NCBI GenBank assembly: GCA_964016885.1
Contig: OZ024754.1
Span: 24,304,001-24,368,000 of the forward strand
DNA length: 64,000 bases
Source: Eledone cirrhosa
Taxonomy: Eukaryota
Direction of reading: 5' to 3'
Positions 1 through 64,000 of the stretch are shown here, one piece after another. The notes under the pieces were generated by a model. That model saw only the letters and a list, made by a program, of their open reading frames with translations. It was not told where the DNA came from and ran no database searches. Position 1 is the stretch's first letter. Each line of letters starts with the position of its first letter. Both the position numbers and the translations under genes were made by a program.

Positions 1-3000
1 ACACCACCATTAACAACACCAACAACACACCACAATTAACAACACCACCAACAACACACCACCATTAACAACACCAACAACAACACACCACCATTAACAA
101 CACCAACAACAACACACCACCATTAATAACACCAACAACAACACACCACCATTAACAACAACAACAACAACAACACACCACTATTAACAACAACAACAAC
201 AATACACCACCATTAACAACAACACCAACAACAACACACCACCATTCATAACACCAACAACATACACCACCATTAACAACAACAACAACAACACACCACC
301 ATTAACAACACCAACAACAACACACCACCATTAACAACACTAACAACAACACTCGACTATTAACAACACCAATAACAACACACCGCCATTAACAACACCA
401 ACAACAACACACCACCATTAACAACACCAACAACAACACACCAACAACAACACCACCAACAACAACACACCACCATTAACAATAACAACACACCACCATT
501 AACACCACCAACAACACACCACCATTAACAATAACACCACCAATAACAACACACCACCATTAACAACACCAACAACAACACACCACCATTAACATCACCA
601 ACAACACACCACCATTAACAATAACACCACCAATAACAACACACCACCATTAACAACACCAACAACAAGACTCCACCATTAACAACACCCACAACAACAC
701 ACCACCATTAACAACACCAACAACAACAGACCACCATTAACAACACCAACAACACACACCACCATTAACAACACCAACAACAACAAACCACCAGTAACAA
801 GACCAATAACAACACACCACCATTAACAAGACCAACAACAACACACCACCATTAACAACAACACAACCAACAACAACAACACACCACCATTAACAACAAC
901 ACCACCAACAACAACACACCACCATTAACAACACCAACAACACACCACTAACAACAACACACCAACAACAACACCACCAACAACAACACACAACCATTAA
1001 CAACACCAACAACAACACACCACCATTAACAACACCAACAACAACACACCAACAACACACCACCAATAAAAACACACCACCATTAACAACACCAACAACA
1101 ACACACCACCATTAACAACACAAACAACACACCACCATTAACACCACTAACAACAACACACCAACAACAACACCACCAACAACAACACACCACCATTAAC
1201 AACACCAACAACAACACACCACCATTAATAACACCAACAACAACACACCACCATTAACAACACCAACAACACACACCACCATTAACAACACCAACAACAA
1301 CACACCACCATTAACAACACCAACAACAACACACCAACAACACACCACCAATAACAACACACCACCATTAACAACACCAACAAGAACACACCACCATTAA
1401 CAACACCAACAACAACAAATCACTATTAACAAGACCAACAATACACACCAACATTAACAACACCAACAACAAGACACCACCATTAACAACACCAACAACA
1501 ACACACTGCCATTAACAACACCAACAACAACAAACCACCAGTAACAACACCAACAACAACACACCACCATTAACAAGACCAACAACACACACCACCATTA
1601 ACAACACCCATAACAACACACCACCATTAACAACACCAACAACAACACACCACCATTAACAACACCAACAACACACCACCATTAACACCACTAACAACAA
1701 CACACCAACAACAACACCACCAACAACAACACACCACCATTAACAACACCAACAACACACACCACCATTAATAACACCAACAACAACACACCACCATTAA
1801 CAACACCAACAACACACACCACCATTAACAACACCAACAACAACACACCACCATTAACAACACCAACAACAACACACCAACAACACACCACCAATAACAA
1901 CACACCACCATTAACAACAACACAACGAACAACAACACACCACCATTAACAACACCAACAACACACCACCATTAACACCACTAACAACAACACACCAACA
2001 ACAACACCACCAACAACAACACACCACCATTAACAACACCAACAACAACACACCACCATTAACAACACCAACAATAACACACCACCATTAACAACACCAA
2101 CAACAACACACCACCATTAACAACACCAACAACAACACACCACCATTAACAACACCAACAACACACACCACCATTAACAACACCAACAACAACACACCAC
2201 CATTAACAACACCAACAACAACACACCACCATTAACAACACCAACAACAACACACCACCATTAACAACACCAACAACAACACACCACCATTAACAACACC
2301 AACAACAACACACCACCATTATCAACACCAACAACAACACACCACCATTAACAACACCAACAACACACACCACCATTAACAACACCAACAACAACACACC
2401 AACAACAACACCACCAACAACAACACACCACCATTAACAACACCAACAACACACTACCATTAACAACACCAACAACAACACACCACCATTAACAACACCA
2501 ACAATAACCCACCACCATTAACACCACCAACAACAACACACCACCATTAACAACACAAACAACACACCACCATTAACAACACCAACAACAACACACCACC
2601 ATTAACAACACCAACAACACACACCACCATTAACAACACCAACAACAACACACCAACAACAACACCACCAACAACAACACCCCACCATTAACAACACCAA
2701 CAACACACCACTATTAACAACACCAACAACAACACACCACCATTAACAACAACACAACCAATAACAACACACCACCATTAACAACACCAACAACACACCA
2801 CCATTAACACCACTAACAACAACACACCAACAACAACAACACCAACCACAACACAGCACCATTAACAACACCAACAACACACACACCACCATTAACACCA
2901 CTAACAACAACACACGAACAACACCACCACCAACAACAAAACACCACCAACAACAACACCCCACCATAAACAACAACAACAACAACACACCACCATTAAC

Positions 3001-6000
3001 CACAACAACAACAACACACCACCATTAACAACACCAATAATACACCACCATTAACAACACCAACAACAACACACCACCATTAACAACAACAACAACAACA
3101 CCACACCACCATTAACAACAACAACACACCACCATTAACACCACCAACAACACACCACCAATAACAACACACCACCATTAACAACACCAACAACAAGACA
3201 CCACCATTAACAACACCAACAACAACACACCACCATTAACAACACCAACAAAAAGACACCACCATTAACAACACCCACAACAACACACCACCATTAACAA
3301 CACCAATAACAACATACCACCATTAACAACACCAACAACAACACACCACCATTAACAACACCAATAACAACACGCCACCATTAACAACACCAATAACAAC
3401 ACACCACCATTAACAACACCCACAACAACACACCTCCATTAACAACACCAATAACAACACACCACCATTAACAACACCAACAACAACACACCACCATTAA
3501 CAACACCAATAACAACACACCACCATTAACAACACCAACAACAACACACCACCATTAACAACAGCAACAACAACACACCACCATTAACAACACCAACAAC
3601 AACACACCACCATTAACAACACCGACACCAACACACCAACAACAACACCACCAACAACAACACACCACCATTAATAACACCAACACACCAACAACAACAC
3701 CACCAATAACAACACACCACCATTAATAACACCAACAACAACACACCAACAACAACACCACCAACAACAACACACCACCATTAACACCACCAACAACAAC
3801 ACACCAACAACAACACCAGCAACAACAACACACCACCATTAACAACACCAACAACAACACACCGCCATTAACAACACCAACAACAACACACCACCATTAA
3901 CACCACCAACAACAACACACCAACAACAACACAACCAACAACAACACACCACCATTAACACCACCAACAACACCACACCACCATTAGCAACACCAAACCA
4001 ACACACCACCATTAACAACACCAACATCAACACACCACCATTAACAACACCAACAACAACACACCAACAACAACACACCACCATTAACAACACCAACAAC
4101 AACACACCACCATTAACAACACCAACAACACACCACCATTAACAACACCAACAACAACACACCACCATTAATAACACCAACAACAACACACCACCATTAA
4201 CAACAACAACAACAACAACACACCACCATTAACAACAACAACAACAATACACCATCATTAACAACAACACCAACAACAGCACACCACCATTCATAACACC
4301 AACAACATACACCACCATTAACAACAACAGTAACAACACACCACCATTAACAACACCAACAACAACACACCACCATTAACAACACTAACAACAAGACTCG
4401 ACTATTAACAACACCAATAACAACACACCGCCATTAACAACACCAACAACAACACACCACCATTAACAACACCAACAACAACACACCAACAACAACACCA
4501 CCAACAACAACACACCACCATTAACAATAACAACACACCACCATTAACACCACCAACAACACACCACCATTAACAATAACACCACCAATAACAACACACC
4601 ACCATTAACAACACCAACAACAAGACTCCACCATTAACAACACCCACAACAACACACCACCATTAACAACACCAATAACAACAGACCACCATTAACAACA
4701 CCAACAACAACACACCACCATTAACAACACCAACAATAAGACACCACCATTAACAGCACCAACAACAACACACCACCATTAACAACACCAAGAACAAGAC
4801 ACCACCATTAACAACACCAACAACAACACACCACCATTAACAACACCAACAACACACCACCATTAACAACACCACCAACAACACACCACCATTAACAACA
4901 CCAACAACAACACACCACCATTAACAACACCAACAACAACACACCACCATTAATAACACCAACAACAACACACCACCATTAACAACAACAACAACAACAA
5001 CACACCACCATTAACAACAACAACAACAATACACCACCATTAACAACAACACCAACAACAACACACCACCATTCATAACACCAACAACATACACCACCAT
5101 TAACAACAACAACAACAACACACCACCATTAACAACACCAACAACAACACACCACCATTAACAACACTAACAACAAGACTCGACTATTAACAACACCAAT
5201 AACAACACACCGCCATTAACAACACCAACAACAACACACCACCATTAACAACACCAACAACAACACACCAACAACAACACCACCAACAACAACACACCAC
5301 CATTAACAATAACAACACACCACCATTAACACCACCAACAACACACCACCATTAACAATAACACCACCAATAACAACACACCACCATTAACAACACCAAC
5401 AACAACACACCACCATTAACATCACCAACAACACACCACCATTAACAATAACACCACCAATAACAACACACCACCATTAACAACACCAACAACAAGACTC
5501 CACCATTAACAACACCCACAACAACACACCACCATTAACAACACCAACAACAACAGACCACCATTAACAACACCAACAACAACACACCACCATTAACAAC
5601 ACCAACAACAAGACACCACCATTAACAGCACCAACAACAACACACCACCATTAACAACACCAAGAACAAGACACCACCATTAACAACACCAACAACAACA
5701 CACCACCATTAACAACACCAACAACACACCACCATTAACAACACCACCAACAACACACCACCATTAACAACACCAACAACAACACACCACCATTAACAAT
5801 ACCAACAACAACACACCACCATCAACAACACCAACAACAACACACCACCATTATCAACACCAACAACAACACACCACCATTAACAAGATACCACCATTAA
5901 CAACACCAACAACGAGACACCACCATTAACAACACACCACCATTAACAAGAGACCACCATTAACAACACCAACAACGAGACACCACCATTAACAACACCA

Positions 6001-6335
6001 ACAAAAACACACCACCATTAACAACACCAACAACAACACACCACCATTAACAACAACACCACCAATAACAACACACCACCATTAACAACACCAATAACAA
6101 CAAACCACCATTAACAACAACAATAACAACACCAGTAACATCAGACCACCAATAACAACACCAATAACAACACCAATAACAACACACCACCAATAACAAC
6201 ACCAATAACAGCACCAATAACAACGCACCACCAATAACAACACCAATAACAACACCAATAACAACACACCACCAATAACAACACCAATAACAACAAACCA
6301 CCATTAACAACAACAACAACACCAATAACCACACT
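1..6335. repeat. Complex G-poor satellite, unit ~24-27 bp (caacaacacaccaccattaacaacac), with higher-order duplicated blocks
   Basis: Continuous tandem array. Rare variants recur in the same order: attcataac at ~245/4290/5071, ctcgactat at ~352/4397/5179, aagactcc at ~667/4622/5494. Confidence 0.95.
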
Positions 6336-7329
6336 ACAATACGATGTACATGTATAATAAACTGTTTTTAATGCTTTGGTGCGTGACTTACAACGTTCTC
6401 TGTATATCGATTCTGTCGATTGATTGGTTATTGATTAGAAGATACCCGCTGATGAAGCCGCACAAGCCGATTATGCATTGTTGCATAATACATGCAGACG
6501 GATGGTGCAGTGCACCTTATGGATGCATTAGTGCGACAGAAACTCGAGTCCGGGAACCATTATAGGCACCCGTTTTGCGTGTGTTGTGTTGAAGCAAATA
6601 ACTATGTGTATACTCTGGGAATGTATCTTACATTGCCCATGGAGTACGCTGAGATACGACCGGTAGTGGCATTGATAAATATGCTGGGTCCGTCAACTCC
6701 TTATTATATATACATATATATAGACCAGTGATTGACTTACCTATCCCACAAAGTGTTGATCTTTGCCTTACCCGCTTTCATATGACCCTGTAGAAATCAC
6801 TGTATTCATAGATTGATGATAGAATTGAATTGAAATATGAACTAGGAACGTCTTTAGTGTGGTAGGATCCGAGAAACCCTGGTATGGTCTCCGTCAGCGT
6901 AAAATTATTATTATAAACATTTCAATGAGTAAAATAGATTTTATGACTAATTAAACTCTTTATTCTATATCTAGGTCGAAATTAACATTGAAGACTGGTG
7001 AGCTCTTTCACCTGGTCATTGATCATAATCGAAGGTTATTTGGAGAGCTCTCTGACTTAGTCATTGAACGAAGAATGTTTGGGTATCTCTCTGATATGGT
7101 CGTTGGACATAAACGTCGTTCGAAGGCCGAACATATTGTGCAAGTAGCATATGTCCAAAACATCAACTTTTCTCTAAGTGGCAAAAGTTTTTACACAATT
7201 TCTTCTAACCATGAACATATCGAGATTATATTTTAGTTATTTGGTCATAATTTCAGTTTCAAGGCCGTATTGGCAGAGGGATTAGAATGTCGGATAAAAT
7301 ACTTTTTGAGGATTCGTTCTAAATGGGAA

Positions 7330-7480
7330 TAATCATTTCAAGTGCTGGACTAGTACTTTATTTATCGACTGCTAAAGGGTGAAAGGCAAAGCTGAACTCG
7401 ATGAGATTTTAACTCAGAGAGCAGAGAGCTGAAACGAACAGCATGAAACATTTTATTTGACTCAGACAATTCGCCACCTA
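7330..7480 (-). mobile_element. Diverged tRNA-SINE (family A) remnant
   Basis: tactttatttatcgac...tgaaaggcaaagctgaactcgatgagattttaactcag matches the reverse complement of the family-A core. Confidence 0.7.
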
Positions 7481-7929
7481 TTCAGTAGATTACTAAAATA
7501 CAAAGGTTGGGCAACTGAGTAAAGGTTTCTCGCTACACTTCAATCGTCATGAGGGTGGCCTCTCTAAATTATTTATTTACTGAACAATTATATTTTCCTA
7601 CACTAACCAATGCGAATTTCGCTAAAGTTACCTAGATGGTAGGTTCTGTTCACTTAAGGGATCTAAGTACCAGGCTGTGCTTGCTGAAGGCATCCAGATG
7701 CCTGATCAGTTAATGTTTACTAAAGCTACTCACAAGGATAGCTGCTGTCCACTAAAAGTACCCAAGGGCCAGGCTAAAGCACCTAAGTATGAGATAGTGT
7801 CTGCAATAGGCACCCAATGAACAGATAGTATCCACTAAAGGCACCCAGGAGACTTGTGGTGTGTTGAATTTGGCGATGAATTAAGATGGAGATGATGGGC
7901 TATCCTGGCATGTGTTGTGCGGATCCGAC

Positions 7930-9115
7930 CACTTACTATAATAGGGATTGTTTCTATTTCCAGTTTTGACGTTTAGAAGTAAATCTCTATCTGTTGGGTC
8001 TGACATTTCAATTAAAAAGCACTTCACTTGTGTTTCTTGATAAGAATATCCCTGTCTGTGTATATTAACATATCCCAGAATTTGGTTGATTTGTCATTCC
8101 CCGGGACCTTTCTTGGTGTATGTCAAATCTACTGTATTACACAGCTTCCAATGTATGCAAATCCCAACCCTGTCATCATGTAAGTGGATGTATTCTTTCT
8201 TCGTTAAAACTGGGTAGCCTGAGATAATATGGATAATTGGTTTCTCTCAAATTTATAGTCTGCAGTTATTTTATTCTATTTCATTGCATGATGTTGATGC
8301 TTTCTGCCGAGAAGGCTTTGATCCTCTGTCGCAATCAAGAATCCTTCTGTCTTACATTTGAGTTATGTGCTTTTCAGTCAGTGTTGCCAACTGTTCTCAT
8401 TTATGTCTACCCTGTTTTCAGTCAGTGTTGCCAACTGTTCTCATTTATGTCCACCCTGTTCAGCTTTGAAAAAAAAATATTGGCTTTCTTTGACATCGGT
8501 TTATCACGGCATTCAGTAGATCCAATTTTATTTTAAATCTTAACCCTTTCACAATTTTGGATTTTGTTTCTTATTTCTCAACATAACTATGTTTCACATT
8601 TCTCACCATAACTATGCTTCACATTTGTAACCCTAACTATGTTTCATATTTCTCACCATAACTATGTTTCACATTTCTCACCATAACTATGTTTCACATA
8701 TCTAAATCTACTAATTCAGTTCCTGGTTTCTATTTTTTGGCTTCTTCGAAAACAGAAACCAGTATTTTTTTGTTCGTGTTTCGGAGTTATTTGTGTTAGT
8801 TCCCGCAATTTTGTACTAGCTGTTTGTGTATTCCTTCCATTAATCTTATATATTGTTTAAGATTAGGGTAAATGTTTAGGTCTTGGCCCCTATTGCCCTG
8901 TATTCTTGGTAAATATGGAGTTGTGCATTCTAAATTCAGTAAAGATTTTTCTTGTTTTCTGTTTAGTTTGTTAGTTTATTCAACGTCTAATTAAGAATAT
9001 TATAAACATAACTTATTATCGAGACAGCAAGGGTATTCATATCTATTACCATATTTTCTGCATTTAGATCAGTTTAACTACAGTGTTGTTCAGGTCTTTG
9101 AAAGACATGTTAGGA
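7930..9115 (-). pseudogene. Decayed R4/Dong-like non-LTR retrotransposon (post-RT region, zinc knuckle, start of restriction-like endonuclease)
   Basis: Minus-strand peptides LNAENMVIDMNTLAVSIISYVYNILN, RKIFTEFRMH, KTEGFLIATEDQSL, IHIISGYPVLTKKEYIHLHDDRVGICIHWKLC and FWDMLIYTDR resemble R4/Dong motifs (ETEGFLIAAQDQSL, HIVSGCPVL..EY..RHD.V...IHW.LC, ILWD..I.TD). Contains stops and frameshifts. Confidence 0.8.
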
Positions 9116-9544
9116 AAAAATTAGGTGGATTGACAGAATCGTTAAGGCATTGGACAAAATGCTTTGCAGTATTTGTTCAAATACCCCAACAGTCATCTTC
9201 CATTGACTCAGGACCGATAAAATATAACACTAGACAAGAATTAGGGACAATGTAACCGATACGCCCCTCCCATAAAATTATTGGCTTTGTGCTTAAATTA
9301 GAAAACCATTATTATTTCAAAATCAATAAAGCAATGCGTAAAATTTCTTGCGGTATTTACTCATGTCCCTTTATACTGGGGGTACAGTTAGGTCTTTTTA
9401 TATACCAAATCGAAGCCCTGTCATGGCTGATATTGTTTTTCACCATGCTATTATCGATTACTGATGAAGGATCTGATTATGACCCCTGCCATGGCTGATA
9501 TTGACTTTCATCATTCTGGGATCATTTACCAATAATTACGACCC

Positions 9545-10240
9545 AGTGTATATAGCAGCCTATATCACAGCCTGTATAGCAGTGTATATAGCAGTGTATA
9601 TAGCAGCCTATACATTAGCTTATATAGCAGTGTATATAGCAGCCTATATAGCAGTGTATATATCAGCCTATATAGCAGTGTATATAGCAGCCTATATAGC
9701 AGCCTATATAGCAGTGTATATATCAGCCTATACAGCAGCCTATATAGCAGCCTATACAGCAGTGTATATAGCAACCTATATAGCAGCATATACAGCAGCC
9801 TATATAGCAGCCTATACAGCAGCCTATATAGCAGCCATTATAACAGCCTATGGCGGTGGATTGGCAGTATCGGTAGAGGGTCGGACGCCATGCTTTCCAG
9901 CATAGTTACGTCCCTTTACGATCTGAGTTCAAATCCCGCTGAGGTTGACTTTGCCTTTCATCCTTACGGGGTCGATAAAATAAAGTACCAGTAATTCACT
10001 GGGTAATTGCTGGCCTTGTGCCTAAAGTAGAAACAATTATAACAGCCTATATAGCAACCTATACAGCAGCTTATATAGCAGCCATTATAGCAGCGTATAC
10101 AGCAGCCTATATAGCAGCCATTATGACAGCCTATATAGCAGCCTATACAGCAGCCTATACAGCAGTGTATATATCAGCCTATACAGCAGCCTATACAGCA
10201 GCCTATATAACAGCCTATATAGCAGCCTATATAACAGCCT
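9545..10240. repeat. 12-bp minisatellite (tatatagcagcc/tatatagcagtg) interrupted by a SINE
   Basis: Visible tandem 12-mers, which generate the spurious YIAA-repeat ORFs. Confidence 0.95.
9852..10040 (+). mobile_element. Full-length tRNA-derived SINE (family A, ~190 bp) with 15-bp TSD
   Basis: A-box-like tggcagtatcgg, B-box gagttcaaatcc, conserved core gactttgcctttcatccttacggggtcgataaaataaagtaccag (resembles a Meta/MESC-type central domain; assignment tentative). TSD attataacagcctat at 9837-9851 and 10036-10050. Confidence 0.93.
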
Positions 10241-10720
10241 GTTGCTGTTGTTGTTGTTGTTTTTGTTATAATTGTTGATTTTGTAGTAGTTGTTGATGAT
10301 GATGATGGTGTAGTAGTGGTAGTAGTAGTAGTTATAGTTGATGTATATGCTGTTGTAGTTGTTGCCACTGTTGTTGATGTTGTTAATGTTGTTGTTGTTG
10401 TTAATGTTGTTGTTGTTCTTGTTCTTGTTTTCGTCGTATTTCTGTCGTTATTGGAAGCAACTTATTTTGATTTTATAGAAATGACTAAAGTAAAAGAAAA
10501 AAAAAAAAAAAATCAATAATATTTCAAATGATACGTTTATTGAAGGTTTTATCTCTTTTTCTCACATTCATAGAATTTCCGGTTCCAGCCAGATAGTTTT
10601 ATGATGTCAGCGACTCGGGGAGAGGTATACTGAAGTCTTCCCGTTCATCTCTGAGTTTCCCCCGACTCTTTACTTGATGCATCATGGATATAAATAAATA
10701 ATTGATCGTCATCATGATGA

Positions 10721-10945
10721 GTATGGCCTGCGCCTATGTATTAAGTGCCCTAGGCTAGCCTTAAAGTATGGCCTGCGCCTATGTATTAAGTGCCCTAGGC
10801 TAGCCTTAAAGTATGGCCTGCGCCTATGTATTAAGTGCCCTAGGCTAGCCTTAAAGTATGGCCTGCGCCTATGTATTAAGTGCCCTAGGCTAGCCTTAAA
10901 GTATGGCCTGCGCCTATGTATTAAGTGCCCTAGGCTAGCCTTAAA
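10721..10945. repeat. Five perfect tandem copies of a 45-bp unit
   Basis: gtatggcctgcgcctatgtattaagtgccctaggctagccttaaa starts at 10721, 10766, 10811, 10856 and 10901. Confidence 0.97.
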
Positions 10946-11401
10946 ATCTTCGCCTCCTTCTTCCTATTATGCGCTTCATTCTCCCAAAATAAAATAATTT
11001 TCAACATACAGTTAACAAACTTGGGTTTTGACAATTCTTGCTCCGACTACACTAAGAAAATTACCAAGGCTGCATTTTCCAACGACACAGTCCGCACTTA
11101 CCCCTGTCAATTCAGGAGAGAAATTATGACACTATACGACGCTTTTCCCCCTTTTTGATATAGCATCAACGTTGCTACGCAGCAAAGATCAAAGATGTCT
11201 AACGATTTATTTACTGATTGCAGGAAATTATTATATATTGAAGTTAATTATACAAATTTATATAAAGCTATGACCTTTTAAGTTTCAATAATGCGCCCCT
11301 GTGAGGTCTGTGACCGAAGAGGTGGCCTATATTGGTAGCGCCGACCCTGATCATAACCTTATTTATGTACAAATATACCAACGTGCACTGAAACATACAT
11401 A

Positions 11402-11460
<59 letters not shown>

Positions 11461-11499
11461 GATCTCATCAGTTTTGAAGACGAGTTTTCCAGGTGCATC

Positions 11500-11775
11500 G
11501 TCAACGGGACAACTTGCTCGTAAAAATTAATATGCAAGTGTCTGAGCATTTCACGAAGACGAGCATCGATAACGCAGTTCTCAGGCTGGTTCAACACGAT
11601 ATAGTGTGTGACAAGACTGGCTCTTTGAATTCAGGTACGAATTATTTCTGTCGACGAAGTGGACTGGAGGGAAAGTAGGCAAAAGTTGTCTTGCTCAAGA
11701 GCATAACCTGCCGCCGGGAACCAAACTCACGATTATAAGATCGTGAACAGAACGCACTAACAAACTAAACCACTC
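11500..11775 (-). mobile_element. Longer tRNA-SINE (family B) fragment
   Basis: ctgctcgtnaaattaacntgcaagtg...gtgtgacaagnctggc...tcttgctcaag motif recurs at 12520-12640, 26760-27030, 29580-29900, 30410-30590 (opposite orientation), 30735-30900, 46840-47035 and 53140-53255 (opposite orientation). Confidence 0.8.
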
Positions 11776-11962
11776 GGCATTGGAGTATCAGTAGAGGGTC
11801 GGACGCCATGCTCTGCAGCATAGACTTACAGCCCTTTACGGTCTGAGTTCAAATCCCACCGAGGTTAACTTTGCCTTTCATTCTTACGAAGTCGATAAAA
11901 TAAAGTACCAGTAATGCCCTGGTATAATTACTGGCCTTGTGCCAAAAGTAGAAACAGTTATT
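11776..11962 (+). mobile_element. tRNA-SINE family A
   Basis: Close match to 9852-10040, including B box gagttcaaatcc and 3' gtgccaaaagtagaaac. Confidence 0.9.
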
Positions 11963-12028
11963 GCCAATAGACACCGGCTAAGAAACATATATATGGGCAA
12001 TTACATATATTGCAATGGAGGGAAAATA

Positions 12029-12221
12029 TAATTGTTTCTACGTTTGGCACAAAGCCAGCAATTACACAGTGCATTACTGGTACTTTATTTTATCGACCCC
12101 GTAAGGATGAAAGGCAAAGTCAACCTCGGCGGGATTTGAACTCAGATCGTAAAGGGACGTAACTATGCTGGAAAGCATGGCATCCGACCCTCTACCGATA
12201 CTGCCAATCCTCCGCCCTCCA
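12029..12221 (-). mobile_element. tRNA-SINE family A with 16-bp TSD
   Basis: Reverse complement of family A. TSD ggagggaaaatataat at 12017-12032 and 12222-12237. Confidence 0.93.
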
Positions 12222-12639
12222 GGAGGGAAAATATAATAAACATGAGACATTTAATTAAACGCATAGGAATAATATATTTTATAGATACAAACATATACAT
12301 ACTATTATTAATTTTAGATACAGCGCTGAACATAATTATCCATGTATACATTTATACATACAAACATATATATTGTATATCAATATATGTTATATGTCTG
12401 TGTATATATATATATATATAAGGAACGATCGACTTTCGTCAAATCGGACCGAGGGAACAATGTTTCCGTTGGTCTTTCCAATTGCTAATACTATCTATCG
12501 GTCGCAACTCCAGGTAGAAGGAGCAACGTGAAATAAAGTGTCTTGCTCAAGGACATAACGCATCGCCTGGTCCAGGAATCGAACTCACAACCTTACGATT
12601 GCGAATCCAGTTCTCTAATTACTCAGCCACACGCCTTCA

Positions 12640-12688
<49 letters not shown>

Positions 12689-12866
12689 GTATATATATGC
12701 ATAAATAATATATATATATAGATATATACATACATATATATATATAAATATATATATGCATATATGCATAAATAATATATATATAGATATATACATGTAT
12801 ATATATGTATGCATATATATATATATATATATATTATATATGCTTAAATGTTAATCAGTTATTTTA

Positions 12867-12956
<90 letters not shown>

Positions 12957-13404
12957 ACCTATATAATGTCAATTTAATGTAGATATATATATAAACATAA
13001 TACATATGATGTACATGTATGTAAATATATACGTTTTTCAATATATATAAATATAACAACGTTGGCATATATATATTTCCTGCCAAGTTAGCTACCTACA
13101 AAAATGCATATATACAAACATGCATGCATGCATACATCTGTGCATACATACACACATACATACATACATACATACATACATACATACATACATACATACA
13201 TACATACATACATACATACATAAATCCATGCATCTATACATACATGCAATACATATAGATACGTATATATATATATATAGATACACATATATATATATAT
13301 ATATATATATACACAAACTATATATGAATAGGTAATGTATGCATGTATATATATATTATTGCATGTATATATATGCATAAATATATATGCATGTATATAT
13401 ATGC

Positions 13405-13463
<59 letters not shown>

Positions 13464-13754
13464 ATTATACATCTCCCTCCGACTACATATATATATAGGT
13501 GTTTATATATACATGTGTGTGAGTAAATTCATATTCTTTGCAAATATACGAGCAGGTACAAGTTCACGCATGTACACAAATATAACCACACGCAGACCTC
13601 TGTGTATGCATACGTTACATATATACTTATATATATATATATTATATATATATATATATATATACATACATACAAATCTGCATACATACATACACAACTA
13701 CACACGCGGAAACACACACATGTATATTTATGTATTTACACATACACACACAGA

Positions 13755-13884
<130 letters not shown>

Positions 13885-14081
13885 CATATATATATATATA
13901 TAAACACCTCATGAGCCAAAATAAATATAACTTTGAATATAAGAATGTGTGACTTTCTAGGATCAAAGTGGTTGGCAGGATGCAGGTGTTTCGGGTTTCG
14001 AATCTCGTCGCGAATTCATCTGTTTCTCCCTCTCCATATGACTCTGAGGTTTCGATATAAACAAAATTTAACTAATATAAT

Positions 14082-14121
<40 letters not shown>

Positions 14122-14125
<4 letters not shown>

Positions 14126-14285
14126 GAATAAAATTAGTCCTTCATCAGTGATCTTCCAGCCTTCATTGGGGTATTTCTTCTCTTTAAAGCGAAGAAATAC
14201 CAATGAAGGCTGGAAGATCACTGATGAAGGACTAATTTTATTCATATGTAACCCATGTGCAACCACGCAGCAGCTCATTTTTCAT
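14122..14285. mobile_element. (TA)n-inserted fold-back element containing a CTGATGA half-hammerhead motif
   Basis: ~55-bp inverted arms (14122-14180 / 14191-14246) around a 10-nt loop. A related single copy lies at ~47690-47770. Confidence 0.7.
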
Positions 14286-14310
14286 ATATATGTATATATA
14301 TGTATATATA

Positions 14311-14660
14311 TTAGTAAAAAGGAAAAGAAAATGCTGACAAATTTTTCCCAGTGAAAAATAGTTTAATTAGGAATAAGTATAAATTAGTAATAAGTATTGG
14401 TTAGTATTCAATTTTAGTTTTAAGTTTTTACCCGTTGCGCATTTCTTATGCTTTTCAAAAATAATTTTGAGATAGAGCAAAAATCATTTTTGAAAAGCAT
14501 ATGAAATGCCCAACCGGTAAAAACTTAAAACTAAAACTGAATACTAACCAATACTTATTACTAATTTATACTTATTCCTAATTAAACTATTTTTCAGCCT
14601 TTTCTTTTCCTTTTTACTAATTATATCACAACTCGTGTGTCATACCTCTATTTTTTAAAA
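14311..14660. mobile_element. (TA)n-inserted fold-back element with decayed U3-A8 hammerhead
   Basis: ~150-bp imperfect inverted arms 14311-14468 / 14481-14620. TTGAAAA-GCAT..ATGC-ccaac-cg-GTA at ~14490-14519. Same family as 25085-25340. Confidence 0.7.
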
Positions 14661-14822
14661 ATATATATATATAAATATATATATACATATATATATATAT
14701 ATATTTGTGTGTGTGTGTGCGTGTGTGTTTGTATTTACATTTAAAATGTACCTTAGGGCAGTGCCCTTCTTGTTCAGATAATATTATTACAAAATGATAT
14801 TTTAGTGATTTTGTTTACCTTT

Positions 14823-14877
<55 letters not shown>

Positions 14878-14880
<3 letters not shown>

Positions 14881-15078
14881 TGGCGAAGGGTAACCTGGAA
14901 AGCAGAGCATACAGTCCAATCGCCATGGCGGAAAGTGGGGCTGTGCAGCCCCCCCCCCATTCCCTCTAAATGACCCTCCCGGTCAAAGCCGCATGTAGTG
15001 TTATCTAGTGTGTGTGTTATCTTTTCATGTGTCTACGATTTAGTAAGCAGTCAAAATTCTGCTTGCCCCAAAGCTGTC

Positions 15079-15143
<65 letters not shown>

Positions 15144-15338
15144 ATATTTTATGTGTCTACAATTTAGTAAGCAGTCAAAATTCTGCTTGCCCCCAAAGCT
15201 GTCGTGTGTTTGTGTGTATGTGTTATCTTTTTTTTTGTGTCTATACGTTTTAGAAAGCAGCCAAAATTCTGCTTCCTTCAACCGACGCAATTGATCAACT
15301 CAAGATTTTATAACGCATGCACGGACCCTTCGCCTCTG
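14878..15338. mobile_element. Non-autonomous hAT-like DNA transposon (MITE)
   Basis: TIRs cagtggcgaagggt / acccttcgcctctg (1 mismatch in 14), flanks atatatat / atataaat (8-bp TSD-like), three internal copies of gtgtcta...tttagtaagcagtcaaaattctgcttg. Confidence 0.75.
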
Positions 15339-15433
<95 letters not shown>

Positions 15434-15434
15434 C

Positions 15435-15509
<75 letters not shown>

Positions 15510-15519
15510 CATACATACA

Positions 15520-15596
<77 letters not shown>

Positions 15597-15892
15597 GTGT
15601 GTGTGTATGTATGTATGTGTACATACATTATCAATCTCTTTTCAATCAATATATATATGTATATATATATATATATGTATATATGTGCATATATATGCAT
15701 ATACATACATGTATGTGTGTGTATGTATGTATGTGTACATACATTATCAATCTCTTTTCAATCAAAATCAAAATTGTGTCTTTCTCCCCATTAACGTCAG
15801 TCATGTTCAAATAATAATAATTATATTAATTGTATAAAGTTATAACTTCAGTTATATGTATATACATATAGCTATCCATTCATACTATATAT

Positions 15893-15923
<31 letters not shown>

Positions 15924-15962
15924 CATATATATATAAATACATATATATGTATATATATATAC

Positions 15963-16017
<55 letters not shown>

Positions 16018-16304
16018 CATATATATATGCATATACATATATATACATATATATATGCATATACATATATATACATATATATATGCATATACATATATAT
16101 ATACATATACATATTTATATATACATATGTATAATATGATATATTAATATATAAATATATATATATCATATATATATATATTAATATATACATTAATATA
16201 TATGTATATATATATATATATAATATATGTATTACATATATCATATATATATCATATATATATCATATATATTGTATATATATATATATACACATATATA
16301 TATT

Positions 16305-16391
<87 letters not shown>

Positions 16392-16479
16392 CATACATAC
16401 ATACATATATATATATATATATTACAGGGAAATATATATATATGTATATATTTCCCTGTAATATTTTTTTCGTTGAATT

Positions 16480-17112
16480 CTATGAAAGCCCATCAACTTT
16501 CTGTGCCATACATTTGCATTGTTTTATTCTTTGTACTTTCCTGCGCTTGAACCGCATGTGTTTAGCTCCTTGGCATCTCAGAGTCACTCTTATCCAAGTG
16601 TAGCGTCTTGGCTTGCAGTAACCGCAAGCCATGAACGCAGCTCCCCCTCCGTCATGTTTACCACTGCGTGGTATAAAGAAAGAGTTACATTGGCCGTAAC
16701 AAAAGCGATTCAAAACAGTTTGTCGCAGGCAGCCTTCTTCTCGAATAACTTGTTTCAGTAGTTCAGTCTTGCACCATTCTTTTCTCAGATAACTCTTTCT
16801 TGTTACAGTGAAGGCAGTTTTACTTCCTTTGATTGGCAATTTGTCTTGTCGCGAACTCGAAGAATCCTGTCGACGATGATGGGGTAAGCCGATATTAAAG
16901 CTGTCGTCGACTTTCTTCTTTTTCGGTATGAGGCTCATACTTGAGTCCTCTCGCAGTGGTAGTTTGCCTCTTTTGTAAAGTGCTGAAGTACGGTTTGAAA
17001 CACGGAGAGGAATTCGTATTTTCCTTCCAGGTGGTGGGAAGTTCCATCCATCAGAAGGTAGGCTTACATAGAGCAGCAGAACGATGCTCACTGACAGATC
17101 ACAAGAATTCAT
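16480..17112 (-). CDS. grem: Gremlin-like DAN-family cystine-knot BMP antagonist, 210 aa, secreted
   Basis: Hydrophobic N-terminus ([11 protein letters not shown]). C-terminal DAN domain [21 protein letters not shown]...[14 protein letters not shown]...ACGYCKP...VTLRC...KQCKC has the nine-cysteine spacing of gremlin. Basic heparin-binding-like C-terminus, NRT sequon. Confidence 0.96.
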
Positions 17113-17113
17113 C

Positions 17114-17136
17114 CTGCAAAAGGAAAAAAAAAAGCG
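17114..17136 (-). promoter_or_regulatory. 3' splice acceptor directly upstream of the gremlin ATG
   Basis: Minus strand reads cgcttttttttttccttttgcag|gATG, a polypyrimidine tract plus CAG, leaving 1 nt of 5'UTR in the coding exon. Confidence 0.85.
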
Positions 17137-17254
17137 TTAAATTAGTATAATAATAATGACGACGTCGATGATGAGGATGATGGTAATGGGGATAATGATG
17201 GTGGTGGTAGTGGTGGTGGTGGTGATGTTGGTGATGATGATGATGATGATAATA

Positions 17255-17342
17255 ATAGTTTCTTATATAGGCACAAGACCAGCAATTTTAGGGTAGGGGA
17301 AAGTAGATTAAATCGACATCAGTGCATTACTGGTACTTTATT
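17255..17342 (-). mobile_element. SINE family A 3' fragment
   Basis: tttcttatataggcacaagaccagcaatt...cagtgcattactggtacttta. Confidence 0.75.
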
Positions 17343-17350
17343 ATATATAT

Positions 17351-17389
<39 letters not shown>

Positions 17390-17604
17390 AAGGTTAATAT
17401 ATATCTGAGGGTACAATGTACCCCCGGAAATATATAGTGTGTCTATGATTTAAGGTGGTTCTATAAATACATATATACACACACACCAACCTTCACTATA
17501 CACCAACGTATTTATGGGTCACTTTCACGACCTTTCAGACCTGTATTAGTTGGAGTGAGGTCATATATTTTGTTGTTCCTGGGGTTTTTAACCCTAGGAT
17601 AGGA

Positions 17605-17694
17605 AAATGCTTCTCTGATGATCTTTGCTTTTCCATTAATATCCTCGTGATATCTAATGTTTTGCAAAGTGAAACTGTACAGTTAGGGCCATTT
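17605..17694 (+). ncRNA. Type I hammerhead ribozyme motif in a (TA)n-flanked element
   Basis: Helix I aaatgcttct/agggccattt (1 mismatch), CTGATGA 17615-21, helix II ctttgc/gcaaag with U.U at its base, GAAAC 17671-75, palindromic helix III AACTGTACAGTT, cleavage triplet GUU 17682-84. Confidence 0.75.
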
Positions 17695-17805
17695 GAATAG
17701 GTAAATATTTATATTATATTTTTTAATTTTGATTAATTTTAATTGTATATTAATTTTGATTTATTTTGAAAAATTGGTTGAATTTTACTTGTTCTGCTTA
17801 TCTTG

Positions 17806-17876
<71 letters not shown>

Positions 17877-18132
17877 TATACGTTTAAATTTGTGCAATGT
17901 TAACCATAACGTAATATGAGAAAAGCACTCGACGCTATACAACTCAGCCATCTTATGTGGAGCCATATTGGTGGTGCGGGAACGTGTCCGAGACGGCGAG
18001 GCATTTAACAATATGTTGCTTCGTTCGTCTCTGGGTCAAAAACATATACACATTTTTTTTTTCACTGTTTATTTTTGCTTGTTTCCTTAAATGTTACCAT
18101 CATTCCGTTGGTATACATCTATTACGCAATTT

Positions 18133-18194
18133 ACACCTGAAAATGTCACCGGGTTCATACGCAACAAAGCCACTGAAATGTGCATTGTGTTTGC
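18133..18194 (+). ncRNA. Decayed hammerhead-like motif
   Basis: acac-CTGAAAA...GAAA-TGTGC-ATT-gtgt with flank extension gcaa/ttgc. G8 is mutated and helix II is weak. Confidence 0.4.
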
Positions 18195-18267
18195 AGAAAT
18201 AAACAATTAGGGAAATTCAACATATTTGGCCTCCTGTCATTTCACTTCATATATATATATATATACA

Positions 18268-18376
<109 letters not shown>

Positions 18377-18386
18377 ATATTTACAT

Positions 18387-18424
<38 letters not shown>

Positions 18425-18918
18425 CTTCAATTTGAAAATGTAACGAAAAACAATATAGAGTGAAAAGAAAGAGGCAGGAGTTACTTTGGAAATGTAATGC
18501 ACTCCCCCTCCTCCTCCTCCTTCCCTCGCCCCTTTAGTTATTGTCTCTACTTTGTTTCTATTAACACATCTATGAAATTTACTAATTATCTAGAGATAAT
18601 TTGAAATTTGAGATTGCAATGAATTTAAATGGCTGATAAATTTCATTACAAGACATCACCACCACCGCTTCCATCCATCATTCACACTACATGCCTTTCA
18701 CCCCCCCCCCTTTCATATCTCCCCTTACCTCGCCCTACCACACTTTCCATTCTTTCTCTTGACTTCTCTTATTTCTCTTCGTTTGTCTTATTACCATATT
18801 ATACCACACCCAGACACCAAATTCTCATTGATGGACGCCTGAACGCATTCAGTCCACCCCAAATTTGCGAAATGAATTTCTATACTGAAGAAAGAAGGAA
18901 AGAAAGAAAAAGGATGGG

Positions 18919-18961
<43 letters not shown>

Positions 18962-18963
18962 AA

Positions 18964-19035
<72 letters not shown>

Positions 19036-19453
19036 AATAAAAAAATAAAAAAATTACGCACACGCTGACGCACACACTTTCACACAGATACACTGCACGC
19101 AAACGCAAACACACTGTCACACACATACATCATACACCATATATAAATACATTGTGAAACACACACAGACACACACCCACTGTCATCATAAACAAACACT
19201 AAGCCATTCTCACACACATCCGTACTCCCATAATTATACATGCAATCTCTCAGACACACTGATATATTATTGTGATGAGTGATCAACATGTCCTTGAAAA
19301 GGATGTTGATAACATATTACAATAGTACTGGCAAGATTAATATACAAGTAGAAACAAAAGGAACATTGCAAATATGGAAATAGATATGAGAAATAAAAAA
19401 ACAAAGTTATATAAACACACACACACACACATATATATATATATCTTTTGACG

Positions 19454-19930
19454 CTAAACTCTGCCAGTTGCAGACTGCACATCAACATGTGATATCTCTC
19501 TCCACAAAGTTCGATCACCAGCAGCAGAGTTCAAAGAGCAAAGATCAAATCCAGTCCATGAACTGACATTGTCAAGCCATCGTTTTGAATGCCGACCTCT
19601 GTTTCTCTTACCAGCAAACCTTCCTTCCAGACATAACCTGCTCACACCACGAGTTGATCTTTTTATATGACTGTATAGTTTGAGTACTCTTGACTTGACA
19701 ATTGATGCAATTGGTCTAAGTTTGGTAATGTTGAGCAGCTCACTGATACAGATACGGTCGCTGAGCTGCTTGCCAGTCATAAGTCTCATGATGTGGTTCT
19801 GGAATGTAGAGAGCTTCTGAAGTGATCTTTTCGTTCAATTAACACAGTCAAGACCATATAACACAACTGGTAGGATGTAAGTATCAAAGATCTTAGCCTT
19901 CAAATGGTAGGAAAAAAGTCATCTCAAAGA
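19454..19930 (-). pseudogene. RTE-clade LINE 3' fragment (C-terminus of RT ORF)
   Basis: KAKIFDTYILPVVLYGLDC...LSTFQNHIMRLMTG...DRI...RVLKLYSHIKRS...LEGRFAGKRNRGRHSKRWLDNV...AGDRTLWR is a typical RTE C-terminus. Confidence 0.88.
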
Positions 19931-19934
19931 TTCG

Positions 19935-20163
19935 TTGTATAGAGGGGGCCAGCTCCGGACCCTCGAAGAGTGAACAGGAGGGCACACCAACACCCCCAGA
20001 CTGATATGACAGCTATGACTAGGGGTTCACACCAGCAACCTCGGACTGGTTTGATTTATATGAATAGAAGAAACACCCATACAAAAGAACAGACCTTCAA
20101 TATCTGTACATACAACACACGTAGCATCAATGTCCGTAATACCAACTCTCTTGAGACAATGAT
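19935..20163 (+). pseudogene. Inverted 5' piece of a LINE: N-terminus of apurinic-type endonuclease
   Basis: FNICTYNTRSI resembles the APE-domain N-terminal motif (I.T.NVR.L). Orientation is opposite to the adjacent RTE 3' fragment. Confidence 0.65.
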
Positions 20164-20177
20164 GTATATATATATAT

Positions 20178-20273
<96 letters not shown>

Positions 20274-20724
20274 TGGAAATACCACGGAAAATATATTTAC
20301 GGGTCTGTTTTTCTTTTTTTTTCCTTTCTTTGATTCGTCATAGTGACATTATTGAAAATATGAGGGGGACAATTCTTTTAAAAAAGAGTTTTATAAAGTA
20401 TATAAAGTATATAAAGTATAAACGGTTTCGATGTATTAGTAAAATTCATCTTATCAAATGTTGAGTATTACAATTAGAAAGAATTAATAAGAATTAAAAA
20501 CTAAAAATTAAAGATTTAAAATTAAGTGTGGGAGTAAGTTTTTTTCATCTTCCTTGTTGAGAAGGAGACTGGAAAACGAACTCTTGTGTATATAGAGAGA
20601 AGTGTAGTCATGGTAGTAGGTGTGTTTTTTCATGTTTTTTCATATATATATAAATGGCTTCGACATGACTAGAACTTTTTCATTCGAAAGAAGTCATCAG
20701 GAAAGCCAGGGCTTTCCTGATGAT

Positions 20725-20860
20725 TTACTTACGACGCCCGAAAGGTTGAAAGGCAAAGTTAACCTCGGCGAGATTTGAAATGAGAACGTAAAGGACCGTA
20801 ACAATATGCCACGAAGCATGTTGTCCGACGCTCTGTAGATACTACTAATCCACCGCCCTA
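20725..20860 (-). mobile_element. SINE family A (3'-truncated)
   Basis: gaaaggcaaagttaacctcggcgagatttgaa...tccgacgctct...aatccaccgccc. Confidence 0.85.
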
Positions 20861-23064
20861 ATCTACTGCGTATATAATACGTCACTCTCTGCCAAGAATC
20901 ACTTACTCTCAGGTCCCAAATAATAGGGGGGAATTGGAATACGCGAGAGTGGGGGGAGGGGCGCTGAAGAGATTTTCTTAAATTCTTATAAACGGGTGTA
21001 GGTTGGGTGTGTTGGGAAATCGGTAATTGTATAGAGTACGTTCGTAAATATGATATTTCTTGTAATGTTCTTTTTTGTCATATATAATGTTTTCTTTTTT
21101 CATGTAAAATAAGATTATTATTAGATTCTCTAGCTGCTGTATTGATATAAATCACTTACAATAAAATTTCGCCGGAGATAGATAAGCAAGATTTAATAAG
21201 CGAAGGGGAAGACCTGAGAGTACGTATGTTATCGCATATCGTTATATATGACCAATCGTTATCCGTTTGCTCAGGATCGACGCAGCCATCAACACCAACT
21301 AGGCAGACACCTATGATGCAGATTTCAAAGAGGTTCATTACTGAAAATTAAAGGATCAGAAATTTATTCCAATTTGTATAACTAAATAAAATTAAATATA
21401 TAATCATTTTCCGCGATCAATAAATAAACAGCTTTGCCGCTTAGCAGCGTTGTGGAAATATCGAAAGCGCTGCCATGGGTCACATGGTATTATAATGTGT
21501 CACATGATTTGATGTGGGTGAGTGTGGATTGTGTAGTAGAAAATGCTGGTTTAATAATATTCTGAGTTAATAAAATTCAGAGCAATCAGTGCCAAAGGCT
21601 AGGTTTGTCAGCTGTAAGTTGAAATTATTTTATTTGGGATAATGGAGCGCGTATGGTTTAGCGCTAAATACTCAGCCGTCATCCTCACATATGGTGATTG
21701 ATTTTCTCGTGTGTGGTTATTTGAAATGTGTGAAGCTGGCTTTTAGATATATTTATCAATTCATTTATGACATGCTTCTGAATAGGAGGTAAATGATGTG
21801 GAATCTACAATCTGAGATAGACGGCCTAACTAATGTTTATATTAGCCCCCTTCTTGGATGTTGATTGACGCAGATTCTTTAACGCAGCCCCACCCTACTA
21901 TTGCCTGCACCTGACCAAGAGTTATGCCATTCCCTTCTTTATGAATTGTAGGCGTTTGATTGGTATATCGCTAAAACTAAGCCCGCACCTATCAACACGT
22001 TTCAACAACCAGACCACCAATGTGTTGTGTCGTTTCTCTAACACTTCACTACTCTCACTATAACGCTCTCTTGCCAACTGTCTTACCACTTTCAGCCAAA
22101 AGAAAACGATGTTTCCACGTCATTCCTATATTAGATCTCCCTTCAAAACACAAATTAAACACTTCTCTCGCTCAACTCCTGAAATGTGTTCTTTAACAAA
22201 CCCCGATTATTCCTTAACAACACCCGAATGTTCTTTAACAACCACAGAGTACTCTTTAACAACGTCCGAGTAGTACCGATAGCGAGGGTACCGATAGCGA
22301 GGGTATGGTGTTTAGCAAGGTATCGCTACGAGGTTGTGAATCAGAGCGGAAACATGCCAGATGGCACTGGTCAAGTAGGTGCACAGGGCTATCTGAAGCC
22401 TTGTCGCACTGGATTGTCTCCCATTTGTATTGGAGAGATTGAATGTTCATAGAGTGGAAGAGAAATTAGATGTCCGCACAGTGGAGACTGGGTGGCTTCA
22501 GGTTACGTATACCACTGCGAGTTCCCTGACCGCAGTAGGTTTTGATGTATTTTGGAGAACCTTGTCGGTGAGGGCACGGCAGGAGGTCATCGACGAAAGA
22601 AATGCTAATGATATTGGACACCGAGGCTACCATATCTGAGCCGTAATGCGCCATCTAACTGGAAGTTGTACATCTCCACACCACCCTATATCTGTAAGAA
22701 GAGATGGCTTAATGTAATAAGGGACGTTACAAAAGGTATACAAAAGCTTCGACGTGGCGATGTTGTTTCTCACCAGGCAGATGGCCGGGTGTACGTCAAT
22801 TAGGCTCAGTCTGCTGGCGAAACTTGAACTTAAGGGTCAGACGGATGGCAGGTAGGAAGATTGATTAACAGAGTATGGGAACAATTTCCTTCACGGAGGG
22901 AGGAGGGGGTCACTTATATCTAGTGGGGTATCGATCGCACGTCCGAGACGAGGACCTTCAAACCCGCTCTGTCGTAATTAATGTTCACAACCTCCGACTT
23001 AGATGAGGTGACATCTCCTACCGAAAATCCCACTCTATGAGCGACAGTCACCCGAAAAGAAGAA

Positions 23065-23225
23065 AAGATCAACATCATCGGTAACTACTGAGCCGCAGGT
23101 TTTATATCGGAGTTATCCCAGTTTCTTGAGTTGCCTTCTCCTAGAAGAATACCCTGACAAAGGCTAGGGGTCCTTCACTCCCAGTGGTTTAACCGCGCGA
23201 TGAGGTGTCCAGTCCGACTATTTCT
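23065..23225 (-). mobile_element. Probable RTE-type LINE 5'UTR fragment
   Basis: Minus strand contains ...tctaggagaaggcaactc...ataaaacct, resembling an RTE 5'UTR motif as recalled; not verified by search. Confidence 0.45.
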
Positions 23226-23387
23226 ATGCCCCCGCGCATATACATACACATGCATATGTATATACATAGACACATATATACATATGTATATACATATTTA
23301 CACATTTTCACCGTTGCCTCTTATGAGTTGTTCCCGTCTTTGTATATATATATATATACATGCATATATATACATACATACACACAT

Positions 23388-23418
<31 letters not shown>

Positions 23419-23422
23419 CACA

Positions 23423-23468
<46 letters not shown>

Positions 23469-23670
23469 CATACATATTATATATATATGTATGTATGTAT
23501 ATATATATATATAGTATATGTATGTGTGTGCGTTTATATATAACTTCATAATGAACTGGCTGCTGACTGATGACTACATATACAACCTTCAGCAAGTGAT
23601 GAAAAACATGCTACCAGCTAGCTATATGTGTGTGTGTGTATGTGTGTAATCTACTAAAATTATAAAATTT

Positions 23671-24070
23671 TTACAGAAATTCAGTATATACAATGATTTT
23701 GAGTTTATTCTTTGGAGCATATATGAAGAGTTTGTGGGGGCTACCTACTTTGGAACAACCTACATACAACTGACCCTGTGAGAAACAACCCTCTTTTAGC
23801 TGCAGTGTTTGATCTGGGGAATTGTTAATGGTCATTTCTTTGGAAATTGCAATCGTCTGAAAGGAAAGGGGACATCTTTTGATATTAGCGGCATTCTAGG
23901 TATAAGTGCGATGCCTCCCATACCACATCAAGTGAAGAGTTTGGCTTCGATAATGTGAGGCTGTAGTTCAGTCACAACGACACGAGTCCCATTGCACAAT
24001 CATGGCTGATCCAGGTTTCTGATGATTGTGCTCTGCTATAATTCAATGTTGTATGGCAGCATACCAGATA
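23671..24070 (-). pseudogene. Helitron RepHel PIF1-family helicase C-terminal remnant
   Basis: Minus-strand peptides IRNLDQP*LCNGTRVVV..L.PHIIEA...IPRMPLIS.DVPFPFRRLQFP and FSQGQLYVGCSKVGS...IVYTEFL* match the Helitron motifs LCNGTRL, FKRLQFP, FSHGQLYVACSRV. Confidence 0.88.
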
Positions 24071-24520
24071 GCAAGCGAGGCAGAGCCCATTCGAACGGAG
24101 TGGGAGGACGACGAGAACAAACGGTCGCTACCAAGGTGAGCAGGGCACACACAGCCTAGTGAAGGACGGACGCCTATACATTCAGTCTTCGAGCTAGCAA
24201 ATATTCTTCGTTTTCTGTTATATGATTATATAACCGGCAGTTGTACCACTCAACCACCAACACAGTTCTAATTTTCAAACGTTTTTTAAAGTGATATTGT
24301 AAATATTTAGCTTTGAATTCCATATGGTCTCACGTATGGATTTGCTTAAATATATTACGTCGTTGGATACCGGGTTGGGTTATTCTATCAATTATCAAAG
24401 AGTAATCTTTCTATTATTAATTTTTTTTTAAATTTTTATATTTTTCCCTAGGAATGACTGATTATATATATATTCGAATTTTTTTTCTGTTTCTCCTTTG
24501 TGGTCCTGTCTCTATTTTGT

Positions 24521-24556
24521 ACTCGTGAAGAAGGACTTAAGCCCGACACGTCGAAC
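24521..24556 (+). ncRNA. Decayed Penelope-type minimal hammerhead
   Basis: gTGAAGA-aggacttaagccc-GAcAC-GTC compared with the Penelope-type pattern CTGAAGAAGG...CCGAAACGTC (ACGT palindromic helix III). Two core substitutions. Confidence 0.45.
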
Positions 24557-24612
24557 TTTCCTCTTTCCAATATAAAGTGTGAAACTAATAAGACTTTTTG
24601 TATCTCTGTTGG

Positions 24613-25701
<1,089 letters not shown>

Positions 25702-25968
25702 CACACAGAAACAAAATGGCGTAGGACAGAACAAAGGAGAGGCACAGAAACAAAGAAAGGAATCCCCAGTCACTGAAGAGGTCACAGAGTGTGTGAAGAA
25801 AGAACTATGACTATATATAAACAACTATCTGGTTGTGGAACCAACCAACCAACCAACCAGAAATTTATAAATTTATAAATTTATTATAAATTTATTATAA
25901 TAAATTGAAGTGAAAGCATGAGTGCGTGTGTTTCTTATTGGCAACATGACCCTCCCAAAGTATGACAA
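25702..25968 (+). mobile_element. Hammerhead-bearing short element (family C) ending in (TA)n
   Basis: agtca-CTGAAGA-ggtcaca..tgtgaa-GAAAG-aa-CTA-tgact at 25768-25812, 3' end catgaccctcccaaagtatgacaata. Homologues at ~47036-47280 and ~63055-63465. Confidence 0.75.
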
Positions 25969-25980
25969 TATATATATATA

Positions 25981-26011
<31 letters not shown>

Positions 26012-26261
26012 GATATATATGATATGTTGATTTATAACTGAACTATTCACAAGTGTTTTTTAACCTTCATATCATGTGTCCCTATTTTATCTGACGAGAA
26101 CGCAAATGTTATTGCATGATGATATTTGTTTTTGGGGTGCGCATAGTGGGGTACATGGAACTCTTTTGACCATCTTTTGATCTTATATATTATTTATACT
26201 CCAGTCTACTTGTCCGATATCTGCATTGCTTTATTGTACTACAATAAAACTCACCTCCTAC

Positions 26262-26327
<66 letters not shown>

Positions 26328-27507
26328 CACACACTTATACACACATATATGTATACACATACACACACTTTCACGTTGTAGTGTGTGTGAAAGATGCACA
26401 TATATATGGACATACAATAAATAAAACTAAACCAAGTTACTTAAACAAATTAACTCCAGAAACCCCGGCTTTGATCTTAATAAAATGGGGATTAAGGATG
26501 CTGGTGACTGGGCTGTAACCAAGGGTCTACAATATTTAAAGGACCCCCAAGTTAATGTTTTTGTTACCATAAATAATATAAGCGGGTCCCGCTGAACCCG
26601 ATTAGTGCTGTAGATGTGTGTGTTTCTGTGTCTCCTTCAGTACTATAGATGTGTGTGTGTTGCTGGACCTCTCTCAGTATTGTAGATGTGTGATATGTAT
26701 GTGTGTGTATGTGGGTGTCGCTGGGTCTCCCTCAGTTCCGACAACGAATATTTCAGTTGTTCAAAAAACAGAACAGTCTGCTCGTAAAAATTAACTTGCA
26801 AGTGACCGAGCGTCCCACAGACACGTGCATCCTTAAGTATTTCTCGGGGAGATCCAGTGTGATACCATATGGGATAAGGCTGGCCATCTGAATTACAGAT
26901 ACAATTGATTTTTGCCAGTTGAGTGAGCTGGAGCAACATTCAACATTCAAGGATACAAGACGCTGCTGTAATTGAACTCACGACCTTATGATGATGAGTC
27001 GAACCCCCTAACAATTTAGCCATGAGCCTTCCTCACTGTAAATGTAGGAGCAGTTGTAATAACCAAAGGATAACAGATATCACACTCGTTTTAAGTGACG
27101 CCACCCTCTCCCCATGAAACGTTAAAAGAGACATGTAGTAGAGTGGAATATTTAAGGTATTTACACCTGAAATATGTATGAAAGCAGGTATAGCATATAG
27201 GTACGTAGGTAGAAACAGAAAATACCTATATATACACACATACACAAAGATGCACACAAACGCATACATACTTACATACACACATACATACATACATACA
27301 TATACATATACATACATATATATATATATGGATCGAGTAAATCTGTATATATACATATATACATACATATAGGGTGTGTGTTTGTATGAGTGCATGTGTA
27401 TATATATATAGTAAAAAATTGAACGGGAACAAAACAGAGAGGCAGTACGAACAAAGGTTTATTAGTTTCACGCTCTTGAGAGTGGGGTATAAATATATAT
27501 ATCTATA

Positions 27508-27576
<69 letters not shown>

Positions 27577-27859
27577 CTGACCAGTATTTGAATGTCAACT
27601 TTTGACTTTAAAAATAGACATAAACATTTCAACATCTACTTGTTTATATAGGTATGTCTTTGATGAACGGCTTACATAGTGGTTTAATTGCACAGGTACA
27701 TACACACATACACATACATACATAAATACATGCATACATGCACATACACACATACACACATACATGCATACATACATGCCCATACAAACGCACACATACA
27801 TGCATGCATACATACGCACATACATACACACATACATACACACAATCACACACATACAC

Positions 27860-28083
27860 ACACAGAAGCATATAGGTATATATATTGACATACAAACCTA
27901 CCTACATACACACACAGAGAAACACATAGGTAAATATATTAACATACAAACCTACCTACACACACACACACACACACAGAGAAACACATAGGTAAATATA
28001 TTAACATACAAACCTACCTACACACATACATACACACACACAGAGAAACACATAGGTAAATATATTAACATACATACCTACTT

Positions 28084-28122
<39 letters not shown>

Positions 28123-28445
28123 CACATAGGTAAATATATTAACATACAAACCTACCTACACACATACATACACACACACAGAGAAACACATAGGTAAATA
28201 TATTAACATACAAACCTACTTACACACACACACACAAAGAAACACATAGGTAAATATATTAACATACATACCTACCTACACACACACACAGAGAAACACA
28301 TAGGTAAATATATTAACATACATACCTACCTACACACATACATACACACACACACACAGAGAAACACATAGGTAAATATATTAACATACATATCTACTTA
28401 CACACACACACACACACACACACAGGTAAATATATTGACATATAT
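27860..28445. repeat. Minisatellite with variable internal (CA)n
   Basis: Roughly ten copies of gaaacacataggtaaatatattaacatacaaacctacctaca(ca)n. Confidence 0.9.
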
Positions 28446-28479
28446 AAATAGTCAGCTTAAATTAGTTGTTTTAAACGTC

Positions 28480-28680
28480 CAGGCCTGTGGAGATGAGGGT
28501 TGCACATTTTTTCGGGGGTATGTGTTACCCATATGAACTGTCTCCTCCTATTGGGGAAAATCGACTAATTTTTAAATTGCATTTGTGATAATATATTACA
28601 CGTTTTTATTGTATGTAAACTTCCCCCTTTGTATTTGTCTCCTTCTTTTGTGCCCCTGTGGCTAATAAAGAAACATATCT
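28480..28680 (+). mobile_element. LINE 3'UTR fragment related to 35110-35410
   Basis: cctattggggaa...gcccctgtggctaataaagaaa followed by a simple-repeat tail. Confidence 0.55.
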
Positions 28681-29078
28681 ATCTAATAATCCATCTATCT
28701 AACTAACTCTCTCATTATATATATATATATGCATATATACATATATATATGTGTGTGTTTATATATGCATAATATATATATATAAACAAGTCAGTATCAA
28801 TTACTTTATGTATGTGTATGTGTTTGATTTGTGTATGTGCGTATGTGTGTATATGCGTGTGCACACGTGTCTGTGTGTGTGGGCGTGTATATGTGTATTA
28901 GTATATGCGCGCGCGCGTGTGTGTATAAACAATATTAACCGATATACATTTGTAAACACTAGTTCAAGAATGAATGTAGAGAAGGTTCGAATCCTGTCGG
29001 CACTCTCTTTGATGTTCCTCGCCCTTCCTCCTCACAAGAAATGTTGTTTACAAATGTACACTGTGTGATATATATATA

Positions 29079-29156
29079 TAACGAAGGAAATGTGGTAAGG
29101 AACCAGGTGGACCATAACGCACGAAAGTACTCAATACTTAGGGTAGTAGAGTGGGT
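29079..29156 (-). mobile_element. 3' end of (TA)n-targeting element family D (cf. 45186-45350)
   Basis: acgaagga..tgtggtaaggaaccag.tggaccataacgcac..aagtactcaatacttagggtagtagagtgggta is shared with 45187-45264. Confidence 0.8.
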
Positions 29157-29192
29157 ATATATGCGTGTGTGTGCGTTGAATGTGTATGTATG

Positions 29193-29242
<50 letters not shown>

Positions 29243-29243
29243 C

Positions 29244-29276
<33 letters not shown>

Positions 29277-30917
29277 AAGAGAGAGAAAGAGAGAGAAAGA
29301 GATAGTGAGAGAGAGATAGAGAGAGAGATGGATAGCGAGAGAGAGAGAGAGAGAGGCAACTATAACAGTAGCAGAAGATGACAAAAACAAGAGTTAGGAG
29401 TGAGCCAGCAAGTGTCAATAAGGTGTGAAGTCGTACTTCAAGGGTTTGATTTATTTGATCGGCTCCGAAAGGTGAAGGGGACCACGGAAGGATTTGAAGT
29501 GAAAACTGAAAAAAAAAAAAAATCCGACGAATATGCAACTGTGTCGTGTTGACCTCCGTCGGTTGACACGACGAGCGTTGCAGAACGGCCTGCTCATGAC
29601 ATATGTGGATTCCACAAGTATAGCACTAATATAGTTCTCAGAGAGATTGAGCGTGATAGAGTGTGTGACAAGGCTGGGCCTTTTAAATACAATGTGGGAA
29701 GGTTGGCCCTTTTAAATACAGTGTGTGGGAAGGTTGGCCCTTTTAAATAAGGTCTGTGACAAGGCTAAAGAACACAACACGCAACCCAGCACAGGAATCG
29801 AACCCACGACATTATGATCGTAAGTCCCACGCGCCTCCGCATAGGAGGATTGATAAGGCTGACCCTTTTAAATACAGTGTGTGACAAGGTTGGCCCTTTT
29901 ATATATAGTATGTGACAAAGCTGCCCTTTGAAATACATATGCAACTCATACAACAATGAACAAGTGTGAGCACACCTCACACCAGTTTCATCGTTCACTG
30001 TATATCAAATAGATCCAGCTGACGACACGACTGTATCTCAAGACTCGAGATCTGGGCTGTAACGACTAACCCTCATGTTTTTCTTCAAAATTATATCTTC
30101 TAATTATTTAAAAAAAATGTAATCTGGCACTCTTCTTCTCATCGAGTCGCTACACCACACCCTTCCAATATTGCGCACAAAGCCTTTTCCGGTGTGTTAA
30201 GGTTTCAAGGTCGCTAAGCGTGCATGAATCTTCAAGATTGGGGCAAACTAGAAGGTACTCCATAGTTTGTAATTTCTCGCATTGGCAGTTGGAATCATCT
30301 TCCACTGAAAGTGCGAGGCTTATTGATTAAGCTGTTCAGCTAATCGTGGTAATATGGTGACATAGAATCACGGTAACTCGCTGTATCCTCGAGCAAGATA
30401 CTCTATTCATGTTGCTCCATCCCATTCAGCTTTTAAAAAAATGACTTGTGCTGTGTCACGCGGAATCTCCCTGAGAACTATGGTAAAAGTACGCGTGTCC
30501 GTGGAATACTTTGTTCCTTGCACGTTAATTTCATGGGCAGGCTGTTCCGTTGATCGGAACAACTGGAACACTCGCCGTCGTAACTGACGGAGTGCCAAAG
30601 AAATATGTGCTCTTGGGGCTAATAAACAAGAAAGTTATTATTTTCATAAATAACAAATAATTATACCTCACATTAACATGTGTTTGACTTGAAACATCGT
30701 CGGAGCCGACCTCCATTGTTTAGGTTGATTCAATCAACGGAATAGACTGTTCGTGAAATCAACGTGCAAGTGTATTATAGCTACACAACTCATTTTTGCT
30801 AGCAACGGGAAATAGAGTATCTTACATAAGGAGACAACACACCGCCAGATATCGAACACACAACCTTCAATCGTGACTTGAACACACTAACCTCTAAGTC
30901 ACGAGTCACCAATAATA

Positions 30918-31330
30918 ATGATTTCTACTATAGGCACAAGGCCAGCAATTTTGGGAGAGGGGAAAGTTGATTAAATCGATCCCAGTGCATTACTGGTGCT
31001 TTATTTTATCGACCTCGTAAGGGTGAAAGGCAAAGCTAACCTCGGCGGGATTGAAACTCAGAACGTAAAGGACCGTAACTCTGTGCTGCTGATGTTTGAT
31101 TGACAGAATTGATAGAGTTTCCGATAAAATGTTTGTCTTTTTCCCGCTAATTATTCTGGCGTTTTTACTTTCTGAGTTTAAATCCCGACGAGGTCAACTT
31201 TGCCTTTCATCCTTCTGAAATCAATAAAATAATAAAATAAAATGCTAGTCAAGTATTGGGTTCGATATAATCGACTTCCCACCCCTCTCCTTTAATTGCT
31301 GGCCTTGTGTCTAAATTAGAAACTATTATT
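30918..31330. mobile_element. Two family-A SINEs in divergent orientation (30918-31085 minus; ~31095-31330 plus)
   Basis: Both contain the B box, the core and the 3' ggccttgtg motif. Confidence 0.85.
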
Positions 31331-32033
31331 ACTATCATTTATATATTTGTTTTGTAATGTTTTTTGGCTAGATAAAGTCGTTACATGCTTACCGAAGCGT
31401 GCTAAAGCTTTGAAGCTCTAATTATTGAGTTATTCCCTTAAAAGTGCTAATATTATCAGCTAATGCTTAATTGGACTGCTTCCGTAAAGTGATCCTTCAC
31501 AGTCACATTTCTTTAATCTCCCTTCCACTCCATATCACACTCCTTCACTCCATTCAAATAATAAACTCCACTCAGCTTCGCTCAATAATAACAACTTCTT
31601 TCCTATCTGTTGTGCTGGTTGGTTTCCTAATTTCAGAAACACACACACACACACACACACACACATATGCACATCAACATACAATGATTAAAAGTACATA
31701 TACAGACGATTACGCACATGCATACAGCACATATATGTATGTGTATGTGCACACACACACACATATATATCAATGTATATCTATCTATCTATCTATTTAA
31801 CTTTGTTTTTTAGTTATTGTAGTGATAAGTGTATATGAGGGCTAATATTACTATCATTGTTTTAAATGACAAGAAGGGCATTTTGTTAGTATACACACAC
31901 ACACACACATAAGTGTGTGTATTTATATGTGCATATGCATATATATATTCATTTTATTAAGACTACTTAATAAAATGAATACTTAAACTCTACTTCGGTA
32001 TCGAGTTCTCTTTTCTCTCAGCCGTCAACCACA

Positions 32034-32090
<57 letters not shown>

Positions 32091-33088
32091 TTTTAAAAAA
32101 GGGGGATAAAGTTCCAAAACAAATCGGTAAAAATGAAAAATGAAAAATGAAAAACCCAGGGATATATTTAAAGAATATTTTTCTCTTTAATCCGAGGGAA
32201 TAAATATTTTCATAATTTTTACATTAAGTGGATTTAAGTTTTATTAAATATTACTTGAGCGGGAGAGACCTTGTATATATTTATCATCCTACAGTCTAAT
32301 AATTGGTATTAAATAATTTACACTACTACACGCTTAAATTTTTTGAGACGACATAAAGATGGACAGATATAAGAGTATTTAGAATGTTGTTCTAGAAGAA
32401 GCAAGCAGAGTATATTTCAAATATTGAACCTATTTCCTGCTTTTATACATTCATCCTATTGTTTACCTGTCATAGATTTGTTTCGATTGGTATGTCAATC
32501 TTTTCAATTATTAAATTTTATTTTTTAATATGTTTATGTTTGAATGTTTTTATGTGTGAGTGTGCCATGTGGTTTATGTCCCGTAACAGTAATTCGACTA
32601 AAACCGATAATTCGAGAAACCGATAAAATAAGTACCAAACTTTAAAAAAAAAAAGTTTTGGGGTTGATATGATCAACTTAATGAAGACGGTGCCACAGTT
32701 TGGCCGCAGTCTACAGACTGAAACAAATAAAACAACAACAATAACAATAAAACAATACATATTAGATAAAGTTGTCAGAAATAAACAGATAAGTTGATTA
32801 TTTTAGTGTTCACCTCGACAATAACAACTCTACTTCGACAATACAACGACAATACAACGACAATACAACGACAATAACAACTACTACAACAACTACAACT
32901 ACAACATGTTAGACAAACGATGACCTGGACCCAGGGTTGGTGCTAACATTATTTTGCTCCACCTAGGCAAGGTAAACTACTTCCAGACCCACTTGCACAC
33001 TTCGATTTTTCGAAAACAAATTTAGTTCGGTACTGTCCGATAAGTGCGCCCTAGTCCACCTCATGGACGTAGCGGTCGTGTTTTGGAG

Positions 33089-33441
33089 TTAACCCTTTAG
33101 CATTTAAACTGACTGTATCTGGCCAGAATTCTCTCACCTCTTTCTGTTCAAACCGGCTGTAACTGGTCACTCATACTGGTTTTGAGGTATTATTCTCAAA
33201 ATAAATAATATAAAAATCTCATAGTTCAATATTGTTTCTACTTTTTGGCACAAGGCCAGCAATTATCCAGTGTATTACTGGTACTTTATTTTATCGACCC
33301 CGTAAGGATGAAAGGCAAAGTCAACCTCGGCGGGATTTGAACTCAGATCGTAAATATTTCAATATTGTGAGATAATTATGTGAAGTAAAGACTTTAATGT
33401 GAAAATACAATAGTAAATAAAGTAATGTAAATGCTAATGGT

Positions 33442-33444
<3 letters not shown>
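33089..33444. mobile_element. piggyBac-like MITE (TTAA TSD) interrupted by a 5'-truncated family-A SINE (33230-33354, minus)
   Basis: ttaa-ccctttagcattta ... taaatgctaatgg-ttaa. The SINE is flanked by ttcaatattgt at 33225-33235 and 33358-33368. Confidence 0.7.
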
Positions 33445-33472
<28 letters not shown>

Positions 33473-34601
33473 TAACAACAGCAAGCAGTATTTACTTTAT
33501 AATGTTCAAAATAGTCGACTAAACATTTAGTAGTAATAAAAATATACTTAACAAATCCGAGTTAATTCTATTGCAGACGGAATATCTTCGACATGTTCTC
33601 GTTAGACGAAGGTTCAGTTTTGCTAAGAATTACTATACTGAACTTTCCACGTTCCCCCTTTTTTCCCCTTCTCCTTCTCCTCATAAGATACTAATTGGCA
33701 AAGCTTAGCGATGCGACAAACATTCTGTATCACCTACTGTGGATGGAACAAAATTACCTAGAAGGAATAAGGAATACCTTCCTACTTAAAATAAATAAAT
33801 AAATAAATAACAACAGCAACAGCAGCACATCAGCTGAAGCTACCTAAGTAGGAATTGTACAACCTCTTTATAACAGGAGGCATCTTACCTCCACCCGATC
33901 CCTTTCCATAAGGGCGTAAATAATAGGGGAAAAAATTTGTCACTTCATATTTAGAAAGTCAAATAAATACTAATTAAGGATTGGATGATTTCTACATTTT
34001 AGTGATATCTCTTGTTTTATTTAAAAATGAAGGCAGAGTAGAGATGACGCTAGAGGACGGATGTGGGTAGAAGACAGATGAAGGCAGAAGAAAGATGAAG
34101 GCAGAGAATGTATAAGGGCAGAGGGCGTATGAGGACAGAGGACAGATAAAGGATAAATAGAACAACGGATCCTTTGAGCGTTCACTTTGACGCTTGATTT
34201 ATGGGTTCTTCCTTGTTTGTTTGTTTGTTTTTTCTCTTTCGATTTACTTTTTGTTTATTTTCCCTTTCGGTTTGTTAATTAATAATTTCCATCGAATTGT
34301 GAACACCGTAGAGGAAGGAAGTGACAAGCGGCCGTCCAGCCGAATCCGTGACCTAGTTCTTATTTCCGGCCGAAGCCTCTTCAATTTCCTTACGTTGCTA
34401 ATGCCTTTCAGAACGGCATGAATGCCGTATAGTCACATTTCTTCTCCTTCCCCTTACAATTAATCCGAGATCGTGTGTCTCTATAAGCAAACAATTAATA
34501 ACAATACATTGTCAATCGGTGCAGAATAAAGTTTAGCTTCTGGCAGGCCAAGTTCGAGATTTAGCGCGGCAGTTCGGTATTTCACTCCATTATATTTCAA
34601 A

Positions 34602-34790
34602 GGGCGGTGGATTGGCAATATCAGTAGAGGGTCGGACGCCATGCTTTCCAGCATAGTTACGTCCCTTTACGATCTGAGTTCAAATCCCGCCGAGGTTGAC
34701 TTTGCCTTTCATCCTTACGGGGTCGATAAAATAAAGTACCAGTAATGCACTGGGTAATTGCTGGCCTTGTACCTAAAGTATAGACAATTA
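34602..34790 (+). mobile_element. Full-length SINE family A with 13-bp TSD
   Basis: TSD attatatttcaaa at 34589-34601 and 34787-34799. Confidence 0.93.
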
Positions 34791-35109
34791 TATTTCAAAT
34801 CTAATATTTCCTTACCACTCTTTAAAATTCTTTGTTGTTCTAAATATGTAAGAAACAATTCAGGGTCGTAGTTTGTTATGGTAAACGTACTTCTCCGCAC
34901 CTCACCCCGTCATACAATCACCTACTCCAGTTCTATCTTTCCTTCTATCTGTCTGCCTGCCTGCCTGCCTGCCCCCCTCTCTCTCTCTCTCTCTCTCTAA
35001 TATATATATATAGCAAATCGTACTTTTTATTATTATTAGTGAACAGTATTTACTTTATAATGTTCAAAATAGTCGCTCTGAATATACGCTTGTAGTTTGA
35101 GGAATGGAA

Positions 35110-35800
35110 AAAATTGAGAGGGCGCTTGCCCTGCTGGTCAGGGTGGCCGTGGTCTTTTGTGTGGTTTTCGCCACGAGTAACCCTCGGAGGTTTCCCCCCT
35201 ATTGGGGAATTTTTCATTGTTTAAATTTTCATTTTTATTGTTTATATATATATATATATATATGCTTCTATGTCTTTTTTTCTTTTTCGTTACATATATA
35301 AATAATAAAAATCTTTACACGCACAAAACCCACATCGTACCGTCCTGTCCCGTCATGTGCAGTCTGTAATGTTTTCTTGGTGTCAGCCCTTGTGGCCAAT
35401 AAAGAAATTAGAGAGGCAAGAATGGCCCGAGTGAATGGGCCTACTCTGAGTATGTGTCTGTAAATTAAAGGTGGAAAACTGGGAGAGGGCACTTGCCCTG
35501 GTGGTCAGGGTCACTGTGGCTTTTTAATGGGCTTTCTCCACGAATGTCCTTCGGAAGTCTCCCCCGTATTGGGGAATTTTTCATTGTTATTATTTTGTTA
35601 CATCCTCTGGTTTTGTTTTTTACACGCAGAAATGCCCATTTGTACCGTCCTGTAATAATAATAATAATAATAATAATACTTTCTTTATTAACCACAAGGG
35701 TTTACATAAAGTAGACATTAAGGACAGTACAGGACAATAGTCATATACTGTCCTTAATGTCTACTTTATGTAAACCCTTGTGGTTAATAAAGAAAGTATT

Positions 35801-35816
<16 letters not shown>
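35110..35816 (+). mobile_element. Two tandem LINE 3' ends (possibly L1/Tx1 clade); the second carries an inverted duplicate of its own terminus
   Basis: gagagggc.cttgccctg.tggtcagggt...tattggggaatttttcattgtt...cccttgtgg..aataaagaaa occurs twice. ORF end ARMARVNGPTLSMCL* at ~35415-35463. Another copy lies at 63885-64000 (minus). Confidence 0.65.
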
Positions 35817-35846
<30 letters not shown>

Positions 35847-35896
35847 ATGAGTAGAATACTCAGTATTTGTCTCTCAACAGTTCTGCTCTATTAGTT

Positions 35897-35934
<38 letters not shown>

Positions 35935-35980
35935 AGATCAAAAGATGGTTAAAAAAACTCACCTCCTACATATATATATA

Positions 35981-38900
35981 TATATATGTGAATATAGACA
36001 TAGAATATTCGAAAATATTCTGTATGTTTATAATAAACATTTTGAAGACCTAATCGCTATAGAATAGAATACGTCACGTATTACAATTAGATTCTCGATA
36101 AAAGCAAGGGAAGTAATCTACGCGTTTCATTCTTGTTAGAAATCATCAGGACTACATATCCAGTGCTTTTATCGAGAATGACACAGCTAGAGACTTATAG
36201 AATACTTAGCTGTGTACAGGAACTGGTTTGAAAGAGCGGTTGCCGGTCCGGCAGAAATTAGAAATTGGAATAAATGCTCTGAAATAGCGATATATATGTG
36301 AATATAGACATAGAATATTCGAAAATATTCTGTATGTTTATAATAAACATTTTGAAGACCTAATCGCTATAGAATAGAATACGTCACGTATTACAATTAG
36401 ATTCTCGATAAAAGCAAGGGAAGTAATCTACGCGTTTCATTCTTGTTAGAAATCATCAGGACTACATATCCAGTGCTTTTATCGAGAATGACACAGCTAG
36501 AGACTTATAGAATACTTAGCTGTGTACAGGAACTGGTTTGAAAGAGCGGTTGCCGGTCCGGCAGAAATTAGAAATTGGAATAAATGCTCTGAAATAGCGA
36601 TATATATGTGAATATAGACATAGAATATTCGAAAATATTCTGTATGTTTATAATAAACATTTTGAAGACCTAATCGCTATAGAATAGAATACGTCACGTA
36701 TTACAATTAGATTCTCGATAAAAGCAAGGGAAGTAATCTACGCGTTTCATTCTTGTTAGAAATCATCAGGACTACATATCCAGTGCTTTTATCGAGAATG
36801 ACACAGCTAGAGACTTATAGAATACTTAGCTGTGTACAGCAACTGGTTTGAAAGAGCGGTTGCCGGTCCGGCAGAAATTAGAAATTGGAATAAATGCTCT
36901 GAAATAGCGATATATATGTGAATATAGACATAGAATATTCGAAAATATTCTGTATGTTTATAATAAACATTTTGAAGACCTAATCGCTATAGAATAGAAT
37001 ACGTCACGTATTACAATTAGATTCTCGATAAAAGCAAGGGAAGTAATCTACGCGTTTCATTCTTGTTAGAAATCATCAGGACTACATATCCAGTGCTTTT
37101 ATCGAGAATGACACAGCTAGAGACTTATAGAATACTTAGCTGTGTACAGGAACTGGTTTGAAAGAGCGGTTGCCGGTCCGGCAGAAATTAGAAATTGGAA
37201 TAAATGCTCTGAAATAGCGATATATATGTGAATATAGACATAGAATATTCGAAAATATTCTGTATGTTTATAATAAACATTTTGAAGACCTAATCGCTAT
37301 AGAATAGAATACGTCACGTATTACAATTAGATTCTCGATAAAAGCAAGGGAAGTAATCTACGCGTTTCATTCTTGTTAGAAATCATCAGGACTACATATC
37401 CAGTGCTTTTATCGAGAATGACACAGCTAGAGACTTATAGAATACTTAGCTGTGTACAGGAACTGGTTTGAAAGAGCGGTTGCCGGTCCGGCAGAAATTA
37501 GAAATTGGAATAAATGCTCTGAAATAGCGATATATATGTGAATATAGACATAGAATATTCGAAAATATTCTGTATGTTTATAATAAACATTTTGAAGACC
37601 TAATCGCTATAGAATAGAATACGTCACGTATTACAATTAGATTCTCGATAAAAGCAAGGGAAGTAATCTACGCGTTTCATTCTTGTTAGAAATCATCAGG
37701 ACTACATATCCAGTGCTTTTATCGAGAATGACACAGCTAGAGACTTATAGAATACTTAGCTGTGTACAGGAACTGGTTTGAAAGAGCGGTTGCCGGTCCG
37801 GCAGAAATTAGAAATTGGAATAAATGCTCTGAAATAGCGATATATATGTGAATATAGACATAGAATATTCGAAAATATTCTGTATGTTTATAATAAACAT
37901 TTTGAAGACCTAATCGCTATAGAATAGAATACGTCACGTATTACAATTAGATTCTCGATAAAAGCAAGGGAAGTAATCTACGCGTTTCATTCTTGTTAGA
38001 AATCATCAGGACTACATATCCAGTGCTTTTATCGAGAATGACACAGCTAGAGACTTATAGAATACTTAGCTGTGTACAGGAACTGGTTTGAAAGAGCGGT
38101 TGCCGGTCCGGCAGAAATTAGAAATTGGAATAAATGCTCTGAAATAGCGATATATATGTGAATATAGACATAGAATATTCGAAAATATTCTGTATGTTTA
38201 TAATAAACATTTTGAAGACCTAATCGCTATAGAATAGAATACGTCACGTATTACAATTAGATTCTCGATAAAAGCAAGGGAAGTAATCTACGCGTTTCAT
38301 TCTTGTTAGAAATCATCAGGACTACATATCCAGTGCTTTTATCGAGAATGACACAGCTAGAGACTTATAGAATACTTAGCTGTGTACAGGAACTGGTTTG
38401 AAAGAGCGGTTGCCGGTCCGGCAGAAATTAGAAATTGGAATAAATGCTCTGAAATAGCGATATATATGTGAATATAGACATAGAATATTCGAAAATATTC
38501 TGTATGTTTATAATAAACATTTTGAAGACCTAATCGCTATAGAATAGAATACGTCACGTATTACAATTAGATTCTCGATAAAAGCAAGGGAAGTAATCTA
38601 CGCGTTTCATTCTTGTTAGAAATCATCAGGACTACATATCCAGTGCTTTTATCGAGAATGACACAGCTAGAGACTTATAGAATACTTAGCTGTGTACAGG
38701 AACTGGTTTGAAAGAGCGGTTGCCGGTCCGGCAGAAATTAGAAATTGGAATAAATGCTCTGAAATAGCGATATATATGTGAATATAGACATAGAATATTC
38801 GAAAATATTCTGTATGTTTATAATAAACATTTTGAAGACCTAATCGCTATAGAATAGAATACGTCACGTATTACAATTAGATTCTCGATAAAAGCAAGGG

Positions 38901-39184
38901 AAGTAATCTACGCGTTTCATTCTTGTTAGAAATCATCAGGACTACATATCCAGTGCTTTTATCGAGAATGACACAGCTAGAGACTTATAGAATACTTAGC
39001 TGTGTACAGGAACTGGTTTGAAAGAGCGGTTGCCGGTCCGGCAGAAATTAGAAATTGGAATAAATGCTCTGAAATAGCGATATATATGTGAATATAGACA
39101 TAGAATATTCGAAAATATTCTGTATGTTTATAATAAACATTTTGAAGACCTAATCGCTATAGAATAGAATACGTCACGTATTAC
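35981..39184 (-). repeat. Left arm of 310-bp hammerhead satellite (retrozyme-like): 10 full units plus a partial unit, ribozyme on minus strand
   Basis: Unit start tatatatgtgaatatagaca at 35981, 36291, 36601 ... 39081. First minus-strand HHR at 36113-36155. Confidence 0.97.
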
Positions 39185-42100
39185 CAGTTCCTGTACACAG
39201 CTAAGTATTCTATAAGTCTCTAGCTGTGTCATTCTCGATAAAAGCACTGGATATGTAGTCCTGATGATTTCTAACAAGAATGAAACGCGTAGATTACTTC
39301 CCTTGCTTTTATCGAGAATCTAATTGTAATACGTGACGTATTCTATTCTATAGCGATTAGGTCTTCAAAATGTTTATTATAAACATACAGAATATTTTCG
39401 AATATTCTATGTCTATATTCACATATATATCGCTATTTCAGAGCATTTATTCCAATTTCTAATTTCTGCCGGACCGGCAACCGCTCTTTCAAACCAGTTC
39501 CTGTACACAGCTAAGTATTCTATAAGTCTCTAGCTGTGTCATTCTCGATAAAAGCACTGGATATGTAGTCCTGATGATTTCTAACAAGAATGAAACGCGT
39601 AGATTACTTCCCTTGCTTTTATCGAGAATCTAATTGTAATACGTGACGTATTCTATTCTATAGCGATTAGGTCTTCTAAATGTTTATTATAAACATACAG
39701 AATATTTTCGAATATTCTATGTCTATATTCACATATATATCGCTATTTCAGAGCATTTATTCCAATTTCTAATTTCTGCCGGACCGGCAACCGCTCTTTC
39801 AAACCAGTTCCTGTACACAGCTAAGTATTCTATAAGTCTCTAGCTGTGTCATTCTCGATAAAAGCACTGGATATGTAGTCCTGATGATTTCTAACAAGAA
39901 TGAAACGCGTAGATTACTTCCCTTGCTTTTATCGAGAATCTAATTGTAATACGTGACGTATTCTATTCTATAGCGATTAGGTCTTCAAAATGTTTATTAT
40001 AAACATACAGAATATTTTCGAATATTCTATGTCTATATTCACATATATATCGCTATTTCAGAGCATTTATTCCAATTTCTAATTTCTGCCGGACCGGCAA
40101 CCGCTCTTTCAAACCAGTTCCTGTGCACAGCTAAGTATTCTATAAGTCTCTAGCTGTGTCATTCTCGATAAAAGCACTGGATATGTAGTCCTGATGATTT
40201 CTAACAAGAATGAAACGCGTAGATTACTTCCCTTGCTTTTATCGAGAATCTAATTGTAATACGTGACGTATTCTATTCTATAGCGATTAGGTCTTCAAAA
40301 TGTTTATTATAAACATACAGAATATTTTCGAATATTCTATGTCTATATTCACATATATATCGCTATTTCAGAGCATTTATTCCAATTTCTAATTTCTGCC
40401 GGACCGGCAACCGCTCTTTCAAACCAGTTCCTGTACACAGCTAAGTATTCTATAAGTCTCTAGCTGTGTCATTCTCGATAAAAGCACTGGATATGTAGTC
40501 CTGATGATTTCTAACAAGAATGAAACGCGTAGATTACTTCCCTTGCTTTTATCGAGAATCTAATTGTAATACGTGACGTATTCTATTCTATAGCGATTAG
40601 GTCTTCAAAATGTTTATTATAAACATACAGAATATTTTCGAATATTCTATGTCTATATTCACATATATATCGCTATTTCAGAGCATTTATTCCAATTTCT
40701 AATTTCTGCCGGACCGGCAACCGCTCTTTCAAACCAGTTCCTGTACACAGCTAAGTATTCTATAAGTCTCTAGCTGTGTCATTCTCGATAAAAGCACTGG
40801 ATATGTAGTCCTGATGATTTTTAACAAGAATGAAACGCGTAGATTACTTCCCTTGCTTTTATCGAGAATCTAATTGTAATACGTGACGTATTCTATTCTA
40901 TAGCGATTAGGTCTTCAAAATGTTTATTATAAACATACAGAATATTTTCGAATATTCTATGTCTATATTCACATATATATCGCTATTTCAGAGCATTTAT
41001 TCCAATTTCTAATTTCTGCCGGACCGGCAACCGCTCTTTCAAACCAGTTCCTGTACACAGCTAAGTATTCTATAAGTCTCTAGCTGTGTCATTCTCGATA
41101 AAAGCACTGGATATGTAGTCCTGATGATTTCTAACAAGAATGAAACGCGTAGATTACTTCCCTTGCTTTTATCGAGAATCTAATTGTAATACGTGACGTA
41201 TTCTATTCTATAGCGATTAGGTCTTCAAAATGTTTATTATAAACATACAGAATATTTTCGAATATTCTATGTCTATATTCACATATATATCGCTATTTCA
41301 GAGCATTTATTCCAATTTCTAATTTCTGCCGGACCGGCAACCGCTCTTTCAAACCAGTTCCTGTACACAGCTAAGTATTCTATAAGTCTCTAGCTGTGTC
41401 ATTCTCGATAAAAGCACTGGATATGTAGTCCTGATGATTTCTAACAAGAATGAAACGCGTAGATTACTTCCCTTGCTTTTATCGAGAATCTAATTGTAAT
41501 ACGTGACGTATTCTATTCTGTAGCGATTAGGTCTTCAAAATGTTTATTATAAACATACAGAATATTTTCGAATATTCTATGTCTATATTCACATATATAT
41601 CGCTATTTCAGAGCATTTATTCCAATTTCTAATTTCTGCCGGACCGGCAACCGCTCTTTCAAACCAGTTCCTGTACACAGCTAAGTATTCTATAAGTCTC
41701 TAGCTGTGTCATTCTCGATAAAAGCACTGGATATGTAGTCCTGATGATTTCTAACAAGAATGAAACGCGTAGATTACTTCCCTTGCTTTTATCGAGAATC
41801 TAATTGTAATACGTGACGTATTCTATTCTATAGCGATTAGGTCTTCAAAATGTTTATTATAAACATACAGAATATTTTCGAATATTCTATGTCTATATTC
41901 ACATATATATCGCTATTTCAGAGCATTTATTCCAATTTCTAATTTCTGCCGGACCGGCAACCGCTCTTTCAAACCAGTTCCTGTACACAGCTAAGTATTC
42001 TATAAGTCTCTAGCTGTGTCATTCTCGATAAAAGCACTGGATATGTAGTCCTGATGATTTCTAACAAGAATGAAACGCGTAGATTACTTCCCTTGCTTTT

Positions 42101-43174
42101 ATCGAGAATCTAATTGTAATACGTGACGTATTCTATTCTATAGCGATTAGGTCTTCAAAATGTTTATTATAAACATACAGAATATTTTCGAATATTCTAT
42201 GTCTATATTCACATATATATCGCTATTTCAGAGCATTTATTCCAATTTCTAATTTCTGCCGGACCGGCAACCGCTCTTTCAAACCAGTTCCTGTACACAG
42301 CTAAGTATTCTATAAGTCTCTAGCTGTGTCATTCTCGATAAAAGCACTGGATATGTAGTCCTGATGATTTCTAACAAGAATGAAACGCGTAGATTACTTC
42401 CCTTGCTTTTATCGAGAATCTAATTGTAATACGTGACGTATTCTATTCTATAGCGATTAGGTCTTCAAAATGTTTATTATAAACATACAGAATATTTTCG
42501 AATATTCTATGTCTATATTCACATATATATCGCTATTTCAGAGCATTTATTCCAATTTCTAATTTCTGCCGGACCGGCAACCGCTCTTTCAAACCAGTTC
42601 CTGTACACAGCTAAGTATTCTATAAGTCTCTAGCTGTGTCATTCTCGATAAAAGCACTGGATATGTAGTCCTGATGATTTCTAACAAGAATGAAACGCGT
42701 AGATTACTTCCCTTGCTTTTATCGAGAATCTAATTGTAATACGTGACGTATTCTATTCTATAGCGATTAGGTCTTCAAAATGTTTATTATAAACATACAG
42801 AATATTTTCGAATATTCTATGTCTATATTCACATATATATCGCTATTTCAGAGCATTTATTCCAATTTCTAATTTCTGCCGGACCGGCAACCGCTCTTTC
42901 AAACCAGTTCCTGTACACAGCTAAGTATTCTATAAGTCTCTAGCTGTGTCATTCTCGATAAAAGCACTGGATATGTAGTCCTGATGATTTCTAACAAGAA
43001 TGAAACGCGTAGATTACTTCCCTTGCTTTTATCGAGAATCTAATTGTAATACGTGACGTATTCTATTCTATAGCGATTAGGTCTTCAAAATGTTTATTAT
43101 AAACATACAGAATATTTTCGAATATTCTATGTCTATATTCACATATATATCGCTATTTCAGAGCATTTATTCCA

Positions 43175-43176
<2 letters not shown>
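39183..43176 (+). repeat. Right arm of 310-bp hammerhead satellite: ~12.9 units, ribozyme on plus strand
   Basis: aaaccagttcctgtacacag at 39491, 39801 ... 42901 is the reverse complement of the left-arm unit. The arm ends at ...ttattccaat and runs into (AT)n. Confidence 0.97.
39255..39297 (+). ncRNA. Minimal type I hammerhead ribozyme (one of 23 copies, repeated every 310 bp)
   Basis: Helix I gtagtc/gattac, CTGATGA 39261-67, helix II ttct-aaca-agaa with U.U at its base, GAAAC 39282-86, palindromic helix III ACGCGT, cleavage after GTA 39289-91. Helix I is extended by a perfect 16-bp pair, 39231-39246/39304-39319. Confidence 0.93.
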
Positions 43177-43222
<46 letters not shown>

Positions 43223-43435
43223 AAAGACACACACACATACACACGTGACCTTGCAGTCCAATTTTACACAATAAAGAATTCTCCCCCCTCCATTTCTTAC
43301 ACATCCACCACCATCACTATAATCCCTCACCACCAACACCATCACTACTGTTACTCCTCCACCACACCCAACCCAACCACTTCCACTTTATGCCAAAATA
43401 AATTCAGCACGTGCCCCCAAAAGCTGGTCAACTCC

Positions 43436-43484
<49 letters not shown>

Positions 43485-43732
43485 GTACCTATATTCCTAT
43501 GTGCGTAGATAATATAAAAGGTAATGGACCTTTAACTGTTGGTGGAGTGGTAGGGACGCCGTTCTGACACATGTGTATTGAGGTTATTAAAACTGACGGA
43601 CTTCATCCGTCTCCAGGTCGGAACGGAGCCGATTTCTAATACAGAGAGAGAGAGAAAGTGAAAGAAAGAAAGAAAGAAAGAAGGAGAGAGAGAGAGTGAG
43701 AGAGAGAGAAAGAGAAAGAGAGAGAGAGAAAG

Positions 43733-43802
43733 ATAATTGTTTCTACTTTTGGCACAAGGCCAGCAATTACACAGTACATTACTGGTACTTTATTTTATCG
43801 AC
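43733..43802 (-). mobile_element. SINE family A 3' fragment
   Basis: ataattgtttctacttttggcacaaggccagcaattac...tactttattttatcgac. Confidence 0.85.
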
Positions 43803-44039
43803 TGCATGCATGAGAATGAGAGAGTGAGATAGATAGATAGAGAGGGGGGGGGTAGAGTGTGCGTGTGTGTGTAAGAATATAGAGAGAACCAGAGTCTATT
43901 CCGTCCGTTCTCTATTTATTTGTTGATATTGGTCTTCATGCGCAAGCTTGGAACATTTCATTGCTAATGGAATGATCGATTTTGGTTTACTTTCAATAAC
44001 ATTGGTCAGGTCAAAAGCTACTAGAACAAGTTGCTTATT

Positions 44040-44300
44040 GGTAGAAATTCTTAAATATTCATTGTTTCATCTACAGTAAGGGAGAACTTTGCTGGATTCT
44101 CTTAGACAATAAATCGTTGACGGCATGGGGACCATTCTCATTTGAAAAAATGCAAGTTCATTTAATTCTTGCGTACTTGATGTCTTTGGCGATTTTTGAA
44201 TCAGAGCCTACGTTGGCAATAAGGTCAGGCAAATGATCCAAAATAGCAATGGGTAGGTTGCGCTCAGCAATAAATTACACGGTTTCAGCTCAATTGAGCA
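44040..44300 (-). pseudogene. hAT-superfamily transposase remnant
   Basis: FIAERNLPIAILDHLPDLIANVGSDSKIAKDIKYARIK and FSLTVDET resemble hAT motifs (FIAEHNLPF...DHL....F.DSKIA....GRTK; FSL.VDES). Confidence 0.7.
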
Positions 44301-45073
44301 GAACATTGATCAGGCTATATGAAATTTATCACCTTCACTGTCTGTTTCGCTACTTTCGTATTCTTTTGATGTTTTTCTGTCTCTCTATACCTTACTATTT
44401 GACTTAAGCTATCAGCTATCTCACAATTACACGACCTACAGTAGCCTTTACTCATATTTTAAAAATCAAAGAATTTAATCAACAGACCACCCCAAATAGT
44501 AAAACAGGCAGTATTAATTAATGCTGTTATTATTCTCACTTTTGTGTCACTGAAGACTGGGTTATTGGATTATATAATGGAATGTGACCGATAATAACAG
44601 GCAATTACTTTCCACAAGATTCTTTCTGTTAAATGCAGTTAACTTGGCAAATATTACAAGTGTGAAGTATCAATCGTTTGAATCTCGACAACCGATGAAA
44701 TATCGCTGATCTTTGAATTATTTATGTCTAATTTGATCTCTCTTCCAACCCTGTCAACTTTAATTCGTTCTTTTGAACGAGTTTCTTTTTTTTGTGTGTG
44801 TGTGTGTGGGGTGGGATTGGTTTTAACAACAACAACAACAACAGCAGCAACAACACCAATAAGAACAACATAAGGAACTCCCCTAGCTCAACCAATTACA
44901 CCTCAGTCAAATCCCCAACCGAGCTCCGCCCAAATACACCATCCCTACCTCCCATCTATACCACGCCTAGTATCACAGTATCACTATATCATTAACTTCA
45001 AGTCAAAGCAATTACCACTTTTCCTCTCCGGTGAGACAAATTATATCCCAGCAGATTTTCTTTCTTTTCTTTC

Positions 45074-45380
<307 letters not shown>

Positions 45381-46012
45381 GAGACGTATAGAGATTGTTT
45401 TAGCAAGAAGCTAACGGCATTCTATAACATATATGCGACTATAACGTCAAGATGGGAAAAGTAGTTAACGAAAGATTTAGGAAAAATAACTCAAACTCAT
45501 CTCAAAAGAGAATCAGGATACAAATTCATCCACAGAATTTAGTAAAATCCATGGAAAAATCTATAGACCTTTAACTCATGATAAAACAAAGTTTGAAACA
45601 CTTATCCTTCAATTTGGAATAACATCAAATGCTCTGTATAGTCTTAAAAGACTATTTCATGAAAACTTTCAGTGGAGACGGTCACGGTTGGAATATCATT
45701 CATCAGCAGAGCTCAACAGAAAACCAGGGCTCTCACAGTAATATAGTCCGAAAAAGGGAATTCTAAAACTGGCTAGTTCGCCTTCATGTGTATTTATGAA
45801 AAAGCACATGAGGAAAAAACGGGGCTAGTGACGTCAGGATGGAAGTGAATGTTTATTTACAAGAAATAGCAGTCAAATACATTCTGAAAAAAACTCTACA
45901 AGGAGTTCAGCAAAATAGCAATAATTATCACAGTTTTTATGAAAAAAACCGGGATTAGTCACAGATAGTTTAAGCACTCTAGGAAAAGAATCCGAGTATA
46001 AAAAAACCTCAC

Positions 46013-46062
<50 letters not shown>

Positions 46063-46122
46063 GTGAGGTTTTTTTTACAAAATGAAAAATAACCGAGGTG
46101 TCCTACACGAGTGAAAGTATAA

Positions 46123-46410
46123 AGAAAAAAAGATGAAATCGAAAATGCAACTGGAGTCTTATTTAAAAAAAAATATATATATTTATTTGGTTCCTTTACC
46201 GGTTTCGCAGTTCTTCTGCTTTACAAAAGTAGAATTGAGATGGAGGGTCTGTGGTTTTTCTCACAGATGTGAGAAAAACCACAGACCCTCCATCTCAACT
46301 CTACTTTTGAAAAGCAGAAGAACTGCGAAACCGGTAAAGGAACCAAATAAATATATATATTTTTTTAAAAATAAGACTCCAGTTGCATTTTCGATTTCAT
46401 CTTTTTTTCT
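46123..46410. mobile_element. Near-perfect 288-bp fold-back; each arm carries a U3-A8 variant hammerhead
   Basis: Arms mirror around tctcaca-ga-tgtgaga. Right arm: ctt-TTGAAAA-GCAG-aagaa-CTGC-GAAAC-CG-GTA-aag (46304-46339). Confidence 0.8.
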
Positions 46411-46436
46411 ATATATATATATATATATTTATATAT

Positions 46437-46510
<74 letters not shown>

Positions 46511-47566
46511 AAATGTTTCGACGGCTACACACACACATACACACGTGTGTGTGTTGTTAATGGCGACATCACTTTGTATTCAAATGGAGATTTAAATGAA
46601 AAGTCCACTGAACTAATTATTATACCGTGGAAAAGTCAATTTGGCCCTTCAGAAAACATAACCCACACTCATATTTACTTTTAATTTATTCCAGGATGTG
46701 AAGCTTAACATTTTGTTAAACGTCTCAAATTACTCCTGTTAAGGGGTAATTACTCCAATTTCAATACAAAATCAGGAATCAATCATTTTCCAAACAACTT
46801 AAAATTCCGTCAAATCCCGTTGTTCCAGTTGTTCAAACAATGGAAAGGCCTGCTTGTGAAATTAAAGAGAAAGTGGCTGAGCATTCCACAGAAACGTGCA
46901 CACTCAATGTAGTTCTCAGGGAGATTCTTCATGACAGAGTGTGGGACAATGTTGGCTCTTTGAATTACAGTGGAACGGAGGAGCAACGTGAAATAAAATA
47001 CGTTGCTCAAGTATACAACGCGCAAAATCAACCTTAAAAGCTCTTTCGTCACACATTCTGTGACCTCCTTAGTGACTAATTTGTTATTTTCTGTCTTTCC
47101 GTTGTTCTATCCATCTTGTTTTTGTGACGGCCCAGAATGTGTGACGAAGAGCTTTGAGAATAAACAAATAAACAACCATCCGGTTATTAACTTAACCAAA
47201 TGGAAGTTTATAATATATTGAAGAGAAAACCAACAGGTGCGTGTGTTTTTATTGGCAGCATGACCCTCCCATAGTATAATAAACGAAAGCGATGTTGGCA
47301 TCGAACGAGCCATATTCTCTTAAACTACATTTTACCAAAAACAAGTTTATGTTCTTGTGGATATTATCCAGAAACTTTATGTCACTGTTTGTTCTAATAT
47401 AAAACCTACACACACACACACACACACACGCATTCACACACATACACACACACACACACACTCACACACCCACACATATTATTTGTACACACACACACAC
47501 ACACATATATATATATGTGTATATATACATGTATGTATATATATATATAATGTATATATATATATA

Positions 47567-47667
<101 letters not shown>

Positions 47668-47805
47668 GTTATATTTGTATGAATGCGATGAAATATCAAT
47701 GATGGTTGGAAAATCACTGACGAAGGACTATTTTTATCATATGTAACCCACGTGCAACCACGCAGTATTCTTCTTTCTTCTTATGTTTTATATATATATA
47801 TATAT

Positions 47806-48916
47806 ATATTTAATACAATAACAGAGATAGTTTAAAGCTAAACTCTGACTGGTAACCATCTCACTCAACAAACATTAGGTTATATTAAACTATAAACCCA
47901 ATTTAAGTGTTTGGGGTGCTAACAATATGTATAATGTGGAAAAACCAGTTGTATTATTTTATGAGATATAATTAAAGTTAAAGTATATCTCTCTTTCCAA
48001 ACAATTGTTTCATTATAAGTTTTCTACAAGTTTGGGAGAATGTTTCCAGTTTATGTAGAAGCCTAATATATATTCATGTAAGAATATATTTAGGTGGGTA
48101 CTTATAAATCATCAGTGGAAGCCCTTTAAACATTGATATAAGAAAACAATTTCTTACCGCTGTCAAAAATCATGTCCGTAAAGTTACTCTCTCTCACCTC
48201 GAATGACCGCCAAATTTGACATTCCAGCAGTTTTTGACTGAGGAAGTATCATAGCGACACGAAGCGGTAAGGGGAGACAACCCACGAAATGAGGAAAAAA
48301 AATAATATACACGCGGGTTAATTAGTTTTTTTGAAAACATTATCAATCCAACATGTTTAAGAACTCAATTGAAAATAAAAAAAATAAATATATGCTTGTA
48401 TAAATTACACACGCATATAGATATTTTCTTAGGCTAAATCAGAAGTTGTACCCAAATAAGAACCGCTTCTCATAACCGCAGTAAATGCAGAAAGTTATGC
48501 TATAAAGGGCAAATGGGAATATAATTCTCCGGCCGAATTATTAAGAGTAAAATATAAAACACACGCGGGTTAATTAGTTATTTCTAAACCAATATTAATC
48601 CCTCGTGTAAAGAACTCAATTAATAAAAGAAAATAAATACATATATGCCCGTAATTATATACGTAGGCATATATATAAATATTTTCCTAGGCTAAAAAAC
48701 AGAGAAGTTACAACAAAAAAAACCCAACAATATTTCACAACAGTAATAAATACGGAAAGTACCTGGAAATAAACACCTCTGGCCAATCAAGAGTAAATAT
48801 TTAATACAATAACAGAGATAGTTTAAAGCTAAACTCTGACTAAAGCTAAATCTCACTCAACAAACATTAGGTTATATTAAACTATAAACCCAATTTAAGT
48901 GTTTGGGGTGCTAACA
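47806..48916. mobile_element. ~1.1-kb element bounded by ~118-bp direct repeats (pseudo-LTR-like), with an internal ~250-bp tandem duplication, inserted in (TA)n
   Basis: atatttaatacaataacagagatagtttaaagct...gtgtttggggtgctaaca at 47806-47924 and 48797-48916. acacgcgggttaattagtt at ~48308 and ~48561. Confidence 0.7.
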
Positions 48917-48930
48917 TATATATATATATA

Positions 48931-49080
48931 TATTTAGTTATTTACAGTAATGTTTGGTATTCCATTTTACGTTGTCTTGTATTTTTGTTTCAGTGGGGAA
49001 CAGAGTCGTTGGTGTTGTTATTGTTGTTGTTATTCCTCTATTGAAGTAGACACTCCTTCCGTTTGGCAAGTGACTAGAGA
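48931..49080. repeat. ~150-bp direct duplication, second copy at ~52031-52180
   Basis: tatttagttatttacagtaatgtttggtattcc...ccttccgtttggcaagtgactagaga is near-identical in both copies. Confidence 0.92.
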
Positions 49081-49562
49081 GGGGGGAGGGGGGAAAAGTG
49101 AAGCTGATCTTTAATAAAACTACCATGATTGGAGGTGCAATACATTGCCAAGTATCTACCAGCCATAAACATGGTCTTTCAGGACCGGAGGCCACAACAT
49201 TTTCAATAGAACCTTTAGTTGTTTTGTTGTTGTCTTTGATTTTCACCTTTATTCTTACTTTTGCTTCTTTTACCGGCTTTTCTTTCACCCCCCCACTCTC
49301 TTTCTCTCCCTTTCTCTGTCTCTCTCTCCCTCTCCCTTTCGCTTTTTCTTTCTCCCCCTCTCACTCATTCTATACCCCGCTTCTCACACTCTCTCGTTTC
49401 TGTTTCTTAATATGCCGGGGTTTTTAGATACTTCTCCTAATCAGTTCTGGTTTACAAGCTCTATACAGACGCTTATATTGATTGATTAAAGACATAAATC
49501 AATAAATAGAAACATAAGTTCAACTATATCTTGTACATTTCTCAGTGCAGCAACTTATGTAG

Positions 49563-49696
<134 letters not shown>

Positions 49697-49916
49697 AGCC
49701 ACGTCTGAAGTTGACTTCTTGCAACTTTATTATGTATAATGGAGGGTAACTTTATGACAGATCCATCTGGCTGCCATGAAAGGAACTATAAAGTTCTATA
49801 AAATTGTTTACAAGATTTAAGGAGCTGATAAACAGTTGTGGAAAGCAAAAGACTTTACATTGACTCAAATTTATTTCATTTTATTACACACACACACACA
49901 TATACGAGTGTGGGGA

Positions 49917-49983
<67 letters not shown>

Positions 49984-50257
49984 AACATATACACACACAC
50001 ATATATATATATATTATATATATATATATACATATGTGTGTGTTGTGTCGGGAGTGGGGCGTGCACGCGCATATCAGTGGTGACACCAGCTCTTTGGTTA
50101 ACAAACTTCTAGAGCTAGAGACTGAAAAACTATTTTATAGTTAAACATGCATCGTGGCTGCTTTACAAAAACGTTGTGACATAGGGCTGGTTTGGCTACT
50201 ATTTATTGCACATCTGACAATGAGATCAAGGGTCAGTTGTCTTGCATCAGTAAAAAT

Positions 50258-50690
50258 AATGATTTCTAAATTAGGTATAAGGTCATTTTTAGAGAGACGG
50301 GGAGGAGGGGGAGTCGATGATATCTACCCCAGTATTTGGCTGGTACATTATTTTATCCCCCCCCCCCCACACCGCCAACCAAGAATGATGAAAGACAGGA
50401 TTTGTAAGAAGCCAGAATAAATACCGCAAATCATTTGTCGGACGCTCCAACGATTCACCCAATCCACCACCCTAAGTTCTAATGGTTCTGCCAAAATAAT
50501 GGTTTCTGATTTAGGCACAAGGCCAGAAATTTTTGGAAAGGGGAATTTGGTACTTTATTTTATCAACCCCGTAAGGATGAAAGGCAAAGCTAACCTCGGC
50601 GGGATTTGAACTCCGAACGTAAAGGTTCGTCACTCTATGCCGTGAAGCATAGTATCCGACGCTCTACTGATTCTGCCAATGCACTGCCAA
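50258..50690 (-). mobile_element. Two adjacent family-A SINEs (older 50258-50473; younger 50497-50690)
   Basis: The younger copy is bounded by ctgccaaaataatg at 50488-50501 and 50684-50697. Confidence 0.85.
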
Positions 50691-51351
50691 AATAATGAGC
50701 AACAAAAAAGCAAGAGAGTTTTATTACATAAAGGTTAGCGTGTCTGTTGATCTTATTAGTTTTTCTATTCGTTTAATAATTGTTACCTTACTGATATATC
50801 AGCAGCAGCACTAACACAGCGTAGTAGAGGTTAGAAGAGTATATGGATTCGTATACAATATATTTATGTATAAGGTAGAGACGTCTGGCTGTTAATATTT
50901 AAGCGGTGATCAGCTGAAGCTATCAGAGAAGACCTGCCTATCAACCTCTTGATACAAGGCGGCGAGAGGGTGGTAATGATGCTATAATAGAAGGTTGTGA
51001 CGGCCTGTGTATCAACCTCTTGATACAATGCGATGTAGTGGGTGGATGTAGCTGGTATAGGGGGGGGGGGGGTGTTATCATAGAAGGTTGTGGCAAAATA
51101 AAGAAGAAGATAAAGATAAAAGAGAGAAAGAAAGGAAAAGAAGAAAGTGAAGTTGTAAAAAATACCGGAAAAGCCAAAGAAAGAGAAAGAAAAAATGATG
51201 AACTTAACATTCTTTCCTAATGATAGTATTTCATCGTAATTTCTAGAGTATTTATTGTCTAGTGAGTGTATATACATACATAAATATATATATATATATA
51301 CATACATACATACATACATATATATATATATACATACATACATATATATAT

Positions 51352-51438
<87 letters not shown>

Positions 51439-51625
51439 CATACATAAATATATATACACATACATACATATATATATACATACATACGTACATACATAAA
51501 TATATATATACATACATACATATATATACATACATACATGCACACATACATATATATATACATACATAAATATATATATACATATATGCATACATACATG
51601 TATATATATATATGCGTGTATATAT

Positions 51626-51685
<60 letters not shown>

Positions 51686-51951
51686 CACACACATACATAC
51701 ATACATTCACAATTAAATACATAATGCATTTATACATTCGTACAATATATATATATATATATATACATACATACATAAATACAGACATTTTTTATATATA
51801 TATATATGTATGTATATATGCTTATATTTAACTATATATATATATACGTATACAGACAAATACACACACACACATATATACACACATGTATATATATATA
51901 TACACATATACACGTATATACATATATGTATATATATATATACATATATAC

Positions 51952-51996
<45 letters not shown>

Positions 51997-52175
51997 AATG
52001 TATACACACACACAACACACACACACACATATATTTAGTTATTTACAGTAATGTTTGGTATTCCATTTTACGTTGTCTTGTATTTTTGTTTCAGTGGGGA
52101 ACAGAGTGGTTGGTGTTGTTATTGTTGTTGTTATTCCTCTATTGAAGTAGTCACTCCTTCCGTTTGGCAAGTGAC

Positions 52176-52253
<78 letters not shown>

Positions 52254-52701
52254 CAGAGAGAGAGAGAGTGACAGAGAGTCAGAGGGAGAGAAAGAAAAAA
52301 GAAAAAGAGAGGGAGAGAGAACGAGAAAGATGGAGAGAGAGAGAGAGAGAGTGAGAGAAGGGAGAGGGAGATTATGTGTGTGTACGTGTGATGGAGATAT
52401 ATAGATAGAAAGTTAGAGAGAGAGAGTCAACAAGAGAGAAAGAGAGAGAAAGAGTCAGAGAGGGGAATAGAGAAAGAGAAAGAGAAAGAGGAAGAGAGAG
52501 GGAGAGAGAAAGAGGGAGAGAGAAGGAAAGAGAGAGAGAAAGAGAGACAGAGAAAGAGAGAGAGGAAGATATAAGAAAAGAAGGCAGAAAAGGTTGAAAA
52601 AGAAAACAGAAAGAAAGACAGAAAGAAAGGAAGTGGTAAAACGAGAGAATTATCAGAATGGTCAGCTACCAATTCTGTCAGAATTTGTCACCATTATTCA
52701 T

Positions 52702-52878
52702 CGGTGAATTGGCAGTATCGGTAGAGGGTTGGACGCCATGCTTTCTAGTATAGATACGTCCCTTTACAGTCTGAGTTCAAATCCCGCCGAGGTTAACTTT
52801 GCCTTTCATCCTTACGGGGTCGATAAAATAAAGTACCAGTAATGTACTAGGTAATTGCAACAGTAGAAACAATTATTC
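52702..52878 (+). mobile_element. SINE family A
   Basis: TSD attattcat at 52693-52701 and 52872-52880; B box gagttcaaatcc. Confidence 0.9.
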
Positions 52879-52962
52879 ATATTTGAACCTAAATTTTAGT
52901 TTTTGTCAGGCAGAGTGATGGTGGAGTATGTGAAAGTTGTACCAACTAATTATGGAAGACGT

Positions 52963-53255
52963 GGAGAAACTATGGCCAAAGGGTTAAGAAGTTTGTAATC
53001 ACTAGGCCCCAGGTTCGATACCATTGCGTAATATCTTGGTCAAGTGTTGTCTGCCACAGCCTCGGGTCGAACCCATATCTTCTGAGTAAAACTGGGTAGA
53101 CGGAGACTGTTTGGTTGCCCGTCGGTAGACTGTAGCTGCAATTCAAAGGGTCAGCTTTGTCACATTCTATGTCACGCTGAATCTCCCTAAGAAATATGTT
53201 AAGGGTAGACGTGTCAGTGGAATGGTCAGTTACTCACGTTAATTTCAAGAGCAGA
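52963..53255 (+). mobile_element. tRNA-SINE with CORE-like central region joined to family-B body
   Basis: A box tggccaaagggt, B box ggttcgatacc, CORE-like cttggtcaagtgttgtct, followed by family-B sequence. Confidence 0.65.
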
Positions 53256-53297
53256 GAGAAGGAAGATTTAATACTATGCATCTATTTACATATCTTT

Positions 53298-53369
<72 letters not shown>

Positions 53370-53669
53370 CATAGACACACGTGTATATATGGGCCTTCCA
53401 GTTTCATTTCACATTATATACATGTCTGTGTATATTTTAATTATTTAAAAATTATTTTTAAGTGATGGGTCACAGGTGGTCTAGTATATTACAAAAAGTC
53501 TGTGATTGCTTGATTGCTAATCTGTAATGTAATACAGCCAAAAGGACGCATAATGGGAAAATACTTTGAAAGGAAGTTGTCCCTGAAATGGGAATACAAA
53601 TGGAATAAAACAAGTTTCGCGTAAATCGAAGCACGGGTCCCGAGATGTGGGTTTTCTGGGTACCTTCAT

Positions 53670-53718
<49 letters not shown>

Positions 53719-53723
53719 GAGAA

Positions 53724-53834
<111 letters not shown>

Positions 53835-55189
53835 TGGTTGTGAGAGTAGATTGAAAGAGAGACATAGAGAGAGGGAAAGGAGAATGGAAGAGAGAGAGAG
53901 AGAGAGCTTGTGGTGATCACAGACACCCACATACACACACAGACCCCCCCCCCCCACACACATATATATATATATGTATACAAACACACACATTTATATA
54001 TATACATATTTATATACATTGGCCTTCCAGTTTCATTTCACATTATATACTTGTCTGTTTAATTATTTAAAAATTATCATATAAGTGAATATGATTTTAA
54101 AAAAATATTTTGAAGGGAACGTGACCCAACGGGTGGTCAAGTAAAATATAAAAATAACACCTCAACCTATAATAACAAAGTACAACGATATGATTGGTGT
54201 AATGCAAGCCAACTACAGAAGAAACGACCGAACGAGCAATATTTCATTAGTTGATACGTACTGCTACTTTAGACCATGACTTTCTGAATGGCACGCCTAA
54301 TTACAAAATTGCCTTGAATCTTTTAGTAATGTGGCCCACCGTATGAACCACATCCTATATTGCCTAATGCTCGAAAAAAAGGTTGCCAATGCTTGCTTGA
54401 GACACTACCCGTGGGAAGCCAACTCAGTGCTGATGGTGGTGAGTAGGGAGGTGGCAAATAAATAAACACTTCTAGCGACACAGATTAGCAAAAAGAGCAT
54501 AGCCATTTTCAGAGAGAGAGAGAGAAAATCCTTCACTCCAGTACTGGATTGGATGAAATTCAAAGTTGATCTTGGTGGGATTTGAACTGAAAGTGCAGAG
54601 ATTGAAGGAATAACGTAAAGCATTCTGTCGACGTCCTAATGACTCAGCCAAATCACTGCCTCTACGGATTATAGGATATGAAAATTTAAAAAATGATATA
54701 CAGGTAAACAACAGCGAAGTTAATCAGTGGAAAACAGCAGAACGAACGAATCAGCATATGAAACGACGTTCACCATAGACAACTACTTCATTATAAACCA
54801 GCCAATGGAGACAATAGCCTTAGGCAATACAATGAACCCACTCTGTTGAATATAAAACTAACCTGAAGCTCGTCAGATAACACTCCTGTCTGAGGTGGTA
54901 GTGGTAGTAAAGGCCATTGTAATAGTAGTATTAGTGGTGATTAGTGGCAACGATGGAATAGGGGGTTGCGGTGTAGTAGTGGTATAAGTGATTATGGTAT
55001 TAGTGGTGGTGTGTGTAGAAGTGGTAGTAGGGGATGGTGGGTGTGTTATAGGTGATGGTGGTAATAAAGGTGATTATAGAAGTAGTAATGGTGGTGATAG
55101 TGGTAGTATAGGTCATTGTTATAGTAGTGGTGGGGTGTATGTAGAAATGTTGATAATGTTTGGGGGTGGATGTATAGATGGTGGTTGTG

Positions 55190-56150
55190 GTAGTGGTATG
55201 ACGGGGGTGAAGGTGATGGTAGTAGTGGTATGACGGGGGTGAAAGTGGTGGTAGTAGTGGTATGACGGGGGTGAAGGTTGTGGTGGTAGTAGTGGTATGA
55301 CGGGGGTGAAGGTGGTGGTAGTAGTGGTATGGCGGGGGTGTAGGTAGTGGTAGTAGTGGTATGACGGGGGTGTAGGTGGTGGTAGTAGTGGTATGACGGG
55401 GGTGAAGGTGGTGGTAGTAGTGGTATGGCGGGGGTGTAGGTAGTGGTAGTAGTGGTATGACGGGGGTGTAGGTGGTGGTAGTAGTGGTATGGCGGGGGTG
55501 TAGGTAGTGGTAGTAGTGGTATGGCGGGGGTGTAGGTAGTGGTAGTAGTGGTATGACGGGGGTGTAGGTGGTGGTAGTAGTGGTATGACAGGCGTGAAGG
55601 TGGTGGTAGTAGTGGTATGACGGGGGTGTAGGTGGTGGTAGTAGTGGTATGACGGGGGTGAAGGTGGTGGTAGTAGTGGTATGACGGGGGTGAAGGTGGT
55701 GGTAGTAGTGGTATGACGGGGTGTAGGTGGTGGTAGTAGTGGTATGGCGGGGGTGTAGGTAGTGGTAGTAGTGGTATGACGGGGGTGTAGGTGGTGGTAG
55801 TAGTGGTATGACGGGGTGTAGGTGGTGGTAGTAGTGGTATGGCGGGGGTGTAGGTGGTGGTAGTAGTGGTATGACGGGGTGTAGGTAGTGGTAGTAGTGG
55901 CATGACGGGGGTGAAGGTGGTGGTAGTAGTGGTATGACGGGGGTGTAGGTGGTGGTAGTAGTGGTATGACGGGGGTGTAGGTGGTGGTAGTAGTGGTATG
56001 ACGGGGGTGTAGGTGGTGGTAGTAGTGGTATGACGGGGGTGAAGGTGGTGGTAGTAGTGGCATGACGGGGGTGAAGGTGGTGGTAGTAGTGGCATGACGG
56101 GGGTGAAGGTGGTGGTAGTAGTGGTATGACGGAGGTGAAGGTAGTGGTAG
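55190..56150. repeat. G-rich ~32-bp minisatellite (ggtatgacgggggtgtaggtggtggtagtagt)
   Basis: Tandem units; these generate the spurious Pro/His/Thr-rich ORFs on the minus strand. Confidence 0.95.
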
Positions 56151-56319
56151 TAGTGATAGTGGATGTGGAAATGGTGGTAGTGGTGGTGGGGATGGTGTGG
56201 TATTGGTGGAAGGTGATATGTAGATGATGGTTGCGGAGATATGACAGTGGAGGTGGTTGTAGTAGTGAGAGTGGTGAGGGGTGTTGGTAGGGGATTTGGA
56301 AGTAATGGTGATGATAGGT

Positions 56320-57949
56320 GTAGAGTGGTGGTAGTGGTGGTAGTTGTAGTAGTGGTGGTAGTTGTGGTAGTGGTGGTAGTGGTGGCAGTTGTCTTAGTTG
56401 TAGTAGTGGTGGTAGTTGTGATAGTGGTGGTAAGGGTGGCAGTTATCGTAGTTGTAGTAGTGGTGGTAGTTGTGATAGTGGTGGTAGTGGTGGCAGTTGT
56501 AGTAGTTGTAGTAGTGGTGGTAGCTGTGATAGTGGTGGTAGTGGTGGCAGTTGTAGTAGTTGTAGTAGTGGTGGTAGGTGTGATAGTGGTGGTAGTGGTG
56601 GCAGTTGTAGTAGTTGTAGTAGTGGTGGTAGCTGTGATAGTGGTGGTAGTGGTGGCAGTTGTAGTAGTTGTAGTAGTGGTGGTAGGTGTGATAGTGGTGG
56701 TAGTGGTGGCAGTTGTAGTAGTTGTGATTGTGATAGTGATGGTAGTTGTGGTAGCGGCGGTAGTGGTGGCAGTTGTAGTAGTTGTAGTAGTGGTGGTAGT
56801 TGTGATAGTGGTGGTAGTGGTGGCAGTTGTCGTAGTTGTAGTAGTGGTGGTAGTTGTGATAGTGGTGGTAGTGGTGGCAGTTGTCGTAGTTGTAGTAGTG
56901 GTGGTAGTTGTGGTAGTGGTGGTAGTGGTGGCAGTTGTCGTACTTGTAGTAGTGGTGGTAGTTGTGGTAGTGGTGGTAGTTGTGATAGTGGTGGTAGTTG
57001 TGGTAGTGGTGGTAGTGGTGGCAGTTGTCGTAGTTGTAGTAGTGGTGGTAGTTGTGGTAGTGGTGGTAGTGGTGGCAGTTGTCGTAGTTGTAGTAGTGGT
57101 GGTAGTTGTGGTAGTGGTGGTAGTGGTGGCAGTTGTCGTAGTTGTAGTAGTGGTGGTAGTTGTGGTAGTGGTGGTAGTGGTGGCAGTTGTCGTAGTTGTA
57201 GTAGTGGTGGTAGTTGTGGTAGTGGTGGTAGTTGTGATAGTGGTGGTAGTGGTGGCAGTTGTCGTAGTTGTAGTAGTGGTGGTAGTTGTGGTAGTGGTGG
57301 TAGTGGTGGCAGTTGTCGTAGTTGTAGTAGTGGTGGTAGTTGTGATAGTGGTGGTAGTTGTGATAGTGGTGGTAGTTGTGGTAGTGGTGGTAGTGGTGGT
57401 AGTGGTGGCAGTTGTCGTAGTTGTAGTAGTGGTGGTAGTTGTGGTAGTGGTGGTAGGTATAGAAGTGACAGTAGTGGTGGTAGTTGTGGTAGTGATGGTA
57501 GGTATAGAAGTGACAGTAGTGGTGGTAGTTGTGGTAGTGGTGGTAGGTATAGAAGTGACAGTAGTGGTGGTAGTGGTGGTAGGTATAGAAGTGACGGTAG
57601 TGGTGGTAGTTGTGGTAGTTGTGGTAGTGGTGGTAGTGGTGGTAGTGGTGGTAGTGGTGGTAGTGGAGGTAGTGGTGGTAGTTGTGGCAGTGGTGGTAGT
57701 GGTAGCAGTTGTCGTAGTTGTAGTAGTGGTGGTAGTTGTGATAGTGGTGGTAGTTGTGGTAGTGGTGGTAGTTGTGATAGTGGTGGCAGTTGTCGTAGTT
57801 GTAGTAGTGGTGGTAGTTGTGGTAGTGGTGGTAGTGGTGGTAGTGGTGGCAGTTGTCGTAGTTGTAGTAGTGGTAGTGGTGGATGAAAGGTGAAAAAATA
57901 TTGCTAGTAGGGGAAACAGCTGAATAAACAGAAAAATACAGTAATTTTG

Positions 57950-58008
<59 letters not shown>

Positions 58009-58024
58009 GGTGGTGGTGGTGGTG

Positions 58025-58086
<62 letters not shown>

Positions 58087-58123
58087 AGTAGTAGTAGTAG
58101 TAGTGGTAGTAGTAGTAGTAGTA

Positions 58124-58191
<68 letters not shown>

Positions 58192-58198
58192 GGTGGTG

Positions 58199-58260
<62 letters not shown>

Positions 58261-58297
58261 AGTAGTAGTAGTAGTAGTGGTAGTAGTAGTAGTAGTA

Positions 58298-58349
<52 letters not shown>

Positions 58350-58471
58350 GAGTAGTAGTAGTGGTAGTGGTAGTAGTAGTAGTAGTGGTGGTGGTGGTGG
58401 TGGTGGTGGTGGTGGTGGTGGTGGTAGTGGTAGTAGTAGTAGTAGTAGTAGTAGTGGGAGTAGTAGTAGTG

Positions 58472-58503
<32 letters not shown>

Positions 58504-58540
58504 AGTAGTAGTAGTAGTAGTGGTAGTAGTAGTAGTAGTA

Positions 58541-58590
<50 letters not shown>
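56320..58590. repeat. GTN-triplet satellites ((gta)n/(gtg)n/(gtt)n with longer-period units)
   Basis: Source of the poly-Val ORFs. Confidence 0.95.
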
Positions 58591-58594
<4 letters not shown>

Positions 58595-58857
58595 ATGGTG
58601 GTGGTGGTGTTTGTTGTTGTCGGAGGTGGTGGGAATGGTGGCGATAGTAGTAGTGTAGTGGTTTTTGTCGTAGTTGGTGGTGTTGGTGGTGGTAGTGGTG
58701 GTAGTGGTGATAGTTATGGTGTTGGTGGTGTTGGTGGTGGTAGTGGTGGTAGTGGTGATAGTTATGGTGTTGGTGGTGTTGGTGGTGGTAGTGGTGGTAG
58801 TGGTGGTAGTGGTGATAGTTATGGTGTTGGTGGTGTTGGTTGTAATATGACGGTTAG

Positions 58858-59402
58858 GATGGGTGTAGGGTGGGGTTAGGTTGCGACGATGGGTGTAGGG
58901 TGGGGTTAGGTTGCGACGATGGGTGTAGGGTGGGGTTAGGTTGGGTGTAGGGTGGGGCTAGGTGGGTGTAGGGTGGGGTTAGGTTGCGACGATGGGTGTA
59001 GGGTGGGGTTAGGTTGGGTGTAGGGTGGGGCTAGGTGGGTGTAGGGTGGGGTTAGGTTGGGTGTAGGGTGGGGCTAGGTGGGTGTAGGGTGGGGTTAGGT
59101 TGCGACGATGGGTGTAGGGTGGGGTTAGGTTGCGACGATGGGTGTAGGGTGGGGTTAGGTTGCGACGACGGGTGTAGGGTGGGGCTAGGTTGCGACGACG
59201 GGTGTAGGGTGGGGTTAGGTTGGGTGTAGGGTGGGGCTAGGTGGGTGTAGGGTGGGGTTAGGTTGCAACGATGGGTTTAGGGTGGGGCTAGGTTGGGTGT
59301 AGGGTGGGGCTAGGTGGGTGTAGGGTGGGGCTAGGTTGGGTGTAGGGTGGGGCTAGGTGGGTGTAGGGTGGGGCTAGGTTGCAACGATGGGTGTAGGGTG
59401 GG
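58858..59402. repeat. G-rich minisatellite gggtgtagggtgggg(t/c)taggtt(gcgacgat)
   Basis: Tandem 21-30 bp units with closely spaced GGG/GGGG runs. Confidence 0.93.
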
Positions 59403-59453
59403 ATTAGTTATGACAGTAGTGATGGAATGATGATGAGGATGATGATAGTAATG

Positions 59454-59611
59454 ATAATTGTTTCTACTTTAGGCACAAGGCCAGCAATTAACCAGTACAT
59501 TACTGGTACTTTATTTTATCGACCCCGTAAGGATGAAAGGCAAAGTTAACCTCGGTGGGATTTGAACTCAGACCGCAAAGGGACGTAACTATGCTGGAAA
59601 GCATGGCATCC
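59454..59611 (-). mobile_element. SINE family A, 5'-truncated
   Basis: Matches 12029-12187 and ends at gcatggcatcc. Confidence 0.9.
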
Positions 59612-60422
59612 TGATGATAATGCCAAGGTATTGGTGATGGTGTTAGTAGAAGTGGTGATGGTAGTGATGATGATAATGCCAAGGTATTGGTGATGGTGTT
59701 AGTAGAAGTGGTGATGGTAGTGATGATGATAATGCCAAGGTATTGGTGATGGTGTTAGTAGAAGTGGTGATGGTAGTGATGATGATAATGGCGAGGTATT
59801 GGTGATGGTGTTAGTAGAAGTGGTGATGGTAGTGATGATGATAATGCCAAGGTATTGGTGATGGTGTTAGTAGAAGTGGTGATGGTAGTGATGATGATAA
59901 TGCCAAGGTATTGGTGATGGTGTTAGTAGAAGTGGTGATGGTAGTGATGATGATAATGCCAAGGTATTGGTGATGGTGTTAGTAGAAGTGGTGATGGTAG
60001 TGATGATGATAATGCCAAGGTATTGGTGATGGTGTTAGTAGAAGTGGTGATGGTAGTGATGATGATAATGCCAAGGTATTGGTGATGGTGTTAGTAGAAG
60101 TGGTGATGGTAGTGATGATGATAATGCCAAGGTATTGGTGATGGTGTTAGTAGAAGTGGTGATGGTAGTGATGATGATAATGGCGAGGTATTGGTGATGG
60201 TGTTAGTAGAAGTGGTGATGGTAGTGATGATGATAATGGCGAGGTATTGGTGATGGTGTTAGTAGAAGTGGTGATGGTAGTGATGATGATAATGGCGAGG
60301 TATTGGTGATGGTGTTAGTAGAAGTGGTGATGGTAGTGATGATGATAATGGCGAGGTATTGGTGATGGTGTTAGTAGAACTGGTGATGGTAGTGATAGAA
60401 TGATGATGATAATGGCGAGGTA
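59612..60422. repeat. 56-bp minisatellite, ~14 copies, two variants (gccaagg / ggcgagg)
   Basis: tgccaagg at 59621, 59677, 59733 and onward, period 56. Confidence 0.95.
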
Positions 60423-61078
60423 TTTATGATGATGTTAGAAGTGTAAATGTAGATTGACGGTAGGGGTCGTGTTGTTACTGCTGCTGTTGTTGGTGGAGAG
60501 TTTAAAGACACTGGATGATGGTGATATTACTTTGTAGTAATGGTAGTTTCCTTCACTAGATTCTCGTTTTGACGAAACCACCAGACACAGCCTCTCTCTC
60601 TTTCTCTCTCTCTCTCCTCCATCTTTCTTCTTCTTCTTCTTCTTCTTCTTCTTCTTCTTCTTCTTCTTCTTCTTCTTCTTCTTCTTCTTCTTCTTCTTCT
60701 TCTTCGTCGTCTTCCTCTTCTTCTCTTTATCTCTCCCCTCTTCATCATCTCCATCTTTTAGCCTCCCATCTTCCCTTCCTCCTACTTTTTCCCTCCCTCT
60801 TACATTCTTCACCAATCCCCATCCCATCCCCTCCTCCCGTTACATTGCATGTGTTCCTACACGTGAATGAACGACTCTGTTTCTCTGTTGCTCTGTGTGT
60901 CTGTGTGTCTGTGTGCCTATGAGTGTGTGTGTCTGTGTGTGTATGTAGGAATCCGTAACTCCTGATTGAGTCGTAGGGGCGCCTTTGTAATATACTTTGC
61001 CACTTTTTGTTAAACCTCTTCCAAAGCAGAAGAGAAAGAGTCAGGACGAGTGAGAGAGCGAGAGAGAGAGAGTGAGAG

Positions 61079-61127
<49 letters not shown>

Positions 61128-61319
61128 GTGAAAATGAGGTATAGAACAAGAATCGATCCTAGTACTGGACTGGTATTCTTTTTTTATCGAAAGGATAAAA
61201 GCAAAACTGACCTCGGAGGGATTTGAGCTCAGAATGCAGAGAGTCAGAACGAATAGCTCAAAGCATTCTATTCAACGTTTTAACTGTTGTTCTACTAATA
61301 CTTCGCCTCTAGACAACAT

Positions 61320-61491
61320 AATATATACGTTACAACGAATACCATTATACCAAATTTTTCAGTATAACGAAATTTTTTTCAATCCCGGCTACACGCTCGA
61401 TATGTTAGGTCGATCTCATTATAAAAACGTTTTCGTTACAACGAATTTTTTTTTTACCCTGTGAATTTCATTATAACGGAAATTCACTGTA
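61320..61491. mobile_element. Tc1/mariner-pogo(Tigger)-like MITE remnant
   Basis: Repeated cgttacaacga/tataacga subterminal motifs and terminus ttataacggaaattcactg-ta. Confidence 0.55.
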
Positions 61492-62145
61492 TCAATAACA
61501 GCAGAAATGTTCAGGCTTAAAATTATAAATCAAATGATTGTTTAACCCGACACTATTAAAAGGTACATGGACATTTAAATTAAGAACAGAATAGATTTAA
61601 GCTAAAAACTATTTCTTGTTTCAGCGTATTTATTTAAGACGGCGAATTGGCAGATTAAATACCAAGCTGGTTTTTTTGGCTTCCTGTACTCTGGGTTCAT
61701 ATATTACCGAGGTCAAATTTGCCCTTTACCCATTCAGGGTTGAAATATAAAGTAAACAGTCCAAAGTCTTGTAGTATCTCTTTCAATCCTCTGATCAAAC
61801 TGGAACCAAATTATATCAGACCCATGTCTTCCCGTTGGACAATATCTATTGCGTGAGAAGGAACTTTCTAGATGAGGAGCATCTCTCAGAAAGAGAGAGT
61901 TAGTTCCACAACAAATTAGCAATCCATATTCAAGGACACGTGTTTCACCGGACGGATTTTCAACCCGTGTATGGTTGCGGTGAGAACGGAATCCACACGA
62001 AATCGTTTCCCTTACTGTTTAACGAAAGTGTGCACTCTGGTCAGCTGAGTTCGAACTTTAATAATACGAACTTGGTTTTCCATAGAGTGAGTGAGGAAAT
62101 GGCCGAAGCTATGTCCGATCTATTCGACTTGCTTCGTCTCCTAAT

Positions 62146-62258
<113 letters not shown>

Positions 62259-62352
62259 ATACACACACACAAGAGAATAATAAGTGATCTAAACAGTAGA
62301 TTTTAGCAATAATTTCGAACAATTTTAGTTTCCATGAAAACAAACTTCAAGA

Positions 62353-62428
62353 AATGACGGACAATGACGGACAATGACGTACAATGTCGGACAATGTCGG
62401 ACAATGCCGGACAATGTCGAACAATGTT
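62353..62428. repeat. 10-bp tandem repeat (acaatgwcgg)
   Basis: About seven copies visible. Confidence 0.9.
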
Positions 62429-62801
62429 GAAAATAGATCTCGTAGTAGAAAAATGTTCATTGTTCTACACTGTATTTTATTCGGTTTTATGTTTTTTTTT
62501 TTTTTTTTTTTTTGCATCTGTTCTTTTTAGTGGTTGACATTATTTTGTGTCTTATCTCCTCTAATATAGGCTATTTCTGTTTACTATTTGCCAACTGTTG
62601 AATGCTAATCAACATTATCCGGCACCAATAAACCTGTCATCTCTTGGAAACAACAACAACAACAATAAACAAAAACATTGCCAAGTGTTAAATCCAATAG
62701 GAAAAATTAGCTACTACAAACGAGTGATTAATCACGTATACGCACACACAAAGATAGATAGACAGACAGACACACACACACACACATACAGACACACGCC
62801 G

Positions 62802-62850
<49 letters not shown>

Positions 62851-63054
62851 TATACATACAAGAAGACGATAAAATATGGGTAGGTGTTTCTGTATGCATT
62901 ATAGACTCAATCTTTGTATCTCTCTTTCTTTCTCATTCTCTCTCATATGTGTGTGTGTATGTACATGTGTGTTTATATATATATATATATATATATATAT
63001 CGTTTCTGAATTTGTTTAGCAAGATTCTTTATCTGAAATCGTGTGTTGAAACCG

Positions 63055-63465
63055 ATATTGTTATATTGTTATACTTTGGGAGGGTCATATTGCCAATAAG
63101 AAACACACGCACCAGTTGCTTTCACTTCAATTTATTATATATTTATAAATTTATAAATTCACAAATCTACAAACTTATAAATTTCTGGTTGGTTGGTTGG
63201 TTCCACAACCAGATAGTTGTTTATATATAGTCATAGTCCTTTCGTCACACACTCTGTGACCTCTTCAGTGACTGGGGATTCCTTTCTTTGTTTCTGTGCC
63301 TTTCCTTTCTTCTATCCTACGCCATTTTGTTTCTGTGTGTGTGTTGTGTGCTCAGTTTGCGCATGCGCCACATCCGGGTGTCTATTTGTTTATTTATTTA
63401 TTTGTTTATTGTTGGTGCGTGTATTGGCGTGTATTGGCAACATGACCCTCCCAAAGTATAACAAT
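63055..63465 (-). mobile_element. Family C hammerhead element with an inverted second 3' end
   Basis: Minus-strand HHR agtca-CTGAAGA-g-GTCACA-gagtg-TGTGAC-GAAAG-ga-CTA-tgact (63229-63273). The terminus tgaccctcccaaagtataacaata faces outward at both ends. Confidence 0.8.
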
Positions 63466-63699
63466 ATATATATATATATATATATATTTATTAAAATAAC
63501 AGATTAAAGTTTAAGCAAAGAATCGCTGCTTTCACCCTTAACGGGATCGTCTGAAACTAATCTGTTATTTTAATAAATATTTGTTCTACGGTTCTTATAT
63601 ATTTGATATATATTTATCCTTATCGAACCCTCTTTGGATTTTAGTCTTCAAATTTATTATTATTACTATTATTACTATATATATATATAGTAATAATAA

Positions 63700-63848
63700 C
63701 ATTACTGGTACTTTATTTTATCGACCCCGTAAGGATGAAAGGCAAAGTTAACCTCGGCGGGATTTGAACTCAGAATGGCAAGGGCCGTAACTCCATACGT
63801 CAAAGCATGGCGTCCGACCCTCTACCGACACTGCCAATCCACCGCCCT
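63700..63848 (-). mobile_element. SINE family A
   Basis: Core, B box and head ctgccaatccaccgccc. Confidence 0.9.
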
Positions 63849-64000
63849 AATAATAATAATAATAATATTAATAATAATAATAATGGTTTCTTTATTAATC
63901 ACAAGGGTTGACACAAAGTAAAACATTAAGGACAGTACAGGACGGTACAAATGGGCATTTCTGCGTGTAAAAAAACAAAAACAGAGGATGTAACAAAAAA

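What the first reader, a model, noticed from the sequence alone, without database searches (positions are those of the whole stretch)
35960..43200. The ribozyme array is a large inverted repeat with both 3' ends primed on (TA)n: signature of twin-primed insertion from a multimeric or circular template
Seen: orientation flips once, at 39183-39184 (gtattAC|cagttcc, 2-nt microhomology), and the two arms break at different positions in the unit. In ribozyme sense both arms point outward. The left arm ends where the unit's internal acatatatat merges with (TA)n (~35971-35987), and the right arm ends at ttccaat|atatat (43176). I found only five substitutions in 7.2 kb (36840, 39677, 40125, 40821, 41520). 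Established: twin priming in target-primed reverse transcription gives 5'-to-5' junctions with microhomology, and Penelope-like insertions often carry inverted 5'-truncated segments. Inference: one very recent event in which both ends of a (TA)n break primed rolling reverse transcription for 10-13 rounds on a 310-nt circle.
Basis: partly seen in the sequence, partly recalled or inferred. Interest (0 to 1): 0.85.

Follow-up and report, generated by a model that had tools for sequence, protein, structure and literature searches.

The report
Two-armed retrozyme copied from one RNA
This 7-kb mirror-image repeat is one of more than a thousand insertions of a small non-coding element with a predicted self-cutting RNA motif, and its fixed ends, together with one sister copy whose likely RNA edits recur in every unit, indicate that a Penelope-type jumping-gene enzyme likely copied a single, probably circular, RNA round and round from both sides of one DNA cut.

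Summary
It is a non-LTR retrozyme, and the shape is the family rule: about 1,300 ends of each of two kinds. All 128 scorable two-armed insertions of 148 examined pair an end at unit position 139 with one at 165-172: the Penelope-type 'tail' between two fixed start sites. Both arms share one haplotype in 82 of 85 (15% expected). One sister locus carries the same 14 A-to-G changes in every unit of both arms; two probes for them hit no other edited array. That points to one ADAR-edited monomer read nine times, hence a circle. Twin priming is supported with a correction: only the 139 end uses TA homology. 'Very recent' is unproven, a few insertions fit a linear multimer, and no partner element was identified. 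The scan found this family and a similar editing fossil before, on other DNA of this genome.

The parts
35970..35987 (.). Left (AT)n target tract; 35980-35987 is shared with the unit's ACATATATAT motif (unit 132-139)
   Evidence: sequence
35980..39184 (-). Left arm, 10.3 units of 310 bp, 3' end at unit position 139 (short, homology-assisted end), 5' break at unit position 35
39183..39184 (.). Head-to-head junction with 2-nt microhomology AC
39183..43176 (+). Right arm, 12.9 units, 5' break at unit position 202, 3' end at unit position 165 (long end)
39230..39319 (+). First complete type I hammerhead domain of the right arm (core CTGATGA 39261-39267, GAAA, 1-bp stem III with palindromic CGCG loop, predicted cut after 39291); repeated every 310 bp, 13 plus and 10 minus copies
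39292..39601 (+). One monomer from cut site to cut site (predicted circular RNA, 34% GC, longest ATG ORF 30 codons; circular fold z -4.6)
43151..43176 (+). 26-nt 'tail' (unit 140-165) present at the outer end of one arm only
43177..43198 (.). Right (AT)n target tract, followed by (GT)n

Best explanation
The array is one insertion of a non-coding hammerhead retrozyme whose two arms end at the same two fixed sites as its sister insertions, and it was likely made by a Penelope-like reverse transcriptase/endonuclease that primed both ends of one staggered cut in (TA)n on a single, probably circular, 310-nt RNA. Steps: (1, inferred from known retrozymes) tandem transcripts self-cleave through a double hammerhead and monomers are ligated to circles; (2, inferred) a Penelope-type GIY-YIG enzyme cuts (TA)n with a 12-15 nt stagger, as the duplications at imperfect targets show; (3, ends shown, priming inferred) one 3' overhang starts cDNA at unit position 165-167 with almost no homology, the other anneals to the AU-rich tract at 125-139; each site is used once per event; (4, inferred from shared haplotype and the edited sister locus) both enzymes read the same ribozyme-sense molecule for several rounds, displacing each other's cDNA; (5, junctions shown, pathway inferred) the two cDNAs stop at scattered points and are joined head-to-head through short microhomology or filler.
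For: Ends: 1301 long and 1253 short ends genome-wide; 62 of 62 outward-facing end pairs on the first 218 Mb of C1 are mixed, none same-type; 128 of 148 examined insertions are two-armed and mixed, 17 single-armed, 3 unscorable. Priming by the target: the outermost copy of the 139 arm has lost C131 in 83 of 117 arms, against 23 of 1171 inner copies; target duplications of 12-15 bp overlap that tract at imperfect targets (L034 15, L112 13, L198 13, L107 12). One template: arms share a haplotype in 82 of 85 insertions, 15% expected among 30 haplotypes. RNA, sense strand, monomer: L181 has 14 A-to-G changes on a known haplotype, identical in all units of both arms; a probe for two of them finds only that locus (8 matches), a second probe gives 9 edited copies there and 3 single-change matches elsewhere; none of the 14 falls in the ribozyme domain (p 0.004). 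Long at birth: 158 of 165 private substitutions are single-unit, 0 of 7 repeated ones are in adjacent units; they are strand-biased (T>C 35, A>G 13, p 0.013), as copying errors would be. Arms cross the cut site up to 27 times; 3 of 248 5' breaks lie within 10 nt of it (16 expected). Junction microhomology of 2 nt or more in 23 of 44 flush junctions, 18% expected. The genome holds RT + GIY-YIG frames (L151, 938 aa) that also end in AAT before (AT)n. Matches the in vitro behaviour of a Penelope-like protein: both strands cut and extended, two adjacent internal start sites bounding the tail (PMC11167929).
Against: The hyper-edited array is a single locus; the circle is extrapolated from it to the window's insertion. 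Three of 85 insertions change haplotype along an arm (L071, L110, L194), and in L071, L060 and L216 a variant sits only in the outermost unit(s) of both arms, which fits a linear multimer primed in one unit, or joint template switching, better than one monomer circle. Six private variants are shared between arms (0.13 expected); gene conversion or polishing errors could also give this. 17 insertions have one arm, and 21 of 65 scored junctions have filler rather than microhomology. No autonomous partner with a homologous terminal repeat was found among 50 GIY-YIG loci. PMC11167929 saw no strand preference for the two start sites in vitro, so the strict pairing is not reproduced there. Cleavage, circularisation and expression were not tested.
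Confidence: 0.8

Rival explanations
1. Same double priming by a Penelope-type enzyme, but on an uncleaved linear multimer transcribed from an older array; both primers sit in one unit or in different units of that transcript.
For: Outer-unit-only variants in both arms of L060, L216 and L071. In vitro, hammerhead cleavage was not needed and unprocessed RNA was the main substrate (PMC11167929).
Against: Identical 14-site edit pattern in all units of L181, with no second such locus found by two probes; shared variants in inconsistent registers in L189 and L172; 30 haplotypes each uniform over up to 27 units need a monomer bottleneck at some generation; arrays would only shrink.
Confidence: 0.12
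2. Single priming, then the cDNA folds back and copies itself (self-priming, as proposed for head-to-head Penelope repeats in PMC3846280), the second end being joined by microhomology at the AT-rich motif.
For: Would explain mixed ends, shared haplotype and some shared variants; some junctions have long internal palindromic overlaps.
Against: A fold-back arm cannot exceed its template, yet the 139 arm is longer in 57 of 124 insertions (21.7 against 1.6 units in L173) and the 165 arm in 67; shared variants in L189 and L172 are not in one mirrored register.
Confidence: 0.04
3. A short inverted insertion was later expanded in place by unequal crossing-over or slippage.
For: Would give uniform arrays; L051 has two variants repeated at a 7-unit interval, so some later exchange occurs.
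Against: No substitution shared by adjacent units (0 of 7 repeated events, 158 of 165 single-unit); strand-biased private changes.
Confidence: 0.03
4. The inversion is an assembly chimera.
For: This junction itself was not checked with spanning reads.
Against: 128 loci with the same polarity, fixed ends and a different junction each; short-read contigs of run X1 show (AT)n loose ends at unit 139 and 170 (X1 may be this assembly's source).
Confidence: 0.01

Closest known systems
Metazoan non-LTR retrozymes (Cervera and de la Pena 2020, PMC7229834: passages and Discussion read; Li, Clavereau and Pollet 2026, 10.64898/2026.07.22.740005: parts 1-3 of 5 read, introduction to discussion)
   Same: Tandem 310-bp non-coding unit, 34% GC, one type I hammerhead per unit with a 1-bp stem III and palindromic tetraloop like axolotl HHR_Amex1; co-occurs with Penelope-like elements; both papers propose copying of a circle and PLE mobilisation.
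   Different: In the parts read, neither describes two-armed head-to-head arrays, fixed paired ends, a tail or fossil editing (one search found no such words in the preprint's main text); the preprint leans to local amplification by unequal crossover, which the variant pattern here argues against.
Endonuclease-bearing Penelope-like elements: inverted 5'-truncated copy, 30-40 bp tail, (TA)n targets (Craig et al. 2021, PMC8557442, passages; Arkhipova et al. 2013, PMC3846280, passages)
   Same: Head-to-head arms, tail on one arm only, microsatellite target, TSD of about 8-15 bp, hammerhead near the terminal repeat.
   Different: No ORF; both arms are multimers; the tail is 26 nt (to 33 with late starts); those papers ascribe the tail to endonuclease resolution and the inversion to self-priming, whereas the data here favour two primings on one RNA.
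Poseidon PAc in vitro (Frangieh et al. 2024, PMC11167929, parts 1-2 of 4 read)
   Same: AT-rich cleavage of both strands, both extended, two adjacent internal start sites downstream of the hammerhead that bound the tail, predicted dimer.
   Different: No strand preference for the start sites was seen, no pairing rule, linear templates only, and initiation without homology; here one of the two sites is homology-assisted and the two are used once each.
L1 twin priming
   Same: Two target 3' ends prime on one RNA; 5'-to-5' junction with microhomology; TSD.
   Different: L1 primes at poly(A) and at a variable internal site and yields non-overlapping segments of a linear RNA in a minority of insertions; here both sites are fixed, both arms repeat the whole unit, and it is the rule.

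Membership tests
Non-LTR retrozyme | Tandem repeat of 150-450 bp, GC under 50%, non-coding | tested here: met
   310 bp, GC 0.34, longest ATG ORF 30 codons round the circle
Non-LTR retrozyme | Type I hammerhead in every unit | tested here: met
   Full core in 23 copies; Rfam HH9 match only at E 0.059, below gathering; double-hammerhead fold; 0 of 38 fixed haplotype substitutions hit 11 invariant core positions (not significant alone)
Non-LTR retrozyme | Dispersed copies with TSD longer than 4 bp | tested here: met
   About 1,300 ends of each type; 12-15 bp duplications at 4 imperfect targets; not measurable at this locus
Non-LTR retrozyme | Self-cleavage and expression as linear and circular monomers | not testable with these tools
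   No RNA run was available; an RNA intermediate is inferred from L181
Penelope-like element (autonomous) | ORF with RT and GIY-YIG endonuclease | tested here: not met
   Non-coding; so not filed as a PLE, only as mobilised like one
PLE-mobilised insertion | Inverted 5'-truncated copy, head-to-head | tested here: met
   128 of 148 insertions
PLE-mobilised insertion | Tail of about 30-40 bp at one end only | tested here: met
   26 nt (up to 33) on exactly one arm in 128 of 128 scorable pairs
PLE-mobilised insertion | (TA)n target | tested here: met
   At least 4 TA units at both ends in 122 of 124; biased, because loci were chosen through a TA-flanked end
PLE-mobilised insertion | Homology to the pseudo-LTR of an autonomous element | tested here: inconclusive
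   None among 50 of 150 listed GIY-YIG loci (10,597 candidates)
L1-type twin priming | Poly(A)-primed first arm and non-overlapping segments of a linear RNA (recalled definition) | tested here: not met
   No poly(A); both arms repeat the whole unit

The most novel reading that the evidence does not exclude
Twin priming is the programmed, normal mode of Penelope-type integration: an enzyme dimer sets the two target strands on two fixed sites of one RNA, which explains the long-unexplained inverted repeat and one-sided tail, and on a retrozyme circle both enzymes roll for up to 27 rounds. The ADAR-edited sister array is then a fossil single-molecule record of rolling-circle reverse transcription in an animal germ line.
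Probability: 0.6. Interest if true: 0.85.

Novelty: new variant of a known kind. Interest (0 to 1): 0.72.

Why it matters
How Penelope-like elements make their inverted repeats and tail is described as undefined in the papers read, and copying of retrozyme circles into DNA has been proposed but not shown. This family gives more than a thousand near-identical natural products with readable rules: two fixed start sites used once each, one template per event, and one event that preserves RNA edits in every round. These rules name the RNA strand, the template topology and the exact substrate (a 310-nt circle plus a (TA)n duplex) for a direct in vitro test.

Tried and rejected
DNA search of the own genome with one unit returned nothing because common words are skipped; patterns were used instead. 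No RNA holder was listed among the sequencing runs; this says nothing on expression. The unit is held by runs under 17 organism labels, three of them as a lone 340-nt circular contig (X12, X2; also X5, X6), which suggested a free or horizontally moving RNA; rejected as evidence because X12, X5 and X6 also hold other repeats of this genome, so related species or carry-over suffice; a DNA run of the same study as X12 gave 0 reads in 1938 million letters (no control stretch, no test). The empty site could not be read: depth was 0 at 35860-35969 in all four runs. A search for sister loci of the haplotype switch in L071 could not be run, so its source array remains unknown. A family with a similar hammerhead core near GIY-YIG frames (L156, L159, L167) looked like the partner but appears to be a separate small insertion. 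5' breaks are not enriched at the cut site or at the 139 site; their scarcity near the cut may be an alignment effect of the unit's internal palindrome. Two probes for T-to-C (antisense) editing gave 0 and 2 single-change matches, too weak to exclude antisense templates. A>G excess among ordinary haplotype variants is only borderline (14 vs 6, p 0.04, polarity uncertain). Rows dropped before the counts: L033 (N gap), L036, L108 and the second insertion of L035 (duplicates); L181 and L190 were classed by hand; L220, labelled same-type by the script, runs off the fetched region and is unscorable; L103, L181, L195, L209 were left out of the variant counts.

Full report
Observation. The array is as described. 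The left arm (35980-39184, minus strand, 10.3 units) and the right arm (39183-43176, plus strand, 12.9 units) overlap by AC, and the five listed substitutions are the only differences from the unit. Each unit has a type I hammerhead: complete core, stem II with a 4-nt loop, a 1-bp stem III closed by the palindrome CGCG, and a long stem I. Rfam gives only a weak HH9 match (E 0.059; nothing at gathering score). Folding 391 nt with two motifs gives a double hammerhead as the best structure, the form described for axolotl HHR_Amex1 (PMC7229834, passage). The unit is non-coding. I number it from the predicted cut, so that window 39292 is position 1.

The shape is the family rule. An exact 35-nt core probe has 4498 matches in the 3.0-Gb genome, control 0, and most listed clusters run minus then plus. 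Ends where position 165 (or 167) meets (AT)n number 1301, ends at 139 number 1253. Among the first 94 and 100 listed ends on C1, 62 outward-facing pairs lie within 30 kb; all 62 join one 139 end with one 165 end, in either order; 70 ends were unpaired at that strictness. I fetched 61 of the 62 pairs, 44 of the 70 unpaired ends, 40 of the 230 ends of the late-start type and a few loci. Of 148 insertions examined, 128 are two-armed with mixed ends, 17 have one arm, 3 are unscorable, and none is a true same-type pair. The 26 nt between the two sites are therefore a tail on one arm only, the known mark of Penelope-like insertions (PMC8557442 and PMC3846280, passages), shown in vitro to lie between two internal start sites of reverse transcription (PMC11167929).

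How the two ends were primed. At the 139 end the outermost copy has lost C131 to a target letter in 83 of 117 arms, while inner copies have T there in 23 of 1171: target DNA annealed over the AU-rich tract and replaced it. At imperfect targets a duplication of 12-15 bp can be read and it lies over unit 125-139 (L034, L112, L198, L107). The 165 end has only AT in common with the target and varies by a few bases (165-172). In the edited locus, where the AU tract became GU-rich, the short arm starts further in, near 126, as an annealing model predicts.

One template per event. Each insertion has its own haplotype, fixed in all units. With both arms at two units or more, 82 of 85 agree, 15% being expected from 30 haplotypes. 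Arm lengths are broad (medians 3.4 and 4.7 units, maxima 21.7 and 27.3), weakly correlated (rho 0.23), and either arm may be longer (67 against 57). 5' breaks are scattered, 3 of 248 near the cut site. Of 65 junctions scored exactly, 44 are flush or overlapping, with 2 nt or more of microhomology in 23 (18% expected), and 21 have filler.

Evidence for an RNA circle. L181 (G000:C1:380305186-380307579) has 4.5 and 3.3 units, and every unit carries the same 14 A-to-G changes in ribozyme sense on top of a haplotype seen unedited at five other loci. A probe needing two of the changes hits only this locus; a second probe gives nine copies here and three single-change matches elsewhere. Clustered one-strand A-to-G change is the signature of ADAR editing (my knowledge). 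Editing of a linear multimer should differ from unit to unit; an identical pattern means one edited monomer was read nine times by both arms, or that it was so read one generation earlier. None of the 14 edits falls in the ribozyme domain that holds 28 of the 92 adenosines (p 0.004), as expected if that RNA still had to cut and close. Private changes agree with arrays that were long at birth: 158 of 165 are single-unit, none of the 7 repeated ones is in adjacent units, and T>C exceeds A>G on the ribozyme strand (35 to 13, p 0.013).

Results against the simple picture. The edited array is one locus. Six private variants occur in both arms of an insertion (0.13 expected). In L189, L172, L051 and L120 the registers differ, which fits error-prone sites on a re-read template or later gene conversion; in L060 and L216 the variant is only in the outermost unit of both arms, and in L071 both arms switch haplotype after two outer units, which fits a linear multimer or a joint template switch. 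Some events may thus use linear multimers. The window's own insertion has no diagnostic variant. Its 0.69 private changes per kb exceed the family mean of 0.42, so it is young but not shown to be 'very recent'. The genome has many GIY-YIG frames (150 scored of 10,597 candidates) and open RT frames, but none of the 50 loci inspected shares a terminal repeat with this unit. No spanning read, empty site or RNA was seen.

Comparison and novelty. It is a member of the non-LTR retrozymes on every sequence feature that could be tested, and works like a Penelope-mobilised passenger. Mobilisation by Penelope-like elements and copying of circles were proposed (PMC7229834, Discussion; 10.64898/2026.07.22.740005). 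Eight full-text searches and a word search of the preprint found no description of two-armed retrozyme arrays, the pairing rule or fossil editing in a retrozyme. The library lacks most subscription papers, and I read no supplements; the model figure S9 of PMC7229834, the supplements of PMC11167929 and the closed bioRxiv files may bear on this. The scan itself had noted the same family and architecture, and an editing fossil in another array, elsewhere in this genome; I found L181 before reading the latter note, and treat those notes as leads only.

Verdict. Real, correctly read, a new variant of a known kind. Best explanation 0.8; interest 0.72, because it turns two open questions, the origin of Penelope's inverted repeat and tail and the circular template of retrozymes, into defined tests.

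Noticed in passing
L181 (G000:C1:380305186-380307579): Two-armed array with the same 14 A-to-G changes in all units of both arms; likely an ADAR-edited monomer copied nine times.
   Followed up: yes
L071:502-6903, L110, L194, L060, L216: Haplotype switches or variants confined to the outer unit(s) of both arms; unexplained by a single monomer circle.
   Followed up: partly
window:35658-35817: Small head-to-head palindrome (78-nt arms, 97%) of another repeat flanked by (TAA)n and (TA)n, 150 bp left of the array; probably another Penelope-type mini-insertion.
   Followed up: no
window:33243-33354 and 34666-34777: Two oppositely oriented copies of a very high-copy short repeat, 96% alike.
   Followed up: no
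L097:130-437, L064:3231-3688, L087:3121-3227, L122:2425-2870, L098:8460-8601, L229:3061-3429: Diverged relatives (73-80%) that keep the tail motif and the same long end before (AT)n, some also head-to-head; the conserved motif is a candidate binding site for the partner enzyme.
   Followed up: partly
L195:1855-6011: A 4.2-kb LINE with an open 1081-aa frame (APE endonuclease, RT, PHD finger) has jumped into an arm of this young family, so it is younger still.
   Followed up: partly
L151:2273-8398: Penelope-like element with a 938-aa RT + GIY-YIG frame and 1.07-kb terminal repeats ending in AAT before (AT)n; no canonical hammerhead found by my pattern.
   Followed up: partly
L037:2599-2870: 272 bp of unrelated GC-rich sequence captured at the junction between the arms.
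   Followed up: no
L209:573-8557 and L041:502-5235: Three- and four-segment insertions with internal restarts, still bounded by one long and one short end.
   Followed up: no
runs X2, X5, X6, X12 on window:39292-39601 and 33000-36290: The unit is nearly identical in runs under many organism labels, also in X6 whose other shared repeats are mostly 90-95% alike; carry-over, close relatives or horizontal spread were not told apart.
   Followed up: partly
window:1-6333 and 55180-60408: Long strand-skewed minisatellite blocks (29-bp, 32-bp, 9-bp, 56-bp units).
   Followed up: no

Follow-up and report, generated by a model that had tools for sequence, protein, structure and literature searches.

A putative octopod non-LTR retrozyme family with footprints of Penelope-like elements

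Retrozymes and Penelope-like elements in animals

Metazoan non-LTR retrozymes, described from coral, mussel and axolotl (Rtz_331 and Rtz_353; Cervera and de la Pena 2020, PMC7229834), are tandem non-coding units of 150-450 bp with a type I hammerhead ribozyme, a GC content <50%, thousands of copies and target duplications >4 bp, features shared by the octopod family reported here. Their expression and RNA circles were demonstrated in that work, whereas those of the octopod family are predicted. The main text of that paper mentions neither inverted arms nor cephalopods; the octopod arrays, in contrast, are inverted. According to a related review (PMC7761336), metazoan retrozymes carry no conserved motif that would betray their partner, unlike the octopod family with its conserved tail and fixed ends. 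Proposals about the enzyme that moves retrozymes and about a rolling-circle origin of their arrays have been made since 2014-2020 and were argued from co-occurrence and sequence likeness. A preprint on Xenopus retrozymes (bioRxiv 10.64898/2026.07.22.740005), in which animal retrozymes are proposed to be non-autonomous derivatives of Penelope-like elements (PLEs), builds on co-occurrence and pLTR similarity, mainly in vertebrates, leans towards local amplification as the source of array growth and reports cleavage in only one of nine retrozyme dimers; a term search of its text returned no mention of 'tail', 'initiation' or mollusc. In the open-access literature searched we found no retrozyme from a cephalopod, and one supplement of PMC13282606 contained neither hammerhead nor retrozyme.

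An anole PLE protein was shown in vitro to cut AT-rich DNA and extend both strands, starting at two adjacent internal RNA sites that correspond to the genomic tail; its insertion was independent of hammerhead cleavage, with unprocessed RNA as the main substrate (PMC11167929). Endonuclease-bearing PLEs (PMC8557442, PMC11167929) resemble the octopod array in targeting (AT)n, in the inverted, 5'-truncated copy that accompanies them, in an extension of ~26-33 nt at one end only and in a hammerhead upstream of two end sites. Unlike them, the octopod element has no ORF, builds arms of up to 14 exact head-to-tail units and shows no match to the pLTR of the PLEs sampled. MRC1 and other non-autonomous Chlamys elements (PMC8557442) are likewise non-coding PLE dependants with multicopy head-to-tail insertions, but they are green-algal, belong to a clade described as lacking canonical hammerheads and have a 3' end resembling that of their autonomous partner.

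The inverted array and its hammerhead

The array lies in a 64-kb stretch of Eledone cirrhosa DNA (hereafter the window). The host is an octopod, judging by a gremlin exon in the window that is 90% identical to that of Octopus bimaculoides (next best match 65%), which bears out the cephalopod host of the original prediction. We number the 310-bp unit from the base directly after the predicted hammerhead cut (position 1). The features are the following:

35970..35979, no strand: left (AT)n target tract
35980..39184, minus strand: minus-strand arm (TRF, 10.3 copies, 10 hammerheads)
39183..39184, no strand: head-to-head arm junction, unit positions 35 and 202, with a 2-nt overlap
39183..43176, plus strand: plus-strand arm (TRF, 12.9 copies, 13 hammerheads)
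39231..39319, plus strand: 16-bp helix I extension, in which 39231-39246 pairs with 39304-39319
39255..39297, plus strand: example type I hammerhead, predicted cut after 39291
39292..39601, plus strand: predicted monomer of 310 nt between successive cut sites (34% GC)
43140..43150, plus strand: AU-rich tract of the short ends (unit positions 129-139), given for the last plus unit
43151..43176, plus strand: 26-nt 'tail' between the two fixed ends, unit positions 140-165
43177..43198, no strand: right (AT)n target tract

TRF resolved the previously noted 310-bp period into two arrays (35980-39184 and 39183-43176), and a pattern count agreed with the 10 minus-strand and 13 plus-strand hammerheads reported before, the pattern occurring nowhere else in the window. 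The motif had been placed in every full unit; it is exact in 22 of the 23 cores, and in the remaining core (40811-40841) a C>T change turns one helix II pair into U.G. The two arms depart from the common unit at only five bases (36840, 39677, 40125, 40821 and 41520). The positions given for the predicted cut after GUA (39291) and for the predicted monomer (39292-39601) are correct. The array does lack ORFs, with no stop-to-stop frame of at least 120 aa inside it; one such frame begins at 43103 and extends out of it. No tRNA gene was found in the array, the unit had no match in metagenome or viral contigs, and a bacterial promoter scan, irrelevant to an octopod host, stayed at chance level.

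The outer 3' end of the minus arm corresponds to unit position ~139 (the 'short' end), an edge that is inexact because the AT tract blurs the boundary, and that of the plus arm to position 165 (the 'long' end). As the flank is pure (AT)n, a target duplication is unreadable at this locus. The AU-rich tract would be the first reverse-transcription start site, and the core of the 26-nt tail is kept in sister retrozyme families.

Canonical metazoan type I hammerheads have a conserved core, a helix I of ~6 bp, a helix II of ~4 bp and a helix III of 1-2 bp with a palindromic loop; in the min-HHRs of PLEs, helix III and loop 3 are absent beyond the core bases, helix II has 7-8 bp, helix I has 4-5 bp and loop 1 is poor (PMC4209133). 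In the example hammerhead we found a 6-bp helix I (39255-39260 with 39292-39297), the core CUGAUGA (39261-39267), a U.U mismatch with a 4-bp helix II, then GAAA and a palindromic 6-nt helix III, helix I being prolonged by an internal loop and the 16-bp extension. With this core and these helix sizes, the ribozyme is canonical by the PMC4209133 definition and not 'minimal', as it had initially been called. Two axolotl hammerheads each share one of its traits: HHR_Amex1 the weak palindromic helix III, and HHR_Amex2 the U.U mismatch in helix II. The Rfam search that had been suggested as a check gave no match at gathering score, the best among the CL00010 families being HH9 with 19.2 bits against a cut-off of 52, and Hammerhead_1 proved no usable test.

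The core pattern CUGAUGA-N10-18-GAAACGCGUA has 7,462 + 6,780 = 14,242 matches in the 3.0-Gb genome, against 0 for its reversed control, and the unit folds with z = -4.38 (0 of 100 shuffles equally stable), so that the hammerhead pattern is beyond chance. Positions U4, G5, A6, A9, A13, A14, A15.1, C15.2, G16.2 and U16.1 are invariant in 19 of 19 sequences, position 17 is never G, and the 3-8 pair is kept in all 19 (C3-G8 in 12, U3-A8 in 7). Among sister families, 89.2% of helix cells are paired, compared with 76.1% after shuffling, and compensatory two-sided change is found at 22 of 30 pairs, although this shuffle control overstates the significance because the covarying sequences are related. 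The 16-bp helix I extension, which closes both monomer ends, also covaries across sister families, and its arms double as the arm joint at two loci (L065 and L075). These patterns support a type I hammerhead under selection. The double-hammerhead pairing suggested earlier agrees with folding predictions, in which two copies co-fold into a double hammerhead at -68.7 kcal/mol versus 2 x -31.3 for monomers, while the best monomer fold disrupts the hammerhead core. With a helix III of 1-2 bp and a U.U mismatch at the base of helix II, the ribozyme is expected to be weak.

Insertions, variants and candidate partners across the genome

Inversion is the rule genome-wide: an insertion consists of a pair of divergent arms within (AT)n, with outer ends at two set unit positions ~26-33 nt apart, one arm ending at ~139 and the other at 163-172. 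In all, 1,121 short and 998 long ends run into (AT)n. Of the two control positions, the cut site gave 0 such ends, and a unit position richer in TA microhomology gave 1. On one contig (C1), the first 100 short and 86 long ends yielded 54 pairs of divergent neighbours at most 20 kb apart, each of which combined one short with one long end. Two divergent arms were present at 24 of the 31 loci read and a single arm at the other 7; short and long ends were paired at 21 of the 22 loci with both ends readable. Locus L061 is exceptional in ending at 149 and 164. One divergent long-long pair occurred among the 100 sister-family ends listed. The original prediction was silent on this genome-wide recurrence of the inversion and of the two array ends, that is, on the PLE tail and inverted-arm anatomy.

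Array spans are continuous from 221 to 14,959 bp (median 2,384). The lengths of the two arms are correlated (rho 0.51, p 0.02; n = 20, with mixed ascertainment). At the inner junctions, 13 of 24 have an overlap of at least 2 nt, versus 18% for random fusion. The inner ends of both arms are spread across the unit (KS p = 0.24), and 0 of 56 lie within 4 nt of the cut site, a figure weak by itself as ~1.6 would be expected by chance. Variant and junction counts come from 20-31 loci, of which 15 were the first on contig C1 and the others the best BLAST matches. In L1 twin priming, both target strands prime cDNA and head-to-head joining proceeds via microhomology; the second priming site is variable, with the non-inverted part starting close to it. 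The octopod arrays differ in that both start sites are fixed and the inner ends are spread over the unit.

The unit is present in six sequencing runs of four studies and, as a closed 340-nt contig, in three of the four runs examined, so it is no assembly product. No RNA run was among the six listed, which counts neither for nor against expression. The closed contigs were rejected as RNA circles, since tandem DNA yields such contigs equally. Compared with the non-LTR retrozymes of PMC7229834, we found 310-bp tandem units with 23 type I hammerheads, no coding capacity or LTR organisation (no frame of at least 120 aa, no tRNA gene, GC 34%) and dispersal at high copy number (the 14,242 core matches). 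Target duplications of 14 bp (L075), 12-15 bp (L077) and ~31 bp (L076) were read at 3 of the 28 loci examined, most others being unreadable in (AT)n. With >1,000 dispersed insertion ends, the claim that this is a mobile element and not an inert satellite stands. We classify the array as a new non-LTR retrozyme family with direct PLE footprints.

The fixed pair of ends ~26-33 nt apart is the PLE 'tail'. The E. cirrhosa genome contains PLE families with RT and C-terminal GIY-YIG, which likewise end in (AT)n at two positions separated by about 27-65 nt. As in a PLE dependant, the array has two alternative 3' ends (the tail), an inverted partner copy and a microsatellite target; as an autonomous PLE it was rejected, no RT + GIY-YIG ORF being present in it. 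A profile search of 90 PLE-bearing loci (the genome has >10,000 GIY-YIG candidates) detected no PLE with the retrozyme's tail or pLTR sequence, returning inserted retrozymes and one weak, oppositely oriented match outside the PLE end. Long-ORF loci and the GIY-YIG search yielded PLE families with tails, none of them the retrozyme tail. PLE family E, chosen as a partner for its similar short end, was discarded because its tail differs.

Among 164 units of 20 loci (11 of the 31 loci, with fewer than two whole units, were omitted), we found 31 single-unit variants and one subset-shared variant, the remainder being locus-wide. This ratio and the >1,000 dispersed ends do not fit a classical satellite grown by unequal crossing-over, for which few large loci and variants common to adjacent units would be expected. 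The locus-wide class includes 16 distinct substitutions and one insertion present in every covering unit of their loci; as a new mutation hits one unit, they require a one-unit bottleneck, a test informed by few variants because the loci are young. The majority haplotype is common to both arms at 11 of 12 loci, versus 24 of 264 (9%) arm pairs from different loci. No non-fixed variant was common to both arms of any of the 20 loci, and in all 164 cut-site crossings private indels were absent from the 5 nt on either side of the cut. The change C>T at position 290 is over-represented (7 of 31 private variants) because the locus-search query carried it, and an apparent C>T excess among private variants was traced to position 131, where an end effect puts target TA in place of CA, and dismissed. 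A>G changes account for 6 of 16 locus-wide versus 3 of 26 private variants (p = 0.063, not significant, ancestry unpolarised), in a tally that left out locus L009, position 290 and, in terminal copies, the final 15 bases.

Origin of the inverted concatemers

The reading that we favour is that the array probably represents one insertion of a non-coding, non-autonomous retroelement moved by a PLE protein and copied from a circular monomer. That PLE machinery performs the insertion appears very probable; that the template passes through a circular monomer seems likely, to a lesser degree. The array would be transcribed, and neighbouring hammerheads, paired via their palindromic helix III, would cleave at GUA to release 310-nt monomers with their ends held by helix I and the 16-bp extension. 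Ligation would turn monomers into circles, whose proposed stability lies in the poor folding of a single hammerhead. Next, a PLE protein (probably dimeric) would nick an (AT)n tract on each strand, and reverse transcription would be primed from both nicks at two adjacent RNA sites. Both enzymes would circle the RNA for a random number of turns, and the two cDNA ends would be joined, often via microhomology, leaving a palindromic concatemer from a single event. One haplotype in both arms, with variants that are either locus-wide or confined to single units, is as predicted by rolling-circle copying of one monomer circle. We suggest, tentatively and with slightly less than even confidence, that a single 310-nt circle may be copied simultaneously by both reverse transcriptases of the PLE dimer; each would use one nicked strand as primer and begin at a fixed site of its own, and every insertion would then be a fossil of double rolling-circle reverse transcription. 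The 54/54 short/long pairing, the haplotype match (11/12 versus 9% between loci) and the correlated arm lengths fit this suggestion.

A PLE might instead insert from an uncleaved linear multimeric transcript, the hammerhead being slow or serving another step and the circle being unnecessary. Tail, inverted arms and exact cut-site crossings are accounted for equally well in this way, helices II and III are weak, and the anole PLE takes unprocessed RNA in vitro (PMC11167929). However, the 16 locus-wide substitutions and one insertion, with a single subset-shared variant, point to a one-unit bottleneck, non-fixed variants common to both arms of a locus are lacking, and hammerhead and end-closing helix covary; we regard a linear multimer as rather unlikely. 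A monomer bottleneck, with cleavage needed but no ligase, would also result if the template were a cleaved linear monomer instead of a covalent circle and the enzyme made concatemers by jumping from the end of the monomer back to its start; helix I is predicted to keep the two ends together. Template jumps usually add or lose bases, as seen in R2 work, but the 164 crossings are free of private indels near the cut and inner ends do not pile up there, which makes jumping very unlikely.

Local growth by DNA slippage or unequal crossing-over, following insertion of a short inverted PLE-type fragment, a local-amplification model that the Xenopus preprint discusses, is compatible with the PLE ends and with one haplotype per locus, and older sister loci tend to be short. 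Yet neighbour-shared variants would be expected, and one was seen versus 31 private ones; spans are continuous over their whole range even among arrays identical to the common unit; and at most loci the two arms would need separate expansions, whereas their lengths correlate. We consider such growth improbable. An ordinary satellite could look inverted through an artefact of assembly or of folded-back reads, given that long reads can produce palindromes and that no examined contig spans the array's locus; but the arms differ in length and end position, junctions vary between loci, short and long ends are paired at 54 of 54 sites and target duplications are present, and an artefact is hardly credible.

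Copying of a circular monomer by PLE machinery, the reading we prefer, draws on >1,000 young insertions with a PLE-specific two-start-site footprint, which bear on the question of which enzyme moves animal retrozymes. These insertions supply exact start positions, target and template, testable with purified PLE protein, and bear on the formation of inverted and tailed PLE ends, listed as unexplained in PMC8557442. If double rolling-circle copying is true, its logic would also explain the tail and the inverted and tandem pLTRs of PLEs generally, and a ~170-nt ribozyme-plus-tail module would suffice for a PLE enzyme to write multi-kilobase concatemers from a small circle.

Two-armed hammerhead array and its surroundings

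The array consists of two arms in head-to-head orientation, whose outer ends both abut (AT)n and which meet at unit positions 35 and 202 with an overlap of 2 nt (position 1 is 39292, the first base 3' of the predicted cut).

35980-39184, minus strand: minus arm, 10.3 units of 310 bp, outer end at unit position ~139
39183-43176, plus strand: plus arm, 12.9 units of 310 bp, outer end at unit position 165
16480-17136, minus strand: Gremlin/DAN-family coding frame (PF03045), ~19 kb from the array

The pattern count returned the 10 minus and 13 plus hammerheads of the original prediction. Its near-identical units (five bases in the array deviate from the common unit) and its lack of ORFs (no long frame within the array) also held, and we found no tRNA gene within the array. 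The array observation is real, and more informative than had first been seen. Octopus bimaculoides gremlin-2 matches the gremlin exon at 90% identity, and the others among the matches listed reach at most 69%, so the host is an octopod.

The left flank (~35928-35969) resembles two short opposite-direction pieces of one repeat, which also occurs beside an AT tract at another locus (L098); the AT tract at the end of this element seems to be where the array inserted. A near-perfect palindrome of ~120 bp (~35678-35798), flanked by (TAA)n and (TTA)n and highly repeated in one sequencing run (X2), looks like another short inverted insertion. Long degenerate tandem arrays, strongly strand-skewed, occupy 1-6333 and 55180-60396; some are rich in AAC/ACC (29-bp) and others in GGT (9, 32, 56-bp).

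Hammerhead fold and hammerhead families

The hammerhead had been described as minimal; by the definition of PMC4209133, it instead belongs to the canonical type I hammerheads of metazoans. Helix I consists of 6 bp followed by an internal loop, which contains UA as in the HH9 model, and a perfect 16-bp extension; helix II has a U.U mismatch plus 4 bp, and helix III is a palindrome of 6 nt. It resembles both axolotl forms that, according to PMC7229834, cleave well only as dimers. Rfam models scored below the Rfam thresholds on the array unit. The best predicted fold of a single copy (-31.3 kcal/mol) disrupts the hammerhead core, and two co-folded copies are predicted to form a double hammerhead (-68.7 kcal/mol), in agreement with the pairing of adjacent units proposed earlier.

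Sister families in the same genome are 70-80% alike over unit positions 59-235, with periods of about 313-324 bp and hammerheads spelled differently. Across 19 regions, 89.2% of hammerhead helix cells were paired versus 76.1% when shuffled and 38-49% when slid, figures that yield no probability because the sequences are related and hand-picked. Two-sided changes affected 22 of 30 pairs, and the 3-8 pair was C-G in 12 regions and U-A in 7. This supports selection on the hammerhead fold.

The genome contains many hammerhead families. Helix II of a third one is almost equal to that of the array, its helix III is a stable 4-bp stem, and its short inverted arms lie within (AT)n. The tandem/inverted hammerhead repeats listed after it show no sequence kinship.

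L113:2311, L114:787, L120:4226-4242, L166:685, L170:7633-7645, L174:5266: third hammerhead family
L102:441-1341, L113:2941-3841: repeats of period 467
L162:6510-7419: repeat of period 459
L155:2600-3264: further repeat

Insertion ends and Penelope-like elements

The hammerhead core pattern matched 14,242 times in the 3.0-Gb genome (control 0), and the pattern of the tail, the segment between two fixed 3' end positions, which sister families share, 23,386 times. Of 31 loci read, 24 had two divergent arms and 7 a single arm. Both outer ends could be read in 22 of the two-armed loci; in 21 of these 22, a short end at ~139 (129 once) was paired with a long end at 163-172. Counted over the whole genome, the short site has 1,121 exact ends that run into (AT)n and position 165 has 998. 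The corresponding counts are 0 for the cut site and 1 for positions 86-89, where TA microhomology is greater than at 165. For one contig (C1), the first 100 short ends and the first 86 long ends listed contained 57 neighbours ≤20 kb apart; 54 of the 57 were divergent, and each of these 54 combined a short end with a long one. At the equivalent site, sister families had 1,364 long ends; the 100 listed included one divergent long-long pair. Target duplications were readable in 3/28 loci (14, 12-15 and ~31 bp).

According to PMC8557442, insertions of Penelope-like elements (PLEs) favour microsatellites and come with an inverted partner copy truncated at its 5' end; a tail of 30-40 bp is also present, in many cases at just one of the two ends. 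In PMC11167929, a purified PLE protein, a predicted dimer, cleaves AT-rich DNA, extends both strands and initiates at two neighbouring positions within the RNA, which delimit the tail. PLEs abound in the genome, which has 10,595 GIY-YIG candidates, including PLEs with RT and C-terminal GIY-YIG. In family A a Zn-finger-like motif precedes GIY-YIG, which suggests the Neptune type. Some PLEs are young and nearly intact, with protein identity of 96-97%; the terminal repeat (pLTR) hammerhead of the following family has a U3-A8 core variant and a palindromic helix III.

L161, L162, L166, L169, L170, L172: young PLE family, 96-97% protein identity, open frames ≤938 aa

In the five PLE families examined, a hammerhead-like motif lies upstream of two alternative (AT)n ends, and family E forms inverted pairs, each with one short and one long end. 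The retrozyme's tail was absent from all PLE families examined, and no pLTR match to the retrozyme emerged when 90 PLE-bearing loci were searched with a profile. The array, with the two (AT)n ends that these families also have, thus works like a PLE dependant.

Probable monomer template and place among retrozymes

In 11 of 12 loci the two arms had an identical majority haplotype (the remaining locus has a single unit per arm), compared with 24 of 264 between-locus pairs. In 164 whole units from 20 loci, 31 variants were confined to one unit (7 of them the variant that the search query itself selected for), one occurred in two units, and the remainder, with 16 distinct substitutions, were in every unit of their locus. 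Such locus-filling variants can arise only if a single unit is the template for the whole two-armed array, because a mutation begins in one unit yet fills both arms. A monomer RNA circle would directly supply that template. As counterpoints, the anole PLE does without cleavage (PMC11167929) and 8/9 Xenopus retrozyme dimers are uncut (bioRxiv 10.64898/2026.07.22.740005). Crossings of the predicted cut site had no private indels ≤5 nt away. Inner arm ends spread evenly over the unit (56 ends, KS p = 0.24), 0/56 falling ≤4 nt from the predicted cut (~1.6 expected). With boundaries taken from BLAST and therefore approximate, inner junctions overlapped by ≥2 nt in 13/24 loci versus 18% at random, and 6/24 had inserted bases. 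The lengths of the two arms are correlated (rho 0.51, p 0.02, n = 20). Taken as a family, the insertions point to rolling-circle copying of a monomer.

At two loci (L062, L069) the unit is 311 bp long: both arms carry, in all their units, one additional base right after the cut site. This could record a change at the ligation junction. Inner junctions can be complex, with short fold-backs or duplicated segments (L062:3843-4020, L071:2456-2475, L077:3610-3624); these suggest repeated priming during arm joining.

The commonest class of locus-wide substitution was A>G in RNA sense (6/16, at unit positions 20, 214, 216, 259, 276 and 295, 5 in predicted stems), compared with 3/26 among private variants (p = 0.063). 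As the host is a cephalopod, the template may have undergone A-to-I editing; structure selection explains these changes equally well.

By sequence criteria the array is a non-LTR retrozyme, and we regard it as a putative new family whose insertions carry, at scale, the two-start-site footprint of PLEs. Retrozyme movement by PLEs via circles is a published hypothesis (PMC4209133, PMC7229834, PMC7761336, bioRxiv 10.64898/2026.07.22.740005), and PMC7761336 states that no retrozyme motif betrays the partner element. The consulted text of these four sources reports no retrozyme tails, fixed start sites, inverted arms or cephalopod family; supplements, Repbase and Dfam may contain the family. Ribozymes go unmentioned in the accessible part of a 2026 Octopus vulgaris repeat annotation.

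Follow-up and report, generated by a model that had tools for sequence, protein, structure and literature searches.

How animal retrozymes move is a question of which enzyme mobilises them and of whether their RNA circle is the real template. It is raised here by a 310-bp tandem unit of about 34% GC, arranged as two arms, in a 64,000-nucleotide stretch of the Eledone cirrhosa genome (contig OZ024754.1 of assembly GCA_964016885.1, positions 24,304,001 to 24,368,000), referred to below as the window. Observations on array anatomy, covariation, array ends and haplotypes indicate that this element is probably a non-autonomous non-LTR retrozyme mobilised by a Penelope-type element (PLE), with a circular template copied from both target ends. 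Transcription, cleavage, the use of dimers, circularisation, the ligase and the PLE partner are the parts of this reading that we infer.

The two arms of the repeat point away from each other. The left arm (35980..39184, minus strand) runs leftwards for 10.3 units, with its 5' end at unit position 35 and its 3' end, the short end, at unit position 139. The right arm (39183..43176, plus strand) comprises 12.9 units, with its 5' end at unit position 202 and its 3' end, the long end bearing a tail, at position 165. They diverge from a 2-nt overlap (AC) at the head-to-head junction, 39183..39184, and are bordered by remnants of an (AT)n target that can be read in the sequence at 35970..35979, where the remnant continues into the unit's own ATATATAT, and at 43177..43198. 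On the plus strand, the short-end site lies at 39421..39430 (unit positions 130-139), where ATATATAT matches the target, and is followed by the tail up to the long-end site (39431..39456); the two sites are the putative first and second starts of reverse transcription. Sixteen of the 21 full units in the window are identical to the reference and the other five carry one base difference each. The hammerhead core and helices are present in all 21, one of them with a change in helix II.

This organisation agrees with what is described for non-LTR retrozymes: tandem non-coding units within the 150-450 bp range, GC content under 50%, one hammerhead per unit and dispersed multicopy occurrence. Metazoan examples such as axolotl Rtz_331 and Rtz_353 share with the present element tandem units of 170-400 nt, low GC, a type I hammerhead and a predicted self-paired circle (PMC7229834). 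The ribozyme, assigned to type I from its sequence, its alignment to Rfam HH9 and covariation, occupies 39255..39297 on the plus strand. It consists of helix I (39255-60/39292-97), the CUGAUGA core (39261-67), helix II with a U.U at its base (39268-81), GAAA (39282-85) and a palindromic ACGCGU (39285-90), and cleavage, predicted to follow GUA at 39291, would release a 310-nt monomer spanning 39292..39601. The HH9 match is marginal (E 0.061, below the gathering score), Rfam at gathering thresholds gives no match in the window, and no antisense ribozyme was seen, the Rfam-level match being confined to one strand. Helix III consists of one A-U pair closing the palindromic CGCG loop, and two copies of the ACGCGU motif form a computed duplex of -9.5 kcal/mol. 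A one-pair helix III with a palindrome is the dimer-type design of animal hammerheads (PMC4209133; PMC7229834), found with a palindromic tetraloop in axolotl HHR_Amex1, and the U.U at the base of helix II recurs in HHR_Amex2 (PMC7229834). The predicted monomer fold gives helix III a probability of about 0 and helix II one of 0.33-0.45, and on this model the ribozyme core seems to need a second copy. In three loci of the family (L101, L103 and L110), an extra C stands two bases past the predicted ligation site, fixed in all full units.

An earlier note on this DNA had described the monomer as a viroid-like design, made largely of hairpins and clamping its own ends together. Its five stems are perfect reverse complements, all on the plus strand: a hairpin with a 9-bp outer stem (39195..39229), the 16-bp clamp that extends helix I (39231..39246 with 39304..39319), and hairpins at 39328..39342, 39389-39408 and 39467..39479 (5 bp). 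The stem at 39328-42, exact as a reverse complement, could not close over its proposed 1-nt loop and folds instead as 6 bp with a 3-nt loop. Circular folding of 39292-39601 reaches -67.8 kcal/mol against -47.0 +/- 4.5 in 300 dinucleotide shuffles (z -4.7; lowest shuffle -66.2 kcal/mol), as the note had expected. Unit positions 29-249, which leave out the ribozyme and the clamp, still give z -2.5, with 1 of 150 shuffles as low. The abundance of hairpins was overstated, since the paired fraction of the circle is 0.60 against 0.55 +/- 0.035 in shuffles, and that of the linear form is 0.57 against 0.53, a value reached by 13 of 100 shuffles. Low energy combined with an ordinary paired share means that the unit contains a few strong helices and is not rod-like. 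The loop of the 39389-39408 hairpin had been read as a UUCG tetraloop; this was rejected on the sister-family sequences, because the loop is closed by U-A and is replaced by GCCA or AUYA in those families, so that it is not a conserved tetraloop.

Folding energy was likewise rejected as proof of RNA function, because the antisense circle folds even lower (-77.9 kcal/mol) and energy alone cannot pick out the RNA strand. This result suits the view that the repeat is an ordinary satellite spread by unequal crossing-over, in which the stems would be DNA palindromes and the inversion a local rearrangement or an assembly fold-back. Perfect inverted repeats can alternatively arise by template switching. 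Comparison of homologous copies bears on the matter, since the same genome holds two older homologous families: B (283 exact core matches, 63% identity to the window's family, A) and C (70% identity).

A MAFFT alignment fitted to no structure was made of 16 copies (5 of 30 family A spans, 5 of 7 from B and 6 of 8 from C). In it, 88% of clamp cells pair and two-sided changes are seen in 5 of 16 pairs. None of 500 shuffles reaches the paired share or the covariation score, and slid registers pair at 40-56%, while the count of two-sided clamp pairs as such is reached by 227 of the 500. Among family majorities for 48 pairs, a count that excludes three stems aligning out of register, pairing is preserved in 12 of 13 distinct two-sided changes; the 10 one-sided changes give G.U on the plus strand in seven cases, break the pair in three and never produce A.C. 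A larger set assembled with no folding filter retained 101 of 110 segments (nine were dropped for low identity or gaps in anchor columns), and 1115 of its 1212 clamp cells pair (92%), against 44-55% in slid registers. A 17-row set gives 193 of 204 clamp cells paired, a figure that is biased, as a list preselected by folding energy supplied 13 of the 17 rows. In the ribozyme core, pair 3:8 is C:G in 6 of 17 rows, U:A in 10 and broken in one, a covariation previously described in PLE hammerheads (PMC4209133).

The remaining stems behave unevenly. The 39467-79 hairpin is paired in 99% of cells across families with zero two-sided changes. The 39195-229 hairpin pairs in register in 75% of cells, its place kept and its sequence partly replaced, and the 39328-42 hairpin is out of register, with 35% of cells paired in its inner four pairs; in families B and C, both places form hairpins whose sequences differ. 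A domain at 39350..39436 (plus strand), closed by a nearly invariant ATAGCG/CGCTAT stem, contains the 39389-39408 hairpin and the short-end site, and unit positions 131-154 show the highest between-family conservation (88-96%). Selection on RNA structure, which the earlier note had suggested from the density of stems, is thus supported, since the clamp, both helix I and helix II, the C3:G8 core pair and the 39389-39408 hairpin all covary across families. The number of independent events is small, as each compensatory change counts as one and the families are few. Other families with quite different clamp sequences were also found in the genome.

The clamp raises the further possibility of a viroid-like RNA, in which the helices hold the 5'-OH and the cyclic phosphate together for self-ligation, perhaps with RNA-to-RNA replication. 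The strong conservation of the clamp speaks for such a function, and the proposed clamping of the ends was borne out for the 5' end: in the fold of the cleaved monomer, G1 lies in helix I with a pair probability of 0.99. The 3' end fares differently, as its last 11 nt are mostly unpaired (unpaired probability 0.55-1.0) since helix III amounts to a single pair and a palindrome. With the partner of G1 lying 31 nt before the 3' end and helix III absent from the predicted fold, the reactive ends would be tethered nearby rather than held together. Self-ligation of published retrozymes amounts to 3% in axolotl and 1% in mussel, against over 80% and about 30% with RtcB (PMC7229834). On these models, the most plausible role of the clamp is that of an extended helix I, which would tether the ends for a protein ligase and steady the ribozyme.

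Hammerhead viroids (Avsunviroidae) are of similar size, and their multimers are likewise cut by a ribozyme and ligated by host enzymes. The present element differs in being DNA-encoded, with thousands of genomic copies, in bearing a ribozyme on one strand only and in being about 60% paired, and it would spread by reverse transcription. Three sequencing runs labelled as other organisms (X2, X5 and X6) hold the unit as a closed 310-nt cycle with zero differences, in closed 340-nt contigs at a depth of 10-15, as a viroid-like RNA might appear. The contigs of these runs and of run X1 are of unrecorded kind, a tandem DNA array collapses to a closed cycle just as a circle does, and no RNA run is among the sequencing runs listed as holding the unit. 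The unit in these three runs may be carried-over DNA or RNA. Taken with the free 3' end, the low self-ligation and the one-stranded ribozyme, this makes a self-ligating, viroid-like RNA very unlikely. The label 'viroid-like' holds as a resemblance: the element is a genomic retroelement, and self-paired circles have already been published for its class, as has RtcB ligation, so that the folding of the unit is real but already known.

More distinctive is the way in which the arrays are inserted. The genome contains 4581 exact matches to the 32-nt core and a further 4046 cores that differ at position 10.1, where all 100 among the matches listed have A; this brings the family to about 8,600 near-identical, dispersed units. 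Twenty-three loci were compared, namely the window, the first 10 loci listed for the exact core and the first 12 for the core with the changed base. Two arms are present in 19 of them, always in the order minus then plus (19/19), and the four single-armed loci include one that is masked on its 5' side. In each of the 19 two-armed loci, the end of one arm falls within unit positions 126-139 and that of the other within 154-170, most often at 165. The common spacing of these ends is 26-35 nt, given as a range because the short end is ambiguous within ATATATAT. The target is (TA)n in 21 of 23 loci and AT-rich DNA in the other two; a target-site duplication is not readable in (TA)n. The same pairing of short and long ends recurs in 19 of 23 simple two-armed loci of family B, drawn from 41 loci in a set whose layout is biased (19 overlapping loci were dropped and half were found by an inverted query), and in 5 of 6 simple two-armed loci of family C, among 29. 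In sequencing run X1 the ends recur as a loose (AT)n end.

These features correspond to the insertion marks of endonuclease PLEs, which comprise an inverted 5'-truncated copy, a tail of 30-40 bp at one end and a bias to (TA)n (PMC8557442). All are found here: an inverted 5'-truncated arm in 19 of 23 loci, a tail at one end in all 19 two-armed loci and a (TA)n or AT-rich target. The purified anole PLE protein (element PAc) cuts both strands of AT-rich DNA and extends them, and its RT initiates at two internal sites on the RNA; the spacing of these sites equals the tail, and they lie downstream of a type I hammerhead as in the present unit (PMC11167929). In contrast to PLEs, the present element lacks a coding frame, its 310-nt unit is the whole element, and each arm holds many perfect units. 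Nor does it resemble any of the PLE terminal repeats examined. A parallel is offered by Chlamys elements such as MRC1, which are non-coding PLE dependants with multicopy head-to-tail insertions; most Chlamys are described as lacking hammerheads, whereas the ribozyme of the present element is conserved (PMC8557442).

The same anatomy weighs against a satellite origin. Local duplication does occur, as visible in locus L036, where a two-unit variant pattern recurs 7 units apart, which implies that arrays also grow in this way, and the arms are joined exactly through the clamp in two of the 19 loci (L034 and L102), where it has an effect on the DNA as well. A rearrangement or fold-back is contradicted by a junction that is not a mirror, by flanks that differ, and by an orientation and end pairing that recur at 19 dispersed loci. 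At the RNA level, the excess of G.U over A.C in clamp cells on the plus strand (105 against 40 in the unfiltered set) and the covariation of the core 3:8 pair point the same way. The satellite reading is largely refuted and is the least probable of those considered here, with hardly any weight left to it.

Haplotypes bear on the nature of the template. Fourteen haplotypes were found in 20 loci, each fixed locus-wide over up to 20 units and both arms, and wherever both arms contain full units (13 loci), they share the same fixed haplotype, which in 9 of these loci is other than that of the window. The 5' ends of the arms are scattered, with one of 42 lying within 5 nt of the cut; since they ignore the cleavage site, the template was continuous across it for many rounds. 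The best explanation of the haplotype and 5'-end pattern is one RNA circle copied repeatedly. The same PLE machinery could instead have used an uncleaved linear multimer from a uniform source array, with the ribozyme and clamp inherited and circles a side product or absent. A uniform parent array would yield a uniform daughter, the modelled ribozyme looks weak, and the anole RT, which starts internally, had unprocessed RNA as its main template in vitro, hammerhead cleavage being unnecessary (PMC11167929), so that the enzyme can do without a circle. Yet new variants would then have to pass through one unit to become fixed, and 14 haplotypes are each fixed locus-wide. Ribozyme covariation also persists across families, and positions 4 and 6 of helix I are altered in 3 and 11 scattered single units, respectively, and never in whole arrays. 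A linear template therefore appears unlikely, if clearly less so than the viroid-like or satellite readings.

With a circle as the template, the proposed cycle would begin with transcription of an array into a multimer, which the type I hammerheads would cut into 310-nt units, probably as dimers formed through the ACGCGU palindrome. The clamp would stabilise the ribozyme and keep the ends close, and a host ligase of the RtcB type would close the circle. The RT-endonuclease of a PLE would then cut both strands of (TA)n and prime at two internal sites separated by about 30 nt, so that the same circle would be copied round and round from each target end. The two cDNAs, joined at a short match, would give head-to-head arms of one haplotype.

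One variant suggests a further step. A276G, which lies in helix I and gives UAG, is found in 612 units, with G in 99 of 100 among the matches listed. Its blocks take in whole loci and are found with either allele of position 287 and on at least four backgrounds, and G is also common at the corresponding place in family B. A-to-I editing prefers a UAG context, and the pattern fits either recurrent editing of this kind on the template or a tolerated wobble spread by recombination. It is conceivable, at somewhat less than an even chance, that each locus is the DNA print of one circle, rolling-circle copied from both ends of a PLE break, and that some circles were A-to-I edited first. If so, the arrays would provide direct genomic evidence of a Penelope-type RT using circular templates and writing RNA edits into DNA, and the conserved domain at unit positions 59-165 would be the landing site of that RT.

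PLEs have been named as candidate mobilisers of animal retrozymes (PMC7229834), and a 2026 preprint (10.64898/2026.07.22.740005) argues from phylogeny and co-occurrence and favours local amplification of terminal repeats. The words inverted, tail and microsatellite do not occur in the main text of PMC7229834 (Cervera and de la Pena 2020), whereas the present loci show such anatomy. The literature searched, which covered main texts and few subscription journals, yielded no description of a two-armed, tailed, (TA)n-targeted anatomy for retrozymes. The window's family is an unusually young and informative retrozyme family, in which almost all loci bear PLE-type insertion marks and every locus has a single haplotype. 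The two start sites and the conserved domain named here could be tested with purified PLE protein.

A partner was sought among the PLEs of the same genome, which is rich in such elements and holds 10,597 GIY-YIG candidates, including a frame that combines RT and GIY-YIG. None of the 50 GIY-YIG loci examined (30 + 20, from 150 scored matches of the candidates) or of 34 tail-motif loci contains a PLE with sequence likeness to the unit. One PLE, at L203:1473-7515, has an open frame of 938 aa for RT + GIY-YIG, flanked by terminal repeats about 1070 bp long, and ends in (TA)n, this end falling at an internal TA match of its own. A family B copy beside a PLE in L072 was rejected as a partner link, since it has its own (TA)n ends. 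Matches at L208:184, L212:7144 and L221:4265, considered as homologues of PLE terminal repeats, were also rejected because they belong to another short hammerhead family. That family occurs in 3 of 20 PLE loci, is inverted in (TA)n at L212 and L221, and has a helix II resembling that of the window's family.

Several further observations concern array structure and the surrounding DNA. In L037:1899-2170, 272 bp of unrelated sequence separate the two arms. At L154:1030-1930, units of families C and B stand head to tail in one array, which implies that templates of different families can be switched within one insertion. Left of the window's array, a short piece at 35932-35969 is flanked by two (AT)n runs, and its first 10 bases also follow the (TA)n of a family B locus (L172); on this comparison, limited to 10 bases, the array may be located at one end of another repeat. 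Further left, 35655-35820 forms a long fold-back with (TAA)n on both sides, alike in divergent layout and different in sequence. Two CTGATGA hammerhead-like cores lie back to back on opposite strands at 20640-20760, and the one on the minus strand terminates in (TA)n. Copies of a repeat that contains a hammerhead-like motif, CTGAAGA...GAAAG, and terminates in (AT)n are present at 25690-25980 and near 63268 (minus strand), and this repeat also forms an inverted insertion in L221. Long minisatellites with strong strand skew and units of 29, 32, 9 and 56 bp occupy positions 1-6255 and 55180-60400 of the window.
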